Made by a program: the position numbers and the translations under genes. 46,955 nt of DNA, taken from NCBI GenBank assembly GCA_018701105.1, contig JABIWD010000004.1, forward strand, positions 1 through 46,955. The letters run 5' to 3'. The stretch comes from Candidatus Uhrbacteria bacterium. Its GTDB lineage: Bacteria > Patescibacteriota > Patescibacteriia > UBA9934 > UBA11717. Below the pieces are notes generated by a model, which ran no database searches, was not told where the DNA came from, and saw nothing but the letters and a program-made list of their open reading frames with translations. Within the stretch, counting starts at the first letter, position 1. The number at the start of each line of letters is the position of its first letter. Positions 1 through 46,955 of the stretch are shown here, one piece after another.

Positions 1-975
1 AATGCCCTGATAGTCTCACGAGTCCTCTTTACCTTGTCAGCAGTCTCATACCTAGTAGGTGGTCATGTAGCCCTGTTCTATTTGGCAGCAATAATTGGCG
101 GCATAGGACGGTCGCTAGTAAGTGGTACTGGATCTGCGTTCATGCACGACACTTTGAGGGCGCTCAAGAAGGATCATAAGTTTTCACACATCATGGGTAA
201 GCTCGGCTCTATCGGATATGCCGTACCAATCGTCTTCATCATGTCTGTTCCCTTCCTTACAGACATCAGTTTCAAGCTACCCTTCCTAATAATGATCGTT
301 CTCGACATCATTGGCCTCGCAGCAGCGGTTTCGTTTACATCGCCAAAGAAATCGAATTCCGAGATCAAGGAAATCGGAACACACAACATGCGGAAGGTTC
401 TAAAGCTCGGCGCATCCAAGAATATATATCGATACATACTCTTCGTAGGATTCCTGCTCGGCTCTGTCACCGTATTCTCAGGTTTCAAAGACGTCTATCA
501 GCAATTCGTCGGCGTTCCAGTTATCTACTACGGAATTTTCTGGGGAATATCACGAGGACTCGTTGCACTCGCGCTACCGCTAAACGGCTGGGTTAAAGAG
601 CATCTTTCGTTTCTCCAATTTCTTGGAACGAAACTCATCGTCGCGTTATCCATATTCACCACGCTCGCGCTTACAAAGGACCCAGTTGTAATCGTAGCGA
701 TGTTTATCTTGATTGCCTCACTGAACTGGAGTTTCAACATCACCGAACAACATTACCTGCTGGACATGATGGGCAAGACGTCCTTCAAGGCGACCTTGCT
801 ATCCACGCGATCACTCGCATACGAAATCTTTTTCGCAACAGGATCGTTACTTGTCGGTCTCATGATCGGCGTCGACAACTACTCTGCAGCATTCTTCACT
901 GCCATGATAGTAGTCGCCGCAATCGGAATCCCATTCTACCTAGGACTGGTTGCGTCACATAGGCGTGCACAATAA
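1..975 (+). CDS. MFS transporter, 5'-truncated by the window edge
   Basis: Frame is open from base 1. Many TM helices and a 'GIGRSLVSGTGSAFMHDTL' segment typical of MFS_1-like permeases. Confidence 0.8.
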   Translation, partial: NALIVSRVLFTLSAVSYLVGGHVALFYLAAIIGGIGRSLVSGTGSAFMHDTLRALKKDHKFSHIMGKLGSIGYAVPIVFIMSVPFLTDISFKLPFLIMIVLDIIGLAAAVSFTSPKKSNSEIKEIGTHNMRKVLKLGASKNIYRYILFVGFLLGSVTVFSGFKDVYQQFVGVPVIYYGIFWGISRGLVALALPLNGWVKEHLSFLQFLGTKLIVALSIFTTLALTKDPVVIVAMFILIASLNWSFNITEQHYLLDMMGKTSFKATLLSTRSLAYEIFFATGSLLVGLMIGVDNYSAAFFTAMIVVAAIGIPFYLGLVASHRRAQ

Positions 976-995
976 TCACCTATCCCCAACGACCC

Positions 996-1024
996 TTGAC
1001 ATCGACCCTGAGAGCTGTTGTAAT
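996..1024 (+). promoter_or_regulatory. sigma70-type promoter of tRNA-like unit 1
   Basis: TTGACA (996-1001), 17-nt spacer, TGTAAT (1019-1024); duplicated at 1648-1676. Confidence 0.7.
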
Positions 1025-1077
1025 AGAAGCAGCCTTGTGAGGTTTAAGACCTCCAAATTCAGGGTGGCGACAAATTA

Positions 1078-1120
1078 CCTCCCCATTATTCGTCTCATTG
1101 AGATGAACGGGGAGGTTTTT
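1078..1120 (+). terminator. Intrinsic terminator-like hairpin in the leader upstream of tRNA-like gene 1
   Basis: CCTCCCC...TTCGTCTCA-T-TGAGATGAA...GGGGAGG followed by TTTTT. Confidence 0.6.
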
Positions 1121-1129
1121 GTATCTCAT

Positions 1130-1202
1130 GGGCCCGTGGAGGTAATGGTAACCTTGCATGGTTTGCCACCCTGAGTCGCGGATTCGATTCCCGCCGGGTC
1201 CA
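1130..1202 (+). tRNA. Non-canonical tRNA-Ala-like gene (anticodon TGC in standard register, no encoded CCA)
   Basis: Acceptor GGGCCCG/CGGGTCC with G3:U70 and A73; 5-bp D stem GAGGT/ACCTT; anticodon arm CATGG-TTTGCCA-CCCTG; T arm GCGGA-TTCGATT-CCCGC (A53-C61 mismatch). Confidence 0.7.
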
Positions 1203-1237
1203 TGAGGGTTTAACCTATAAAAAAGCCGTAGCAAGTG

Positions 1238-1582
1238 CTACGACGATGTGCGGAAACGACCGAGAATGCCGGAACCAAACGACAAGAGTCCGAGCCAGAA
1301 CCATGCGACCACGATCACGAGCGCGCCCACTGGCATCACGTCGTACTGAACGAGATGAACGAGCACGATGAAGAAAGACAATGGCGCGGTGTAATAGCCC
1401 GTGCCAAAGATCGACGCCATCACCCAGACCAAGATCACTTTTCCGAATCCCGTCTCGCTCAATTGCATCGAAGTCTCACGGTCGCCGATCAAGAGTCCGG
1501 CCGCCATGAGCCCCGTTGCCCACATGATCCCGAACGTATACAGAAACTGCCACCACTCAACCGAAGAAGAATCGTAAAACAT
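1238..1582 (-). CDS. Hypothetical small membrane protein (about 3-4 TM)
   Basis: Hydrophobic ORF; GGGGAG SD before ATG at 1582; TTGACT-N17-TATGTT upstream on the minus strand. Confidence 0.65.
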   Translation of the reverse strand: MFYDSSSVEWWQFLYTFGIMWATGLMAAGLLIGDRETSMQLSETGFGKVILVWVMASIFGTGYYTAPLSFFIVLVHLVQYDVMPVGALVIVVAWFWLGLLSFGSGILGRFRTSS

Positions 1583-1647
1583 GACTCCCCCTTTCAACGC
1601 AAACATAACAATACATCGCTATAAAGTCAACCTATCCCCAACGACCC

Positions 1648-1676
1648 TTGACACCAACCTCGCGAGCTGTTGTAAT
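1648..1676 (+). promoter_or_regulatory. sigma70-type promoter of tRNA-like unit 2
   Basis: TTGACA-N17-TGTAAT within a ~54-bp near-identical copy of 978-1031. Confidence 0.7.
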
Positions 1677-1721
1677 AGAAGCACGCAGGTGAGGAATTAC
1701 TTCCAAATCCTTGTTGACGAC

Positions 1722-1763
1722 AATACACCTCCCCAATTTGTTGGGTGAGGTGTATTTGTTTTG
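1722..1763 (+). terminator. Intrinsic terminator-like hairpin in the leader upstream of tRNA-like gene 2
   Basis: AATACACCTC-CCCAA...TTGGG-T-GAGGTGTATT followed by TGTTTT. Confidence 0.55.
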
Positions 1764-1780
1764 AAACCCCAGTGGACCCT

Positions 1781-1857
1781 GGGCCCGTGGTGGTAATTGG
1801 TAACCTCACTTGCATCGTCAACAAGGGTCGCGAGTTCGAATCTCGTCGGGTCCACCA
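1781..1857 (+). tRNA. Non-canonical tRNA with Ala acceptor identity and non-Ala anticodon loop (CGT in standard register, GTC if shifted by one)
   Basis: GGGCCCG/CGGGTCC-A-CCA; D arm GTGGT-AATTGGTA-ACCTC; anticodon arm CTTGC-ATCGTCA-ACAAG; T arm GCGAG-TTCGAAT-CTCGT. Confidence 0.72.
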
Positions 1858-1910
1858 CTGGGTCATACTTGTCCGTGCCCCACCGGATAATCGATTTTAT
1901 TCATAATCAT

Positions 1911-3437
1911 ATGCCTATGCGCACATCGATTATTCCGATTTTATTCAGTCTGTTTCTTATCCCTGGGCTCGCCTCTGCAGCTTCAGTTGATACGGACAGT
2001 TTCACCGTCGACGTCACCGAGACGAACGGTAAGCTCGAGTTTTCTGTTGAACTTCGAGATGTTGAGCCCGAGCCGACGGTGGAGATTAGCGTCGAGCCAC
2101 CTTCAACAGAAGATATCGAATCAGTCATTGGACCCGAGCTACATTCCGGATCCCCTGGTGACATCTTGATCAACGAGTTTGTCTCTGATCCCGTAACTGG
2201 AGATGAAGAATGGATAGAGCTGTATAACACGACTTCGCAGTCCATAACTCTAACGGAGTGGTACTTAATAGATGGCTCGGACAAGAAAACTATGCTCGAG
2301 GGAACGCTGGAGCCCCGTTCATATATGGTGATCCATTCACCAAAAGGCGTTCTAAATAACGGAGGAGATGTGATCGAACTCTATGATGCATTCTCGGCAC
2401 AGATCGACGAGGTCGCTTACGGTTCATGGGACAATGCCACAGCTCCAAAGGCATCTGATCCGGAATCTGTTGGACGAGATCCTGATCAGGAGGAGATGTT
2501 CGTGATCATGACGCCTACTCCGGGCGCAGTGAACGTAACTACAGAGACTGTTGAGGCTGCTACGAGTGATACTTCAGTCGAGACAGATGACGATACCAGC
2601 AATACTGAAACCGACACTACAGATGAACAAGTTAGCGACCATGATTCAACAACGGGCGACTCAACAACGTGCACTCCAGCGGAAGAAGACGCTGGTGATG
2701 CTTCGGACGTTGCAGGCCCACAGTTTGTTGAGCTCGCGAATATCCGCGGACTCGCACTTGAGACCGAGCTCGCGACAGAAGGAATCGTTTCCGCAGTACC
2801 AGGAGTACTCGGAAAGCAAGTATTTTACCTTGCAGGATCTGGAATCCAGGTTTACCTGCACAGCTCCGAGTTCCCGCAGCTTGAACGTGGAACACGTGTG
2901 CATGTAGAAGGCGAACTACGGGAGTCTTCGGGCGAGTCGCGCATAAAATTGGACGATGCATCAGACATTCAGATTCTGAGCATGGAAGATGCGCCCACTC
3001 CACACGACATCACAACTGCCGAGATCGGCGAGGCTACGGAAGGATGGCTCGTACGACTAACAGGAATGGTTTCGGAGCGCTCATCTGGCGACTTTTACTT
3101 GGAGGACAGCAACGGAGAAGCTCGCGTGTTTATTAAAGACTCAACGGGCATCGCAAATACAACCGAGGTCGGTGATGAGATCACCGTAACTGGAATCGTA
3201 AGCGAAACTCGATCCGGATATAGGATCCTGCCACGTGATCAAGAGGATCTATTGCCACGAGTTGCTACAGAGGATAGCTCAGACCTACTCGCAATGGGAT
3301 CAACAAGCTCAAACTCACCGAGCGCACTCGGAGGATGGGTGCTTGCATCAGCCGCAGTGCTTGGACTCACGACAGCGGGACTTGTATCTGCAAAAAAGAG
3401 AGGTGCGAAATGGAATAAGTCACCACAAACTGCTTAA
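1911..3437 (+). CDS. Secreted/membrane-anchored lamin-tail-domain protein with OB-fold repeats
   Basis: Signal peptide; 'ILINEF...EWIELYN...LNNGGD' LTD motif; acidic Thr/Asp linker; two OB-like segments; C-terminal TM plus basic tail. Confidence 0.8.
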   Translation: MPMRTSIIPILFSLFLIPGLASAASVDTDSFTVDVTETNGKLEFSVELRDVEPEPTVEISVEPPSTEDIESVIGPELHSGSPGDILINEFVSDPVTGDEEWIELYNTTSQSITLTEWYLIDGSDKKTMLEGTLEPRSYMVIHSPKGVLNNGGDVIELYDAFSAQIDEVAYGSWDNATAPKASDPESVGRDPDQEEMFVIMTPTPGAVNVTTETVEAATSDTSVETDDDTSNTETDTTDEQVSDHDSTTGDSTTCTPAEEDAGDASDVAGPQFVELANIRGLALETELATEGIVSAVPGVLGKQVFYLAGSGIQVYLHSSEFPQLERGTRVHVEGELRESSGESRIKLDDASDIQILSMEDAPTPHDITTAEIGEATEGWLVRLTGMVSERSSGDFYLEDSNGEARVFIKDSTGIANTTEVGDEITVTGIVSETRSGYRILPRDQEDLLPRVATEDSSDLLAMGSTSSNSPSALGGWVLASAAVLGLTTAGLVSAKKRGAKWNKSPQTA

Positions 3438-3438
3438 T

Positions 3439-3657
3439 ATGAAAAAAGAAGACACAAAGCCTCCGTACAAGAGCGTCGACGAGGTCAAAGCCGACTTTGA
3501 TGCAAAGGTTACGGAGATGAATATTGAACAAGGAACATCACAGCTACTACTTGCCTTCATGCTAGAGGAAAATCGCCAGGCATGGATTCGTGGAAAAGAA
3601 TTCGGCTGGAAAAAAGCCTGGACCTGGAAGCGTAAGGGCGAGGCTCAGACGGCGTAA
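3439..3657 (+). CDS. Small hypothetical protein (72 aa)
   Basis: ATG immediately after the upstream stop; followed by a terminator. Confidence 0.6.
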   Translation: MKKEDTKPPYKSVDEVKADFDAKVTEMNIEQGTSQLLLAFMLEENRQAWIRGKEFGWKKAWTWKRKGEAQTA

Positions 3658-3658
3658 C

Positions 3659-3689
3659 AAAAAACCTCGGGGACGCCCGAGGTTTTTTT
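3659..3689. terminator. Bidirectional intrinsic terminator
   Basis: A6-CCTCGGG-gacg-CCCGAGG-T7 between convergent genes. Confidence 0.8.
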
Positions 3690-3693
3690 AATT

Positions 3694-5322
3694 CTAGAAC
3701 TGATCGTGGATTATCTTTGCCTGCCAACGAGACAAGTTCCACGCTTGCCACTCGTCGTTGTACTCGTAGTTCTTTATCCAGTTTGAATAAAATTGACTTT
3801 GAGCGTCGAGTGAGCGTGAAGCTGTACTAGATCGTGTTTGCAATTGACGGTTCGTAGCCTGCCACACTTTGTACACATCGGTGTTATAGACCTCAGGATC
3901 GCTATTATCTGGCCGCACCAGTTGATGTGCTTCTAACTCGTCTACCACCAACAAATATTCATCTACCCTCTGGTGGTTTGCTGAAATGTGGTCTTGGAAC
4001 TCGTCAGAGTTTACATGGTCCACAATGACTGAAGCTGCATCATCAGAAAGTCTGAACAAGAAGTGGTAATCAATCCCTGACCCTGTGTCCCCTCTGTCAA
4101 TGTTGTGCCGCGCAATAAACGCATCTGGATTCAAGAAGTTCAACCCGATTAGGGCAATAGCAAACGTGAAGACAATACTGTGAAGAATCGTGTTGTCCTT
4201 CAGCTTCGCGATCAACGCGGCGAACAAGATTACGAGAATGATCGCCACTACAACTAATCCGTAATGCGCGAACAAACGGTCATGCGTGAATCCAAACGCC
4301 TCCTCGTACAATCCGAGTCGCGTCCATGATGACCAGAGTACTCCCAAGGTCAAAACGAGCAATGAACCATTCAATACTTTGTTTAGAGCTTCGTGTTTAT
4401 CCGAACGTATCATCCTTACAGCCCATGTGATAGCGATCACGATCAACGCCACAACAATCAACTGAGCGAAGCCTTCACGTGCATACGTTGCATAAGTAAG
4501 ACCAAGCGACTCAAGACTTGCCTTGCCTCCAAACAAGTACACCGCCTGGATCAACAGGAATCCTACGAATACTAGGTTTGTTGTCCCAAGAACTATTGCA
4601 GTCTCAATACCAAGTTCTTTCTTTGGCTTAGCCTCTCCGATCTCACGTATCTTGGCACGCTTCCAGAATGCTGGCGCGAACATGAACAAGAATCCAAATG
4701 AGATAACAGCTATCATCAACAAGTCATCCAACAATTCCATTATGTCCTCCACGTGAAGAAGGCGCGTAAGTAGCTCGCGGGCCACTTCATCTGCAGCCGC
4801 AAACAAAGCGATGAAGATAGTCGCTACTATCAACGCAAGAATCGATCCTCGTGCTACGCGGGAAGACACTCCACTTCTCCTTTTGAGCTGCCTTAGTATT
4901 GGTACGCGTTCAAATACACTAGCAATTCCATCAATCAAAGGAAATAGTACAAAATCCCAGATCTTAAACTTCTTTATCGGCGCACCATATAAACTCACCA
5001 TCAACATGATGAACAGATACGTCATCGCGAATGCATTAAGGCCAAGAAGGAACTCTCCGTCACGAATCGCAAAGAAAAGTGACATGATTAGTATCGTTCC
5101 TGAAATCGCTGCCTCGTACCAACTAAGATGACGATGTGTGAATCGATCAAAAACAACGATCACACCAAACACCATTGCCGCAAACAACGGTACTACGACA
5201 CCCCACTGATGTCCGAAGAAAAATATATCCCACACTATTCCGAGTGCCAAAGACGTAAGCGCCAAAACGGACGGCTTAATCAGCTTTGAAACGGTTAACG
5301 GACTTGTATCCATCATGTTCAT
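3694..5322 (-). CDS. DUF4153/DUF4173-family multi-pass membrane protein
   Basis: Many TMs; 'YAREGFAQL', 'RLGLYEEAFGFT..R' and 'NPDAFIARHN' motifs. Confidence 0.75.
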   Translation of the reverse strand: MNMMDTSPLTVSKLIKPSVLALTSLALGIVWDIFFFGHQWGVVVPLFAAMVFGVIVVFDRFTHRHLSWYEAAISGTILIMSLFFAIRDGEFLLGLNAFAMTYLFIMLMVSLYGAPIKKFKIWDFVLFPLIDGIASVFERVPILRQLKRRSGVSSRVARGSILALIVATIFIALFAAADEVARELLTRLLHVEDIMELLDDLLMIAVISFGFLFMFAPAFWKRAKIREIGEAKPKKELGIETAIVLGTTNLVFVGFLLIQAVYLFGGKASLESLGLTYATYAREGFAQLIVVALIVIAITWAVRMIRSDKHEALNKVLNGSLLVLTLGVLWSSWTRLGLYEEAFGFTHDRLFAHYGLVVVAIILVILFAALIAKLKDNTILHSIVFTFAIALIGLNFLNPDAFIARHNIDRGDTGSGIDYHFLFRLSDDAASVIVDHVNSDEFQDHISANHQRVDEYLLVVDELEAHQLVRPDNSDPEVYNTDVYKVWQATNRQLQTRSSTASRSLDAQSQFYSNWIKNYEYNDEWQAWNLSRWQAKIIHDQF

Positions 5323-5347
5323 AGAAGTTATTTAATATTGAGCGGGT

Positions 5348-6586
5348 TTATACCAATTTTTTTAGTAAATCGTCAACGGAGAGCTCCTCGATCTCGCCAG
5401 TAGCTCTTGGTCTAAGCTCGACCACGCCATCAGCAGCTCCACGACCAACTGTCACGCGATATGGCATGCCCAAAAGGTCCGCATCCTTGAATTTCTCCCC
5501 TGGCCCCTTATCACGATCGTCCATCAGCACCTCGATCCCAGCCTCTTCGAGCTTGCCGTAGATCTCGACTGCAAGTTTCTGCTGCACCTCGTCAGCCCAC
5601 TTCACAGGAACGATATGCACCTTGAATGGCGCGACAGATTCTGGCCACTTGATTCCGTTCTCGTCGTGATGAACCTCTACGATCGATCCCATGACACGCG
5701 ACGGACCGATTCCGTAACATCCCATTATGATCTCTGTCATCTTTCCGTCCTTACCCTGCAGCTTGAAATTGAATGCAGTAGTAAACTTGGTCTTCAAAGG
5801 GAAAATATTTCCAACTTCGATAGCCTTGTCGACCGAAATCTTGCCATCCTTACAATTTGGACACGCATCACCTTCCTTCACCTCCGCAATCTCCTTGTTC
5901 TGCGCGAATCCACAACTACAGTGGAACACGAGGTCCTCGCCGGACTCTGTGAACACCTGGTACTCGTGCGAATACTTCGAGAAAATGCCGCCGTCGGCTT
6001 CTACGAGCTTGGCGTCGAGTCCACATCGTTGGAAAATCTTTGAATAGGCTTCCTTGCTGCGATCGTAATACGCATCAAAGTCCTCCTCGGTTAGATGGAA
6101 GCTGTACAGGTCTTTCATCGAGAACTCGCGCCCTCTCAACAGCCCCGACTTTGCACGCGGCTCGTTTCTAAACTTATCTTGGATCTGGTAAACAGCGACT
6201 GGGAAATCTTTGTACGAAGTAACGAGCTGTTTTACGAGAGGAGTTACGATTTCTTCACCAGTTGAGCTTAGCGCAAGCTCCTTGTCCCCTGCTCCCGTGA
6301 GCTTAAACAAAATATCATCCATTGCTTCCCATCGATCCGTCTTAATATAGTTTTCTTTCGGATGAAGCGCCGGCATCAAAATCTCTTGTCCGTCGATCGC
6401 GTTCATCTCCTCACGCACAATCTGCTGCACGTTCTTCAATACACGCAATCCGAGCGGCAGGTATGTGTAAACACCTGACATCAACTGATTTATGAAACCG
6501 CCTTGTACCAACAACCGAGCATTAGCTGAATCGGCGTCATGTGGCACACTCTTATTAGTCTTTCCGAATAGTTTTGAGTAGTACAT
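5348..6586 (-). CDS. proS: Proline--tRNA ligase (short bacterial type without the INS editing domain)
   Basis: 'YQIQDKFRNEPRAKSGLLRGREF', 'IEVGNIF' and 'MGCYGIG' motifs; anticodon-binding domain. Confidence 0.95.
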   Translation of the reverse strand: MYYSKLFGKTNKSVPHDADSANARLLVQGGFINQLMSGVYTYLPLGLRVLKNVQQIVREEMNAIDGQEILMPALHPKENYIKTDRWEAMDDILFKLTGAGDKELALSSTGEEIVTPLVKQLVTSYKDFPVAVYQIQDKFRNEPRAKSGLLRGREFSMKDLYSFHLTEEDFDAYYDRSKEAYSKIFQRCGLDAKLVEADGGIFSKYSHEYQVFTESGEDLVFHCSCGFAQNKEIAEVKEGDACPNCKDGKISVDKAIEVGNIFPLKTKFTTAFNFKLQGKDGKMTEIIMGCYGIGPSRVMGSIVEVHHDENGIKWPESVAPFKVHIVPVKWADEVQQKLAVEIYGKLEEAGIEVLMDDRDKGPGEKFKDADLLGMPYRVTVGRGAADGVVELRPRATGEIEELSVDDLLKKLV

Positions 6587-6633
6587 ATTGTGCTCATGGT
6601 AGCCAAAAAGCGCTATAAAGTCTAGATATAAAC

Positions 6634-6662
6634 AAAACACTCGAGCCTGGGCTCGAGTGTTT
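6634..6662. terminator. Intrinsic terminator
   Basis: AAACACTCGAGCC/GGCTCGAGTGTTT inverted repeat. Confidence 0.7.
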
Positions 6663-6678
6663 CTCGTTCTAAACGACT

Positions 6679-7332
6679 CTACTTAATCCAAGTTACGTCC
6701 AATGTCAGCTCCACGTCGTCCTTTATTGCACTATCGCCAAGACTCGCAAAGATCTTGCCAGACTGAGCATTCACTCCCCAATTCGTTCGGTCGATAGTTG
6801 TATCTCCTGTCAGATGAACCGAGTTCTCGTCGTGCTCGATAATCACAGGGAACGATACTCCACGAGTAATCTCGCGCATTGTCAGGTCACCCTTCACTGT
6901 CTGTGAGCCGTCCTCTGCAGTTTCTAAAGATGTGAACACAAACTTTGATGTTGGGTACTCTTCAACAAAGAAGAAGTCCTCTGATTCCAAGTGTGTGATC
7001 AACCCGCCAGACTTATCTTCCGGTAGATCAAGCGATGTGATGGTAGTCATGTCCATTGTAACTGAACCCGACACGACCTCACCCTCTGTAATAACGAGGC
7101 CTCCTTCTGACATCACGATCTCACCATTGTGACCTTGCTTTGTAATCTTTTCTGCAACCCACGCGACCTTGCTCACGCTCGAGTCGATTGAGTACTCCCC
7201 GTCCTCCAATACATCTGCCATAACTTCTCCTTCCTCAGGAATAATCTCCACCTCCGCCACTGGTTCCGCCGTCTGACTACATCCCGCACCAACTAGCGCG
7301 AGGGTCAGGAATAACATTGATAGTTTTTTCAT
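6679..7332 (-). CDS. YceI-family lipoprotein
   Basis: Lipobox 'GAGC'; 'HLESEDFFFVEEYP', 'GDLTMREIT' and 'IDRTNWGV' motifs. Confidence 0.88.
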   Translation of the reverse strand: MKKLSMLFLTLALVGAGCSQTAEPVAEVEIIPEEGEVMADVLEDGEYSIDSSVSKVAWVAEKITKQGHNGEIVMSEGGLVITEGEVVSGSVTMDMTTITSLDLPEDKSGGLITHLESEDFFFVEEYPTSKFVFTSLETAEDGSQTVKGDLTMREITRGVSFPVIIEHDENSVHLTGDTTIDRTNWGVNAQSGKIFASLGDSAIKDDVELTLDVTWIK

Positions 7333-7428
7333 AGTTTCTGGATTTTACCAAAGGGCTCTAGTAGGGACAAGTACGGGGACTACAGACAAACAAAAAAACA
7401 CCACTCTAGTGATGCTCGAACTCGCCGC

Positions 7429-8376
7429 CTACTTAACAATCATCTTGCAAACGAGATTCCTCGCAATGTACCGGAATGGAAACAGTAACAGTGTCCACGG
7501 GAATATAATGAGCACTGTTGCAAGCAGGATGTTGGGATCACTGAAGAACGAGCCCGCTAGATAAATAGCTAGTGTGAAGTTCATGAATGTCATGCAGATC
7601 GACACGGTGATCCGTTCATCGCATCGCTTCCAGAACGTAACAAAGTAGCCCACGACCAATAGCACGGCCACGAACACAAAGAGGACTGCGAGTTGTATTA
7701 ATAGGGTGTTGCCGATGCCAGACATAATGGTGTCTGCCTGCTTTGCTACTACTCCCATTATCAATAGACATAGCAGAACGAGCGATGCCGGTTTGAAGTA
7801 AACTGTGACTTTGTCGAGCTTTCCGTTCGCGATGTATCGAACACCCTGAGCTAGCACGAATGGAATCACTATCACTTTGACCAAGCTCCAGAACATTGTG
7901 AGTGCGCCCACGGTTACCGCGGTACCTGCAAACGTCCCAACAACGAGAGGTATTGTAAGCGGCGCTAACAAGGAAGTGGTCAGTGTGAGTACCAATGCGA
8001 CGCTAGGCTTCCCGCCCACCACCTCTACCAAGAGTGGCGCTGTCATACCCGTTGGCATCGCTGACAAGAGCAATAGTGCGAGAGCGAATTCCGGAACGAT
8101 CAAGTTCGCGATTAGATACACCACAGTTGGCAAAACAAGAAGCATGAAGATGTTAGCGACCAGGAGCATCTTGTAATTTTTTACAGCCTTGAATACTTTC
8201 TTGGAGTCGAGCTTCAAACTCGTCAGGAAAAATATTATTTGCAAGAACAGTGTTGCAAACGGAGCGAGTAGTATCGCCTGATCAGACAACAGAAGTCCGC
8301 CGCCGAGTGCGATCACTATTAAAAACAGGTACGACTGTACCAGTTGAACAAAAAGTTGCATTAGCCTTTGCACCAT
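7429..8376 (-). CDS. Bile acid:sodium symporter (BASS/Acr3-like) family transporter
   Basis: About 10 TMs; 'AMPTG', 'TTSLLAPLTIP' and 'MNFTLA' motifs; TATAAT 8 nt upstream of the ATG. Confidence 0.8.
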   Translation of the reverse strand: MVQRLMQLFVQLVQSYLFLIVIALGGGLLLSDQAILLAPFATLFLQIIFFLTSLKLDSKKVFKAVKNYKMLLVANIFMLLVLPTVVYLIANLIVPEFALALLLLSAMPTGMTAPLLVEVVGGKPSVALVLTLTTSLLAPLTIPLVVGTFAGTAVTVGALTMFWSLVKVIVIPFVLAQGVRYIANGKLDKVTVYFKPASLVLLCLLIMGVVAKQADTIMSGIGNTLLIQLAVLFVFVAVLLVVGYFVTFWKRCDERITVSICMTFMNFTLAIYLAGSFFSDPNILLATVLIIFPWTLLLFPFRYIARNLVCKMIVK

Positions 8377-8455
8377 GTTCAAACATTATACCAACGAATC
8401 TGCCAAGACGCATAGCAGACAGACAAAAAACACCACTCTCGTGATGCTGTCTGTC

Positions 8456-8530
8456 TGGAGCGGGAAACGAGGTTCGAACTCGCGACCTCTTCCTTGGCAA
8501 GGAAGCGCTCTACCACTGAGCTATTCCCGC
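8456..8530 (-). tRNA. tRNA-Gly(GCC)
   Basis: GCGGGAATAGCTCAGTGGTAGAGCGCTTCCTTGCCAAGGAAG...TTCCCGCTCCA, canonical cloverleaf with CCA. Confidence 0.97.
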
Positions 8531-8618
8531 TCGCAAAAGTCATGTTAACTAAGCTCTCGTGATTTGTCCAGATCCCGCCCTCGACAAATCACCCGAATCC
8601 TGCTATATTCAAGCCTGA

Positions 8619-8736
8619 GCGAAGCGAAATGGATGAGATTTGCGTGAAGGCCCGAGGAGCGAAGTAAGTAGTATCTTTATACTACGTCGAGCACCGCAGG
8701 GACTGAACGCAAAGGTCGCCATTTCGCAAGCGAAGC
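8619..8736. repeat. Long imperfect palindromic (RPE/MITE-like) element in the tRNA-Leu leader
   Basis: Nested arms GCGAAATGG/CCATTTCGC, TTTGCGT/ACGCAAA and GTAGTAT/ATACTAC. Confidence 0.6.
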
Positions 8737-8738
8737 CC

Positions 8739-8823
8739 GCCGCGGTGATGGAATGGTAGACATAGGGGACTTAAAATCCCCGGGCCTTTGGCCGTGCGGG
8801 TTCAATTCCCGCCCGCGGTACCA
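8739..8823 (+). tRNA. tRNA-Leu(TAA)
   Basis: GCCGCGG acceptor, GGGGA-CTTAAAA-TCCCC anticodon arm, long variable arm, ends ACCA. Confidence 0.97.
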
Positions 8824-8978
8824 CCCCGTCAAACGGGGTCACCTCCGTTTGAATGGTCCATAATTGTAAAAACGTCCGTCGAGCACCAAATCGCGTTCGA
8901 CGCGACGGTACCAAAAAGACATTGAGTATTCTCGATGTTTTTTTGTTATACTGTCCATACCATTACTAATCTCACGCT

Positions 8979-10070
8979 ATGAGCGCATTACCCGCGAATC
9001 CGTTCGCACCTGTGAATGAAGCGGTCGTGGAGCCAGATCCCACTTCGCCCGAGGGGCTACTAGGGACAAGCCGAATCGTTGAGGCTGTTATCAAAGAGGA
9101 AGATGCAGTTATCGATGTCGGTCTACGCCCACAATCGTTGGAGGAGTTCATTGGCCAAGAGAAGTTGAAGGGCAACCTTCGTATTTTTATTGATGCCGCA
9201 AAGAAACGCGGTGACGTTTTGGATCACATTCTTTTATATGGGAATCCGGGACTTGGAAAGACAACTCTCGCTCACATAATCGCGAACGAGGCTGAGTGCA
9301 ATATCAAAGTGACCTCAGGTCCGGCGCTTGAGCGTGTTGGAGATCTTGCGGCGATACTCACGAACCTCCAGGAAGGTGATGTCTTGTTCATAGACGAGAT
9401 CCATCGCATGAACAAAGCTATCGAAGAAGTGCTCTACCCTGCTATGGAAGACTGCGCACTCGACCTAGTGGTCGGGAAAGGACCAACGGCGCGCATGATC
9501 AGACTCGCACTTGAGAAGTTCACCATCATCGGTGCAACAACTCGTATGAGTTTACTGTCGTCACCGTTGCGAGATCGCTTTGGTGGTGTGCATCACCTTA
9601 CATTCTACTCACCAGAGAACATGAAGAAGATCGTCGCGCGTTCAGCTGGTATACTAGAGGTGCCGATCGATGACGTGTCACAAGAGATCATCGCGAACCG
9701 ATGTCGACGCACACCACGAATCGCAAACCGGTTGCTCAAACGTGTTCGAGACTACGCGCAGGTTAAGCATGACGGTAACATTGTGTCGGATGTAGCCGAC
9801 GCAGCACTCGAGGCGCTCGAGATTGATGCACACGGAATGGATGCGGTTGATCGTCAGATTCTCAACACCATTATCGACACATTCCAGGGCGGACCAGTCG
9901 GGCTCAACGCACTAGCCGCGGCAACAGCTCAGGAAGAGAAGACGATCGAAGACGTGTACGAGCCTTTCCTCATGCAACTCGGCTTCCTCAACAGAACGCC
10001 GCGCGGTCGCATGGCAACTGGTAAGGCGTACGACTACCTTGGAATAAAACCACCTTCAACACTACTATGA
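8979..10070 (+). CDS. ruvB: Holliday junction branch migration helicase RuvB
   Basis: '[12 protein letters not shown]', Walker A 'GNPGLGKT', 'FIDEIHR', 'GATTR' and 'RTPRGR'. Confidence 0.97.
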
Positions 10071-10309
10071 TCCCAGTCAGCATTCTCCTAATTGTATTCG
10101 TCGCGTTCATGCTCATGGTTTTGTTGTACACCTTTTTCAACGTGTACCACATGATCCGATTCGGAGAAGCTCGATTAAGAACGGTTCTCATTGTAGTTGT
10201 ATATCTACTCTGTCTCGCAAGCATCCTAGGATGGTCCGCGTACCTGATTGCGCAAGCTGATTGGTCCGCATCGATTCAAATTATTCCAGACACCCCTCTC
10301 CTTCCTTAA
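10067..10309 (+). CDS. Small two-TM membrane protein
   Basis: ATGA overlap with the ruvB stop; two hydrophobic helices. Confidence 0.7.
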
Positions 10310-10310
10310 T

Positions 10311-10877
10311 ATGTTGCACATATCACATCTACCAAACAGCAGACCAGGAGAGAAAACCGTCCTGTTCCTTCGACGACACTGGGTCGGCGTGTTCAAGCTT
10401 GTAGCAATTACGCTCGCAGCTGCAGCCGCTCCGATCATAGTCCAGTTCATGCTGAGCTACGTAGCACCAGGAGTCCTTGCGGCTCCCGCGACGGATGCAA
10501 TCTCGGCAGTCTTCCTTTCAATATACTATTTGTCGATCATCACGTTCTTCTTCCAAGAGTTCATAGATTACTACCTGGACACATGGATAGTCACAACGGA
10601 ACGGATCATCAACATCGAACAACACGGACTCTTCCAAAGAGTCGCCTCAGAGATGCACCTCCCTTCCGTGCAAGACTCGTCAGCTGAAATCAAAGGCGCA
10701 CTACACACATTTCTAGATTACGGCGACGTGTTCATACAAAGCGCCGGTGAGGCAAAACGATTCCACTTCAAAAACGTAGCGCATCCGGAACGTGTGCGAG
10801 TTACGATTCTGAGATTGGCCGAGAACGATCGGATACGAGAGGAGCATAGGCCACCGTCACATATTATCGGAAACTAA
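10311..10877 (+). CDS. Membrane protein with bacterial PH (bPH_2) domain
   Basis: 'GEK...LRRHW', 'WIVTTERII', 'GLF' and 'LDYGDVFIQSAG' motifs. Confidence 0.82.
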   Translation: MLHISHLPNSRPGEKTVLFLRRHWVGVFKLVAITLAAAAAPIIVQFMLSYVAPGVLAAPATDAISAVFLSIYYLSIITFFFQEFIDYYLDTWIVTTERIINIEQHGLFQRVASEMHLPSVQDSSAEIKGALHTFLDYGDVFIQSAGEAKRFHFKNVAHPERVRVTILRLAENDRIREEHRPPSHIIGN

Positions 10878-10916
10878 AACGACCCAGCTCCTCACGAGGG
10901 GCGGGGTCGTTTTTTT
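10876..10916. terminator. Bidirectional intrinsic terminator
   Basis: AAAACGACCC...GGGTCGTTTTTT between convergent genes. Confidence 0.75.
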
Positions 10917-11949
10917 ATTTCCAACTATGCGAGTTCCATGCCCAGTAACTTAGTTTCTTCACGTTATCAAAACTCTCACCACGCGAATCTGATCCAAATA
11001 CGACAACGATAAGCTCTTTCTCCTCGGCGTCCTTTGATGGTCGCAACATTTCCACCACGTTCCATCGCGACTCGTGTAAATAACCTGTCTTCCCCGCCAT
11101 CACCCACACGTCATCGTACTGAGGTTTGTATAACATCCAATTTGTCGTCGTTATCTGACGATCTTCTCCGTCCGATCCTGCTATCGACATCCGCACGGTC
11201 TGCGTTGTCTCGCGGACGAGCTCGTTACCCGTGAAAACGTGACGTGCCATCTCAGCTACCTCACGTGCAGTCGACACGTTCTCGATCTCAATACCTGTTG
11301 GGTCGACTAGTATCGTACGCCGCAACCCCATCATGCGTACTCGATCATTCATGTAACCGATGAACGATGGACCCGAGACTCCTAGCGACCGAGAGATCGC
11401 ATTCGCCGCGTTGTTCGCAGATCCTACAAGTGTCGCAGAGAGAAGATCACTGACTTTAAAGCTTGTCCCGTCCTCAACCCACAACCTTGCTCCGCCAACA
11501 TTATCCTCGTCTCTCACTGCCCACTGTTTTTCAAAATTATTCGTTTGCTTTGTAATGACATCTGTTGTTACGAGTTTGGTAATACTCGCAATCGGCCATT
11601 CCTGATCTGCCTTATTAGCACCAAGTATCTTCCCCGAGTTTTTGTCGACGATGATCCACGCCTCAGCGTCGATCAATGGCTGATCTACGTTCGATCGCAC
11701 AGGAGGCTCAACGGCAGGGGCATAACTCGCAAGCTCCGGCATAGATCGCCAGCCATATTGTCGCGCCCAATCCTCGAAGTTGATCAGGAACCCAGACGCC
11801 GATCCTAAAATCGCATCACCATTAACATCAAACGCCGCCTGGAGATCTGTACGCACATCATAAACCCGCTGCAACCGATCCGGCATTGCAAAAGCCGTGC
11901 TCGGCGCGAGCATTAGCAGTATCGCAAAAGTTGATGCTAAGTATTTCAT
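10915..11949 (-). CDS. Serine-type D-Ala-D-Ala carboxypeptidase/endopeptidase (peptidase S11)
   Basis: SxxK ('ASITK'), SxN ('SAN') and KTG motifs; signal peptide. Confidence 0.9.
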   Translation of the reverse strand: MKYLASTFAILLMLAPSTAFAMPDRLQRVYDVRTDLQAAFDVNGDAILGSASGFLINFEDWARQYGWRSMPELASYAPAVEPPVRSNVDQPLIDAEAWIIVDKNSGKILGANKADQEWPIASITKLVTTDVITKQTNNFEKQWAVRDEDNVGGARLWVEDGTSFKVSDLLSATLVGSANNAANAISRSLGVSGPSFIGYMNDRVRMMGLRRTILVDPTGIEIENVSTAREVAEMARHVFTGNELVRETTQTVRMSIAGSDGEDRQITTTNWMLYKPQYDDVWVMAGKTGYLHESRWNVVEMLRPSKDAEEKELIVVVFGSDSRGESFDNVKKLSYWAWNSHSWK

Positions 11950-12767
11950 CGTTTAGCAAGCTGTTCGTAACCTGGCCCACCCGGGTCTACAATGCCAAGG
12001 GTTCCTAGATCAGCATATGTCTCAAGTCGCACATGCAAATCCTCCCAGGTTTCGCTGGTGCCGATCTCGTCAATCACTCGCAGTAAAATATATGTGTTCA
12101 CCCCCGTCTCACCCGTACCCGTGTCTGCAATGATCGGCTGCTTAGAATCGTACAGTTCTGGAATCATCTGCGCACCATGACATCCACCGAGCAACAGAAT
12201 TGTATGCTCGTTCATCTTGTCTTTAGCAAGCTCATACAATCTCGCCATATCACCCTCATGGCCTCGAAGTTGAATCATTGCAAAATGTTCATCTCCAATG
12301 CGTTTCTGTAAATCTTCATTACCCCAGTCTTCGGAGTTCGCGATCACGATCGGCACACGTTGGTTTTCTTCCATGCCTTCAATAAGCTGCACTTCACCTT
12401 GACCGCCTTCTACTGGAACATTCTGGCCCTCATCCAGACCTCGATCCATTGGGTTCGCACTCACAATGGCTCTATTCAAAACTCCACGCTTATCAAACTT
12501 GAATTTTTTATCTTCAGGTCTTCCATCGCTACGAACCTTCAAGGTGTCCATAACTCCGATCTCCTCCGCTTCGTTAGCAGTGATAACCAACACACCTCCC
12601 GACAAATCTCGAAAGTTCTCAATATCCGCCGGCTCTACATACTCTTTCTCCTCCCGCCCTTCTCGACCCTCTGGAGTTGGCTCAACAGCACAACCCTCAC
12701 CAAGCACTACGGCCCCTGCGGCGGCGGCTACTCCCTTTAAAAATTCTCGTCTAGATGGATTTCTCAT
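11946..12767 (-). CDS. Hypothetical exported protein with twin-arginine-type signal and possible lipobox
   Basis: N-terminus 'MRNPSRREFLKGVAAAAGAVVLGEGC'; stop overlaps the start of the S11 peptidase. Confidence 0.7.
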   Translation of the reverse strand: MRNPSRREFLKGVAAAAGAVVLGEGCAVEPTPEGREGREEKEYVEPADIENFRDLSGGVLVITANEAEEIGVMDTLKVRSDGRPEDKKFKFDKRGVLNRAIVSANPMDRGLDEGQNVPVEGGQGEVQLIEGMEENQRVPIVIANSEDWGNEDLQKRIGDEHFAMIQLRGHEGDMARLYELAKDKMNEHTILLLGGCHGAQMIPELYDSKQPIIADTGTGETGVNTYILLRVIDEIGTSETWEDLHVRLETYADLGTLGIVDPGGPGYEQLAKR

Positions 12768-12808
12768 ATGAAAACAGTATATCAAAAAAACCGAGGTCTC
12801 CCTCGGTT

Positions 12809-14896
12809 TTACCAACGCTTGATTAATTCTACGCCTGTATAAAAGTATTTAAGTATCTCGTCGTAAGTCGATCCATCATCGGCCATACAAAGCGCTCCGC
12901 CAGCCGACAAACCAACTCCGTGTCCCCACTTCACACGCCCAACCTCACATGGAACGCTAACTGACTGCGCGTACGGAACCTCTCGTCCCCAAACGCTCTT
13001 CCATGATCGTGTTCGTCCGTCTGACCGTGAGAAGTATGCCGCGATGATAGTCTCGCCATCATACTGAACCGTCTGCCCGGCAGTGTCGATCACTGCCTTC
13101 ACAACATTTGGTCGGCGAGTCTCCGCACCGTATCCGTGATACACCTGGTCGTACGTACTCGACCGCATGTCGATAAACTCACCCGCGTACTTTGTCTTCG
13201 TCTCCCACGCGTAAGTCGCGTATGTCCGTGCCGACGTATACAAAGTCTTGTGATATTCCTCCGGTGCGTAATCGCTAGTCTCATCTATGCCTCGCAAGTA
13301 CTTCTCCATCGGTAACTCGTTGATCAACCATGTTCGATCTTTCACTCCATTGAACCGAACTTCTAATGTGTCTCGGAAAGTATTGTCGTTCAAAGATGTA
13401 TTCCACGACCGCACATCATCACGACTCGATATCGTGAAGATCGTATCTTCGTTCTTACCCTCAAACCGCAGGAACGAATCCGCAACATGTAAAATATCTC
13501 CTGATTTGAAAACGTACTTTGATCCATTGAAGTTAACCTCCATCACCTGCCCCGCCGGAATCACGAATCGCTCGTACCCAACATCGGACTCTACAACCGT
13601 CACATCGGTGTTCGCAGTAAAGATCGCCGCTGCGTCCAAGATCTCGATCCCAACTCGCACGCGAGGCTCCTCAATCTTCACACCTTCGCGGTAAACCGTC
13701 TGCGTGAGTGGCGCAACTTTCTTTGGTGAGTCTAATATCTCCGCTGCATTACTCGTAACATTCACCGGAATCTCGACAATCGCATCGGGAATCACCACTC
13801 CATCGGCAACCAGTTGAAACGCTGCAGTATACGACCCTGTTTGGTGAGGTGCACGGAAAGTGAAGTCAATCCGCTCAACGAGGCCAGGTGTTACGACCTT
13901 CCCCGCTGAAGTCTTTGCAACGCTGTTCGATGCCCACGAAGGATGATAGTACGAGATCTCTGTGTTAGCCGCAGCCAATGCTGACGTAACAGGCGTCAAT
14001 TCGTATGCGCTCCAAGCTTCCGTCCCCGAATTCTTGAAACTCGCACGAAGTGAAACCTCCTCATTCGCCCTAACAGTTACCTGCTTAGCGCTCTTCATCA
14101 GTAAAAATCCATCATATCCCGTAGGGACGCCCTTCTGCGCGTCCGCACTAGCATTGCTGGAATCGCTAGCATCATCAGAATCATCTAGAGCGGGCGCGGA
14201 TAACGGCGCCCCTACATTGGAATTTGCGCTAACTACAGTCACATTTACCGCTACCGACCCTCCAACCCACGAAACATCCTCCGCAGAAACTCGGAAATAC
14301 TCAGTTATCTCGCCCTCATACCCTGGTGGGCCAAAAACAAAAAGTTCCACCGTACCAGTTTGGCCAGGTGCAACGGATGATTCCATTAATGTTCCTACTT
14401 GATGATCCGACCGCCACTTTGGACCGCGGAGTGGGCTTACATGATACTTGGGCTCATATGTATATGCCGAGATGTAGTTTGCGCCGTCTCGATACCAAGT
14501 CTCACTCCCCGTGTTCTTTACTTTAATCCGAACCGCCTTCGCCTCCCCGTTACCTACCGTGACATGACTTGGCTCCGTACTTACAACCAAACCGTCATAC
14601 CCTGCTCGCGCGTGAGCAGTTGGTATCCCTAGCATTGCATTCGTTACGCTCGCCACGTTGAACGAAACTGGAACGTTCTGTGCCTCCATCGACACGTTTA
14701 ATGTTGATTCAAAGAATGACAATGCAAGGGACATGGCTACCAAAAGAAAAAACGCGGCAAGAACATGAGAAACCAACTCCCAACGGTCAGTCAGGATATC
14801 TTTCATATTCTTGTCACGCTTCATCTCAAAGTTCGCAACATGATGTTCATGTGCGCGCTTGATAGTTTCGTGAAGGTTACGGTCTTCAAACATCAT
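12809..14896 (-). CDS. SpoIID/LytB-domain protein with Ig-like (NBR1-like) repeats
   Basis: 'INELPMEKYLRGI', 'ARTYA', 'DQVYHG' and 'GHGVGLS...GA..MA...Y..IL.Y.Y'; two 'KN(T/S)G.E.W' Ig-like units; N-terminal TM. Confidence 0.88.
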   Translation of the reverse strand: MMFEDRNLHETIKRAHEHHVANFEMKRDKNMKDILTDRWELVSHVLAAFFLLVAMSLALSFFESTLNVSMEAQNVPVSFNVASVTNAMLGIPTAHARAGYDGLVVSTEPSHVTVGNGEAKAVRIKVKNTGSETWYRDGANYISAYTYEPKYHVSPLRGPKWRSDHQVGTLMESSVAPGQTGTVELFVFGPPGYEGEITEYFRVSAEDVSWVGGSVAVNVTVVSANSNVGAPLSAPALDDSDDASDSSNASADAQKGVPTGYDGFLLMKSAKQVTVRANEEVSLRASFKNSGTEAWSAYELTPVTSALAAANTEISYYHPSWASNSVAKTSAGKVVTPGLVERIDFTFRAPHQTGSYTAAFQLVADGVVIPDAIVEIPVNVTSNAAEILDSPKKVAPLTQTVYREGVKIEEPRVRVGIEILDAAAIFTANTDVTVVESDVGYERFVIPAGQVMEVNFNGSKYVFKSGDILHVADSFLRFEGKNEDTIFTISSRDDVRSWNTSLNDNTFRDTLEVRFNGVKDRTWLINELPMEKYLRGIDETSDYAPEEYHKTLYTSARTYATYAWETKTKYAGEFIDMRSSTYDQVYHGYGAETRRPNVVKAVIDTAGQTVQYDGETIIAAYFSRSDGRTRSWKSVWGREVPYAQSVSVPCEVGRVKWGHGVGLSAGGALCMADDGSTYDEILKYFYTGVELIKRW

Positions 14897-15065
14897 TTGT
14901 ACTATGATCTATCATCGCGGTATACACACAATAACACGAAAAAACCCGTTTGTCAAGTTGTGAATACATTGCGTGTTCACCATTTTAATAAAAACACCCC
15001 AACGCAGTTCGCGCCGGGGCTGTCGTAATGAGTCGCTCACTTGCGATTGCCGCACTCCGCTGCTC

Positions 15066-15887
15066 TTACAGCTTATTCGCGTGCTCAAAGACGCTCCACC
15101 AAGTAGCGTTATGAGCTTCGCCGTACTGCAGAGACTTTGCCAACGCCTCCAGCACTCGATCGCACTCCTTGACGTAGTCGAGAGCGCTGAACTTCAGGCA
15201 CTGGCCGTCGTGATCGAATACCGCCAGTTTGTTACCTTTGCCCTTGTAGCCGTCCCTGAGAAAGAGTCGCCACCCGTTGTAGTCCGATCTCTTCCCGAAG
15301 AAGCCATGAACCGGTGCCTCAAACAGGATGGTCTCAAACTCCTGAGGCTGAACCGAGTCAATCAGCACCCGCGTTCTTCCATCTTCTTGCGAGTAGATGT
15401 AGAACTTGAGATTCCTCTCTTTCCAAACCTCCAATGCACTCGCGCTGATGATCGCGCTGATCATCGCAACACAGATCGGGATTATCACCACGACCGATGT
15501 CATGCAAGCCGGCATGCCCATGAACGTAACCGACCCAGCTGCATACAAAGCAGCCAACAGCAAGTAACCGGTACCTGCACCGCCTGTAGCGAATGCAACG
15601 ATCACACATGCCCACTTGAACAGGTCCCAGATCGCTTCACCGGGCCACCACTTCGGCGCGGAAAACCCATCAAGCACCATTCTCTCGAGCCGTAGCCACA
15701 GAACCCCCGGATGCCTCAACTGATACCAGAACCCGTAATGCCAGCCCATTTGGACCTCCACATCGCCATATTTCCTCTCGGCGAACACAATAGTAGTACC
15801 AACTTTTTGCGCAAACGTCAATCCAAAATAAAAACCCGCCGGGCACCTATCCAGGCACCATAAATTGAAATTTGCCCAATTGTTCAT
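15066..15887 (-). CDS. Hypothetical membrane protein
   Basis: 273-aa ORF with central TM cluster; followed by a hairpin at about 14990-15023. Confidence 0.6.
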   Translation of the reverse strand: MNNWANFNLWCLDRCPAGFYFGLTFAQKVGTTIVFAERKYGDVEVQMGWHYGFWYQLRHPGVLWLRLERMVLDGFSAPKWWPGEAIWDLFKWACVIVAFATGGAGTGYLLLAALYAAGSVTFMGMPACMTSVVVIIPICVAMISAIISASALEVWKERNLKFYIYSQEDGRTRVLIDSVQPQEFETILFEAPVHGFFGKRSDYNGWRLFLRDGYKGKGNKLAVFDHDGQCLKFSALDYVKECDRVLEALAKSLQYGEAHNATWWSVFEHANKL

Positions 15888-15922
15888 TTGTCATTCCCCT
15901 TCCTGAAACGTACACTGTCACC

Positions 15923-17359
15923 ATGTCACAGCTTAAGAGGATTGCCTCAAATACAATCGTACAGTTGATAGGCCGAGTAATCGGTACAGTTTTTGGCATC
16001 CTCACGATTGCTGTGCTTACAAGATCACTCGGTGCTGACGGTTACGGACAGTTCACGCTCGCGATTACTTTCCTCGCGATAGCAGGCGCCCTTGCAGACT
16101 TTGGATTTACGTTGACGACCACGCAGATGATCTCTGAGAAGGGCGCGGATGAAAGCAAGATCGTAAGCAACGCGTTTACACTCCGAATGATAACCGGTCT
16201 CACCTTCTTCACGCTTGCCGTGATCGTGAGCATCTTCATGCCGTACGACGCGATCGTAAAGCTCACCATAATCGTCGGATCGTTCTCCTACTTCTTCATG
16301 ACGAGTTCGCAGATGTTGATTGGCGTCTACCAAAAACACATGGCCATGTGGCGACCAGCGTTAGCAGAAGCCGTGAGTCGTGGACTGATCTTCATCATCA
16401 TTATCATCCTCGCAGGGGTTGCGCCTACGGTTCCCAACATGATGGGAGCGTTCGTAGTTGGAAACTTGCTCCTACTGATCATGAACGTTGGCTTCGCGCA
16501 AAAATACGCACCAGTTAAGCTCGCGTGGGACGGCAAGATCATCAAAGCGTACATCTCACGGTCATGGCCAATCGCAATCTCGATCTTCTTTAACCTTCTT
16601 TACCTTAAAGGCGACATCATCTTCCTTTCTTTCTATCGCGACACTGCAGAGATCGGACTTTACGGTGCGGCTTACAAAGTGCTCGACGTAGTGAGTGTGA
16701 TTCCGACGATGTTCATGGGGTTGATATTGCCGTTGCTCGTTCGCGAGTGGTCAGCGCGTTCAACCAAGAAAGTTCACGAGCTCCTACAACAAGCGCTCGA
16801 CTTCTTTGGACTCATGGGATTCCCAATGCTCGGCGGAACTCTCATCCTCGCAACACCAATCATGACGCTTATCGCCGGTGCCGAGTTCGAAGGCTCTGGT
16901 GAGTACCTGCAAATCCTCATGATCGCAAACACAGTCGTCTTCTTTGGCGTCCTCTTCGGTCACGCGATCGTCGGTATCAACAAACAAAAGTTCATCCTCC
17001 CTGCGTACATCATCACTGCGATTGTAACGACGATCCTGTACTTGATTACGATCCCGCGCTTCGGTGCGCTCGGTGCTGCGTGGTCAACAGTTGCAGCCGA
17101 GATCCTGATCGCGCTCATGACGACTTCAACCGTGATGTACTTCACAAAGTTCCGACCGAGATTGCGAAACACCTTCGTATACCTCATTTCGACCGCTCTA
17201 ATGACAACATTGGTCTGGTTTGGAGCTCAGAACATTGAAATGACCGCCTTCAACCTCCTCGCCCTCATTGCAACGGCCGCAATCGTTTACGCGCTTGCCG
17301 TATTTGCCCTAGGTGGTGTAAAACGAGAGACAATAAGACTGATAACAGGAAAGTCATGA
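15923..17359 (+). CDS. Wzx-type polysaccharide flippase
   Basis: 12-14 TMs; 'LTRSLGADGYG', 'ADFG', 'GLYGAAYK' and 'IPRFGALGAAWST'. Confidence 0.9.
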   Translation: MSQLKRIASNTIVQLIGRVIGTVFGILTIAVLTRSLGADGYGQFTLAITFLAIAGALADFGFTLTTTQMISEKGADESKIVSNAFTLRMITGLTFFTLAVIVSIFMPYDAIVKLTIIVGSFSYFFMTSSQMLIGVYQKHMAMWRPALAEAVSRGLIFIIIIILAGVAPTVPNMMGAFVVGNLLLLIMNVGFAQKYAPVKLAWDGKIIKAYISRSWPIAISIFFNLLYLKGDIIFLSFYRDTAEIGLYGAAYKVLDVVSVIPTMFMGLILPLLVREWSARSTKKVHELLQQALDFFGLMGFPMLGGTLILATPIMTLIAGAEFEGSGEYLQILMIANTVVFFGVLFGHAIVGINKQKFILPAYIITAIVTTILYLITIPRFGALGAAWSTVAAEILIALMTTSTVMYFTKFRPRLRNTFVYLISTALMTTLVWFGAQNIEMTAFNLLALIATAAIVYALAVFALGGVKRETIRLITGKS

Positions 17360-18729
17360 TCTGGTTGCTAACCGGAATATTATTGGCGATGTATTCGTAC
17401 ATCTGTTGGAGGTCCGTTCGTAACGGGCTTCTTGTTTTGATTGGGGCACTACCGCTCTACCTTATTAAGCTCAACTTCTTCTCGATACCGACCACCATGC
17501 TCGAGTTGATGATTGGCGTGGTATTTGTTTTCTGGGTAACTCGCGAGCTCGGAAACACCAGAAAACCCAGCACGTCATTGCGAGCGGCGGCGAAGCAACC
17601 TTTTCGTTTAAGTAGTGTTAGCAATAACAGGTTCGACCTAGCACTTCTCGGGACAGTCCTGCTCGTAATCGGCGCGATCCTAGGTCTATCGCAAACGAGT
17701 GATCTTGCAAGCTCACTAAACGCGATGAAGAGTTTCTTGATTGAGCCGATTCTCGTCGGGGCCATGATCTTCAGCGTGGAGTCGCGCAGCAAAAAAATAA
17801 AACTCAACGACTGGATGTTCGCACTCGCGGTACCGATGTCGATCTTGAGCCTCTACGCAATATTCCAATGGTTCACAGGCTTCGGGATTCCTGACGCATG
17901 GTTCCTAGAACGCCGCGTAACATCTTTCTTCCCCTACCCCAACGCGCTCGGCCACTTTGTAGCACCGATCGTAACGCTCATGATCGTCTGGTTCATGCAA
18001 CGCGGAGTCCGCAGACTCGGTGTACGCGACATCGTACTTCTCTCAACGATTCCACTCGGACTCATCGCACTCTTCCTGTCGCAAACCGAAGCAGCGTGGG
18101 TCGCGATCACGGCAACCGTCGTAATCGCCGGTATCGTAATCAACAAACATCGCAAAGCATGGATCGCTATTGCATTGCTCGGCGCGCTCTTTGCTGTCGC
18201 CGTACCGCAAGCTCGCCACAAGTTAATGCTCAACGACTGGTCCGGACAAACGCGAACCGCGCAGTGGGAAGAAACCGAAAACTTTTTATCAAACTCACAC
18301 CAAAACTTTTTCCTAGGCGCAGGTCCAAACAACTACCCAACCGCAATCGCGCCATATCACACACACGAACACCTCGAGATTTTCCAACAGCCCCACAACA
18401 TCTTTCTAAACATCTGGGTCGAGTACGGGTTACTCGGGCTCACAGGATTCCTTATCCTAACATCAGCAATTTTTAGCACGTCATTGCGAACGGGAGTGAA
18501 GCAACCTTTTCGTTTAAGCGATGTCGGCAATATCGGCAGCACGAGCAACCCAGCAACGCTAGCCATCACCGCAGCACTGCTCGAAATGAGCATCCATGGG
18601 CTCGTCGATGTTCCCTATTTCAAAAATGATCTCTCTGTGTTAATTTGGGCACTGGTGGCGTTAATGCTGCTTTCGAGTTACGATACTAATCAGTGTACAG
18701 AATCACCCACTTGCTTTACCGGGAGGTAA
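17356..18729 (+). CDS. O-antigen ligase/polymerase (Wzy_C) family protein
   Basis: 'RVTSFFPYPNALG', 'LGAGPNNY' and 'PHNIFLNIWVEYGLLG' motifs; ATGA overlap with the flippase. Confidence 0.88.
   Translation: MIWLLTGILLAMYSYICWRSVRNGLLVLIGALPLYLIKLNFFSIPTTMLELMIGVVFVFWVTRELGNTRKPSTSLRAAAKQPFRLSSVSNNRFDLALLGTVLLVIGAILGLSQTSDLASSLNAMKSFLIEPILVGAMIFSVESRSKKIKLNDWMFALAVPMSILSLYAIFQWFTGFGIPDAWFLERRVTSFFPYPNALGHFVAPIVTLMIVWFMQRGVRRLGVRDIVLLSTIPLGLIALFLSQTEAAWVAITATVVIAGIVINKHRKAWIAIALLGALFAVAVPQARHKLMLNDWSGQTRTAQWEETENFLSNSHQNFFLGAGPNNYPTAIAPYHTHEHLEIFQQPHNIFLNIWVEYGLLGLTGFLILTSAIFSTSLRTGVKQPFRLSDVGNIGSTSNPATLAITAALLEMSIHGLVDVPYFKNDLSVLIWALVALMLLSSYDTNQCTESPTCFTGR
17569..17628 (+). repeat. REP-like ~60-bp element, copy 1, in frame inside the O-antigen ligase gene
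   Basis: AGCACGTCATTGCGA...GAAGCAACCTTTTCGTTTAAG, encodes STSLRAAAKQPFRLSSVSNN. Confidence 0.75.
18475..18534 (+). repeat. REP-like ~60-bp element, copy 2, in frame inside the O-antigen ligase gene
   Basis: Same sequence as copy 1, encodes STSLRTGVKQPFRLSDVGNI. Confidence 0.75.
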
Positions 18730-18731
18730 AC

Positions 18732-19055
18732 ATGCGTCTAAGTGAATATCTTCGTGGTATGAACCAAGCTGGCCGAATCCCATACGGCCGACTTGCGAAT
18801 CGTGAAGTCGATGAAGGTCTTCTTCGCGTCACGATCGCGATCCTTCGCAAGATCGTTCGTGAGCAAGGAGAGATGATCAGCCGTTCGCCGAGACTCTGTG
18901 CCGCAGCAATCAGCTGGGCCCAGAAGTGCTACTCGTGTGACTGCGCGTCGAACCTCAGGATCACGCTGCCCACTACGGCAGAAGAGCTGCAGCACACCGG
19001 TGCACAGGACATGCTCCTGGACGTCGCCCTCGACCTGGAGGCGCTCTACAACTAA
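18732..19055 (+). CDS. Hypothetical protein (107 aa, orphan cassette)
   Basis: GGAGG SD before the ATG; followed by a terminator at 19054-19086. Confidence 0.65.
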   Translation: MRLSEYLRGMNQAGRIPYGRLANREVDEGLLRVTIAILRKIVREQGEMISRSPRLCAAAISWAQKCYSCDCASNLRITLPTTAEELQHTGAQDMLLDVALDLEALYN

Positions 19056-19084
19056 AAACACCGCGGGCTCGCGGTGCGTTTTTT

Positions 19085-20539
19085 TTATTTAAGTTGGTCG
19101 ATCATGTGTTCAATCTTCTCAATGTGCATCACGTTCGGTTTGTCTATCAATCGCGTAATAATATCGTCACGACTCAGCCCATGCTCGTCATGCAGCTCGT
19201 TCGCCGCTCTGATAATGAGACCAAAATGTGGTCCCGGTTTAAATCCCATCTTAATCAGCTCCCGACCGCTGATAACGTCCTGCGGCGGCGCCCTGTCGAT
19301 CCCAAGATCTCGCGCGCGATCCAAAAACCACTCAGTCGCATCCGTGTTCTTGCCGACAAACCCTTCTGGGAACGGTCCGCGCCCCTTTGTGTCCGCCTCT
19401 GCGACCCATGTGAGCATCTCAATATTGGACGGCTTCAGTTTTCGTGCCAAGTTTCTAAATCCCCCATCGCTAAACGCTTCGTCCGTGTCTCGTTTCTTCC
19501 AACATGGATACGGATACATGTGAAACTTCACCAAAGGCTTCACTGAATCGACAAATTTATCTAATCCCATCGCACCCAACATAGATTTCACACGCAAACA
19601 ACCAGCTGCCGGATGCCCAGGTGACCTAATGCGGCCCTCGACGGTCTTAGTAGTCTCCGGCTTTCCGCAATCATGACAAAATCCTCCAAGAACGAGCGTA
19701 AGCCGCGCATCATCGTCGAGCTCCTCGCGCTCCGCTATCAATACCGCCTCATCAGTCACCCACATCGTATGAGCCCAGACCGAACCCTCCGGATGCCACT
19801 CAAATTCCTGCTTAGTGTCTACCATATCCTGCACCAACGGCATGTCTTCCGCAAAAACTCCGATGCGGTAAGCAAGGTCGAGCCCGATCGATGGCTTTTG
19901 TGCTTTCAAAAATAGTTTACGCCACTCCGTTCGCTTACGATCGATTGAAAGCTCATGCAATTGAGAGCTCATCGACTTCATCAAAGCCTCGGTAGTCTCG
20001 TCAACGGTGAGCTCGAGCCTCCCCGCCAGCTGAACTCCACGCAAGACGCGCAAGGGATCCTCGCCAAAAGTTTGCTTGTCTACGATCCTAAGTAACCTCT
20101 TGTCGAGATCGACACGTCCACCGTAAGGATCATGGACTGTCCCATCGAGCATATCCTCCAACATCGCATTGATCGTAAAGTCCCGACGCCTCAAAGCATC
20201 CTCAATGCTCATATTCGGATCAACGTTCACATCAAACCCCTTATGCCCCGCCCCAATCTTAGAATCCTTCCGCGGTAACGAGATATCTACATCCATGTCT
20301 TCCACATGTGTATGCAGAACACCAAATGCGGTCCCCATTTCCTTCACTTCCTTAAAATGGGATTCAACAATAACCTTAAGGGCCTTCGCTTCCACGCCAT
20401 GTACCTCAATATCAATATCTTTTGCTTCGATCTCAAGAATCCGATCCCGAACAGTCCCGCCAACAAAATAAGCGCGACCTTTATTAAGCCACACAGTCTC
20501 AGCGAATGCTTTGAGTTGTGATTCGATAGCAGTGTTCAT
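19085..20539 (-). CDS. cca: CCA tRNA nucleotidyltransferase with HD domain
   Basis: 'VGGTVRD..L', 'DIDIE', 'RRDFTINA', 'EDPLRVLR', 'HPEG.VW.H' and 'HDCGK' motifs. Confidence 0.88.
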   Translation of the reverse strand: MNTAIESQLKAFAETVWLNKGRAYFVGGTVRDRILEIEAKDIDIEVHGVEAKALKVIVESHFKEVKEMGTAFGVLHTHVEDMDVDISLPRKDSKIGAGHKGFDVNVDPNMSIEDALRRRDFTINAMLEDMLDGTVHDPYGGRVDLDKRLLRIVDKQTFGEDPLRVLRGVQLAGRLELTVDETTEALMKSMSSQLHELSIDRKRTEWRKLFLKAQKPSIGLDLAYRIGVFAEDMPLVQDMVDTKQEFEWHPEGSVWAHTMWVTDEAVLIAEREELDDDARLTLVLGGFCHDCGKPETTKTVEGRIRSPGHPAAGCLRVKSMLGAMGLDKFVDSVKPLVKFHMYPYPCWKKRDTDEAFSDGGFRNLARKLKPSNIEMLTWVAEADTKGRGPFPEGFVGKNTDATEWFLDRARDLGIDRAPPQDVISGRELIKMGFKPGPHFGLIIRAANELHDEHGLSRDDIITRLIDKPNVMHIEKIEHMIDQLK

Positions 20540-20664
20540 GTCAGTATTGTAGCAAAGTTTACACCGTGTGTACGATTGACACCTACGTAATAAAGTGTTA
20601 CGTTGCAAATCAACGATAGGTTACTCCACAGGACTCATTCTTGTGTAGGAAAGTAGGGGAAGAC

Positions 20665-21198
20665 ATGGACATCAGCAGATTCTTGGACGAATACGGCGAC
20701 GAGCTGATCGAGCTGGACGAGCTGTCGGAGCCAACTGACGGATACAGCAACTCCGAGACGCTCTTCTACACGGACACCTTCCAGCCACTCAACATGGTGG
20801 CGGATGCGATCGGGCAGCACGTGGTTGAAATGCACGACTTCGGGATCAGAGGGATCAAGTGGCTCGGCGCGGTCGTCCACGGCAAGATGTACGAGGAGTC
20901 GCGTTCTGCGAAGTTCCCGGTGACTCACCTTGGAGAGGTGGTCGGAGGCACATGGGAGCGAATTCGCAAGATCCGTGTCCGTGCGATCGGAGAGCATGTG
21001 CAACTCGGCCAGTTCAAAGCGGTCGCAGAATGCAAGCTTTTCCAGCATCCAGACGAAGGCTACGGCTGGGAGGCCGGCACGGTGAAGTTGACTTGGGTTC
21101 GCGAGGACAACAAGGAGGTGCTTCATCAAGGGGTCTTCCGGTTCACGCACAAGATCGTGGACAAGAAAATCCAGACCACCGTCAGTCTCGAGAAGTAA
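20665..21198 (+). CDS. Hypothetical protein (orphan cassette)
   Basis: AGGGG SD; TTGACA at about 20576; GC3-rich codons; terminator at 21210-21257. Confidence 0.65.
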   Translation: MDISRFLDEYGDELIELDELSEPTDGYSNSETLFYTDTFQPLNMVADAIGQHVVEMHDFGIRGIKWLGAVVHGKMYEESRSAKFPVTHLGEVVGGTWERIRKIRVRAIGEHVQLGQFKAVAECKLFQHPDEGYGWEAGTVKLTWVREDNKEVLHQGVFRFTHKIVDKKIQTTVSLEK

Positions 21199-21332
21199 CG
21201 GACGACTCCGTCCTCACGCAGCGAGCCCTCTGGGTTCCTCGTGAGGACGTTTTTTTTATAAAGCAAAAGCCGCGACCCCGAAGGTCCGCAGCCTGCTCCT
21301 TTCGGATGGCTGTGGCCGGGTCGCGGCGGGGT

Positions 21333-21755
21333 CTAGGCGGGCCAGACGACGTCGAGCTTGTCCTCTTCCCTGAGGAGCGTCTCCATGTCCTCGAGCTCGT
21401 ACAGCGAGACGAGACGGATGTACTCGTCGGTGTCGTACTCGGGCTCCTCGGGGTTCAGCAGGACGATCGCCAGGTAGCTGGTGACCGTCTTGCGGAGATC
21501 GCCACCGATCGTCCACTCGTTGAGGGTGTCGCTCTCGTCCAGAGCTGCGAGGACCGCCACGTCGCCGTGACTGTCCGCCTCGAAGGTGAACGTGCTCAGG
21601 AGTCCGGTGAAGCTCCCGGTCAAACCGGTGAGGTCTCCCCAGACGGAGCTCGCGTTGCCGGAGACGCCAGAGGCGTCTCCGTAGGTGTCGGTGTCGGGGG
21701 CGTTGACGTTCGTCAGGCCCTCAGCTTTGATCAAATCAGGATGGTGTTGAGGCAT
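21333..21755 (-). CDS. Hypothetical acidic protein (orphan cassette)
   Basis: GGAG SD; TTGACA-N17-TAAGAA-like promoter on the minus strand at about 21805-21834; GC3-rich. Confidence 0.65.
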   Translation of the reverse strand: MPQHHPDLIKAEGLTNVNAPDTDTYGDASGVSGNASSVWGDLTGLTGSFTGLLSTFTFEADSHGDVAVLAALDESDTLNEWTIGGDLRKTVTSYLAIVLLNPEEPEYDTDEYIRLVSLYELEDMETLLREEDKLDVVWPA

Positions 21756-21851
21756 CACTCTCCGTTGCTTACATACCGGTCCATCCGGTAGCAATTTGCC
21801 CAGTTCTTATACCAGAAATATGGCAGTTTGTCAAGCCTGCCAACACAATGA

Positions 21852-22112
21852 CTACGACCCTATCTCAAGGTAGTTTTTCATCTGCTTTTTTAAAAATCTC
21901 CAGCCAGAACCACTTTTTAAAAACCTTTCTCTCCCTAGCGCGTCTCGTTTATCAAGGTATGCCTCGAAATATATCAGCCTCCACGGCCCCTTCCTTGAGG
22001 TTGAGTTGTTACCATTTTGATTGTGCTTCTTGAGCCTTGAGTACGGGTCCATCGAATATCCAATATACCAACTACCAGACGACTCACTTTGTATGACATA
22101 AACGTAAAACAT
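21852..22112 (-). CDS. Stand-alone small GIY-YIG nuclease (UPF0213-like)
   Basis: 'FYVYVIQS...WYIGYS..P..RLKKHN...RKGPW.LIYFE...ALGRERFLK'. Confidence 0.92.
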   Translation of the reverse strand: MFYVYVIQSESSGSWYIGYSMDPYSRLKKHNQNGNNSTSRKGPWRLIYFEAYLDKRDALGRERFLKSGSGWRFLKKQMKNYLEIGS

Positions 22113-22165
22113 GTCTACATTTTATCAGACCCCAAAAAACCCATAATCGCAGCGTGTCAAGGGCT

Positions 22166-22310
22166 GTGCCACGTGAACGACTAACGATTGCTAAAATGCC
22201 ACGTAAAATCAACTCTCTGACTGGCGTGCCACGTGAACAGCTGCGTTCACTTGAACTGCCACGTAAAATCAACTCTGGAACTGTTGGTTGATCACGTGGC
22301 TACGTAAAAA
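22166..22310. repeat. Mini-array of TGCCACGT cores at exact 30-bp spacing (alternating A/B repeat types)
   Basis: TGCCACGT at 22167, 22197, 22227 and 22257; A = GTGCCACGTGAAC, B = TGCCACGTAAAATCAACTCT; intervening sequences differ. Confidence 0.85.
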
Positions 22311-22339
22311 CAGCAGACTAGCTGCTGTTTTTACGTGGC
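22299..22339 (-). terminator. Hairpin at the tRNA-Ser 3' end
   Basis: GCTACGTAAAAACAGCAG / CTGCTGTTTTTACGTGGC inverted repeat. Confidence 0.65.
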
Positions 22340-22427
22340 GGAGAGGAAGGGATTCGAACCCCCGGAACCACTTGCGTAGCTCACTTGATTTCGAGTCAAG
22401 CCCATTCGACCACTCTGGCACCTCTCC
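22336..22427 (-). tRNA. tRNA-Ser(CGA)
   Basis: GGAGAGG acceptor, CTTGA-CTCGAAA-TCAAG anticodon arm, long variable arm, ends GCCA. Confidence 0.97.
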
Positions 22428-22599
22428 GTGAGGCGTGAGGAATGTATCACGAACAATCGTTTGCATCAACCCGGGCTCGACTCAAACATGCTTCAAAATA
22501 TGATCCATCCTCAAATTGAAATTTGCCGAATTGCCCAATTGAAATTATGTATTTTACTATTTGGGCCTACTTCCCTTTATTGGTATACTGCCTTCATAT

Positions 22600-23469
22600 A
22601 TGAAGAAATCTAATCGATCCATCACAAAGGCGATCATTCCTGTTGCTGGCATAGGAACTCGCTTCTTACCTGCTACAAAAGCCCAGCCAAAAGAAATGCT
22701 ACCTATTGTCGACAAGCCTGTCATTCAGTACATCGTCGAAGATATGGTGTCGGCTGGTATCAAAGACATCATCTTTGTTACTTCAATGGGAAAACGAGCG
22801 TTAGAAGATCACTTCGATCGCAACTTTGAGCTCGAGTACAGACTCGCGCAGAAAGGAAAGAAACAAGAGCTAAAAGAAATCACAAAAATAGGAAAGCTCG
22901 CGAACTTTGCCTTCGTTCGACAAGACAAACCACTCGGAGACGGGCACGCAATCCTATCGGCGCTACCATTTGTCGATGACGACGAGGATGTGATGATCAT
23001 GTTTGGAGACGACCTTGCAGTCGGACTCGCAAGTGACCTTATTGAGACTTTCGAGAAACACAAAGAGCCTGTACTCGGTGTACTCGAAGTTCCTAAGGAT
23101 CAAACACATCGCTATGGAATTATCGGTGGAGAGAAAATCAGCAAAAAACTGTGGCGTGCGAACTCTTGGATCGAAAAACCAAAGAGTAACCCACCTTCAA
23201 ACCTCGCCTGGCAAGGAAGTGCAATCCTGAGTCACACACTTCTAAAAAGACTCAAGAAAACTAAGCCTGCGAAAGATGGAGAGATTAGACTTGCTGGCAT
23301 GTATGAGGAGTATTTCAATGAAGGAGGAACACTGAATGCTCACATTATCGACAACGTTCGCTTTGACTGTGGAAATAAGCTTGAATACCTCAAGGCAAAC
23401 ATCTACTTTGGCATGCAACGACCGGAGTTCAAGGACGAGATCAAAAAATACATCAAAAAACTGAAGTAA
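22600..23469 (+). CDS. galU: UTP--glucose-1-phosphate uridylyltransferase
   Basis: 'KAIIPVAGIGTRFLPATKAQPKEMLPIVDKP', 'RQDKPLGDGHA' and 'FDCGNK'. Confidence 0.93.
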   Translation: MKKSNRSITKAIIPVAGIGTRFLPATKAQPKEMLPIVDKPVIQYIVEDMVSAGIKDIIFVTSMGKRALEDHFDRNFELEYRLAQKGKKQELKEITKIGKLANFAFVRQDKPLGDGHAILSALPFVDDDEDVMIMFGDDLAVGLASDLIETFEKHKEPVLGVLEVPKDQTHRYGIIGGEKISKKLWRANSWIEKPKSNPPSNLAWQGSAILSHTLLKRLKKTKPAKDGEIRLAGMYEEYFNEGGTLNAHIIDNVRFDCGNKLEYLKANIYFGMQRPEFKDEIKKYIKKLK

Positions 23470-23470
23470 T

Positions 23471-24865
23471 ATGAGACGCTTCAACCTCGCCATCATTACC
23501 CTCATGACAGTAAGCCTTGTTGTCTTACCAGGACTTGGATGTCGTGGTGGGAACAAGGAAGAGCGAGCTGGCCTGCAACCAGTCGAGCTTACCTACTGGC
23601 GCGTGTTCGATGGATCGGACACATTTACAAAAGTAATCGACAGTTACCGCGCGCGTCACCCAAACGTTAGCATCAACTACAGAAAACTCCGGTTCGACGA
23701 GTATCAAGACGAGCTGCTACAGGCGTTCGCTGAAGATCGCGGACCAGACATGTTCTCGGTCCACAACACCTGGATGAAAGGATACTTACCATTGATTGAA
23801 CCGCTTCCAGACTCAGTTCGACTTTCGTACACGGAAATACAAGGAACGCTTAAGAAAGAGAGCGTGGTCGTAGTAAGAAACGAGCCTACGTTGAGCTTGC
23901 GATCGTTAACCGATCAGTTCGTGTCAGTTGTTCCCGAGTATGTTGTATACCCATCAGACTCTGAAGGTGCTGTAACGAACAGAATCCACGGACTTCCACT
24001 ATCCGTAGATACACTCGCACTTTTCTACAATAAAGATATACTCGATGCTGCAGGATTGCCGCAGCCCCCATCAACATGGGAGCAGTTCCAAGAGCAGGTT
24101 GTTGAGCTCACAAAGTACGATGCCAACGGTGACGTCGCTCAATCAGCAGCAGCCTTTGGATACGGGAGCAACGTTGAACGATCATCAGACATCATCTCGC
24201 TACTTATGATGCAGAGTGGTGCGACTATGACAGATTCCCGAGGATCGGCGCGGTTCGCTGAGGTGCCATCAGGTGCATCTCAACAATCTCTTCCCTCTTT
24301 GGAAGCGACTCGATTCTATACAGACTTCGCAAACCCAAGTAAAGAAGTTTACACGTGGGATCCAAGCTTCCCGAATAGCTTTGATGCTTTCGCAGCCGGA
24401 CAGACAGCATTTTTCTTTGGCTACAGCTACCACATGCCTTCAATAAAGGCTCGGTCGCCTAAACTGAACTTTGCAGTATCACCAATGCCGCAGATCTCCA
24501 CAGATCCACGCTCGCAAATCAACTTTGCAAACTTCTGGATAGAAACAGTCTCAAAGAAAACAGAAAACGTAGACTGGGCATGGGACTTTGTACAGTTCGC
24601 AGCAAAAGAAAAGTACGTTTCTGCTTTCCTGGAAGAGGCAGGTCGACCAACTGCACTTCGATCAGTCGTACTCGAGCAACGTGAAGACTTTGACCTCTCA
24701 GTATTCGTAGATCAGGTGCTTTCAGCCCAAGCCTGGTACAATGGAGAAGATGCAACGGCCTCGGAGAATGCAATGGAGAAGATGCTCGACGACATAGTCG
24801 ACGGAACATCTGAAATCGGAGAGGCGCTTGGTATCGCTCAACAACAAGTTAACCAGACGTTATGA
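23471..24865 (+). CDS. Extracellular solute-binding lipoprotein (SBP_bac_1/8, sugar type)
   Basis: Lipobox 'GLGC'; 'GPDMF', 'GLPLSVDTLALFYNKD', 'PSTWEQF' and 'F..GQTA'. Confidence 0.88.
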   Translation: MRRFNLAIITLMTVSLVVLPGLGCRGGNKEERAGLQPVELTYWRVFDGSDTFTKVIDSYRARHPNVSINYRKLRFDEYQDELLQAFAEDRGPDMFSVHNTWMKGYLPLIEPLPDSVRLSYTEIQGTLKKESVVVVRNEPTLSLRSLTDQFVSVVPEYVVYPSDSEGAVTNRIHGLPLSVDTLALFYNKDILDAAGLPQPPSTWEQFQEQVVELTKYDANGDVAQSAAAFGYGSNVERSSDIISLLMMQSGATMTDSRGSARFAEVPSGASQQSLPSLEATRFYTDFANPSKEVYTWDPSFPNSFDAFAAGQTAFFFGYSYHMPSIKARSPKLNFAVSPMPQISTDPRSQINFANFWIETVSKKTENVDWAWDFVQFAAKEKYVSAFLEEAGRPTALRSVVLEQREDFDLSVFVDQVLSAQAWYNGEDATASENAMEKMLDDIVDGTSEIGEALGIAQQQVNQTL

Positions 24866-25404
24866 TCCCATTTATCAAGACAGCGCTCGCTGCAACAAAC
24901 TCAAGTGTTCCAAACACTCCGTTTGGTGGCGGCGCGGCTCCAACGCTAATACCGAAATGTGCGTTAAGAGCAGACGGAGCCGACAACCTTGAGTGTGTCT
25001 TGGAACTGTTCGTGAACATAAGCCAGGTGCTGCTCGGAGTTGTAGGATCAGTGCTGCTCGTCGTGTTCGTTTACGGTGGGTTGATGTACATCTTCTCGCA
25101 AGGTGAACCGGGACGAGTCGCCAAAGCTCAAAAGGCCCTTACAGGCGGAGTGGTTGGTATGCTCATAGTATTCTCGGCGTTCGCAGGAGTATCGTTCGCC
25201 GTTTCAGCCCTTCGGGGAGAACCAGATCTTGTCGCAAGCGAATACGTTACGTGTGGCGTAACGGAAGAAGAGCAAGCGGCGGCAAATACACTACAGTGCG
25301 CTCCTGGCGAATACTTCTGCTCAAACGGAGCATGTTGTCCCAGCGGAAACTGTACCGATCCAAATGCAGATGCTCAAACATCCATTACACCAGAAAACCC
25401 GTAA
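24862..25404 (+). CDS. VirB2/TrbC-like (T4SS_pilin) pilin with Cys-rich C-terminal tail
   Basis: 'VYGGLMYIFSQGEPGRVAKAQKAL..GVVG' pilin motif; six Cys in the tail. Confidence 0.8.
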   Translation: MIPFIKTALAATNSSVPNTPFGGGAAPTLIPKCALRADGADNLECVLELFVNISQVLLGVVGSVLLVVFVYGGLMYIFSQGEPGRVAKAQKALTGGVVGMLIVFSAFAGVSFAVSALRGEPDLVASEYVTCGVTEEEQAAANTLQCAPGEYFCSNGACCPSGNCTDPNADAQTSITPENP

Positions 25405-25405
25405 T

Positions 25406-25771
25406 ATGAACTCACTTACCAAAAGAACGTTACAGGGATTTACAGCCATAATGGTAGCCGTATTCCCAGTCGTTACGTCTGCCGCGACTCTTTACAACCC
25501 GCTTGGCGAGGCAAGCATTCCTCAGCTAATAGGTCGAGTTATCCAGCTAGTACTTGGTATTTCGGGGTCACTCGCTCTACTCATGTTTGTCTACGGTGGA
25601 TTAATATGGTTGACGGCGTCGGGCGAACCTGGGAAAATTGAGAAAGGAAAGAAGACACTGATCTGGGCAACAATAGGAATCGGTGTCCTATTTGGGTCAT
25701 TCGCACTTGCGAACTTTGTTGTCACCGGCCTTGGCGCAGCCGTTGTGCCGCCAGCAGCACCTACTCCTTAA
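25406..25771 (+). CDS. VirB2/TrbC-like pilin
   Basis: 'LYNPLG', 'VYGGLIWLTASGEPGKIEKGKKTLIWATIG'. Confidence 0.85.
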   Translation: MNSLTKRTLQGFTAIMVAVFPVVTSAATLYNPLGEASIPQLIGRVIQLVLGISGSLALLMFVYGGLIWLTASGEPGKIEKGKKTLIWATIGIGVLFGSFALANFVVTGLGAAVVPPAAPTP

Positions 25772-25792
25772 AAATAAATATTTTACAAAACT

Positions 25793-26230
25793 ATGACAAA
25801 CGTATTCAGACATTTGTTGGCGCCTATCGCGATCATCACCATGATCTTCGGTGGAGCACTCGCTCTTGCAGCGCCAGGCTTCGTTAACGAAGCAAGCGCA
25901 GCCGCATCATCAACACTCACAACAGGAGACATTCTCCCAACAACGTTCAGCGGAGAAACAGGGCTCGGTAACCGAGACCTCAAGTCCACAATTGGTGGTA
26001 TCATCCGTTCAGCACTTGGATTCCTTGGAGTCATTGCTGTGGTGATCACCCTATACGGTGGTTTCCTCTGGATGACAGCTGGTGGAAAAGAGGAGCAGGT
26101 AAAGAAAGCGCAGCAAGTGATTGTTGCAGGAGCAATTGGACTCGCGATCATCTTGTCCGCATGGGCAATCACGACGTTCATTGTTACAGAGTTGATTGGT
26201 GCCACAAGCGCACCGGCAACCTCGTTATAA
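25793..26230 (+). CDS. VirB2/TrbC-like pilin
   Basis: 'LYGGFLWMTAGGKEEQVKKAQQVIVAGAIGLAIILSAWAI'. Confidence 0.87.
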   Translation: MTNVFRHLLAPIAIITMIFGGALALAAPGFVNEASAAASSTLTTGDILPTTFSGETGLGNRDLKSTIGGIIRSALGFLGVIAVVITLYGGFLWMTAGGKEEQVKKAQQVIVAGAIGLAIILSAWAITTFIVTELIGATSAPATSL

Positions 26231-26297
26231 TAGTTCCGGCAGCAGGCTTCCCTGCTGCCATGACGTGAGCTGATATCACACGATATCGTCTCGCGCT

Positions 26298-26726
26298 ATG
26301 ACCAGAACTACAAAACAAAAGTTCTTCGCTGGTCTATCCGTTCTGTATATCTTTGCTGCTACACCCGCATTTGCACAAATCAATGCGACCAACACCGGAC
26401 TATCAGCGTCAGGAGGCGCTGCAGGCTTTGGAACAACTCCAGCCGATCTTCCAGTGGTAATTGGTCAAGTCATTGCAGCTCTTGTGGGACTACTGGGAAT
26501 CTTGCTCGCGATCTACTTGATCTACGGCGGGGTGCTCTGGTTAACAGCAGCAGGAGATCCAGATAAGGTGACAAAAGCGAAGCATATAATCAGCAACACG
26601 GTAATTGGTATCTTGATAGTACTAGTATCGTTTGCCGCGACGACGTTCATCATCAACACTCTGGGCCAAGCGTCAAGAGGTGAGCTGATTCAAGCAGACC
26701 AAGCTGCAACAGCAGATCCGAGCTAA
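26298..26726 (+). CDS. VirB2/TrbC-like pilin
   Basis: 'IYGGVLWLTAAGDPDKVTKAKHIISNTVIG'. Confidence 0.87.
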   Translation: MTRTTKQKFFAGLSVLYIFAATPAFAQINATNTGLSASGGAAGFGTTPADLPVVIGQVIAALVGLLGILLAIYLIYGGVLWLTAAGDPDKVTKAKHIISNTVIGILIVLVSFAATTFIINTLGQASRGELIQADQAATADPS

Positions 26727-26758
26727 CCACATAAATTGTTTAAAAGAATATAAATACT

Positions 26759-27181
26759 ATGACACTTGCACAACAACTACGCGCAGGACTCGCAGTCATC
26801 GCTCTCGTTATGATGGGAGGAACTGCATTAATCGCTTCTCCGGCAAGTGCCGTCGGATTCGAAGCTGGCTCACCATCCGGAGCACTCAGTCAAGCAGCTA
26901 GCCAGACAACACTTGGGGCGAGCAGTGAAGACCAAATCTTTATCACGATAGGACAGCTCGTGAACATAGCGCTTGGACTTCTAGGAATCATCTTCTTTGT
27001 CCTCCTGGTCTACGCTGGATTCCTCTGGATGACGGCAGCAGGAGACCCAGACAAAGTAACAAAGGCAAAGACAATGATCACACAGGCGGTAATCGGAATC
27101 GTAATCATTCTCTCGGCATTCGCTATTTCAACCTTCGTTATCAACCAACTGATAGATGCAACATCGACTGTTGCATCGTAG
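26759..27181 (+). CDS. VirB2/TrbC-like pilin
   Basis: 'VYAGFLWMTAAGDPDKVTKAKTMITQAVIG'. Confidence 0.87.
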   Translation: MTLAQQLRAGLAVIALVMMGGTALIASPASAVGFEAGSPSGALSQAASQTTLGASSEDQIFITIGQLVNIALGLLGIIFFVLLVYAGFLWMTAAGDPDKVTKAKTMITQAVIGIVIILSAFAISTFVINQLIDATSTVAS

Positions 27182-27281
27182 AAGAAAAAACTCGGGCTTA
27201 GGCTCGAGTTTTTGTATAAAAGAAAAACACCCCTGCCAGAGAACTGGTGTGGGGCGTTCGTCGTTAGTGTCCTTTCAGGCA

Positions 27282-28343
27282 CTAGATGGGCTGCGTGGGG
27301 TTAGCGAACTGCGAAAGCCACGCCGTAATCGGGTTTTTGGAAGACGGCATCCGAGACCCGTCTTCCGCATCGAAGCGACGTCCGACAAGATCGCTCCCAG
27401 CCATGAGGCCGGTGGACACCTTCACCTTCTGCATGATCAGCCCAGTTCCGGATGAGCCCGTAAACTGCACGAGCGTGACCGTGGAATAGCCGCCGGGCCT
27501 GGGGGTGAAGTAGCACTCGCTACCCTTGGGGACGAGCGGAAGGATGATCTCCTTGCCATCGTCCAGAACCACTCGCTTGTTAGCGCCGGTCTCCATCACC
27601 ACGGAGGGCTTCTGGTTGCCGGCGATGACGAGCACGTGTCCTCGCTTGGCGAAGATCGTCACCACGTCACGCTTCGACTTCTGGCCCGGCGGCAACTTGC
27701 CGCAGGTCAGCCACTTGTCGCTGGTCGGGATACGACCTCCCGTCGACTGGGTCGACGAGGCGGTCGTGCTCGCGAGCACGGCAGTGGGGCGTCGCGTTGC
27801 ACGACGCTCGCGGATCCGACTGGGCACGGTGGCCCCGTCGGTCGCATCGTCGAACGCACGTCCGCCGTCATAGGGGTCGACACGCTCGTGCCGCGTGGGC
27901 TCGAGTGAGCTACTGCCCCCTCGAAGCTCCTCGCGACGCTTGCGGATCTCCTCGCGACGCCGGTCCCGCTCCTTACCTGCCTCCGTCCGGTCCCGCTCCC
28001 GCTTGAGCTGACGCTCGCGCGGGCTCTCCGCAGGCGAAGAGGTGTCGTTCGAGCGGTCCTGACGAACCTCTCGAGACTCACGGGCAGGAGAAGACGTATC
28101 CACTCCGTTCCGTTCGTCACGACGCTGCTGGACTCGGGTCTGCGACCGAATGGTCGAGCGATCACGATCCTGCTGCTGCAGGAGACGCTGCTGCTCGGCC
28201 TCCAGCTGCTTGTTGCTGGTGAACTGGTGCACAACGCCCCAGCACATGAGCAGGATGATGATCGGCAGCGCCAGCCTCTTGAGACAACGGACCGCCATCT
28301 TCTTCACGCCGCTCGACGCCTTCTTCTTGGCATTTGCCATCAC
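27282..28343 (-). CDS. Hypothetical membrane-anchored protein with Arg/Glu-rich disordered linker and C-terminal beta domain
   Basis: N-terminal TM; GGGAG SD; start overlaps the upstream stop; GC3-rich. Confidence 0.7.
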   Translation of the reverse strand: MMANAKKKASSGVKKMAVRCLKRLALPIIILLMCWGVVHQFTSNKQLEAEQQRLLQQQDRDRSTIRSQTRVQQRRDERNGVDTSSPARESREVRQDRSNDTSSPAESPRERQLKRERDRTEAGKERDRRREEIRKRREELRGGSSSLEPTRHERVDPYDGGRAFDDATDGATVPSRIRERRATRRPTAVLASTTASSTQSTGGRIPTSDKWLTCGKLPPGQKSKRDVVTIFAKRGHVLVIAGNQKPSVVMETGANKRVVLDDGKEIILPLVPKGSECYFTPRPGGYSTVTLVQFTGSSGTGLIMQKVKVSTGLMAGSDLVGRRFDAEDGSRMPSSKNPITAWLSQFANPTQPI

Positions 28344-29032
28344 TTCACTCCCTTCGTGCCCCGCAGGGCCCTGATTTCTTGCTCGAGACGCGAAATGCGC
28401 CGTTGCATCTCCTGCGCCTCGAACGTCGCTCCACCATCGACGTAGTTGATGAAGTCGTAGAGATCATCGAGCTCGTCGATGATCGCGTCGATCTCAGCCA
28501 TGTGGGCTTCGTCGATCACGTCGTCCCACTCCCGGTACTCCTGCTCGATCCGATCGAGAGAGTTCCAGATGTAGTCCGCCTCGTCCTCGAGGATCCCAAT
28601 CCGGGCTGCGTTCATGTCGATGTCCCGCCGGTTGCGGTTGATGGCGGCGTTCTGCCCCCAATCCTCCCAGCGACCGATCGCCAGGTACTCGTACACGACT
28701 GACTCCACGGCCGGGTCCATACCAGTCGACGCCATGCGCCGGTCGGCAGTGATACGGTCGTAGTGATCGACGATGTCTTTGTAGCTCTGGCAGTGCTCCA
28801 TGCGACCGCCATGCTGATCCAGACACTGGGTGAGCCGATCCAGGTACCCCTCCTTCTTCTGCCGGATGATCGTGTCCTCGCTCGACGCGTGCGTCAGGGC
28901 GTGGTCGCGGTCCTTCGCGCCAGAGATGGTTGAGTAGCTGTGTCCAATCCCTCGTGCGGCGTGCCCAATGCAGCCGGTGAGGGTGAACGTGACGGCGCAC
29001 AGCGCCAGGATAGCAACGATTCGGTTCCGCAC
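28340..29032 (-). CDS. Hypothetical lipoprotein with acidic coiled coil
   Basis: Lipobox 'LTGC'; GAGGAG SD; TTGACA-N17-TATATT promoter at about 29123-29151 on the minus strand. Confidence 0.72.
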   Translation of the reverse strand: MRNRIVAILALCAVTFTLTGCIGHAARGIGHSYSTISGAKDRDHALTHASSEDTIIRQKKEGYLDRLTQCLDQHGGRMEHCQSYKDIVDHYDRITADRRMASTGMDPAVESVVYEYLAIGRWEDWGQNAAINRNRRDIDMNAARIGILEDEADYIWNSLDRIEQEYREWDDVIDEAHMAEIDAIIDELDDLYDFINYVDGGATFEAQEMQRRISRLEQEIRALRGTKGVK

Positions 29033-29231
29033 GATTGTGCTCCTCTACTGAAGTGTTTTTCGAACTGTCTACCTTGATTCTTTGCCAACGGTAGGCCTTT
29101 TCTGCCCACTATTGAACGGCGTAATATAACACAAAAATGCCTTATTGTCAAGCGCAACTTGACATAATTACACTAATATTAGCCAAATTTATAAAAATAC
29201 GCCCCACCGGAGTCCCGGTGGGGCGTACGTG

Positions 29232-31160
29232 TCAGCGATTGCGCCGTCGCTGTCGGCGCCTGTCTCGAGCGCGCTCACGCTCTTCCCGTCGGGCCTCGTA
29301 GGCCTCCTGGGTCGTCATCGGAGCACCCCGCCCCGTTCCGTTGCCGCTGTTACGAGCGTCTCGATCCGGAATCAGCCCATTCGTGATGGGGTCTTCCAGG
29401 CCGAGTTCACTCCAGCGATCCATCGGATCGAGCGCGGGCCCGAGCGGCGATGCGTCCAGCTGCCCCTGGTACGCGATCACCAACATGAGCGTCAACGCGG
29501 CAGTCCCAAGGACCCGAAGTCCGCCTTCGCGCTCCTTGACCAAGGACCACACCGTGGCCGCAAAGCCCGTCACGGCCACGAGGACCATGGACAGGAGCAC
29601 TCCCTGCAGCATCGTATGCCGCAGCGTGTTTCGTCCCAACTCTGCGGACGAAAGCGTCGCGTAGGTCAACGGCGTGCTAGTTGCCACGCCGGAGATCTTC
29701 GCGAGGAGGATGGCGCCCAGCGCGCCGATCATCAGCACGGTGAGTCCCCGCCTCGAAAGACGGTAATACTCTCGCGCATCGATTCCTGACGGCCCAGGTG
29801 TCATTCCCTCGAACTTGAGCATCACCCCGATGACGATGCCCAACAGGATCACGTGCAAAGCATACGTCGGGATCGTATCCCACGCCATCTCGCCCTTGTT
29901 CCAGATCAGAATCCAGAGCGGGTACACCAGCAACTGCGATCCCATCGGCGCGATCATCGCACGCCAGCGGGTCACCTTCACGTAGGCGTCCGTTGGGATC
30001 AGCTGACTCATGTCCTGGGGGTTGCGCATCATCCGGCGCGCCGGCCCTGGGACACTCAACGTCTGTGCAGCGATCAGGTGCGCGAAGTGCAACACCTTGT
30101 CCACGGTGGACATCGCTCCTCCCACGATCTGGATCGGGATCACGTTGATCGTCAGCAACGCCACCATGTTCACGATTGAGAACACCAACGCGGCCGTCAG
30201 CGACTCCCTGTACAGGCAGAAAAGCCAGCCCAGGATGGACAAAACGATCACGATCCAGGAGACCACGAACATCTCACCCGCAGCTGTCGCCGCGAACTTG
30301 GCCACCGGAACGCCCTGCCTCTCCATGCGCTCAGGCGCCTGAACCGCCAGATCCAACCCGGCGTCAGCGATCCCTGAGAGCACCCTGTCGAACTGCGCGG
30401 TACGCCTCACGAGTGCGTAGTCCTTCTCGGTCAGGCTCAAGATCGTCGCGATGGCCATGTTGACCATCTCGTTCTTGCTCCTGGCCAAGCTCAGGCCTCC
30501 GAGCAAGAGTCCGGTGCTCGCTGCGTTGCCGAAGTACCCGAAGTTGAACGCCACCTGGGCGTCATCACAACGGGGATCAGCCGACATGCTCAGAGAGTAC
30601 AGCGCCGTGAGCACTGCGGTCCGTCGCCGCATCATCTTCCTGATCTTGGCGTCGTCACCTTCGAGCATTGCGCAGATGTCCGTGAACACCCTGTCGCTAA
30701 TCACCGAGCCTGCGTCTGTCACCGACGTCGGTGGAGCCGATGCACGATCGCCCACTGCCTCACCCGGGATGAACCGGTTCCTGAGGTTCCTGATCGATGC
30801 CCTGAGCGCGGCCTTCTGCCGCTCAAAGTACGCATTCGTCTTCGGATTGCCGTCCTTGGGAAGATGCACTACCAGCTCCTGGAAGAATTCCTCCATCGCT
30901 GCCTGCAGATTCTCCGCCTGATCCCGGCTGATCTTGCCGTCGCTCAGCAGTCTTGCTGTCACGCCGCTAGCGATCACCTTGATGCCCGGCCGACCCTTCT
31001 GCTGCAACTCCTTCAAGACGCCTACCGACAAGTAGGTCGTCATAGCGCCACGAACGACGTCGCTGGTGCCCATGAACCTGCCGCTTGCCTTGGCGAAATC
31101 GCGGAGATAGCTCTCCGTGATACCTCCCAGAATTCCCACTCTATTCCCTTGCTTCGCCAT
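29232..31160 (-). CDS. Large hypothetical multi-pass membrane protein
   Basis: Soluble N-terminal half, about 7-8 TMs, Arg-rich tail; GGGAG SD; terminator at 29193-29227. Confidence 0.7.
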   Translation of the reverse strand: MAKQGNRVGILGGITESYLRDFAKASGRFMGTSDVVRGAMTTYLSVGVLKELQQKGRPGIKVIASGVTARLLSDGKISRDQAENLQAAMEEFFQELVVHLPKDGNPKTNAYFERQKAALRASIRNLRNRFIPGEAVGDRASAPPTSVTDAGSVISDRVFTDICAMLEGDDAKIRKMMRRRTAVLTALYSLSMSADPRCDDAQVAFNFGYFGNAASTGLLLGGLSLARSKNEMVNMAIATILSLTEKDYALVRRTAQFDRVLSGIADAGLDLAVQAPERMERQGVPVAKFAATAAGEMFVVSWIVIVLSILGWLFCLYRESLTAALVFSIVNMVALLTINVIPIQIVGGAMSTVDKVLHFAHLIAAQTLSVPGPARRMMRNPQDMSQLIPTDAYVKVTRWRAMIAPMGSQLLVYPLWILIWNKGEMAWDTIPTYALHVILLGIVIGVMLKFEGMTPGPSGIDAREYYRLSRRGLTVLMIGALGAILLAKISGVATSTPLTYATLSSAELGRNTLRHTMLQGVLLSMVLVAVTGFAATVWSLVKEREGGLRVLGTAALTLMLVIAYQGQLDASPLGPALDPMDRWSELGLEDPITNGLIPDRDARNSGNGTGRGAPMTTQEAYEARREERERARDRRRQRRRNR

Positions 31161-31401
31161 GTCTCTCTCCCTTCGCAGTTCTACTGCAAACTCTGTTTTC
31201 TGTCTTTCTCTCAAAATTGGAAGGAACGGCTAAGATTAACAACAAAATACAGATTTGTCAAGGCAGAATGGGGGCAATGTGTATGGCCGCCCAACACACC
31301 AATTACTTGACAAAAGCACATTTTTGTGGTAGTTTTAGCTGTTTCAATCTCGAAGGAAACACGGCCTCTACAACATCAGACACCTAAGACAGGAGCACAG
31401 C

Positions 31402-32238
31402 ATGGCGAAAGCCTTCATTCTCTTTGCGAAAGACAGCGCTTTTCCCGGAACGTCGAGCTTCGACAGCGACGCGATCCGGTTGGAGCCGAAGAACACGAGC
31501 ACGCCCGACGGGTACACGAAGTACAAGGCGGGCACCATCGACGAGATCAAGGCGTTCATCACGGGCTACGTGAGCGACACGGGTATGTGCACGAAGATGC
31601 ACGACAAGGTCGACGCGATGGCCGCCGCTCTCAAGTCACCGAAGAAGGCCGCAGCTGCACCCGCAGCCGCGGTCGCGACACCGAAGGTCGTGGTTGCGGT
31701 CGCGGCACCAGCCGTGGTCGTTGCCAAGAAGCCCAAGGTACCGCCGGTGCTCGCCGGCATCTTCGATGGCGAGCAGTCGCCGTACATGGACGGCATCGAC
31801 GCCGGAACGAAGCCCCTCAACTTTCCGCCCAGGAAGAAGGCGGAAAAGAAGCCGATCAAGGAGATCGACCTCACCGAGGGATACAAGGCTCTGCCTGCCT
31901 TCATGGCCGGTACCCTGTTCACCTTCCTGGCACTGACCGGCGCGCTGATGTTCGTCACGAAGGTGTCGGACAGCTACATGCTGGACACCGTCATCCCCGT
32001 GCTGGTAACGCTGTTCGGCCTGGCGGGCGCGGGCTTCTGCTCGTACCTGCTCATGACCGAGCAGACGTTCACCCAGATCGCCCTGAAGTGGGACAACGAC
32101 CTGGACGACGACGGCAACGTCATCGAGTGCGACGAGGAGTGCGAGACGACGAACGAGGACGACAACCCGACAGACGGGATGCACCCCTTCGCAGCCCTGA
32201 TGGAGAAAGCCAGGCGCTACGATCGGGACCACCCCTAG
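31402..32238 (+). CDS. Hypothetical protein with Ala/Lys/Pro linker, two TMs and acidic tail
   Basis: AGGAG SD; TTGACA at about 31306; nearly all codons end in G/C; terminator at 32252-32289. Confidence 0.75.
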   Translation: MAKAFILFAKDSAFPGTSSFDSDAIRLEPKNTSTPDGYTKYKAGTIDEIKAFITGYVSDTGMCTKMHDKVDAMAAALKSPKKAAAAPAAAVATPKVVVAVAAPAVVVAKKPKVPPVLAGIFDGEQSPYMDGIDAGTKPLNFPPRKKAEKKPIKEIDLTEGYKALPAFMAGTLFTFLALTGALMFVTKVSDSYMLDTVIPVLVTLFGLAGAGFCSYLLMTEQTFTQIALKWDNDLDDDGNVIECDEECETTNEDDNPTDGMHPFAALMEKARRYDRDHP

Positions 32239-32320
32239 ACGAAAGGACTACGAAGCCCCCGGGCCGCATCTGCGGTTCCGGGGGTTTTCATTTCCTCCTT
32301 TTCCTGTAAACTAACATTGT

Positions 32321-33481
32321 ATGAACTATCTTATCATCGGAGGCGGTATTGCAGGCACAACAACAGCAGACGAACTTAGGAAAATCGACTCTGATGCCGC
32401 AATCACAATCATCAGCAACGAGAAGCACCCACTCTATTCACGTGTAATCCTCCCCCACTACATTACGGGCAAGGTACCTCGCGAGAGAGTCTTTTTGAAA
32501 ACAACGGAATGGTACACGGACAACAACATCGATCTCGTGTTTGACGAAGTGGTCAGCCTCGACACCACAACGAAGACCGTGACTGGATCGAACTCAAACT
32601 ATGAATACGACAAACTCCTCATCGCTGGAGGTGGAATCGTTAACAAGCTGAGCTTCCCCGGTAGCGAGGAGATACTTCACTTCCAAACAATCGACGACGC
32701 AGACAAGATCCTCGATCTCCTGGTCAAACACGCGAACGACGAAACCAAGCCTCGCGTCGGAATCATCGGAGGTGGCTTTATCGCGATGGAGTTTGCAGAG
32801 TTTTTTGGTGAGGAGAACTACGAGACGCAGATCTTCCTCAGAAAAGACCGATTCTTCTCTGGAAGCTTTGACGACAACTGCTCACAGATACTCGAGAACC
32901 ATCTTGCAAAGTGGCAAATCAAAACACATAAGCACACTGAGATCGAGTCGTACGTCGACGGAATCGCAAAACTGTCAGACGGAACAGAGCTAGAGCTCGA
33001 CGCAATCGCAGCCGGCGTGGGACTCTCATCAAATTTCCAATGGGCGGCTGATGCGGGAATCGAAGTCAACAAAGGCATTGTCTGTAACGAGTTCCTGGAA
33101 ACAAACGTCCCCGATGTTTACACCGCGGGTGACTGTGCGGAGTTCTTTGATACAATGAGTAAACAACACGTGAGAATTGGGAACTGGATGAACGCCCTGA
33201 TGCAATCTCGTCTACTCGCGAAGAATATGACAGGTGAAAAGAATGCGTTCGAGCTTGTAAGCTCGTACTCAACCAAGGTGATGGGGCTCGACATCGTATC
33301 GATCGGTGTAACGAACGCGGCGAAGGCAGACGAGATAGTAGAACGTCCCTCTGACGATGGTCACATGTTGATCTTCGGAAAGAATGGAGTCGCGGTTGGA
33401 GCCACACTAGTAAACCAAACAAAAGAAAGAGCTAGAATTACAAAACTCATCAAGGAGCGAACACCAATATCAAATATATGA
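32321..33481 (+). CDS. NAD(P)/FAD-dependent oxidoreductase (ferredoxin/rubredoxin reductase-like)
   Basis: 'IIGGGIAG', 'YDKLLIAGG', 'IIGGGFIAME' and 'TNVPDVYTAGD'. Confidence 0.9.
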   Translation: MNYLIIGGGIAGTTTADELRKIDSDAAITIISNEKHPLYSRVILPHYITGKVPRERVFLKTTEWYTDNNIDLVFDEVVSLDTTTKTVTGSNSNYEYDKLLIAGGGIVNKLSFPGSEEILHFQTIDDADKILDLLVKHANDETKPRVGIIGGGFIAMEFAEFFGEENYETQIFLRKDRFFSGSFDDNCSQILENHLAKWQIKTHKHTEIESYVDGIAKLSDGTELELDAIAAGVGLSSNFQWAADAGIEVNKGIVCNEFLETNVPDVYTAGDCAEFFDTMSKQHVRIGNWMNALMQSRLLAKNMTGEKNAFELVSSYSTKVMGLDIVSIGVTNAAKADEIVERPSDDGHMLIFGKNGVAVGATLVNQTKERARITKLIKERTPISNI

Positions 33482-34551
33482 AACACCTGTTAGATTCCCC
33501 ATCAACGTATCTTCGATACGATCCCAGCAACGCAATGAACTCTCTTGAAACTCTTGCTGACCAATGTGAGCAGGCGTGGCATGAAGTGAAAAAAGTAAAC
33601 TTCCCAAAGTCCCTCAAGTCTTTGGATCGAGTTGTTGTGTGTGGAATGGGCGGATCTGACCTAGGTGCATATATGATCAAGTCCTTGTTTATGCGAGACT
33701 TGAAAGTGCCGTTTGAGATCGTGCACGACTACTCGCTTCCTGAGTACGTGAACAACAAGACTCTCGTGATAGCTATCAGTTATAGCGGGTCAACTGAGGA
33801 AGCTCTATCTGCCTTGAAGGACGCTCGAGCTCGCAAAGCAAAGATCGCTATCATTGCCGGCGGCAAGAACCTTGAAGCATCCGCAAAAAAGAACAACATC
33901 CCCGCCTACATTTTCGACGATAGCAAGAATAACGTGTCTCGCGCTCCTCGAATGGGTGTTGGACTCACACTCTTCGGACTCGTTGGCATAATGAAGCAAC
34001 TCGGTTACATCAAACTCGCCGAGAAGGACGCGCTCGCTGCGATTGACCACATGCGGACCGTAGAAAAGAAATGGAATGGTGTTGTACCGCTTGGAAAAAA
34101 TGCGACAAAGAAGCTCGCGGACGTTCTCCATCAGAAAATGCCGATCTACGTAGCATCGGAGCACCTTTGGGGTAACGCACGCATCATGCGTAACCAAACT
34201 CACGAGACTTGCAAGACATTCGCAGCACATTTTGATGTGCCAGAGCTCAACCATCACTTGATGGAAGGTCTCGCGCATCCAAAAGAAAAGCACGCGATGC
34301 ATTTCGTATTGTTCCCGTCTAAGTTGTACTACACACGAGTACAAAAACGGTACCCGATCACGAAAGCAGTGATTAAAAAGAACGGCATCGACGTATCGGT
34401 AGTCGAGCTTGAGGGAAAGACAAGGCTCGCGCAGGCACTCGAGGCACTCTTGTTCGGAGGATACGTCACTTTCTACATGGCGATGCTGAATAAGCTTGAT
34501 CCAACACCGAATCCTTTTGTAGACTACTTCAAGGAACAGTTGAAAAAATAA
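33478..34551 (+). CDS. Bifunctional phosphoglucose/phosphomannose isomerase (SIS)
   Basis: 'CGMGGS', 'ISYSGSTEE', 'APR' and 'PELNHHLMEG' motifs. Confidence 0.88.
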   Translation: MKHLLDSPSTYLRYDPSNAMNSLETLADQCEQAWHEVKKVNFPKSLKSLDRVVVCGMGGSDLGAYMIKSLFMRDLKVPFEIVHDYSLPEYVNNKTLVIAISYSGSTEEALSALKDARARKAKIAIIAGGKNLEASAKKNNIPAYIFDDSKNNVSRAPRMGVGLTLFGLVGIMKQLGYIKLAEKDALAAIDHMRTVEKKWNGVVPLGKNATKKLADVLHQKMPIYVASEHLWGNARIMRNQTHETCKTFAAHFDVPELNHHLMEGLAHPKEKHAMHFVLFPSKLYYTRVQKRYPITKAVIKKNGIDVSVVELEGKTRLAQALEALLFGGYVTFYMAMLNKLDPTPNPFVDYFKEQLKK

Positions 34552-34554
34552 GGT

Positions 34555-34581
34555 AAAAAAAACGAGCGTTAGCTCGTTTTT
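34555..34581. terminator. Bidirectional terminator
   Basis: A-run-CGAGC-gtta-GCTCG-T-run between convergent operons. Confidence 0.7.
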
Positions 34582-34586
34582 AATTT

Positions 34587-34856
34587 CTACATTTCAGGGA
34601 ACAACTGCTCCCCTTCCTCGTTATAGATGAAGATCGCCAACGTAGGACATGACTGCGCCGACAACAGTAAGTTCTCGTAGGCATCGTCCTCAAGTTCCAG
34701 CCATCTCTCGTACGTTTCTGCTTGATCCTCAGCAGTATCATCCAACACAACTGCTTTATTCTCGTCGTTCAACGCAAACACGTCAGGAGCAACGGTCACA
34801 CAAGATGCTGCACCGATACAAAGATCTTCATCAACTCTTACACGATATTTTTTCAT
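34587..34856 (-). CDS. Single-cluster ferredoxin, probably [3Fe-4S]
   Basis: 'CIGAASC...SCP' with the second Cys of CxxCxxC replaced by Ala. Confidence 0.88.
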   Translation of the reverse strand: MKKYRVRVDEDLCIGAASCVTVAPDVFALNDENKAVVLDDTAEDQAETYERWLELEDDAYENLLLSAQSCPTLAIFIYNEEGEQLFPEM

Positions 34857-34857
34857 A

Positions 34858-35529
34858 CTACCCAAAATATTTTTCTCTATAAAATCGTATCAACTCTTCT
34901 ACCGCAGGCAGGATCGTAGGATTCCCCACTCCAACCTTTGTCTTCTTTTGAACCGCCTCAAGGTCGAGTGCGCCATCTAGCACGGCTTCCTCGATATCAT
35001 GATCCGTCACCTTCGCAATCGGGTCAATCATCCTCTTAGCTTCGACAATCATTTTATCAGTTTGGTCTGTTCGGCGAAAGTAGTCGTTGATAGCATCACG
35101 AATCGCCTTGTCGCACAGAACACTGCAGTGAAACTTGCGCGCAGGCAGCCCCTTGAGTCGCGTCATGATGTCCTGCGGCTTTATACTACGCGCTTCATCC
35201 AACGTCATCCCCCCGTTTTCCGTTACCATCACACTCGCCATCGACGTACTTGCAATAGCAGACCCGCAACCGAACGTTTTCCACTTAAAATCTACGATCC
35301 TCTCATCAGAATCAATCTTCAGCCATACTCGAAGCTCGTCTCCACACGCTGGTGAGCCTACCTTTCCTATTCCGTTAAACTGCGATTCATCAACGTCGTT
35401 CATTATAAAGTTCTTTGGGTTGAAGAAATGTTCCTTTACCTCGTCAGAGTAAAACCAAGAAGACGCGCCATCATGCGCGGACACGTCGCCTTTGCGGCCT
35501 TTCACTGATTTTGCACTATAATCTGACAT
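34858..35529 (-). CDS. iscU: Fe-S scaffold IscU/NifU-N with C-terminal BFD-like domain
   Basis: 'HFFNPKN', 'GSPACGD', 'TFGCGSAIAS' and 'KFHCS'. Confidence 0.85.
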   Translation of the reverse strand: MSDYSAKSVKGRKGDVSAHDGASSWFYSDEVKEHFFNPKNFIMNDVDESQFNGIGKVGSPACGDELRVWLKIDSDERIVDFKWKTFGCGSAIASTSMASVMVTENGGMTLDEARSIKPQDIMTRLKGLPARKFHCSVLCDKAIRDAINDYFRRTDQTDKMIVEAKRMIDPIAKVTDHDIEEAVLDGALDLEAVQKKTKVGVGNPTILPAVEELIRFYREKYFG

Positions 35530-36740
35530 TACTCGTAGTATTTCGGATCAACACGCACTGGCGAGATCGCTCGGAGCTTCTCGACGAGCGGTGGGAGCTC
35601 TTTTATCACGTAATCGATGTCAGCCTCGGTCGTGTCGCGGCCAAGAGTGAACCTCATTGAGCCGTGAGCGACCTCAAACGGCATTCCAAGCGCGATGATC
35701 ACGTGACTTGGGTCTAAAGACGCGCTCGTACACGCGGATCCAGTTGATGCGTAGATTCCTTTGGCGTCCAGGTAGAGCAAGAGCGCTTCTCCCTCAAGAT
35801 CCATGATGGAAATATTTACATTGTTCGGAACTCGTTGTTCGCGATCTCCGTTTAACCGAGTTTTTGGAATAGTATTCAAAATTCCTTCGATCAATTTCTC
35901 TCGTAACGGCAAAAGATGACTCGCATCTGCCTCGCGTCGACCTTGAACAAGCTCGAGAGCCTTTGCGAAACCTACAATCGCCGCAACATTCTCCGTTCCA
36001 GGACGAATTCCCTTTTCTTGCGCGCCACCAAACGTGAGTGGTTGCAACTTTGTCCCTCGTTTTACAAACAAAGCGCCAACTCCCTTTGGTCCATATACTT
36101 TTGATCCGTTGATCGACAGTAAATCAACGTGGAGTTTGCGAACATCGAGATCTAGATATGCCGTGGCCTGCATCGCGTCTGTATGCAGAGCAACGTACTG
36201 CGCTTTTCCACCCTTCCTCATCTTCTCAATCGCGTTTCCGATCTCCGCAACCGGCTGGATCGTTCCAATCTCGTTGTTAACGAGCATAACTGACACGATA
36301 GTCGTATCCTCGCGTATAGCATCAAGAACTTTCTTGGCATCAACGATCCCATTTTTCTCAACCGGCACTATCGTAAGCTCGAATCCTTCTTTCTTTTCTA
36401 AATGCTGCATAGTCTCGAGCACAGCATGATGTTCGATCGCAGTCGTAACGATATGTTTCCCGTGTTTTGCATGAGCTCGAGCATACCCAAGGATCGCCAA
36501 GTTATCAGACTCGGTGCCTGATCCTGTAAACAAGATCTCATCCGGACGCGCTCCTAGAAACTCCGCAATCTCGCTCCGCGCTGCATCGAGCTGATCCTTT
36601 GCCCGCTTTCCCTCACTGTGAAAACTCCCTGCGTTTCCCTGTACCGCTTTCATGAAACTCGAAACAACATCAACAACCGCCTCATCAGTAGGCGTTGCGG
36701 CTGCGTGGTCTAGATATACGCTATGTCCGTTGGCAGTCAT
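35529..36740 (-). CDS. iscS: Cysteine desulfurase (IscS/NifS class)
   Basis: 'YLDHAAATP', 'FTGSGTESDN', 'HTDA.Q', 'SKVYGPKG', 'RPGTEN' and 'STGSACTS'. Confidence 0.93.
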   Translation of the reverse strand: MTANGHSVYLDHAAATPTDEAVVDVVSSFMKAVQGNAGSFHSEGKRAKDQLDAARSEIAEFLGARPDEILFTGSGTESDNLAILGYARAHAKHGKHIVTTAIEHHAVLETMQHLEKKEGFELTIVPVEKNGIVDAKKVLDAIREDTTIVSVMLVNNEIGTIQPVAEIGNAIEKMRKGGKAQYVALHTDAMQATAYLDLDVRKLHVDLLSINGSKVYGPKGVGALFVKRGTKLQPLTFGGAQEKGIRPGTENVAAIVGFAKALELVQGRREADASHLLPLREKLIEGILNTIPKTRLNGDREQRVPNNVNISIMDLEGEALLLYLDAKGIYASTGSACTSASLDPSHVIIALGMPFEVAHGSMRFTLGRDTTEADIDYVIKELPPLVEKLRAISPVRVDPKYYE

Positions 36741-36837
36741 AATAGAGCCAAGGTATCTGGAATATGGTCGCGCGTCAAGGATTGACGGGACGCCCGCTAA
36801 CTGCTAATCTCGAATTCCACACACGGAGGAAACCCCC

Positions 36838-37176
36838 ATGAGAGAATACTTGGGAGAGATCTTGATCGGCATCGTGCTCCTGACGATGCTGATTGCCTGG
36901 TACAGGTCGAGCGATTTCAGGATGAACCGCAGGATCAAGCAGCACAAGCTGATCGCTGCTCGACACATCACGCGTTACGGGAACATGGAGCGATGGGAGC
37001 TCAAAGAAGCCCCAGGAGTCGACCAGGCGATCATGGAATGTGCCCTTGCGATGATGCGACGAGATGGCATGATCAAGGTCAAGACAGCGCCGCCGCCAAG
37101 CGGAACGGACGCGATCGAGGAGTTCCACAGCTTCACCGATACAGGAGAGACCTGGGCCCAGGAACTCCTGGCCTGA
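36838..37176 (+). CDS. Membrane-anchored putative winged-helix protein (paralog 1)
   Basis: GGAGG SD; N-terminal TM; 'L..M.RDGMI...FTDTGETWA' wHTH-like ending. Confidence 0.65.
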   Translation: MREYLGEILIGIVLLTMLIAWYRSSDFRMNRRIKQHKLIAARHITRYGNMERWELKEAPGVDQAIMECALAMMRRDGMIKVKTAPPPSGTDAIEEFHSFTDTGETWAQELLA

Positions 37177-37277
37177 CACAAAGCCGCCCTGTCCTGGGGC
37201 GGTGATTTTTATTATGCGACCGATTGACACATGGTTCGAAATGATGTTTTATGTCCGCAGAAGACGGAGGAGAAAGC

Positions 37278-37412
37278 ATGGCAACAGCAGTGATGGAAAC
37301 AGTTGCAATGGCGATGTACGGCGTTTGGTGGATTGGGGTTCTATGTATCGGGGGCTTCGTAATCAAGGAGGCCTTCAGGTCCGAGCCGCCTTCACCGATG
37401 CCATCCCACTAG
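37278..37412 (+). CDS. Small single-TM protein (44 aa), absent from the ORF track
   Basis: MATAVMETVAMAMYGVWWIGVLCIGGFVIKEAFRSEPPSPMPSH; GGAGG SD; TTGACA at 37224; stop overlaps the SD of the next gene. Confidence 0.6.
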   Translation: MATAVMETVAMAMYGVWWIGVLCIGGFVIKEAFRSEPPSPMPSH

Positions 37413-37421
37413 GAGAGACAG

Positions 37422-37805
37422 ATGGATAAAACAGTACTCGCGATCGAGATCGCGACAATACTCGTGCTGATTGCCTTGGCCGTACGTAAGCGGCGCTTGG
37501 ACACGCCGAGTAAGAGGCGACTCGAGTCCGAGAAGAAGGTAGAGGAGTGCACATACCTCGTAGCGAAGCACCTCTTCAAACGAGACGAGGTTCTACTCTC
37601 AGAGCTCCGGCGTGAGCTCGACGTCGACAACAAGACCTTGGAGCAAGTTCTGCACACGCTCAAAAGATCAGGTCACGTTTCATACAGGTCCAGTCTCCTC
37701 CTCGTTGGACACATGTCGGGACCCGACAGGGGTAGACGAGACTACTTCTGGCTCACGCCCAAGGGCAGAGCCTGGGCTGGTGACCTCACGAAGAAGACCG
37801 CATGA
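37422..37805 (+). CDS. Membrane-anchored putative winged-helix (MarR-like) protein (paralog 2)
   Basis: N-terminal TM; 'SELRRELDVDNKTLEQVLHTLKRSGHV...LTPKGRAWA'. Confidence 0.7.
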   Translation: MDKTVLAIEIATILVLIALAVRKRRLDTPSKRRLESEKKVEECTYLVAKHLFKRDEVLLSELRRELDVDNKTLEQVLHTLKRSGHVSYRSSLLLVGHMSGPDRGRRDYFWLTPKGRAWAGDLTKKTA

Positions 37806-37816
37806 CAAAAGCCGCC

Positions 37817-38059
37817 CTAATCTGGGGCGGCCGTTTTTATTTCAACAACTTTTTGACGGGACGTATGTCCGCGGACAACGTCAACTTCCGATTTTCTGAC
37901 TCCATAATGCTCAGCAAGCACCTTTACAAGCTCAACGTTCGCCTTGCCTTTCTCCGGCGCGGCATGAATGCGAACTTTTAAAGTCCCATCCGCCATCTCC
38001 CCGACAACTTCAGAGATTTGCGCACCTGGGATCACCTTGATTTTTACTTGCTTGACCAC
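37817..38059 (-). CDS. DUF167 (YggU-like) protein
   Basis: 'VIPGA', 'AAPEKGKANVEL' and 'GHTSRQK'. Confidence 0.9.
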   Translation of the reverse strand: MVKQVKIKVIPGAQISEVVGEMADGTLKVRIHAAPEKGKANVELVKVLAEHYGVRKSEVDVVRGHTSRQKVVEIKTAAPD

Positions 38060-38067
38060 AAACTAAC

Positions 38068-39363
38068 TTACGCCTGCTTTACCATCTTCTCGCGCAAGAA
38101 TGCAATCACTTTCTGGTTTCGCATTCGGTGCTTCATGTACTCTCGGTACTGCGCAGTCTCTACCTGCTCCTTCTGCGCCTCGTTATCCTGATAAAAACTT
38201 GCTTGCTTTGTAATCTCCTCGGTCACGTCGTCGTCAGTTGCTTCAATCTCCTCTACCTTCGCAACCTCTCGCAACACAAGCGCTACCTTAACTCGCAATT
38301 CGGCCTGGTCCTTCCATGACTCTCGCAGCTCCTTTGGAGTTTTACTGATCTGCTGTAGGTAATCTACAAACTTTCCTCCCTGTCGTTCAACAGAATGCTC
38401 CAACTCGTGCACCATCTTGTCGAGCTCGTCGTTTACGAGCGCCTCAGGGATGTCTTCAAACTTTGTCTTGTTAGAAAGAAGCTCCAACATCTCTCGCTCC
38501 TGTCGATTCTTCTCCTCCTCAATCTGTTCCTTCTCCAAATTCTCTCGCAACTTTGTCTTAAGCTCTTCCAAAGACTCCAAACCGATGCTCTTTGCAAATT
38601 CTTCGTTGATCTCGGGCTTGTCCAACTTGAAAACCTCATTAACCTTAACCTCGGCATCAACCTCGTTACCGGCTAGGTTCTTTTGATAGTGATCTTCTGG
38701 GAAAGTTACCTTGAAAGTCTTCTCCTCACCTTCCTTCATTCCCTTCACACCTTCTTTAATACCAGGAACAACAGTATCCTGCGCCATGTAGACTTTAAAT
38801 CCCTGTGCCTGCCCTCCTTCAAGAGGCACATTGTCTTTCTTTAACATAAGGTCGATCACTCCAAGCTCATCGTCGCCCAATACAGTACCTTTATCTGCAC
38901 GTACTTCCTTTGTCTGCATGCGCGCGATCTCCTCAACAGCTTTGTCCACCTCTTTCTCTTCCACCTTCTTCCCGGCAGACTTAATAGACAACTTCTTGTA
39001 GTCACCGAGCTTTGTGATGGCTGGCATCAATGCAATCACCGCAGTGAAAACAAGATCGTTCCCAGGAACCATCTTCTCAATGTCGATCTTTGGCATTCCT
39101 ACTCCGTTCAAATCCTCCTTATCCGCCGCCTGCACGTAATACAAGCTAACCGCAGGCTCAAGTGCCTCCTCCAGCACCTTCATCTCTCCAACCTGATTAA
39201 TAACAGCATCGAGTGTGGCCTTCCCCTTTCGGAAACCATCAATCTCCATACCTTCAGAGATATGTGTAGCTGCAGTCAACAAGAATGGCTGCATCTCCTC
39301 GTTTGTGACTGTAATAGTCAACTTCACCTCGTTCTTTGAAATGTCTTCGCGTTTCACGTTCAT
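38068..39363 (-). CDS. tig: Trigger factor
   Basis: 'IDGFRKGKA' ribosome-binding motif; FKBP-like 'VTFPEDHY..NLAG'. Confidence 0.95.
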   Translation of the reverse strand: MNVKREDISKNEVKLTITVTNEEMQPFLLTAATHISEGMEIDGFRKGKATLDAVINQVGEMKVLEEALEPAVSLYYVQAADKEDLNGVGMPKIDIEKMVPGNDLVFTAVIALMPAITKLGDYKKLSIKSAGKKVEEKEVDKAVEEIARMQTKEVRADKGTVLGDDELGVIDLMLKKDNVPLEGGQAQGFKVYMAQDTVVPGIKEGVKGMKEGEEKTFKVTFPEDHYQKNLAGNEVDAEVKVNEVFKLDKPEINEEFAKSIGLESLEELKTKLRENLEKEQIEEEKNRQEREMLELLSNKTKFEDIPEALVNDELDKMVHELEHSVERQGGKFVDYLQQISKTPKELRESWKDQAELRVKVALVLREVAKVEEIEATDDDVTEEITKQASFYQDNEAQKEQVETAQYREYMKHRMRNQKVIAFLREKMVKQA

Positions 39364-39469
39364 ATATATAGATAAGTATGCGCGGAGGATAAAGAAAATA
39401 CAGGTCTGTGTCAAGTATTACGCCTTGAAATAAAAAACGGGCACCCAGAGGATGCCGTCTCGTAGTTGT

Positions 39470-39841
39470 CTATGCGACTCGAGCGAGTGCCAGCTCGTCC
39501 TTGACGAGCTCTCGGAATGGCGCGATCTGATCCATCCGCCCCCAAGCACCGACCCAGTTCCAGTGGCCGCTCTCACGAAGAAAGCTACCACACGGAAGCG
39601 CGCTCCACTTGATGGCAGGATCATCTCTGTCGATGGTGCGCAGGTACCTCCTGATCATGCCGTCGTACAGGCACGCGTTCCCGTTGAAGAACGATGCATC
39701 GCCTGCCACCAGATCCCGCTTCCCAGTTCCACGATTGAAGATCACCATGAAGGCAACCTTATCAAGGATCACGAGCATGTCTGCAGCCTCTTGTCCGGTC
39801 AGAGGCGTCGTGCCCCTCTCAGTGTAAAGCAATACTCTCAC
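39470..39841 (-). CDS. Hypothetical protein (orphan cassette)
   Basis: GAGGAGG SD before GTG; TTGACA at about 39908 on the minus strand; hairpin at about 39432-39460. Confidence 0.62.
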   Translation of the reverse strand: MRVLLYTERGTTPLTGQEAADMLVILDKVAFMVIFNRGTGKRDLVAGDASFFNGNACLYDGMIRRYLRTIDRDDPAIKWSALPCGSFLRESGHWNWVGAWGRMDQIAPFRELVKDELALARVA

Positions 39842-39940
39842 ATCAACCTCCTCGGTTTCCCCGGTTTTTAGGTGACTGGAGCCTACTCAATTTCCCTGGT
39901 TTTGTCAACCCAAAAGACGAGCTCCCGCCCGTCTTTTGTT

Positions 39941-41245
39941 TTATCGAATGTATTCCAATGGGTTTACGAACTTTCCGTTTCGGATCACCTCAAAGTGAAG
40001 GTGGGTTCCGGTGGATCGTCCCGTTGTTCCACAGACTCCCAACGGAGTTCCCTGTGAAATCTGCTGACCGTCTGACACGGCTAGGCTCGCATGGTGTCCG
40101 TATCGAGTAACGATTCCATTTCCATGGTTAATCTCCACCGTCAGACCATAACCGCCCTTCCATCCTGCAAACTGCACGTACCCGTCGTCGGACGCGTAGT
40201 TGTGGTGTGTGAAGTGACAGTCGACGTCCAGACCCGTATGCCTCCAACCGTAGTACTGCGTGATCGTTCGCAAGTCTGTTGGCCAGATCATTCGCCCGGG
40301 ACTCTTAGGAGCAGGAGTTGCCGGAGTCGATGGCGCCGCTGTTGGGGTCGAGAAGACTCGAGCGACCGACGTTGTTCTTGATGGAGCTGAGGCGATCAAC
40401 TTACCATCTGGGATCAATAGAAGCTCGCCGATCGAAAGATCACCTGCGTCTGCCAAGTTGTTAAATGTCAAAATCTTTTCGGTATCAGAATCGTACTTGT
40501 TCGCGATCTTGATCAACGTATCGCCCGACTTAACCTTATGCTGAACTCCATCAACCGGCATGATGGTCAACTCGTTCCCCGGTCGAATAACTGACCGCGT
40601 ACTCAAACTGTTTGACCACAGCAATGTGTTGATAGAAATTCCATGAGCCTGCGCGATAGTTCCCAAAGTGTCTCCGATCTGAACTTCATACTCCGTCACG
40701 TCAGTCCTTGGCGCCACACTCTCGCCGACCTCAGAGATCGTAGGTGCAACAATGGCAGCTCCACCAGATACCACGGCAACATAGTCGTCCAATGGATCAT
40801 GGAAGTCTATGTCAGGTTGCACGCTCAACGCAGAGAGTCCTAAATAGTTTGATGGTTTTGAAACAGGAGCGTCCGATCGCACAACGATCGTGACATTAGA
40901 CTGATCAGACACCAAGCCATACAAAATACTCTTTTGTCCAAAGTCCTCCGCACGCAAACCACTCGCTTGAACGTTCATTACACTCGTTCCAAATGCGACC
41001 AATACCACCAACACATGAATCGCGTATCGGTTTGTAAGGAAGTACATCAGTTTGTTCTTCCCGGGCACATAAAATTTTGCCGTTGCTCGTCGAATATAGA
41101 AAATAGCCCGATACAGCGGAACTCCAATTGTCCGCAATAACGAACGAGTTCCCCACTGTAGTGGGATCGCTAGCCATCGCAGAAGGCGCTTGGCATAGAA
41201 GGTTGTTATGGCGCTACCTTTGACTACAAGTATGAATACTCGCAC
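39941..41245 (-). CDS. LysM + M23 metallopeptidase
   Basis: Two LysM repeats ('YEVQIGDTLGTIA', 'HKVKSGDTLIKIA'); 'HTGLD', 'YGH' and 'STGTHLHFEV'. Confidence 0.93.
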   Translation of the reverse strand: MRVFILVVKGSAITTFYAKRLLRWLAIPLQWGTRSLLRTIGVPLYRAIFYIRRATAKFYVPGKNKLMYFLTNRYAIHVLVVLVAFGTSVMNVQASGLRAEDFGQKSILYGLVSDQSNVTIVVRSDAPVSKPSNYLGLSALSVQPDIDFHDPLDDYVAVVSGGAAIVAPTISEVGESVAPRTDVTEYEVQIGDTLGTIAQAHGISINTLLWSNSLSTRSVIRPGNELTIMPVDGVQHKVKSGDTLIKIANKYDSDTEKILTFNNLADAGDLSIGELLLIPDGKLIASAPSRTTSVARVFSTPTAAPSTPATPAPKSPGRMIWPTDLRTITQYYGWRHTGLDVDCHFTHHNYASDDGYVQFAGWKGGYGLTVEINHGNGIVTRYGHHASLAVSDGQQISQGTPLGVCGTTGRSTGTHLHFEVIRNGKFVNPLEYIR

Positions 41246-41319
41246 TAAGATGCGCTTTATTTGTAGGTAAATATGCTCTCTTTAAGAGAAAGTTACGATA
41301 TCTCGAAAATGGGAACTCG

Positions 41320-42069
41320 TCAATCAGTATGACTACCAACTCTTTTGTGTGGGTCTTTGTACGCAAGAGCAGGCGGATCCAGGTATTCGTTCAACTGCGG
41401 AATCCCTTTCAACGCCGGAGGACCGCTGAGTGACCCCTCTACCCTCTCCAAACGATCATCGTCACCGTTCATAACCGTGACATACGAATGCCACGAGCTC
41501 TCGCCATCATTTTGATAGTACACAACACGCCGCTCAACCTTTCCATCAAGACCAAAGAAGTCGTCGTACACCATCTCGCCTTCATGACCATCATCCGCGT
41601 AAGTCCTCTGCTTGAAAAGCTTGCCGTCAACCTTCACTTCTTCTTGTGAGACAGTGCCGTCATTCCTGAACGCGCGATGAATCCATTGTTGCTGTTCCTT
41701 GCCATCCGCGCGTGCGATCGTTCGCATGTCCTCCAACTCAACGGTGCCATCCGGCATCTCCGCATATGCCCAAGACACCTCACCCGCCGGCATAACACCG
41801 GCCAGCCCCTTGTCGTACACCACGTAGTCCACCGGCAACCTCTGGTCGCCCGGCCGACTCAAGTGCTCGGACGACACAAAGACCTCGGTAGACTCAACGT
41901 TGACATTCAAGTCGACGTTTGCGTCGCGTCTGTCCTCTGTTCCATAGTCGGAGAGGTTGATGCCGTGAGAAATCTCATCAACTTCAACTGCATCCTCTCT
42001 CCGGCGAAGATCCTCTACCCTTGGAGCCTCAAAACGTTCCGATAATTGTGACGATGGTAGTTCACTCAT
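41320..42069 (-). CDS. Hypothetical acidic beta-rich protein
   Basis: ATGA overlap with the rnhB stop; 249 aa. Confidence 0.65.
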   Translation of the reverse strand: MSELPSSQLSERFEAPRVEDLRRREDAVEVDEISHGINLSDYGTEDRRDANVDLNVNVESTEVFVSSEHLSRPGDQRLPVDYVVYDKGLAGVMPAGEVSWAYAEMPDGTVELEDMRTIARADGKEQQQWIHRAFRNDGTVSQEEVKVDGKLFKQRTYADDGHEGEMVYDDFFGLDGKVERRVVYYQNDGESSWHSYVTVMNGDDDRLERVEGSLSGPPALKGIPQLNEYLDPPALAYKDPHKRVGSHTD

Positions 42070-42656
42070 ATTGATATTGTAAATGATGCTCTATGTGCGC
42101 TTATCCGTCCGTGGTCAGCAACCGCCTGTCGGTGCTGCACAGTGCCGTAGCCTTTGTGTTTCGCAAATCCGTACTGCGGAAATTCTGTCTCGAGCTTTAA
42201 CATCATGCGATCTCGCGTTACTTTGGCTATGATCGATGCGGCCGCTATGCAGAATTCTTTTTGATCTCCCTTTATTATAGCAGTCTGTGGAAAATCTATG
42301 TTGATCGTATGTGCATCAACGAGCACATGTTCCACTTCTTCGAGCTCAGATACGGCTTTCTCCATCGCAAGTAGTGAGGCCTCCCGAATATTAATCTCAT
42401 CGATCACCGTAGCATCCACAATCCCGATACCAATGGAGATTGCAGCCAGATGTATCTCGTCAAACATCCTGTCACGAGCCTTTGCCGTCATTAACTTGGA
42501 ATCTCTTACCGCCAAACCATGATTTGCAGGCAAAATTACTGCTCCCGCTACCACTGGGCCGGCCAAAGCACCGGCGCCAGCCTCGTCTACGCCTGCTATT
42601 AGCACCAAACCAGAGGATCGGAGCTTTTTTGCGATATCACCGGTAGGCAAAATCAT
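42066..42656 (-). CDS. rnhB: Ribonuclease HII
   Basis: 'GVDEAG.G.LAGPV', 'DSK', 'KGD' and 'IAAASIIAKVTRD...HKGYGT'. Confidence 0.93.
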   Translation of the reverse strand: MILPTGDIAKKLRSSGLVLIAGVDEAGAGALAGPVVAGAVILPANHGLAVRDSKLMTAKARDRMFDEIHLAAISIGIGIVDATVIDEINIREASLLAMEKAVSELEEVEHVLVDAHTINIDFPQTAIIKGDQKEFCIAAASIIAKVTRDRMMLKLETEFPQYGFAKHKGYGTVQHRQAVADHGRISAHRASFTISI

Positions 42657-42746
42657 ATTTGGGTCGTTTTTATTGACATTTTCGGCTAACATAACGTATT
42701 ATAGCGTCACTTCGTATTAATTGAAAGACACGATTCTAATCTATAT

Positions 42747-44738
42747 ATGAGCACGATCTCATTCGCTATCGTAGCCAGCCTTATTGGGCTAATCTACGGA
42801 CTTTACTTAGTTCGATGGATCCTACGTCTTCCTGCCGGGGAAGGAAAAATGACCGGTATCGCTTTAGCCATCCAGGAAGGGGCAAAAGCATTTCTAAATC
42901 GCCAGTACACAATGATCTCCTACATCGGAATAGGTGCATTGATACTTATCTGGGCCTTCCTTGGCATGAACACAGCCATTGGTTTCCTTATCGGAGCCGT
43001 TTTATCCGGAACAGCCGGGTACCTTGGTATGTGGGTGTCAGTTCGAGCTAACGTTCGAACTGCAGAAGCCGCAAAGAAGGGAGTTCACGAGGCAGTAGAG
43101 GTCGCAGTTAAAGGAGGTGCTATCACAGGTCTATTCGTTGTAGGTCTTGCACTTCTTGGACTAAGCCTATTCTGGCACTTCACTGGAGACGTTCAGGCAC
43201 TACTTGGATTCGCCTTTGGTGGATCTTTGATTTCAGTGTTCGCACGACTTGGTGGAGGAATCTTCACAAAGGCTGCTGACGTTGGAGCAGACCTTGTTGG
43301 AAAGGTGGAAGCCGGAATTCCAGAAGACGACCCACGAAACCCAGCCGTTATTGCAGACAATGTTGGAGACAACGTTGGAGACTGTGCAGGAATGGCCGCT
43401 GACTTGTTTGAGACATACGCAGTGACTGCGGTTGCCGCTATGTTGCTCGCGTACATTTCATTCGCTGGGAATGATGTAGTTGTTTTATTCCCTCTGGTAC
43501 TTGGTGCAATATCCATAATCACAGGAATCATAGGACTATTCTTTATCAAGCTTGGACCTAAGTTGAACATCATGGCCGCCCTTTACAAAGGATTGGCCGT
43601 ATCAGCAATACTTTCTGCTGTTGCGTTCTACTTTGCAGCAAAGTGGCAGCTTGATGGTATCGAAGGTATCAACTCAATGAATATCTTCTGGTCAGCCATG
43701 GTGGGACTCGGTATCACCGGACTCCTTGTATGGATTACGGAATACTACACATCAACAGAATTCAGCCCAGTAAAGAATCTTGCAAAGGCCTCTGAGACTG
43801 GACACGGAACAAACGTGATTGCGGGGCTCGCGCTTTCAATGCGCTCAACTGCATATCCGATTATAGTCATCGTTGCAGGAATGCTTCTAGCCTCATGGCT
43901 TGGCGGACTATTCGGAATTGCAATCGCTGCAATGTCGATGTTGTCTCTAGCAGGTGTAATCGTAACGCTCGATGCGTTCGGGCCTATCGCAGATAACGCA
44001 GGTGGAATTGCCGAGATGGCAGAGCTTCCAGAGAAGGTTCGAGAAGTTACAGATGAACTCGACGCTGTTGGAAACACAACGAAGGCCGTAACAAAGGGTT
44101 ACGCCATTGGATCAGCCGCTCTTGCAACTCTAGTTCTCTTTGGAGACTACACTCACAAGCTAGAGGAGCTTGGAGCAGGAGCTGAGTTCCTAATCAACGA
44201 CCCTAAGGTTATTGCAGGACTCTTTATTGGAGGACTTCTTCCTTACCTCTTTGGTGCATTTGCCATGGAGGCAGTTGGAAAGGTTGCTGGTAAGGTTGTT
44301 GAAGAAGTTCGACGACAGTTCCGAGAGATCAAAGGAATCATGGATGGTTCAGGAAAGCCTGAGTACGGAGTCTGCGTGGACATCGTTACAAAGGGTGCAT
44401 TGAACGCGATGATCGTACCTTCATTGATTCCTATCGTTGTTCCTATCGCAGTTGGATTCATCCTAGGGCCAGCGGCTCTAGGAGGTGTACTGATCGGATC
44501 AATCATCACGGGAATCTTTGTTGCGATCTCTATGACCACAGGTGGTGGTGCATGGGACAACGCAAAGAAGTATGTTGAACTTGGAAACTTTGGTGGTAAA
44601 GGATCTGTTGCGCACGCCGCAGCAGTTACAGGAGATACAGTTGGTGATCCATACAAGGACACAGCTGGTCCAGCTATCAACCCAATGATCAAAATCGTAA
44701 ACCTTGTAGCGCTACTAATCGTGGCCCTCATCGTTTAA
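42747..44738 (+). CDS. hppA: Membrane-bound H+-translocating pyrophosphatase, K+-independent signature
   Basis: '[19 protein letters not shown]', 'DNVGDNVGD', 'GNTTKA' (Lys at the K+-determinant site) and '[10 protein letters not shown]'. Confidence 0.95.
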
Positions 44739-44747
44739 CAAGAAAAT

Positions 44748-44775
44748 AAAGCAGCCCTTAACGGGGCTGTTTTTG
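44748..44775 (+). terminator. Intrinsic terminator after hppA
   Basis: GCAGCCC-ttaacg-GGGCTGT followed by a T-run. Confidence 0.75.
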
Positions 44776-44847
44776 TTTGCGGTGGGTATTGACACCTTGT
44801 ACTTTCCGTGATAACACTGAAGCAGATCAACCGAAAGGAGATCCACT

Positions 44848-45573
44848 ATGGCACTTCAGCCACAGGTGAATAGCACAGAGGTCGTCCAAGACGGCGACTG
44901 TCTCGAGGTGGAGTTTTCGAAGACGAGAGTCAAGGTCACCAACGTGCGCGATGACGAAGCGTTGGGAACCGGAACCCATAGCTTCGACATGAGGCTGACT
45001 CCGGACGGAGTGAGGCCTCGCCTCTTCTTCAAGGTCTGGAGCCTGGTTCACGAGCTCTTCCTGAACGGCCATGGCAGGACCTTCTGCAAGGTTCCGTTGC
45101 CCCAGAGTGGCGACGCGTGGTGCGGAGGAGGATACGTCAAACATGAGGACGGCTCCGGCGAGGTCAGCGAGTACACCGTGCAAGGTGGCGATACGATCAC
45201 ACTGCGCACCCCTGTCCACGGTGACAAGGAGTGTGAGTGGGATGTCGCGCTGATCCGAGGTGCTCGCGAGATCGCGAAGAGGAAGTTCCACGAGGGCGGA
45301 CTCGGCAACTTCGAGACGGAGATGCTCTACGCACTGCACCGGACCGCCATGTTGGCGATGGTACAGCACCTGAACCCGCGAGGGCTTGGTGTCTGTGTCT
45401 GGCACGTGGACCTGGACCATGGAAGGCGCGGAGACCACCATGGAGGCGGGATCAAGCACGAAGTCAACTACGGTTTGCAGGGCTACAACATCGACGGGAT
45501 CGACCGGGGAGCCGCACGGGCGATCACGACCGTCGACTTCATGGTCCTGCCAGTCGGTACGCCACTCCGATAA
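44848..45573 (+). CDS. Hypothetical protein (orphan cassette)
   Basis: TTGACA-N17-TAACAC-like promoter at about 44789; AAGGAG SD; GC3-rich; terminator at 45574-45612. Confidence 0.7.
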   Translation: MALQPQVNSTEVVQDGDCLEVEFSKTRVKVTNVRDDEALGTGTHSFDMRLTPDGVRPRLFFKVWSLVHELFLNGHGRTFCKVPLPQSGDAWCGGGYVKHEDGSGEVSEYTVQGGDTITLRTPVHGDKECEWDVALIRGAREIAKRKFHEGGLGNFETEMLYALHRTAMLAMVQHLNPRGLGVCVWHVDLDHGRRGDHHGGGIKHEVNYGLQGYNIDGIDRGAARAITTVDFMVLPVGTPLR

Positions 45574-45661
45574 ACGTCGGGCCTCAGCGCATGCTGGGGC
45601 CCGTTTTTTTTTAAATAAAAAAGGCGCACGACAGAAGGTCGCACGCCCCGTAGTACTCGAT

Positions 45662-46324
45662 CTACCCAACTTCTCCCTCTGGGAGCCGCTTGGGCTTGCG
45701 AAGCGCTCGCAGCGCGAGAAGCCGAGCGACGCCCTGCGCGTACACCCTCAGCTGAGCGCGAACCTGACGCTTCTCTTCCACGCTCGTCCGCGAACCACGT
45801 TCGATTCGGCACTCGATCCTCCGAAGCAAGTCCGTGAAACGCGCCAGCGGCGTGTCCGGCACGGCCTCACCATCGGCAAGATGTGCCAGGATGTCCCCGG
45901 CCTCACGCCTCACGCACGGCACGACAGGCACGGTGCCCGTTGTGACCTGCGAACTCACGGCGTAGCTGATGAGTAGCGGCCTCGTTGCCTTGAGCAATCC
46001 CCGAGACTCGAGCCTGTCTGCGAAGTCGTGAACCAAGCGCACCAAGTCCACTGGCCCATCCGCAGGGAAACGGCACCTTCCGATGTCGATTACAGCACGC
46101 TGATTTCCCCTGCGACGGACAATGATCCTACTGGCCCTCAATCCGTTGTAGGCCTCACGATTTTGGGTGGTCACGCCTCCAAATAGACTCGAGTACGCAC
46201 CGAAGATGCTGTTGGTCGTCGCGGCTCCATCGGACCGGAATCCCTGAATACACCAGCCCAAGAGTACCCACCTCGCCTCAGCCTCATCCAATTCTATCTG
46301 TCTCTCCCCACTCTTGCTAGTCAT
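45662..46324 (-). CDS. Hypothetical Arg-rich protein (orphan cassette)
   Basis: GAGG SD before ATG at 46324; TTGACA at about 46393 on the minus strand. Confidence 0.55.
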   Translation of the reverse strand: MTSKSGERQIELDEAEARWVLLGWCIQGFRSDGAATTNSIFGAYSSLFGGVTTQNREAYNGLRASRIIVRRRGNQRAVIDIGRCRFPADGPVDLVRLVHDFADRLESRGLLKATRPLLISYAVSSQVTTGTVPVVPCVRREAGDILAHLADGEAVPDTPLARFTDLLRRIECRIERGSRTSVEEKRQVRAQLRVYAQGVARLLALRALRKPKRLPEGEVG

Positions 46325-46452
46325 GAAAGTCCTCTCTCTAGCTCTAGCGAAATCGCTAGTTTTTAACCTATCAGCAAAATGTGAGATTGTCAACAAAAAA
46401 ACCTGGCTGCACGAGCGTGCAACCAGATCACGTTTGACTACCTCTCCTCACT

Positions 46453-46953
46453 CTACTGCGCACCTGCCACGCGCTCAAGACCTTCCTGAACGCTCTGCAA
46501 ATCCGCATCAGAGGCTCCCGGCACGATCTCTGCGAGCATCGTACCCAACTCCTCGACCAGGTCACCGACCGGCTCGCGCTGTGTTACCGACTTCCGCGTC
46601 TTCGGCCCCACGCGCTCCATCACATCCAGGTCCATGTCGCCCATGTGCCTGGGAACCGGTGCCCAGAACTTGCCGAGCGGCACCAACGCGATGCCTTTCT
46701 CGACGTCGACGATGTAACCGAGGATGGTCAGCCTCATCTTGAGCTGATCGAGACTCGTCCCCCTGCGGTCACCACCGAACTCGGTCATGTACCACGCACG
46801 GAAACCCTGAAGCAGCGGCGCGCCTCCTCGCGAAAGGAACGCCTCTACAACCAGCCTGTCCGTGTCACAGAGTTCCTTGCTGTCCTCGTTGGCGCGCAAC
46901 GTGAACAGGGCCTCGCCTTTCCTCAACCTGCCCGCGAGCTTGCACGCGTTGAA
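46453..46953 (-). CDS. Hypothetical protein, 5'-truncated by the window edge
   Basis: Frame stays open to the window end; GC3-rich codons. Confidence 0.6.
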   Translation of the reverse strand, partial: FNACKLAGRLRKGEALFTLRANEDSKELCDTDRLVVEAFLSRGGAPLLQGFRAWYMTEFGGDRRGTSLDQLKMRLTILGYIVDVEKGIALVPLGKFWAPVPRHMGDMDLDVMERVGPKTRKSVTQREPVGDLVEELGTMLAEIVPGASDADLQSVQEGLERVAGAQ

Positions 46954-46955
46954 GT

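Follow-up and report, generated by a model that had tools for sequence, protein, structure and literature searches.

The analysis of the 46,955-nt window, the whole stretch of contig JABIWD010000004.1 from a Candidatus Uhrbacteria genome, demonstrates that the units at positions 978-1208 and 1630-1864 are members of a conserved RNA gene family in which a tRNA-shaped RNA stands behind a leader complementary to it. Each unit, like every feature described below, reads on the forward strand and consists of a sigma-70-type promoter, a leader of approximately 80 nt, a hairpin (T1) and a tRNA-shaped RNA of 73-76 nt held in a flank helix. All the elements noted in the preliminary description were present at its coordinates in both units, and a third copy lies on another contig of the genome. 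We tentatively favour, with a little less than even confidence, the interpretation that the leader acts as a cognate-specific antagonist, or "lock", invading its own tRNA-like RNA via a toehold of 5 nt at the U-turn loop of that RNA. No account of the leader/tRNA-like architecture, with alanine-type look-alikes each behind a tailored leader, was found in Rfam or in the literature searched.

To define the family, we used covariance models, as the preliminary description had proposed. Units were present in 85 of 151 sampled genomes of the window's order, at 1 to 9 copies per genome and with about 215 matches in total, and the metagenome-assembled records that carry them bear the titles Candidatus Uhrbacteria or Patescibacteria. 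With the family model R1, members scored 80-97 bits compared to at most 55 bits for canonical tRNAs of the same genome. A second model, R2, no longer separated the family from tRNA-Ala, and class-level membership was therefore set by the leader test. BLAST searches over the phylum with the 76-nt body were too insensitive, the genome's own other copies also being missed. The flanking genes are ordinary housekeeping genes, with some positions partly conserved (lepA three times, uvrB twice, NUDIX three times); among 80 flanking proteins there was no conserved neighbour and no defence or mobile context.

The preliminary description had reported a shared promoter block of about 54 bp, and the 2 units are indeed identical at 49 of 54 positions (978-1031 and 1630-1683). 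In unit 1, the promoter (996-1024) has a -35 element TTGACA (996-1001), a 17-nt spacer and a TGn-extended -10 element TGTAAT (1019-1024), from which transcription would start near 1030-1032; in unit 2 (1648-1676), TTGACA (1648-1653) and TGTAAT (1671-1676) are again separated by 17 nt. Homologues share an upstream layout resembling TTGACA-N17-TGnTTTAAT. A simple promoter scan flagged neither promoter because it requires A at the second position of the -10 element. An upstream box, TATCCCCA, is found 7 nt 5' of the -35 element in unit 1 (981-988) and, as read from the sequence by unit comparison, at 1633-1640 in unit 2. The arrangement of box and TTGAC occurs 14 times in the genome compared to about 2.5 expected, so the box is not specific to the units; the TATCC(A/C)CA box also lies upstream of other promoters, with no known ncRNA 3' of those. 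The TTGACA motif in the anticodon loop was considered as an internal promoter and rejected, since inspection by eye gave no usable -10 element at the correct spacing.

Each leader carries 2 segments complementary to the D/anticodon half of its own tRNA-like RNA. In unit 1, TCAGGGTGGC (1059-1068) is perfectly complementary to GCCACCCTGA (1165-1174), and GCCTTGTGAGGTT (1032-1044) forms a duplex with AACCTTGCATGGT (1150-1162) that includes three G.U pairs and a single U.U mismatch. In unit 2, CCTTGTTGACGA (1709-1720) is perfectly paired with TCGTCAACAAGG (1815-1826), and GCAGGTGAGG (1685-1694) pairs with CCTCACTTGC (1804-1813). Expressed in tRNA numbering, segment A of unit 1 (CCTTGTGAGG, 1033-1042) faces nucleotides 22-31 (1152-1161) with 9 of 10 positions paired, and segment B (CAGGGTGGCG, 1060-1069) faces nucleotides 34-43 (1164-1173) with 10 of 10; both segments of unit 2 are paired at all 10 positions, A at 1685-1694 with nucleotides 22-31 (1804-1813) and B (CTTGTTGACG, 1710-1719) with nucleotides 34-43 (1816-1825). 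The best duplex energies were -14.4 (A) and -21.5 (B) kcal/mol in unit 1 and -18.8 (A) and -17.7 (B) kcal/mol in unit 2, compared to non-cognate means of about -13 (A) and -10 (B) kcal/mol. Between the segments, the minimum free energy (MFE) fold of unit 1 places an inner hairpin GAGGT/ACCTC (1039-1053), a D-arm look-alike inside the outer stem of the leader, and the centroid fold of unit 2 places GGAA/TTCC at 1693-1704.

These pairings are conserved and covary throughout the family. In an alignment of 48 full units, segment A was paired with nucleotides 22-31 at 93.7% of positions and segment B with nucleotides 34-43 at 96.0%, compared to 33-49% in controls with slid segments. Compensatory changes on both sides were seen at 20 of 20 leader:tRNA-like pairs, including 10 of 10 in helix A, and 0 of 500 shuffles matched the observed pairing or covariation. 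The structures that each RNA forms with itself are kept less strictly (anticodon stem 78.3% paired, leader outer stem 82.5% paired). Pairing at 9 or more of 10 positions in both segments was found in 42 of 52 cognate combinations and in 132 of 2,646 non-cognate ones; in a genome with 9 paralogues, the own partner gave the best pairing in 9 of 9 leader rows, and 2 species of a single genus differ by three compensatory double changes. Together, these results bear out the covariation and cognate specificity for which the preliminary description had argued from the 2 units.

The same results leave almost no probability to the explanation that the units are ordinary or decaying tRNA genes with chance complementarity, or an inverted repeat at the DNA level. 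tRNA finders do call many family members tRNA-Ser(UGA), Thr, Ile, Leu, Pro or Val, and the tRNA-like RNA of unit 1 lacks CCA and is mismatched at two stem positions, as a decaying gene might be. Against this, canonical tRNA-Ala(UGC), Thr(CGU) and Ile(UAU) are already present in the genome, R1 separates members from canonical tRNAs, and none of 85 canonical tRNAs (0/32 in the same genome, 0/53 at distant loci) matched a leader at 9 or more of 10 positions in both segments. The 2 complementary segments are permuted and hence do not make a simple inverted repeat, and the alignment holds 47 G.U cells compared to 16 A.C cells, a signal at the RNA level on the strand of the units. Covariation and controls together already contradict this explanation.

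The tRNA-like RNA retains the acceptor end of an alanine tRNA and departs from a decoding tRNA in its anticodon arm. In unit 1 (1130-1202; 37.5 bits with the Rfam tRNA model, whose gathering score is 29, and 85.2 bits with R1), it has G3.U70, A73 and the anticodon loop UUUGCCA (UGC, C37), no encoded CCA, and mismatches at 29-41 and 53-61. In unit 2 (1781-1857; 84.6 bits with R1, not listed by Rfam at gathering), it has G3.U70, A73, an encoded CCA (3' end ACCA), the loop AUCGUCA (CGU, C37) and a C31.A39 mismatch. ARAGORN called neither window unit and called the third copy tRNA-Ile(UAU). A flank helix P0 extends the acceptor stem in unit 1 (CTCAT, 1125-1129, with ATGAG, 1202-1206) and buries the CCA end in unit 2, where CCCAGTGG (1768-1775) pairs with CCACTGGG (1855-1862), the two helices spanning 1125-1206 and 1768-1862; this flank pairing recurs throughout the family. 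RNase P RNA, RNase III and an enzyme of the CCA-adding family are all encoded in the genome.

Across the family, G1-C72 was found in 48 of 48 units, G2-C71 in 47 of 48 and G3.U70 in 48 of 48, A73 was invariant in 50 sequences, and CCA is mostly encoded. A G3.U70 wobble together with A73 is the alanine identity rule as given in PMC11415595, and the tRNA-like RNA, which bears these marks, is probably charged with alanine. Position 37 is C in 46 of 52 members and a pyrimidine in 50 of 52, and 31-39 is unpaired in 27 of 48 units. The anticodon arm of a decoding tRNA has a purine at position 37 and a paired 31-39; poor decoding is expected here because of C37 and the weak anticodon stem. U33 and a purine at position 35 were present in 52 of 52, giving the loop the UNR U-turn that fast antisense loops use. 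The anticodon is most often UGA (24/52), with UGU, UGC, UGG, UAG and others also seen, and pairing alone would not demand conservation as strong as that of the loop consensus UUGACA, which hints at an additional partner. Conservation is highest in the acceptor/T half of the RNA and is also seen in the D and T loops; that both loops are conserved indicates that the cloverleaf or L shape matters at some stage.

The conserved acceptor half could be explained if the unit made a composite RNA, in which the leader of a read-through transcript pairs in cis, RNase P cleavage yields a two-piece complex, and the active part is the exposed alanine-accepting minihelix, kept from decoding and serving, for example, as a non-ribosomal alanine donor for a FemAB-family transferase. 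Consistent with this explanation, the whole-unit MFE fold of unit 2 already contains the long-range B helix in cis, C37 and the weak anticodon stem speak against decoding, and C71, C72 and G3.U70 are retained, C71 and C72 being reported as critical for FemX in PMC2175331. PMC7826273 offers a precedent in the dedicated non-proteogenic tRNAs that staphylococci have for cell-wall synthesis. A FemAB-family gene is encoded in the window's genome (contig C59, 962-1903); FemAB does not discriminate, however, because it was present in 5 of 5 genomes tested, including both of those without the RNA family (G003 and G029), and an aminoacyl-PG synthase was found in 0 of the 5. Only 85 of the 151 order genomes have the family, a plain alanine donor needs neither a conserved terminator in the middle of the RNA nor paralogue-specific pairing, and a permanently opened D stem would leave the conservation of the D loop without an explanation. 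We consider this explanation rather unlikely.

T1 occupies 1077-1120 in unit 1 (hairpin ACCTCCCC...GGGGAGGT followed by a T run) and 1725-1763 in unit 2 (hairpin ACACCTCCCC...GGGTGAGGTGT followed by ATTTGTTTTG). It resembles an intrinsic terminator: in 49 of 50 units, a stable hairpin is followed by 8 nt of which at least 6 are T, with a median MFE of -14.8 kcal/mol for the preceding segment, and transcription probably terminates there in part of the transcripts. The sequencing runs listed for this sequence were DNA runs, with no RNA run among them. Both window copies of T1 escaped a simple terminator scan owing to the limit that it sets on loop size. Farther downstream, unit 2 has a candidate second terminator (T2, 1869-1900), a weak terminator-like hairpin with a T-rich tail recovered by the terminator scan. 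Most units close with a putative second terminator, a T-rich site after a hairpin lying within 130 nt downstream in 39 of 50 family members.

The preliminary description had proposed that the tRNA-like product controls read-through at T1. In such an autoregulatory attenuator, mature tRNA-like RNA would bind the nascent leader in trans and alter termination, giving feedback. The order of promoter, leader, terminator and product is the classic attenuator layout, the terminator is kept in nearly all units, the toehold adjoins an A-tract at the foot of T1, and the "codon", in matching the anticodon, is reminiscent of the Specifier of T-boxes. However, no covarying alternative structure was found: T1 gave its best pairing with the cognate tRNA-like RNA in 1, 0 and 1 of 50 rows (nucleotides 1-21, 22-43 and 44-76, respectively), and the leader with the 2 halves of the cognate T1 in 1 and 3 of 50 rows, compared to 27 of 50 in the positive control that paired the 5' half of T1 with its 3' half. 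Neither the tRNA-like RNA nor the leader thus has cognate-specific complementarity to T1, and there is therefore no covarying antiterminator, which goes against the proposed switch. A T-box match was also absent, and binding would need an indirect effect on termination. Feedback of this kind seems improbable to us.

In the antagonist interpretation, which is our preferred one, the unit would be a self-contained two-RNA gene, in which one promoter makes a leader of about 80 nt ending at T1 and the transcripts that read through T1 extend into the tRNA-shaped RNA. The leader would be made in at least equal amounts because T1 separates it from the tRNA-like RNA. The tail of the leader, 5 single-stranded nucleotides comprising UG and the "codon" (in unit 1 the last 5 nt of segment B), is the predicted toehold and would pair with nucleotides 34-38 in the anticodon loop with its U-turn. 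The look-alike stems would then swap strands, leader segment A capturing nucleotides 22-31 and segment B nucleotides 34-43. Four-strand exchange rather than zippering is expected because the complementary segments lie in swapped order, and the leader, beginning at about the first transcribed base, would have an unconstrained 5' end able to wind itself into helix A. The D/anticodon half would become a two-part duplex of about 21 bp, with the acceptor/T-arm minihelix left intact, and since leader would be at least as abundant as product, the tRNA-like RNA would be kept unfolded, or passed to RNase III, unless the leader were depleted.

The proposed contact agrees with the predicted folds. The preliminary description had suggested the exposed complement of the anticodon as a toehold, which is plausible given a predicted unpaired probability of 0.65 for the leader tail compared to 0.27 for the adjoining stem strand; the value for loop nucleotides 34-38 was 0.68, and neighbouring segments gave 0.14-0.34. 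The leader positions that face nucleotides 34, 35 and 36 were paired in 44, 47 and 47 of 48 units and covary, and the mismatches of the anticodon stem cluster at 31-39, beside the toehold. That sequestration is the purpose of the pairing, and that the tRNA-like RNA has a cellular role downstream of it, we infer. Arguing against the antagonist, a permanent excess of leader makes a purely inhibitory role dependent on a release trigger; the conserved D and T loops and the strongly kept loop consensus also count against it, and the complex of leader and tRNA-like RNA, rather than the free RNA, could be the active form. A cis-antisense element that keeps the RNA unfolded, the alternative named in the preliminary description, is also viable.

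A further possibility is that the free RNA is harmful. An all-RNA toxin-antidote pair would combine a stable alanine-charged tRNA-like RNA, acting by mistranslating UCA, ACA and other codons or by titrating a translation factor, with a short-lived leader that neutralises it. Several features fit: patchy presence and variable copy number (85/151 genomes, 1 to 9 copies), mutually specific pairs that diversify fast inside one genome, the antidote-first order with an attenuated second gene, a U-turn loop like that of antisense-controlled systems, and an encoded RNase III. The neighbours are housekeeping genes such as lepA, uvrB and NUDIX, not defence islands or mobile elements, and do not favour the antagonist in this toxin-antidote form; C37 predicts a poor decoder, and any toxicity is hypothetical. 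This explanation is very unlikely. A more elaborate all-RNA version, a "caged tRNA", is one that we rate as quite unlikely: an alanine-charged look-alike with a sense anticodon would be kept unfolded by its paralogue-specific leader through toehold-initiated four-strand exchange, and loss of the unstable leader, for example on transcription shut-off, would free it to act on translation by Ser/Thr/Pro-to-Ala mistranslation or factor titration, as an RNA-only toxin-antidote or stress switch.

If the antagonist interpretation holds, the units would represent a new RNA-RNA device, a tRNA-shaped RNA opened by a built-in, co-evolving partner, and a natural example of toehold-mediated four-strand exchange. 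The family is widespread in one order of the little-understood CPR/Patescibacteria, where genomes of about 0.9 Mb leave little room for dispensable genes, and it might open a route into non-canonical uses of alanine-accepting RNA, whether in cell wall synthesis, in regulated mistranslation or in a toxin-antidote logic made only of RNA. The labels that tRNA finders give to its members can distort CPR tRNA inventories and inferences on the genetic code.

Compared to known systems, the units resemble the T-box (RF00230) in that a leader before an intrinsic terminator presents a Specifier-like triplet that pairs with a tRNA anticodon. They differ in having no Stem I platform and no antiterminator element pairing with NCCA, in a pairing of about 20 nt for which the D and anticodon stems must unfold, and in recognising their own downstream product and not a cellular tRNA, with no aminoacyl-tRNA synthetase gene under control. 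A cmscan of 900-1950 at E ≤ 10 gave no T-box match and nothing on the leader, in line with the preliminary view that this is not a T-box, and the terminator/antiterminator switch of that class has no counterpart in cognate-specific T1 complementarity. The units share with tmRNA (RF00023) the G3.U70 pair, A73, CCA end and T arm, and a two-piece base-paired RNA is possible after processing; the matches are weak (23.9-28.6 bits compared to a gathering score of 47) and cover the ends only, the D and anticodon arm is there in full, no frame runs downstream of the "codon", and a normal tmRNA is encoded on another contig. A tmRNA-like or coding reading was rejected, no reading frame being conserved in the unit (phase 17/17/16 for the distance between the leader triplet and the first tRNA-like nucleotide, with early in-frame stops). 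For bacterial Y RNA (YrlA-type), the search for Ro60/TROVE was negative in all 5 genomes tested, the window's own included, and there was no Rfam Y-RNA match.

The non-proteogenic Fem tRNAs (PMC7826273 and PMC2175331) are similar in being extra genes with intact acceptor identity and features that disfavour use by the ribosome; they differ in that they are not known to have a matching leader or internal terminator, and presence of the RNA family did not track that of FemAB in the 5 genomes tested. The antisense systems hok/sok, CopA/CopT and RNA I/RNA II also consist of cognate, fast-diversifying pairs that make contact at a U-turn loop and form a duplex suited to RNase III. Here, in contrast, the partner is no genuine antisense transcript, being encoded upstream on the same strand with its segments in swapped order, and what it targets is tRNA-like rather than an mRNA or primer; the complementary RNA pair of a type I toxin-antitoxin system is present, with no conserved reading frame in the unit for a toxin. 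Synthetic toehold switches likewise place a short exposed toehold beside an exchangeable stem and use mismatched starting stems that make the exchanged state more stable. Compared to them, the units described here would be a natural, conserved counterpart, in which 2 hairpins, the leader and the tRNA-shaped RNA, undergo four-strand exchange.

Reading window positions 900-1950 confirmed two paralogous units on the + strand (unit 1, 978-1208; unit 2, 1630-1864), with near-identical start blocks (49/54 positions) comprising in each unit a TATCCCCA box, the -35 element TTGACA, a 17-nt spacer and the TGn-extended -10 element TGTAAT. Given the placement of this promoter block, transcription would start 1-3 nt ahead of leader segment A. 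Each unit then continues, on the same strand, with segment A, a small hairpin, segment B, an A-rich linker, an intrinsic-terminator-like element termed T1 (GC-rich hairpin and T run), a short 5′ flank, a 73-77-nt tRNA-shaped sequence and a 3′ flank, which pairs with the 5′ flank to form helix P0. Unit 1 folds (-83.6 kcal/mol; z = -5.96) into a leader stem-loop, T1 and a cloverleaf with extended acceptor, and the minimum free energy structure of unit 2 (-70.4 kcal/mol; z = -2.93) already contains a long-range helix between leader segment B and the anticodon region. A TATCC(A/C)CA box at 981-988 and 1633-1640, which resembles the DnaA-box consensus TTATCCACA, lies 7-9 nt upstream of the -35 element in most units and also precedes most homologues (L007-L072). 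The combination of box and TTGAC is over-represented in the window's genome (14 seen versus approximately 2.5 expected) and also occurs ahead of other genes, and therefore the box appears to be a site associated with promoters in general; none of four other box instances has a known ncRNA downstream.

The tRNA-like bodies of both units have the acceptor GGGCCCG/CGGGTCC (G1-C72, G2-C71, G3·U70) with discriminator A73, standard D (UAAUGGUAA) and T loops, a 4-nt variable loop, and the anticodon loops UUUGCCA (unit 1) and AUCGUCA (unit 2), each with C at position 37. Standard tools detected these bodies only patchily: unit 1 matched the Rfam tRNA model (37.5 bits; threshold 29), unit 2 was absent from the matches at gathering, and ARAGORN called neither. 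The units are extras beyond the canonical set, since tRNA-Ala(UGC), tRNA-Thr(CGU), tRNA-Ile(UAU) and tmRNA are already present in this genome (894 kb, 63 contigs, 96% complete). A third family member on another contig (L163; C25:5544-5620, minus strand) shares the leader, T1 and flank architecture of the two window units. ARAGORN labels it tRNA-Ile(UAU), though a canonical tRNA-Ile(UAU) sits on C23, and members in relatives receive the labels tRNA-Ser(UGA), Thr, Leu, Pro, Val, Asp or Ala; such mislabelling can distort tRNA inventories of CPR genomes. Across the whole genome ARAGORN made only 36 tRNA calls, with no tRNA-Cys, tRNA-Glu(UUC) or tRNA-Lys(UUU) and a single CAU-anticodon tRNA among them; the missing genes may lie in unassembled parts.

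Relatives were gathered by BLAST and a pattern scan, from which 52 distinct units were parsed, and the 48 full units were aligned with MAFFT. Segment A complements nt 22-31 of the tRNA-like RNA (D-stem 3′ strand, nt 26 and anticodon-stem 5′ strand), and segment B complements nt 34-43 (anticodon, nt 37-38 and anticodon-stem 3′ strand). The proposal in the preliminary description that each leader is complementary to its own tRNA, with compensatory covariation, was borne out across the 48 units: the two helices were 93.7% and 96.0% paired, respectively, double-sided changes occurred at 20/20 pairs, none of 500 shuffles matched the observed values, and slid controls were 33-49% paired. The heteroduplex is a better-conserved structure than the self-stems, since the tRNA-like RNA's own anticodon stem was 78.3% paired (31-39 unpaired in 27/48 units and 29-41 in 14/48) and the leader's own outer stem 82.5%. 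Pairing of at least 9/10 in both segments was seen in 42/52 cognate combinations versus 132/2646 non-cognate ones, and for the nine paralogues of one genome (G020) the own partner was the best for every leader (9/9). No canonical tRNA had both upstream segments at 9/10 (0/32 in the window's genome; 0/53 at distant loci). The excess of G·U (47) over A·C (16) cells is as expected for pairing in the RNA of the units' own strand. Unit 1 differs from its congeneric counterpart by three compensatory double changes within the segments, and the mean of the summed duplex energies is about -35 kcal/mol.

A covariance model of the tRNA-like body (R1) scored the genome's three copies at 82-85 bits versus 54.8 bits for the best canonical tRNA. 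At a cut-off of E ≤ 1e-13, 85 of the 151 genomes sampled in the order had at least one match (1-9 copies per genome), with each of the seven sampled families represented. Five complete genomes from the order appear to lack the RNA, their best matches being only canonical tRNA-Ala or tRNA-His. Beyond the order, four diverged members were verified in four families of the class, with leader, T1 and flanks retained, and in the phylum sample every locus read held ordinary tRNAs (11 of 12 scoring genomes outside G000). The MAG records that contain relatives bear the titles Candidatus Uhrbacteria or Patescibacteria group. A few others, titled 'uncultured Gammaproteobacteria' (L045, L057, L061, L067), carry units identical in sequence to those of CPR relatives (L026, L016, L024, L018), and these titles look mislabelled. 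At locus L052 (approximately 1758-1840) unrelated sequence, perhaps an insertion or intron-like element, breaks the body right after the T-stem 5′ strand. L041 and L030 (880-957, minus strand) share a longer, different upstream region with the common '...GTTCAGAATGACA...' and match A and B poorly at the usual distance; a variant subtype is one possibility and a leader insertion another. In the window, a minus-strand ORF of 122 aa (1238-1606) sits between the two units. The congeneric genome G001 has one unit here (L007) joined directly to the sequence found 3′ of unit 2, which suggests either a unit duplication flanking the small ORF or loss of the interval from G001 by recombination between direct repeats.

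Along the RNA, A and B come first and their partners A′ and B′ follow in the same order, which distinguishes the leader from a simple antisense transcript. The leader's fold partly mirrors the tRNA-like arm: the two strands of the anticodon stem recur, in swapped order, in the leader's outer stem, and its inner hairpin is D-stem-like in many members (both window units among them) and unrelated in others. The 5-nt leader tail is made up of UG and the anticodon-complementary triplet. The suggestion that this complement is exposed as a possible toehold agrees with the modelling: the tail is predicted open (unpaired probability 0.65 versus 0.27 for the adjacent strand; more open in 46/50 units), similarly to loop nt 34-38 (0.68). 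U33 and a purine at 35, each in 52/52 units, make a UNR U-turn, a motif by which antisense systems achieve faster loop recognition, and stem mismatches of the tRNA-like RNA cluster at 31-39, adjoining the toehold. We propose, as the simplest mechanism, that the tail would first touch the anticodon loop, that a four-strand exchange could then run along the anticodon stem, past nt 26 and into the D stem, and that a two-part duplex of approximately 21 bp would result, leaving the acceptor/T minihelix intact.

T1 is kept in 49/50 units, at a median of 26 nt ahead of the tRNA-like start, and a second putative terminator follows P0 in 39/50. Because a separate promoter would not fit, the tRNA-like RNA would have to be made by T1 read-through. 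An attenuator, in which binding between leader and tRNA-like RNA controls termination at T1, had been the initial idea of an RNA switch; we looked for a covarying alternative pairing involving T1, the hallmark of such a switch, and found none, which makes this idea less likely. For the same reason we favour T1 as a fixed, leaky terminator that would keep leader output no lower than that of the product.

No conserved protein neighbour was found among 80 flanking proteins, the flanking genes being diverse housekeeping genes. The genome encodes what the proposed processing would call for, namely RNase III, RNase P RNA, a FemAB-family transferase and a CCA-adding-family enzyme, the last of which unit 1 would need because CCA is not encoded there; encoded CCA is missing in about a fifth of members (10/52). 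The window itself contains a gene of the CCA-adding enzyme/poly(A) polymerase family (20087-20473, minus strand; 511-aa frame). Searches of five genomes detected neither Ro60 nor aminoacyl-PG synthase. The family keeps G1-C72, G2-C71, G3·U70 and A73 invariant or nearly so, and charging with alanine is therefore likely. C71 and C72 are reported to be critical for FemX (PMC2175331). A composite RNA serving as alanine donor is a rival reading; FemAB is present also in genomes without the RNA family. A lock-and-key antagonist would account better than a plain housekeeping donor for the patchy distribution and for the multiple copies with paralogue-specific pairing. We tentatively propose, with slightly less than even confidence, that the leader is a cognate antagonist sequestering or unfolding an alanine-type tRNA-like RNA; the attenuator and an RNA toxin-antidote pair are further rivals.

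Rfam 15 holds no family for the leader, and a full-text literature search returned nothing describing the leader/tRNA-like architecture, which we consider new. As first supposed, the unit is not a T-box: an E-value-mode Rfam scan gave no T-box match and none on either leader, and only weak matches to tmRNA ends (23.9 and 28.6 bits versus a gathering score of 47). Judged by the criteria that define each, the unit does not qualify as a T-box, tmRNA, Y RNA or type I toxin-antitoxin system; it shares with the T-box the recognition of an anticodon by a triplet ahead of a terminator, and works in part like antisense control loops.
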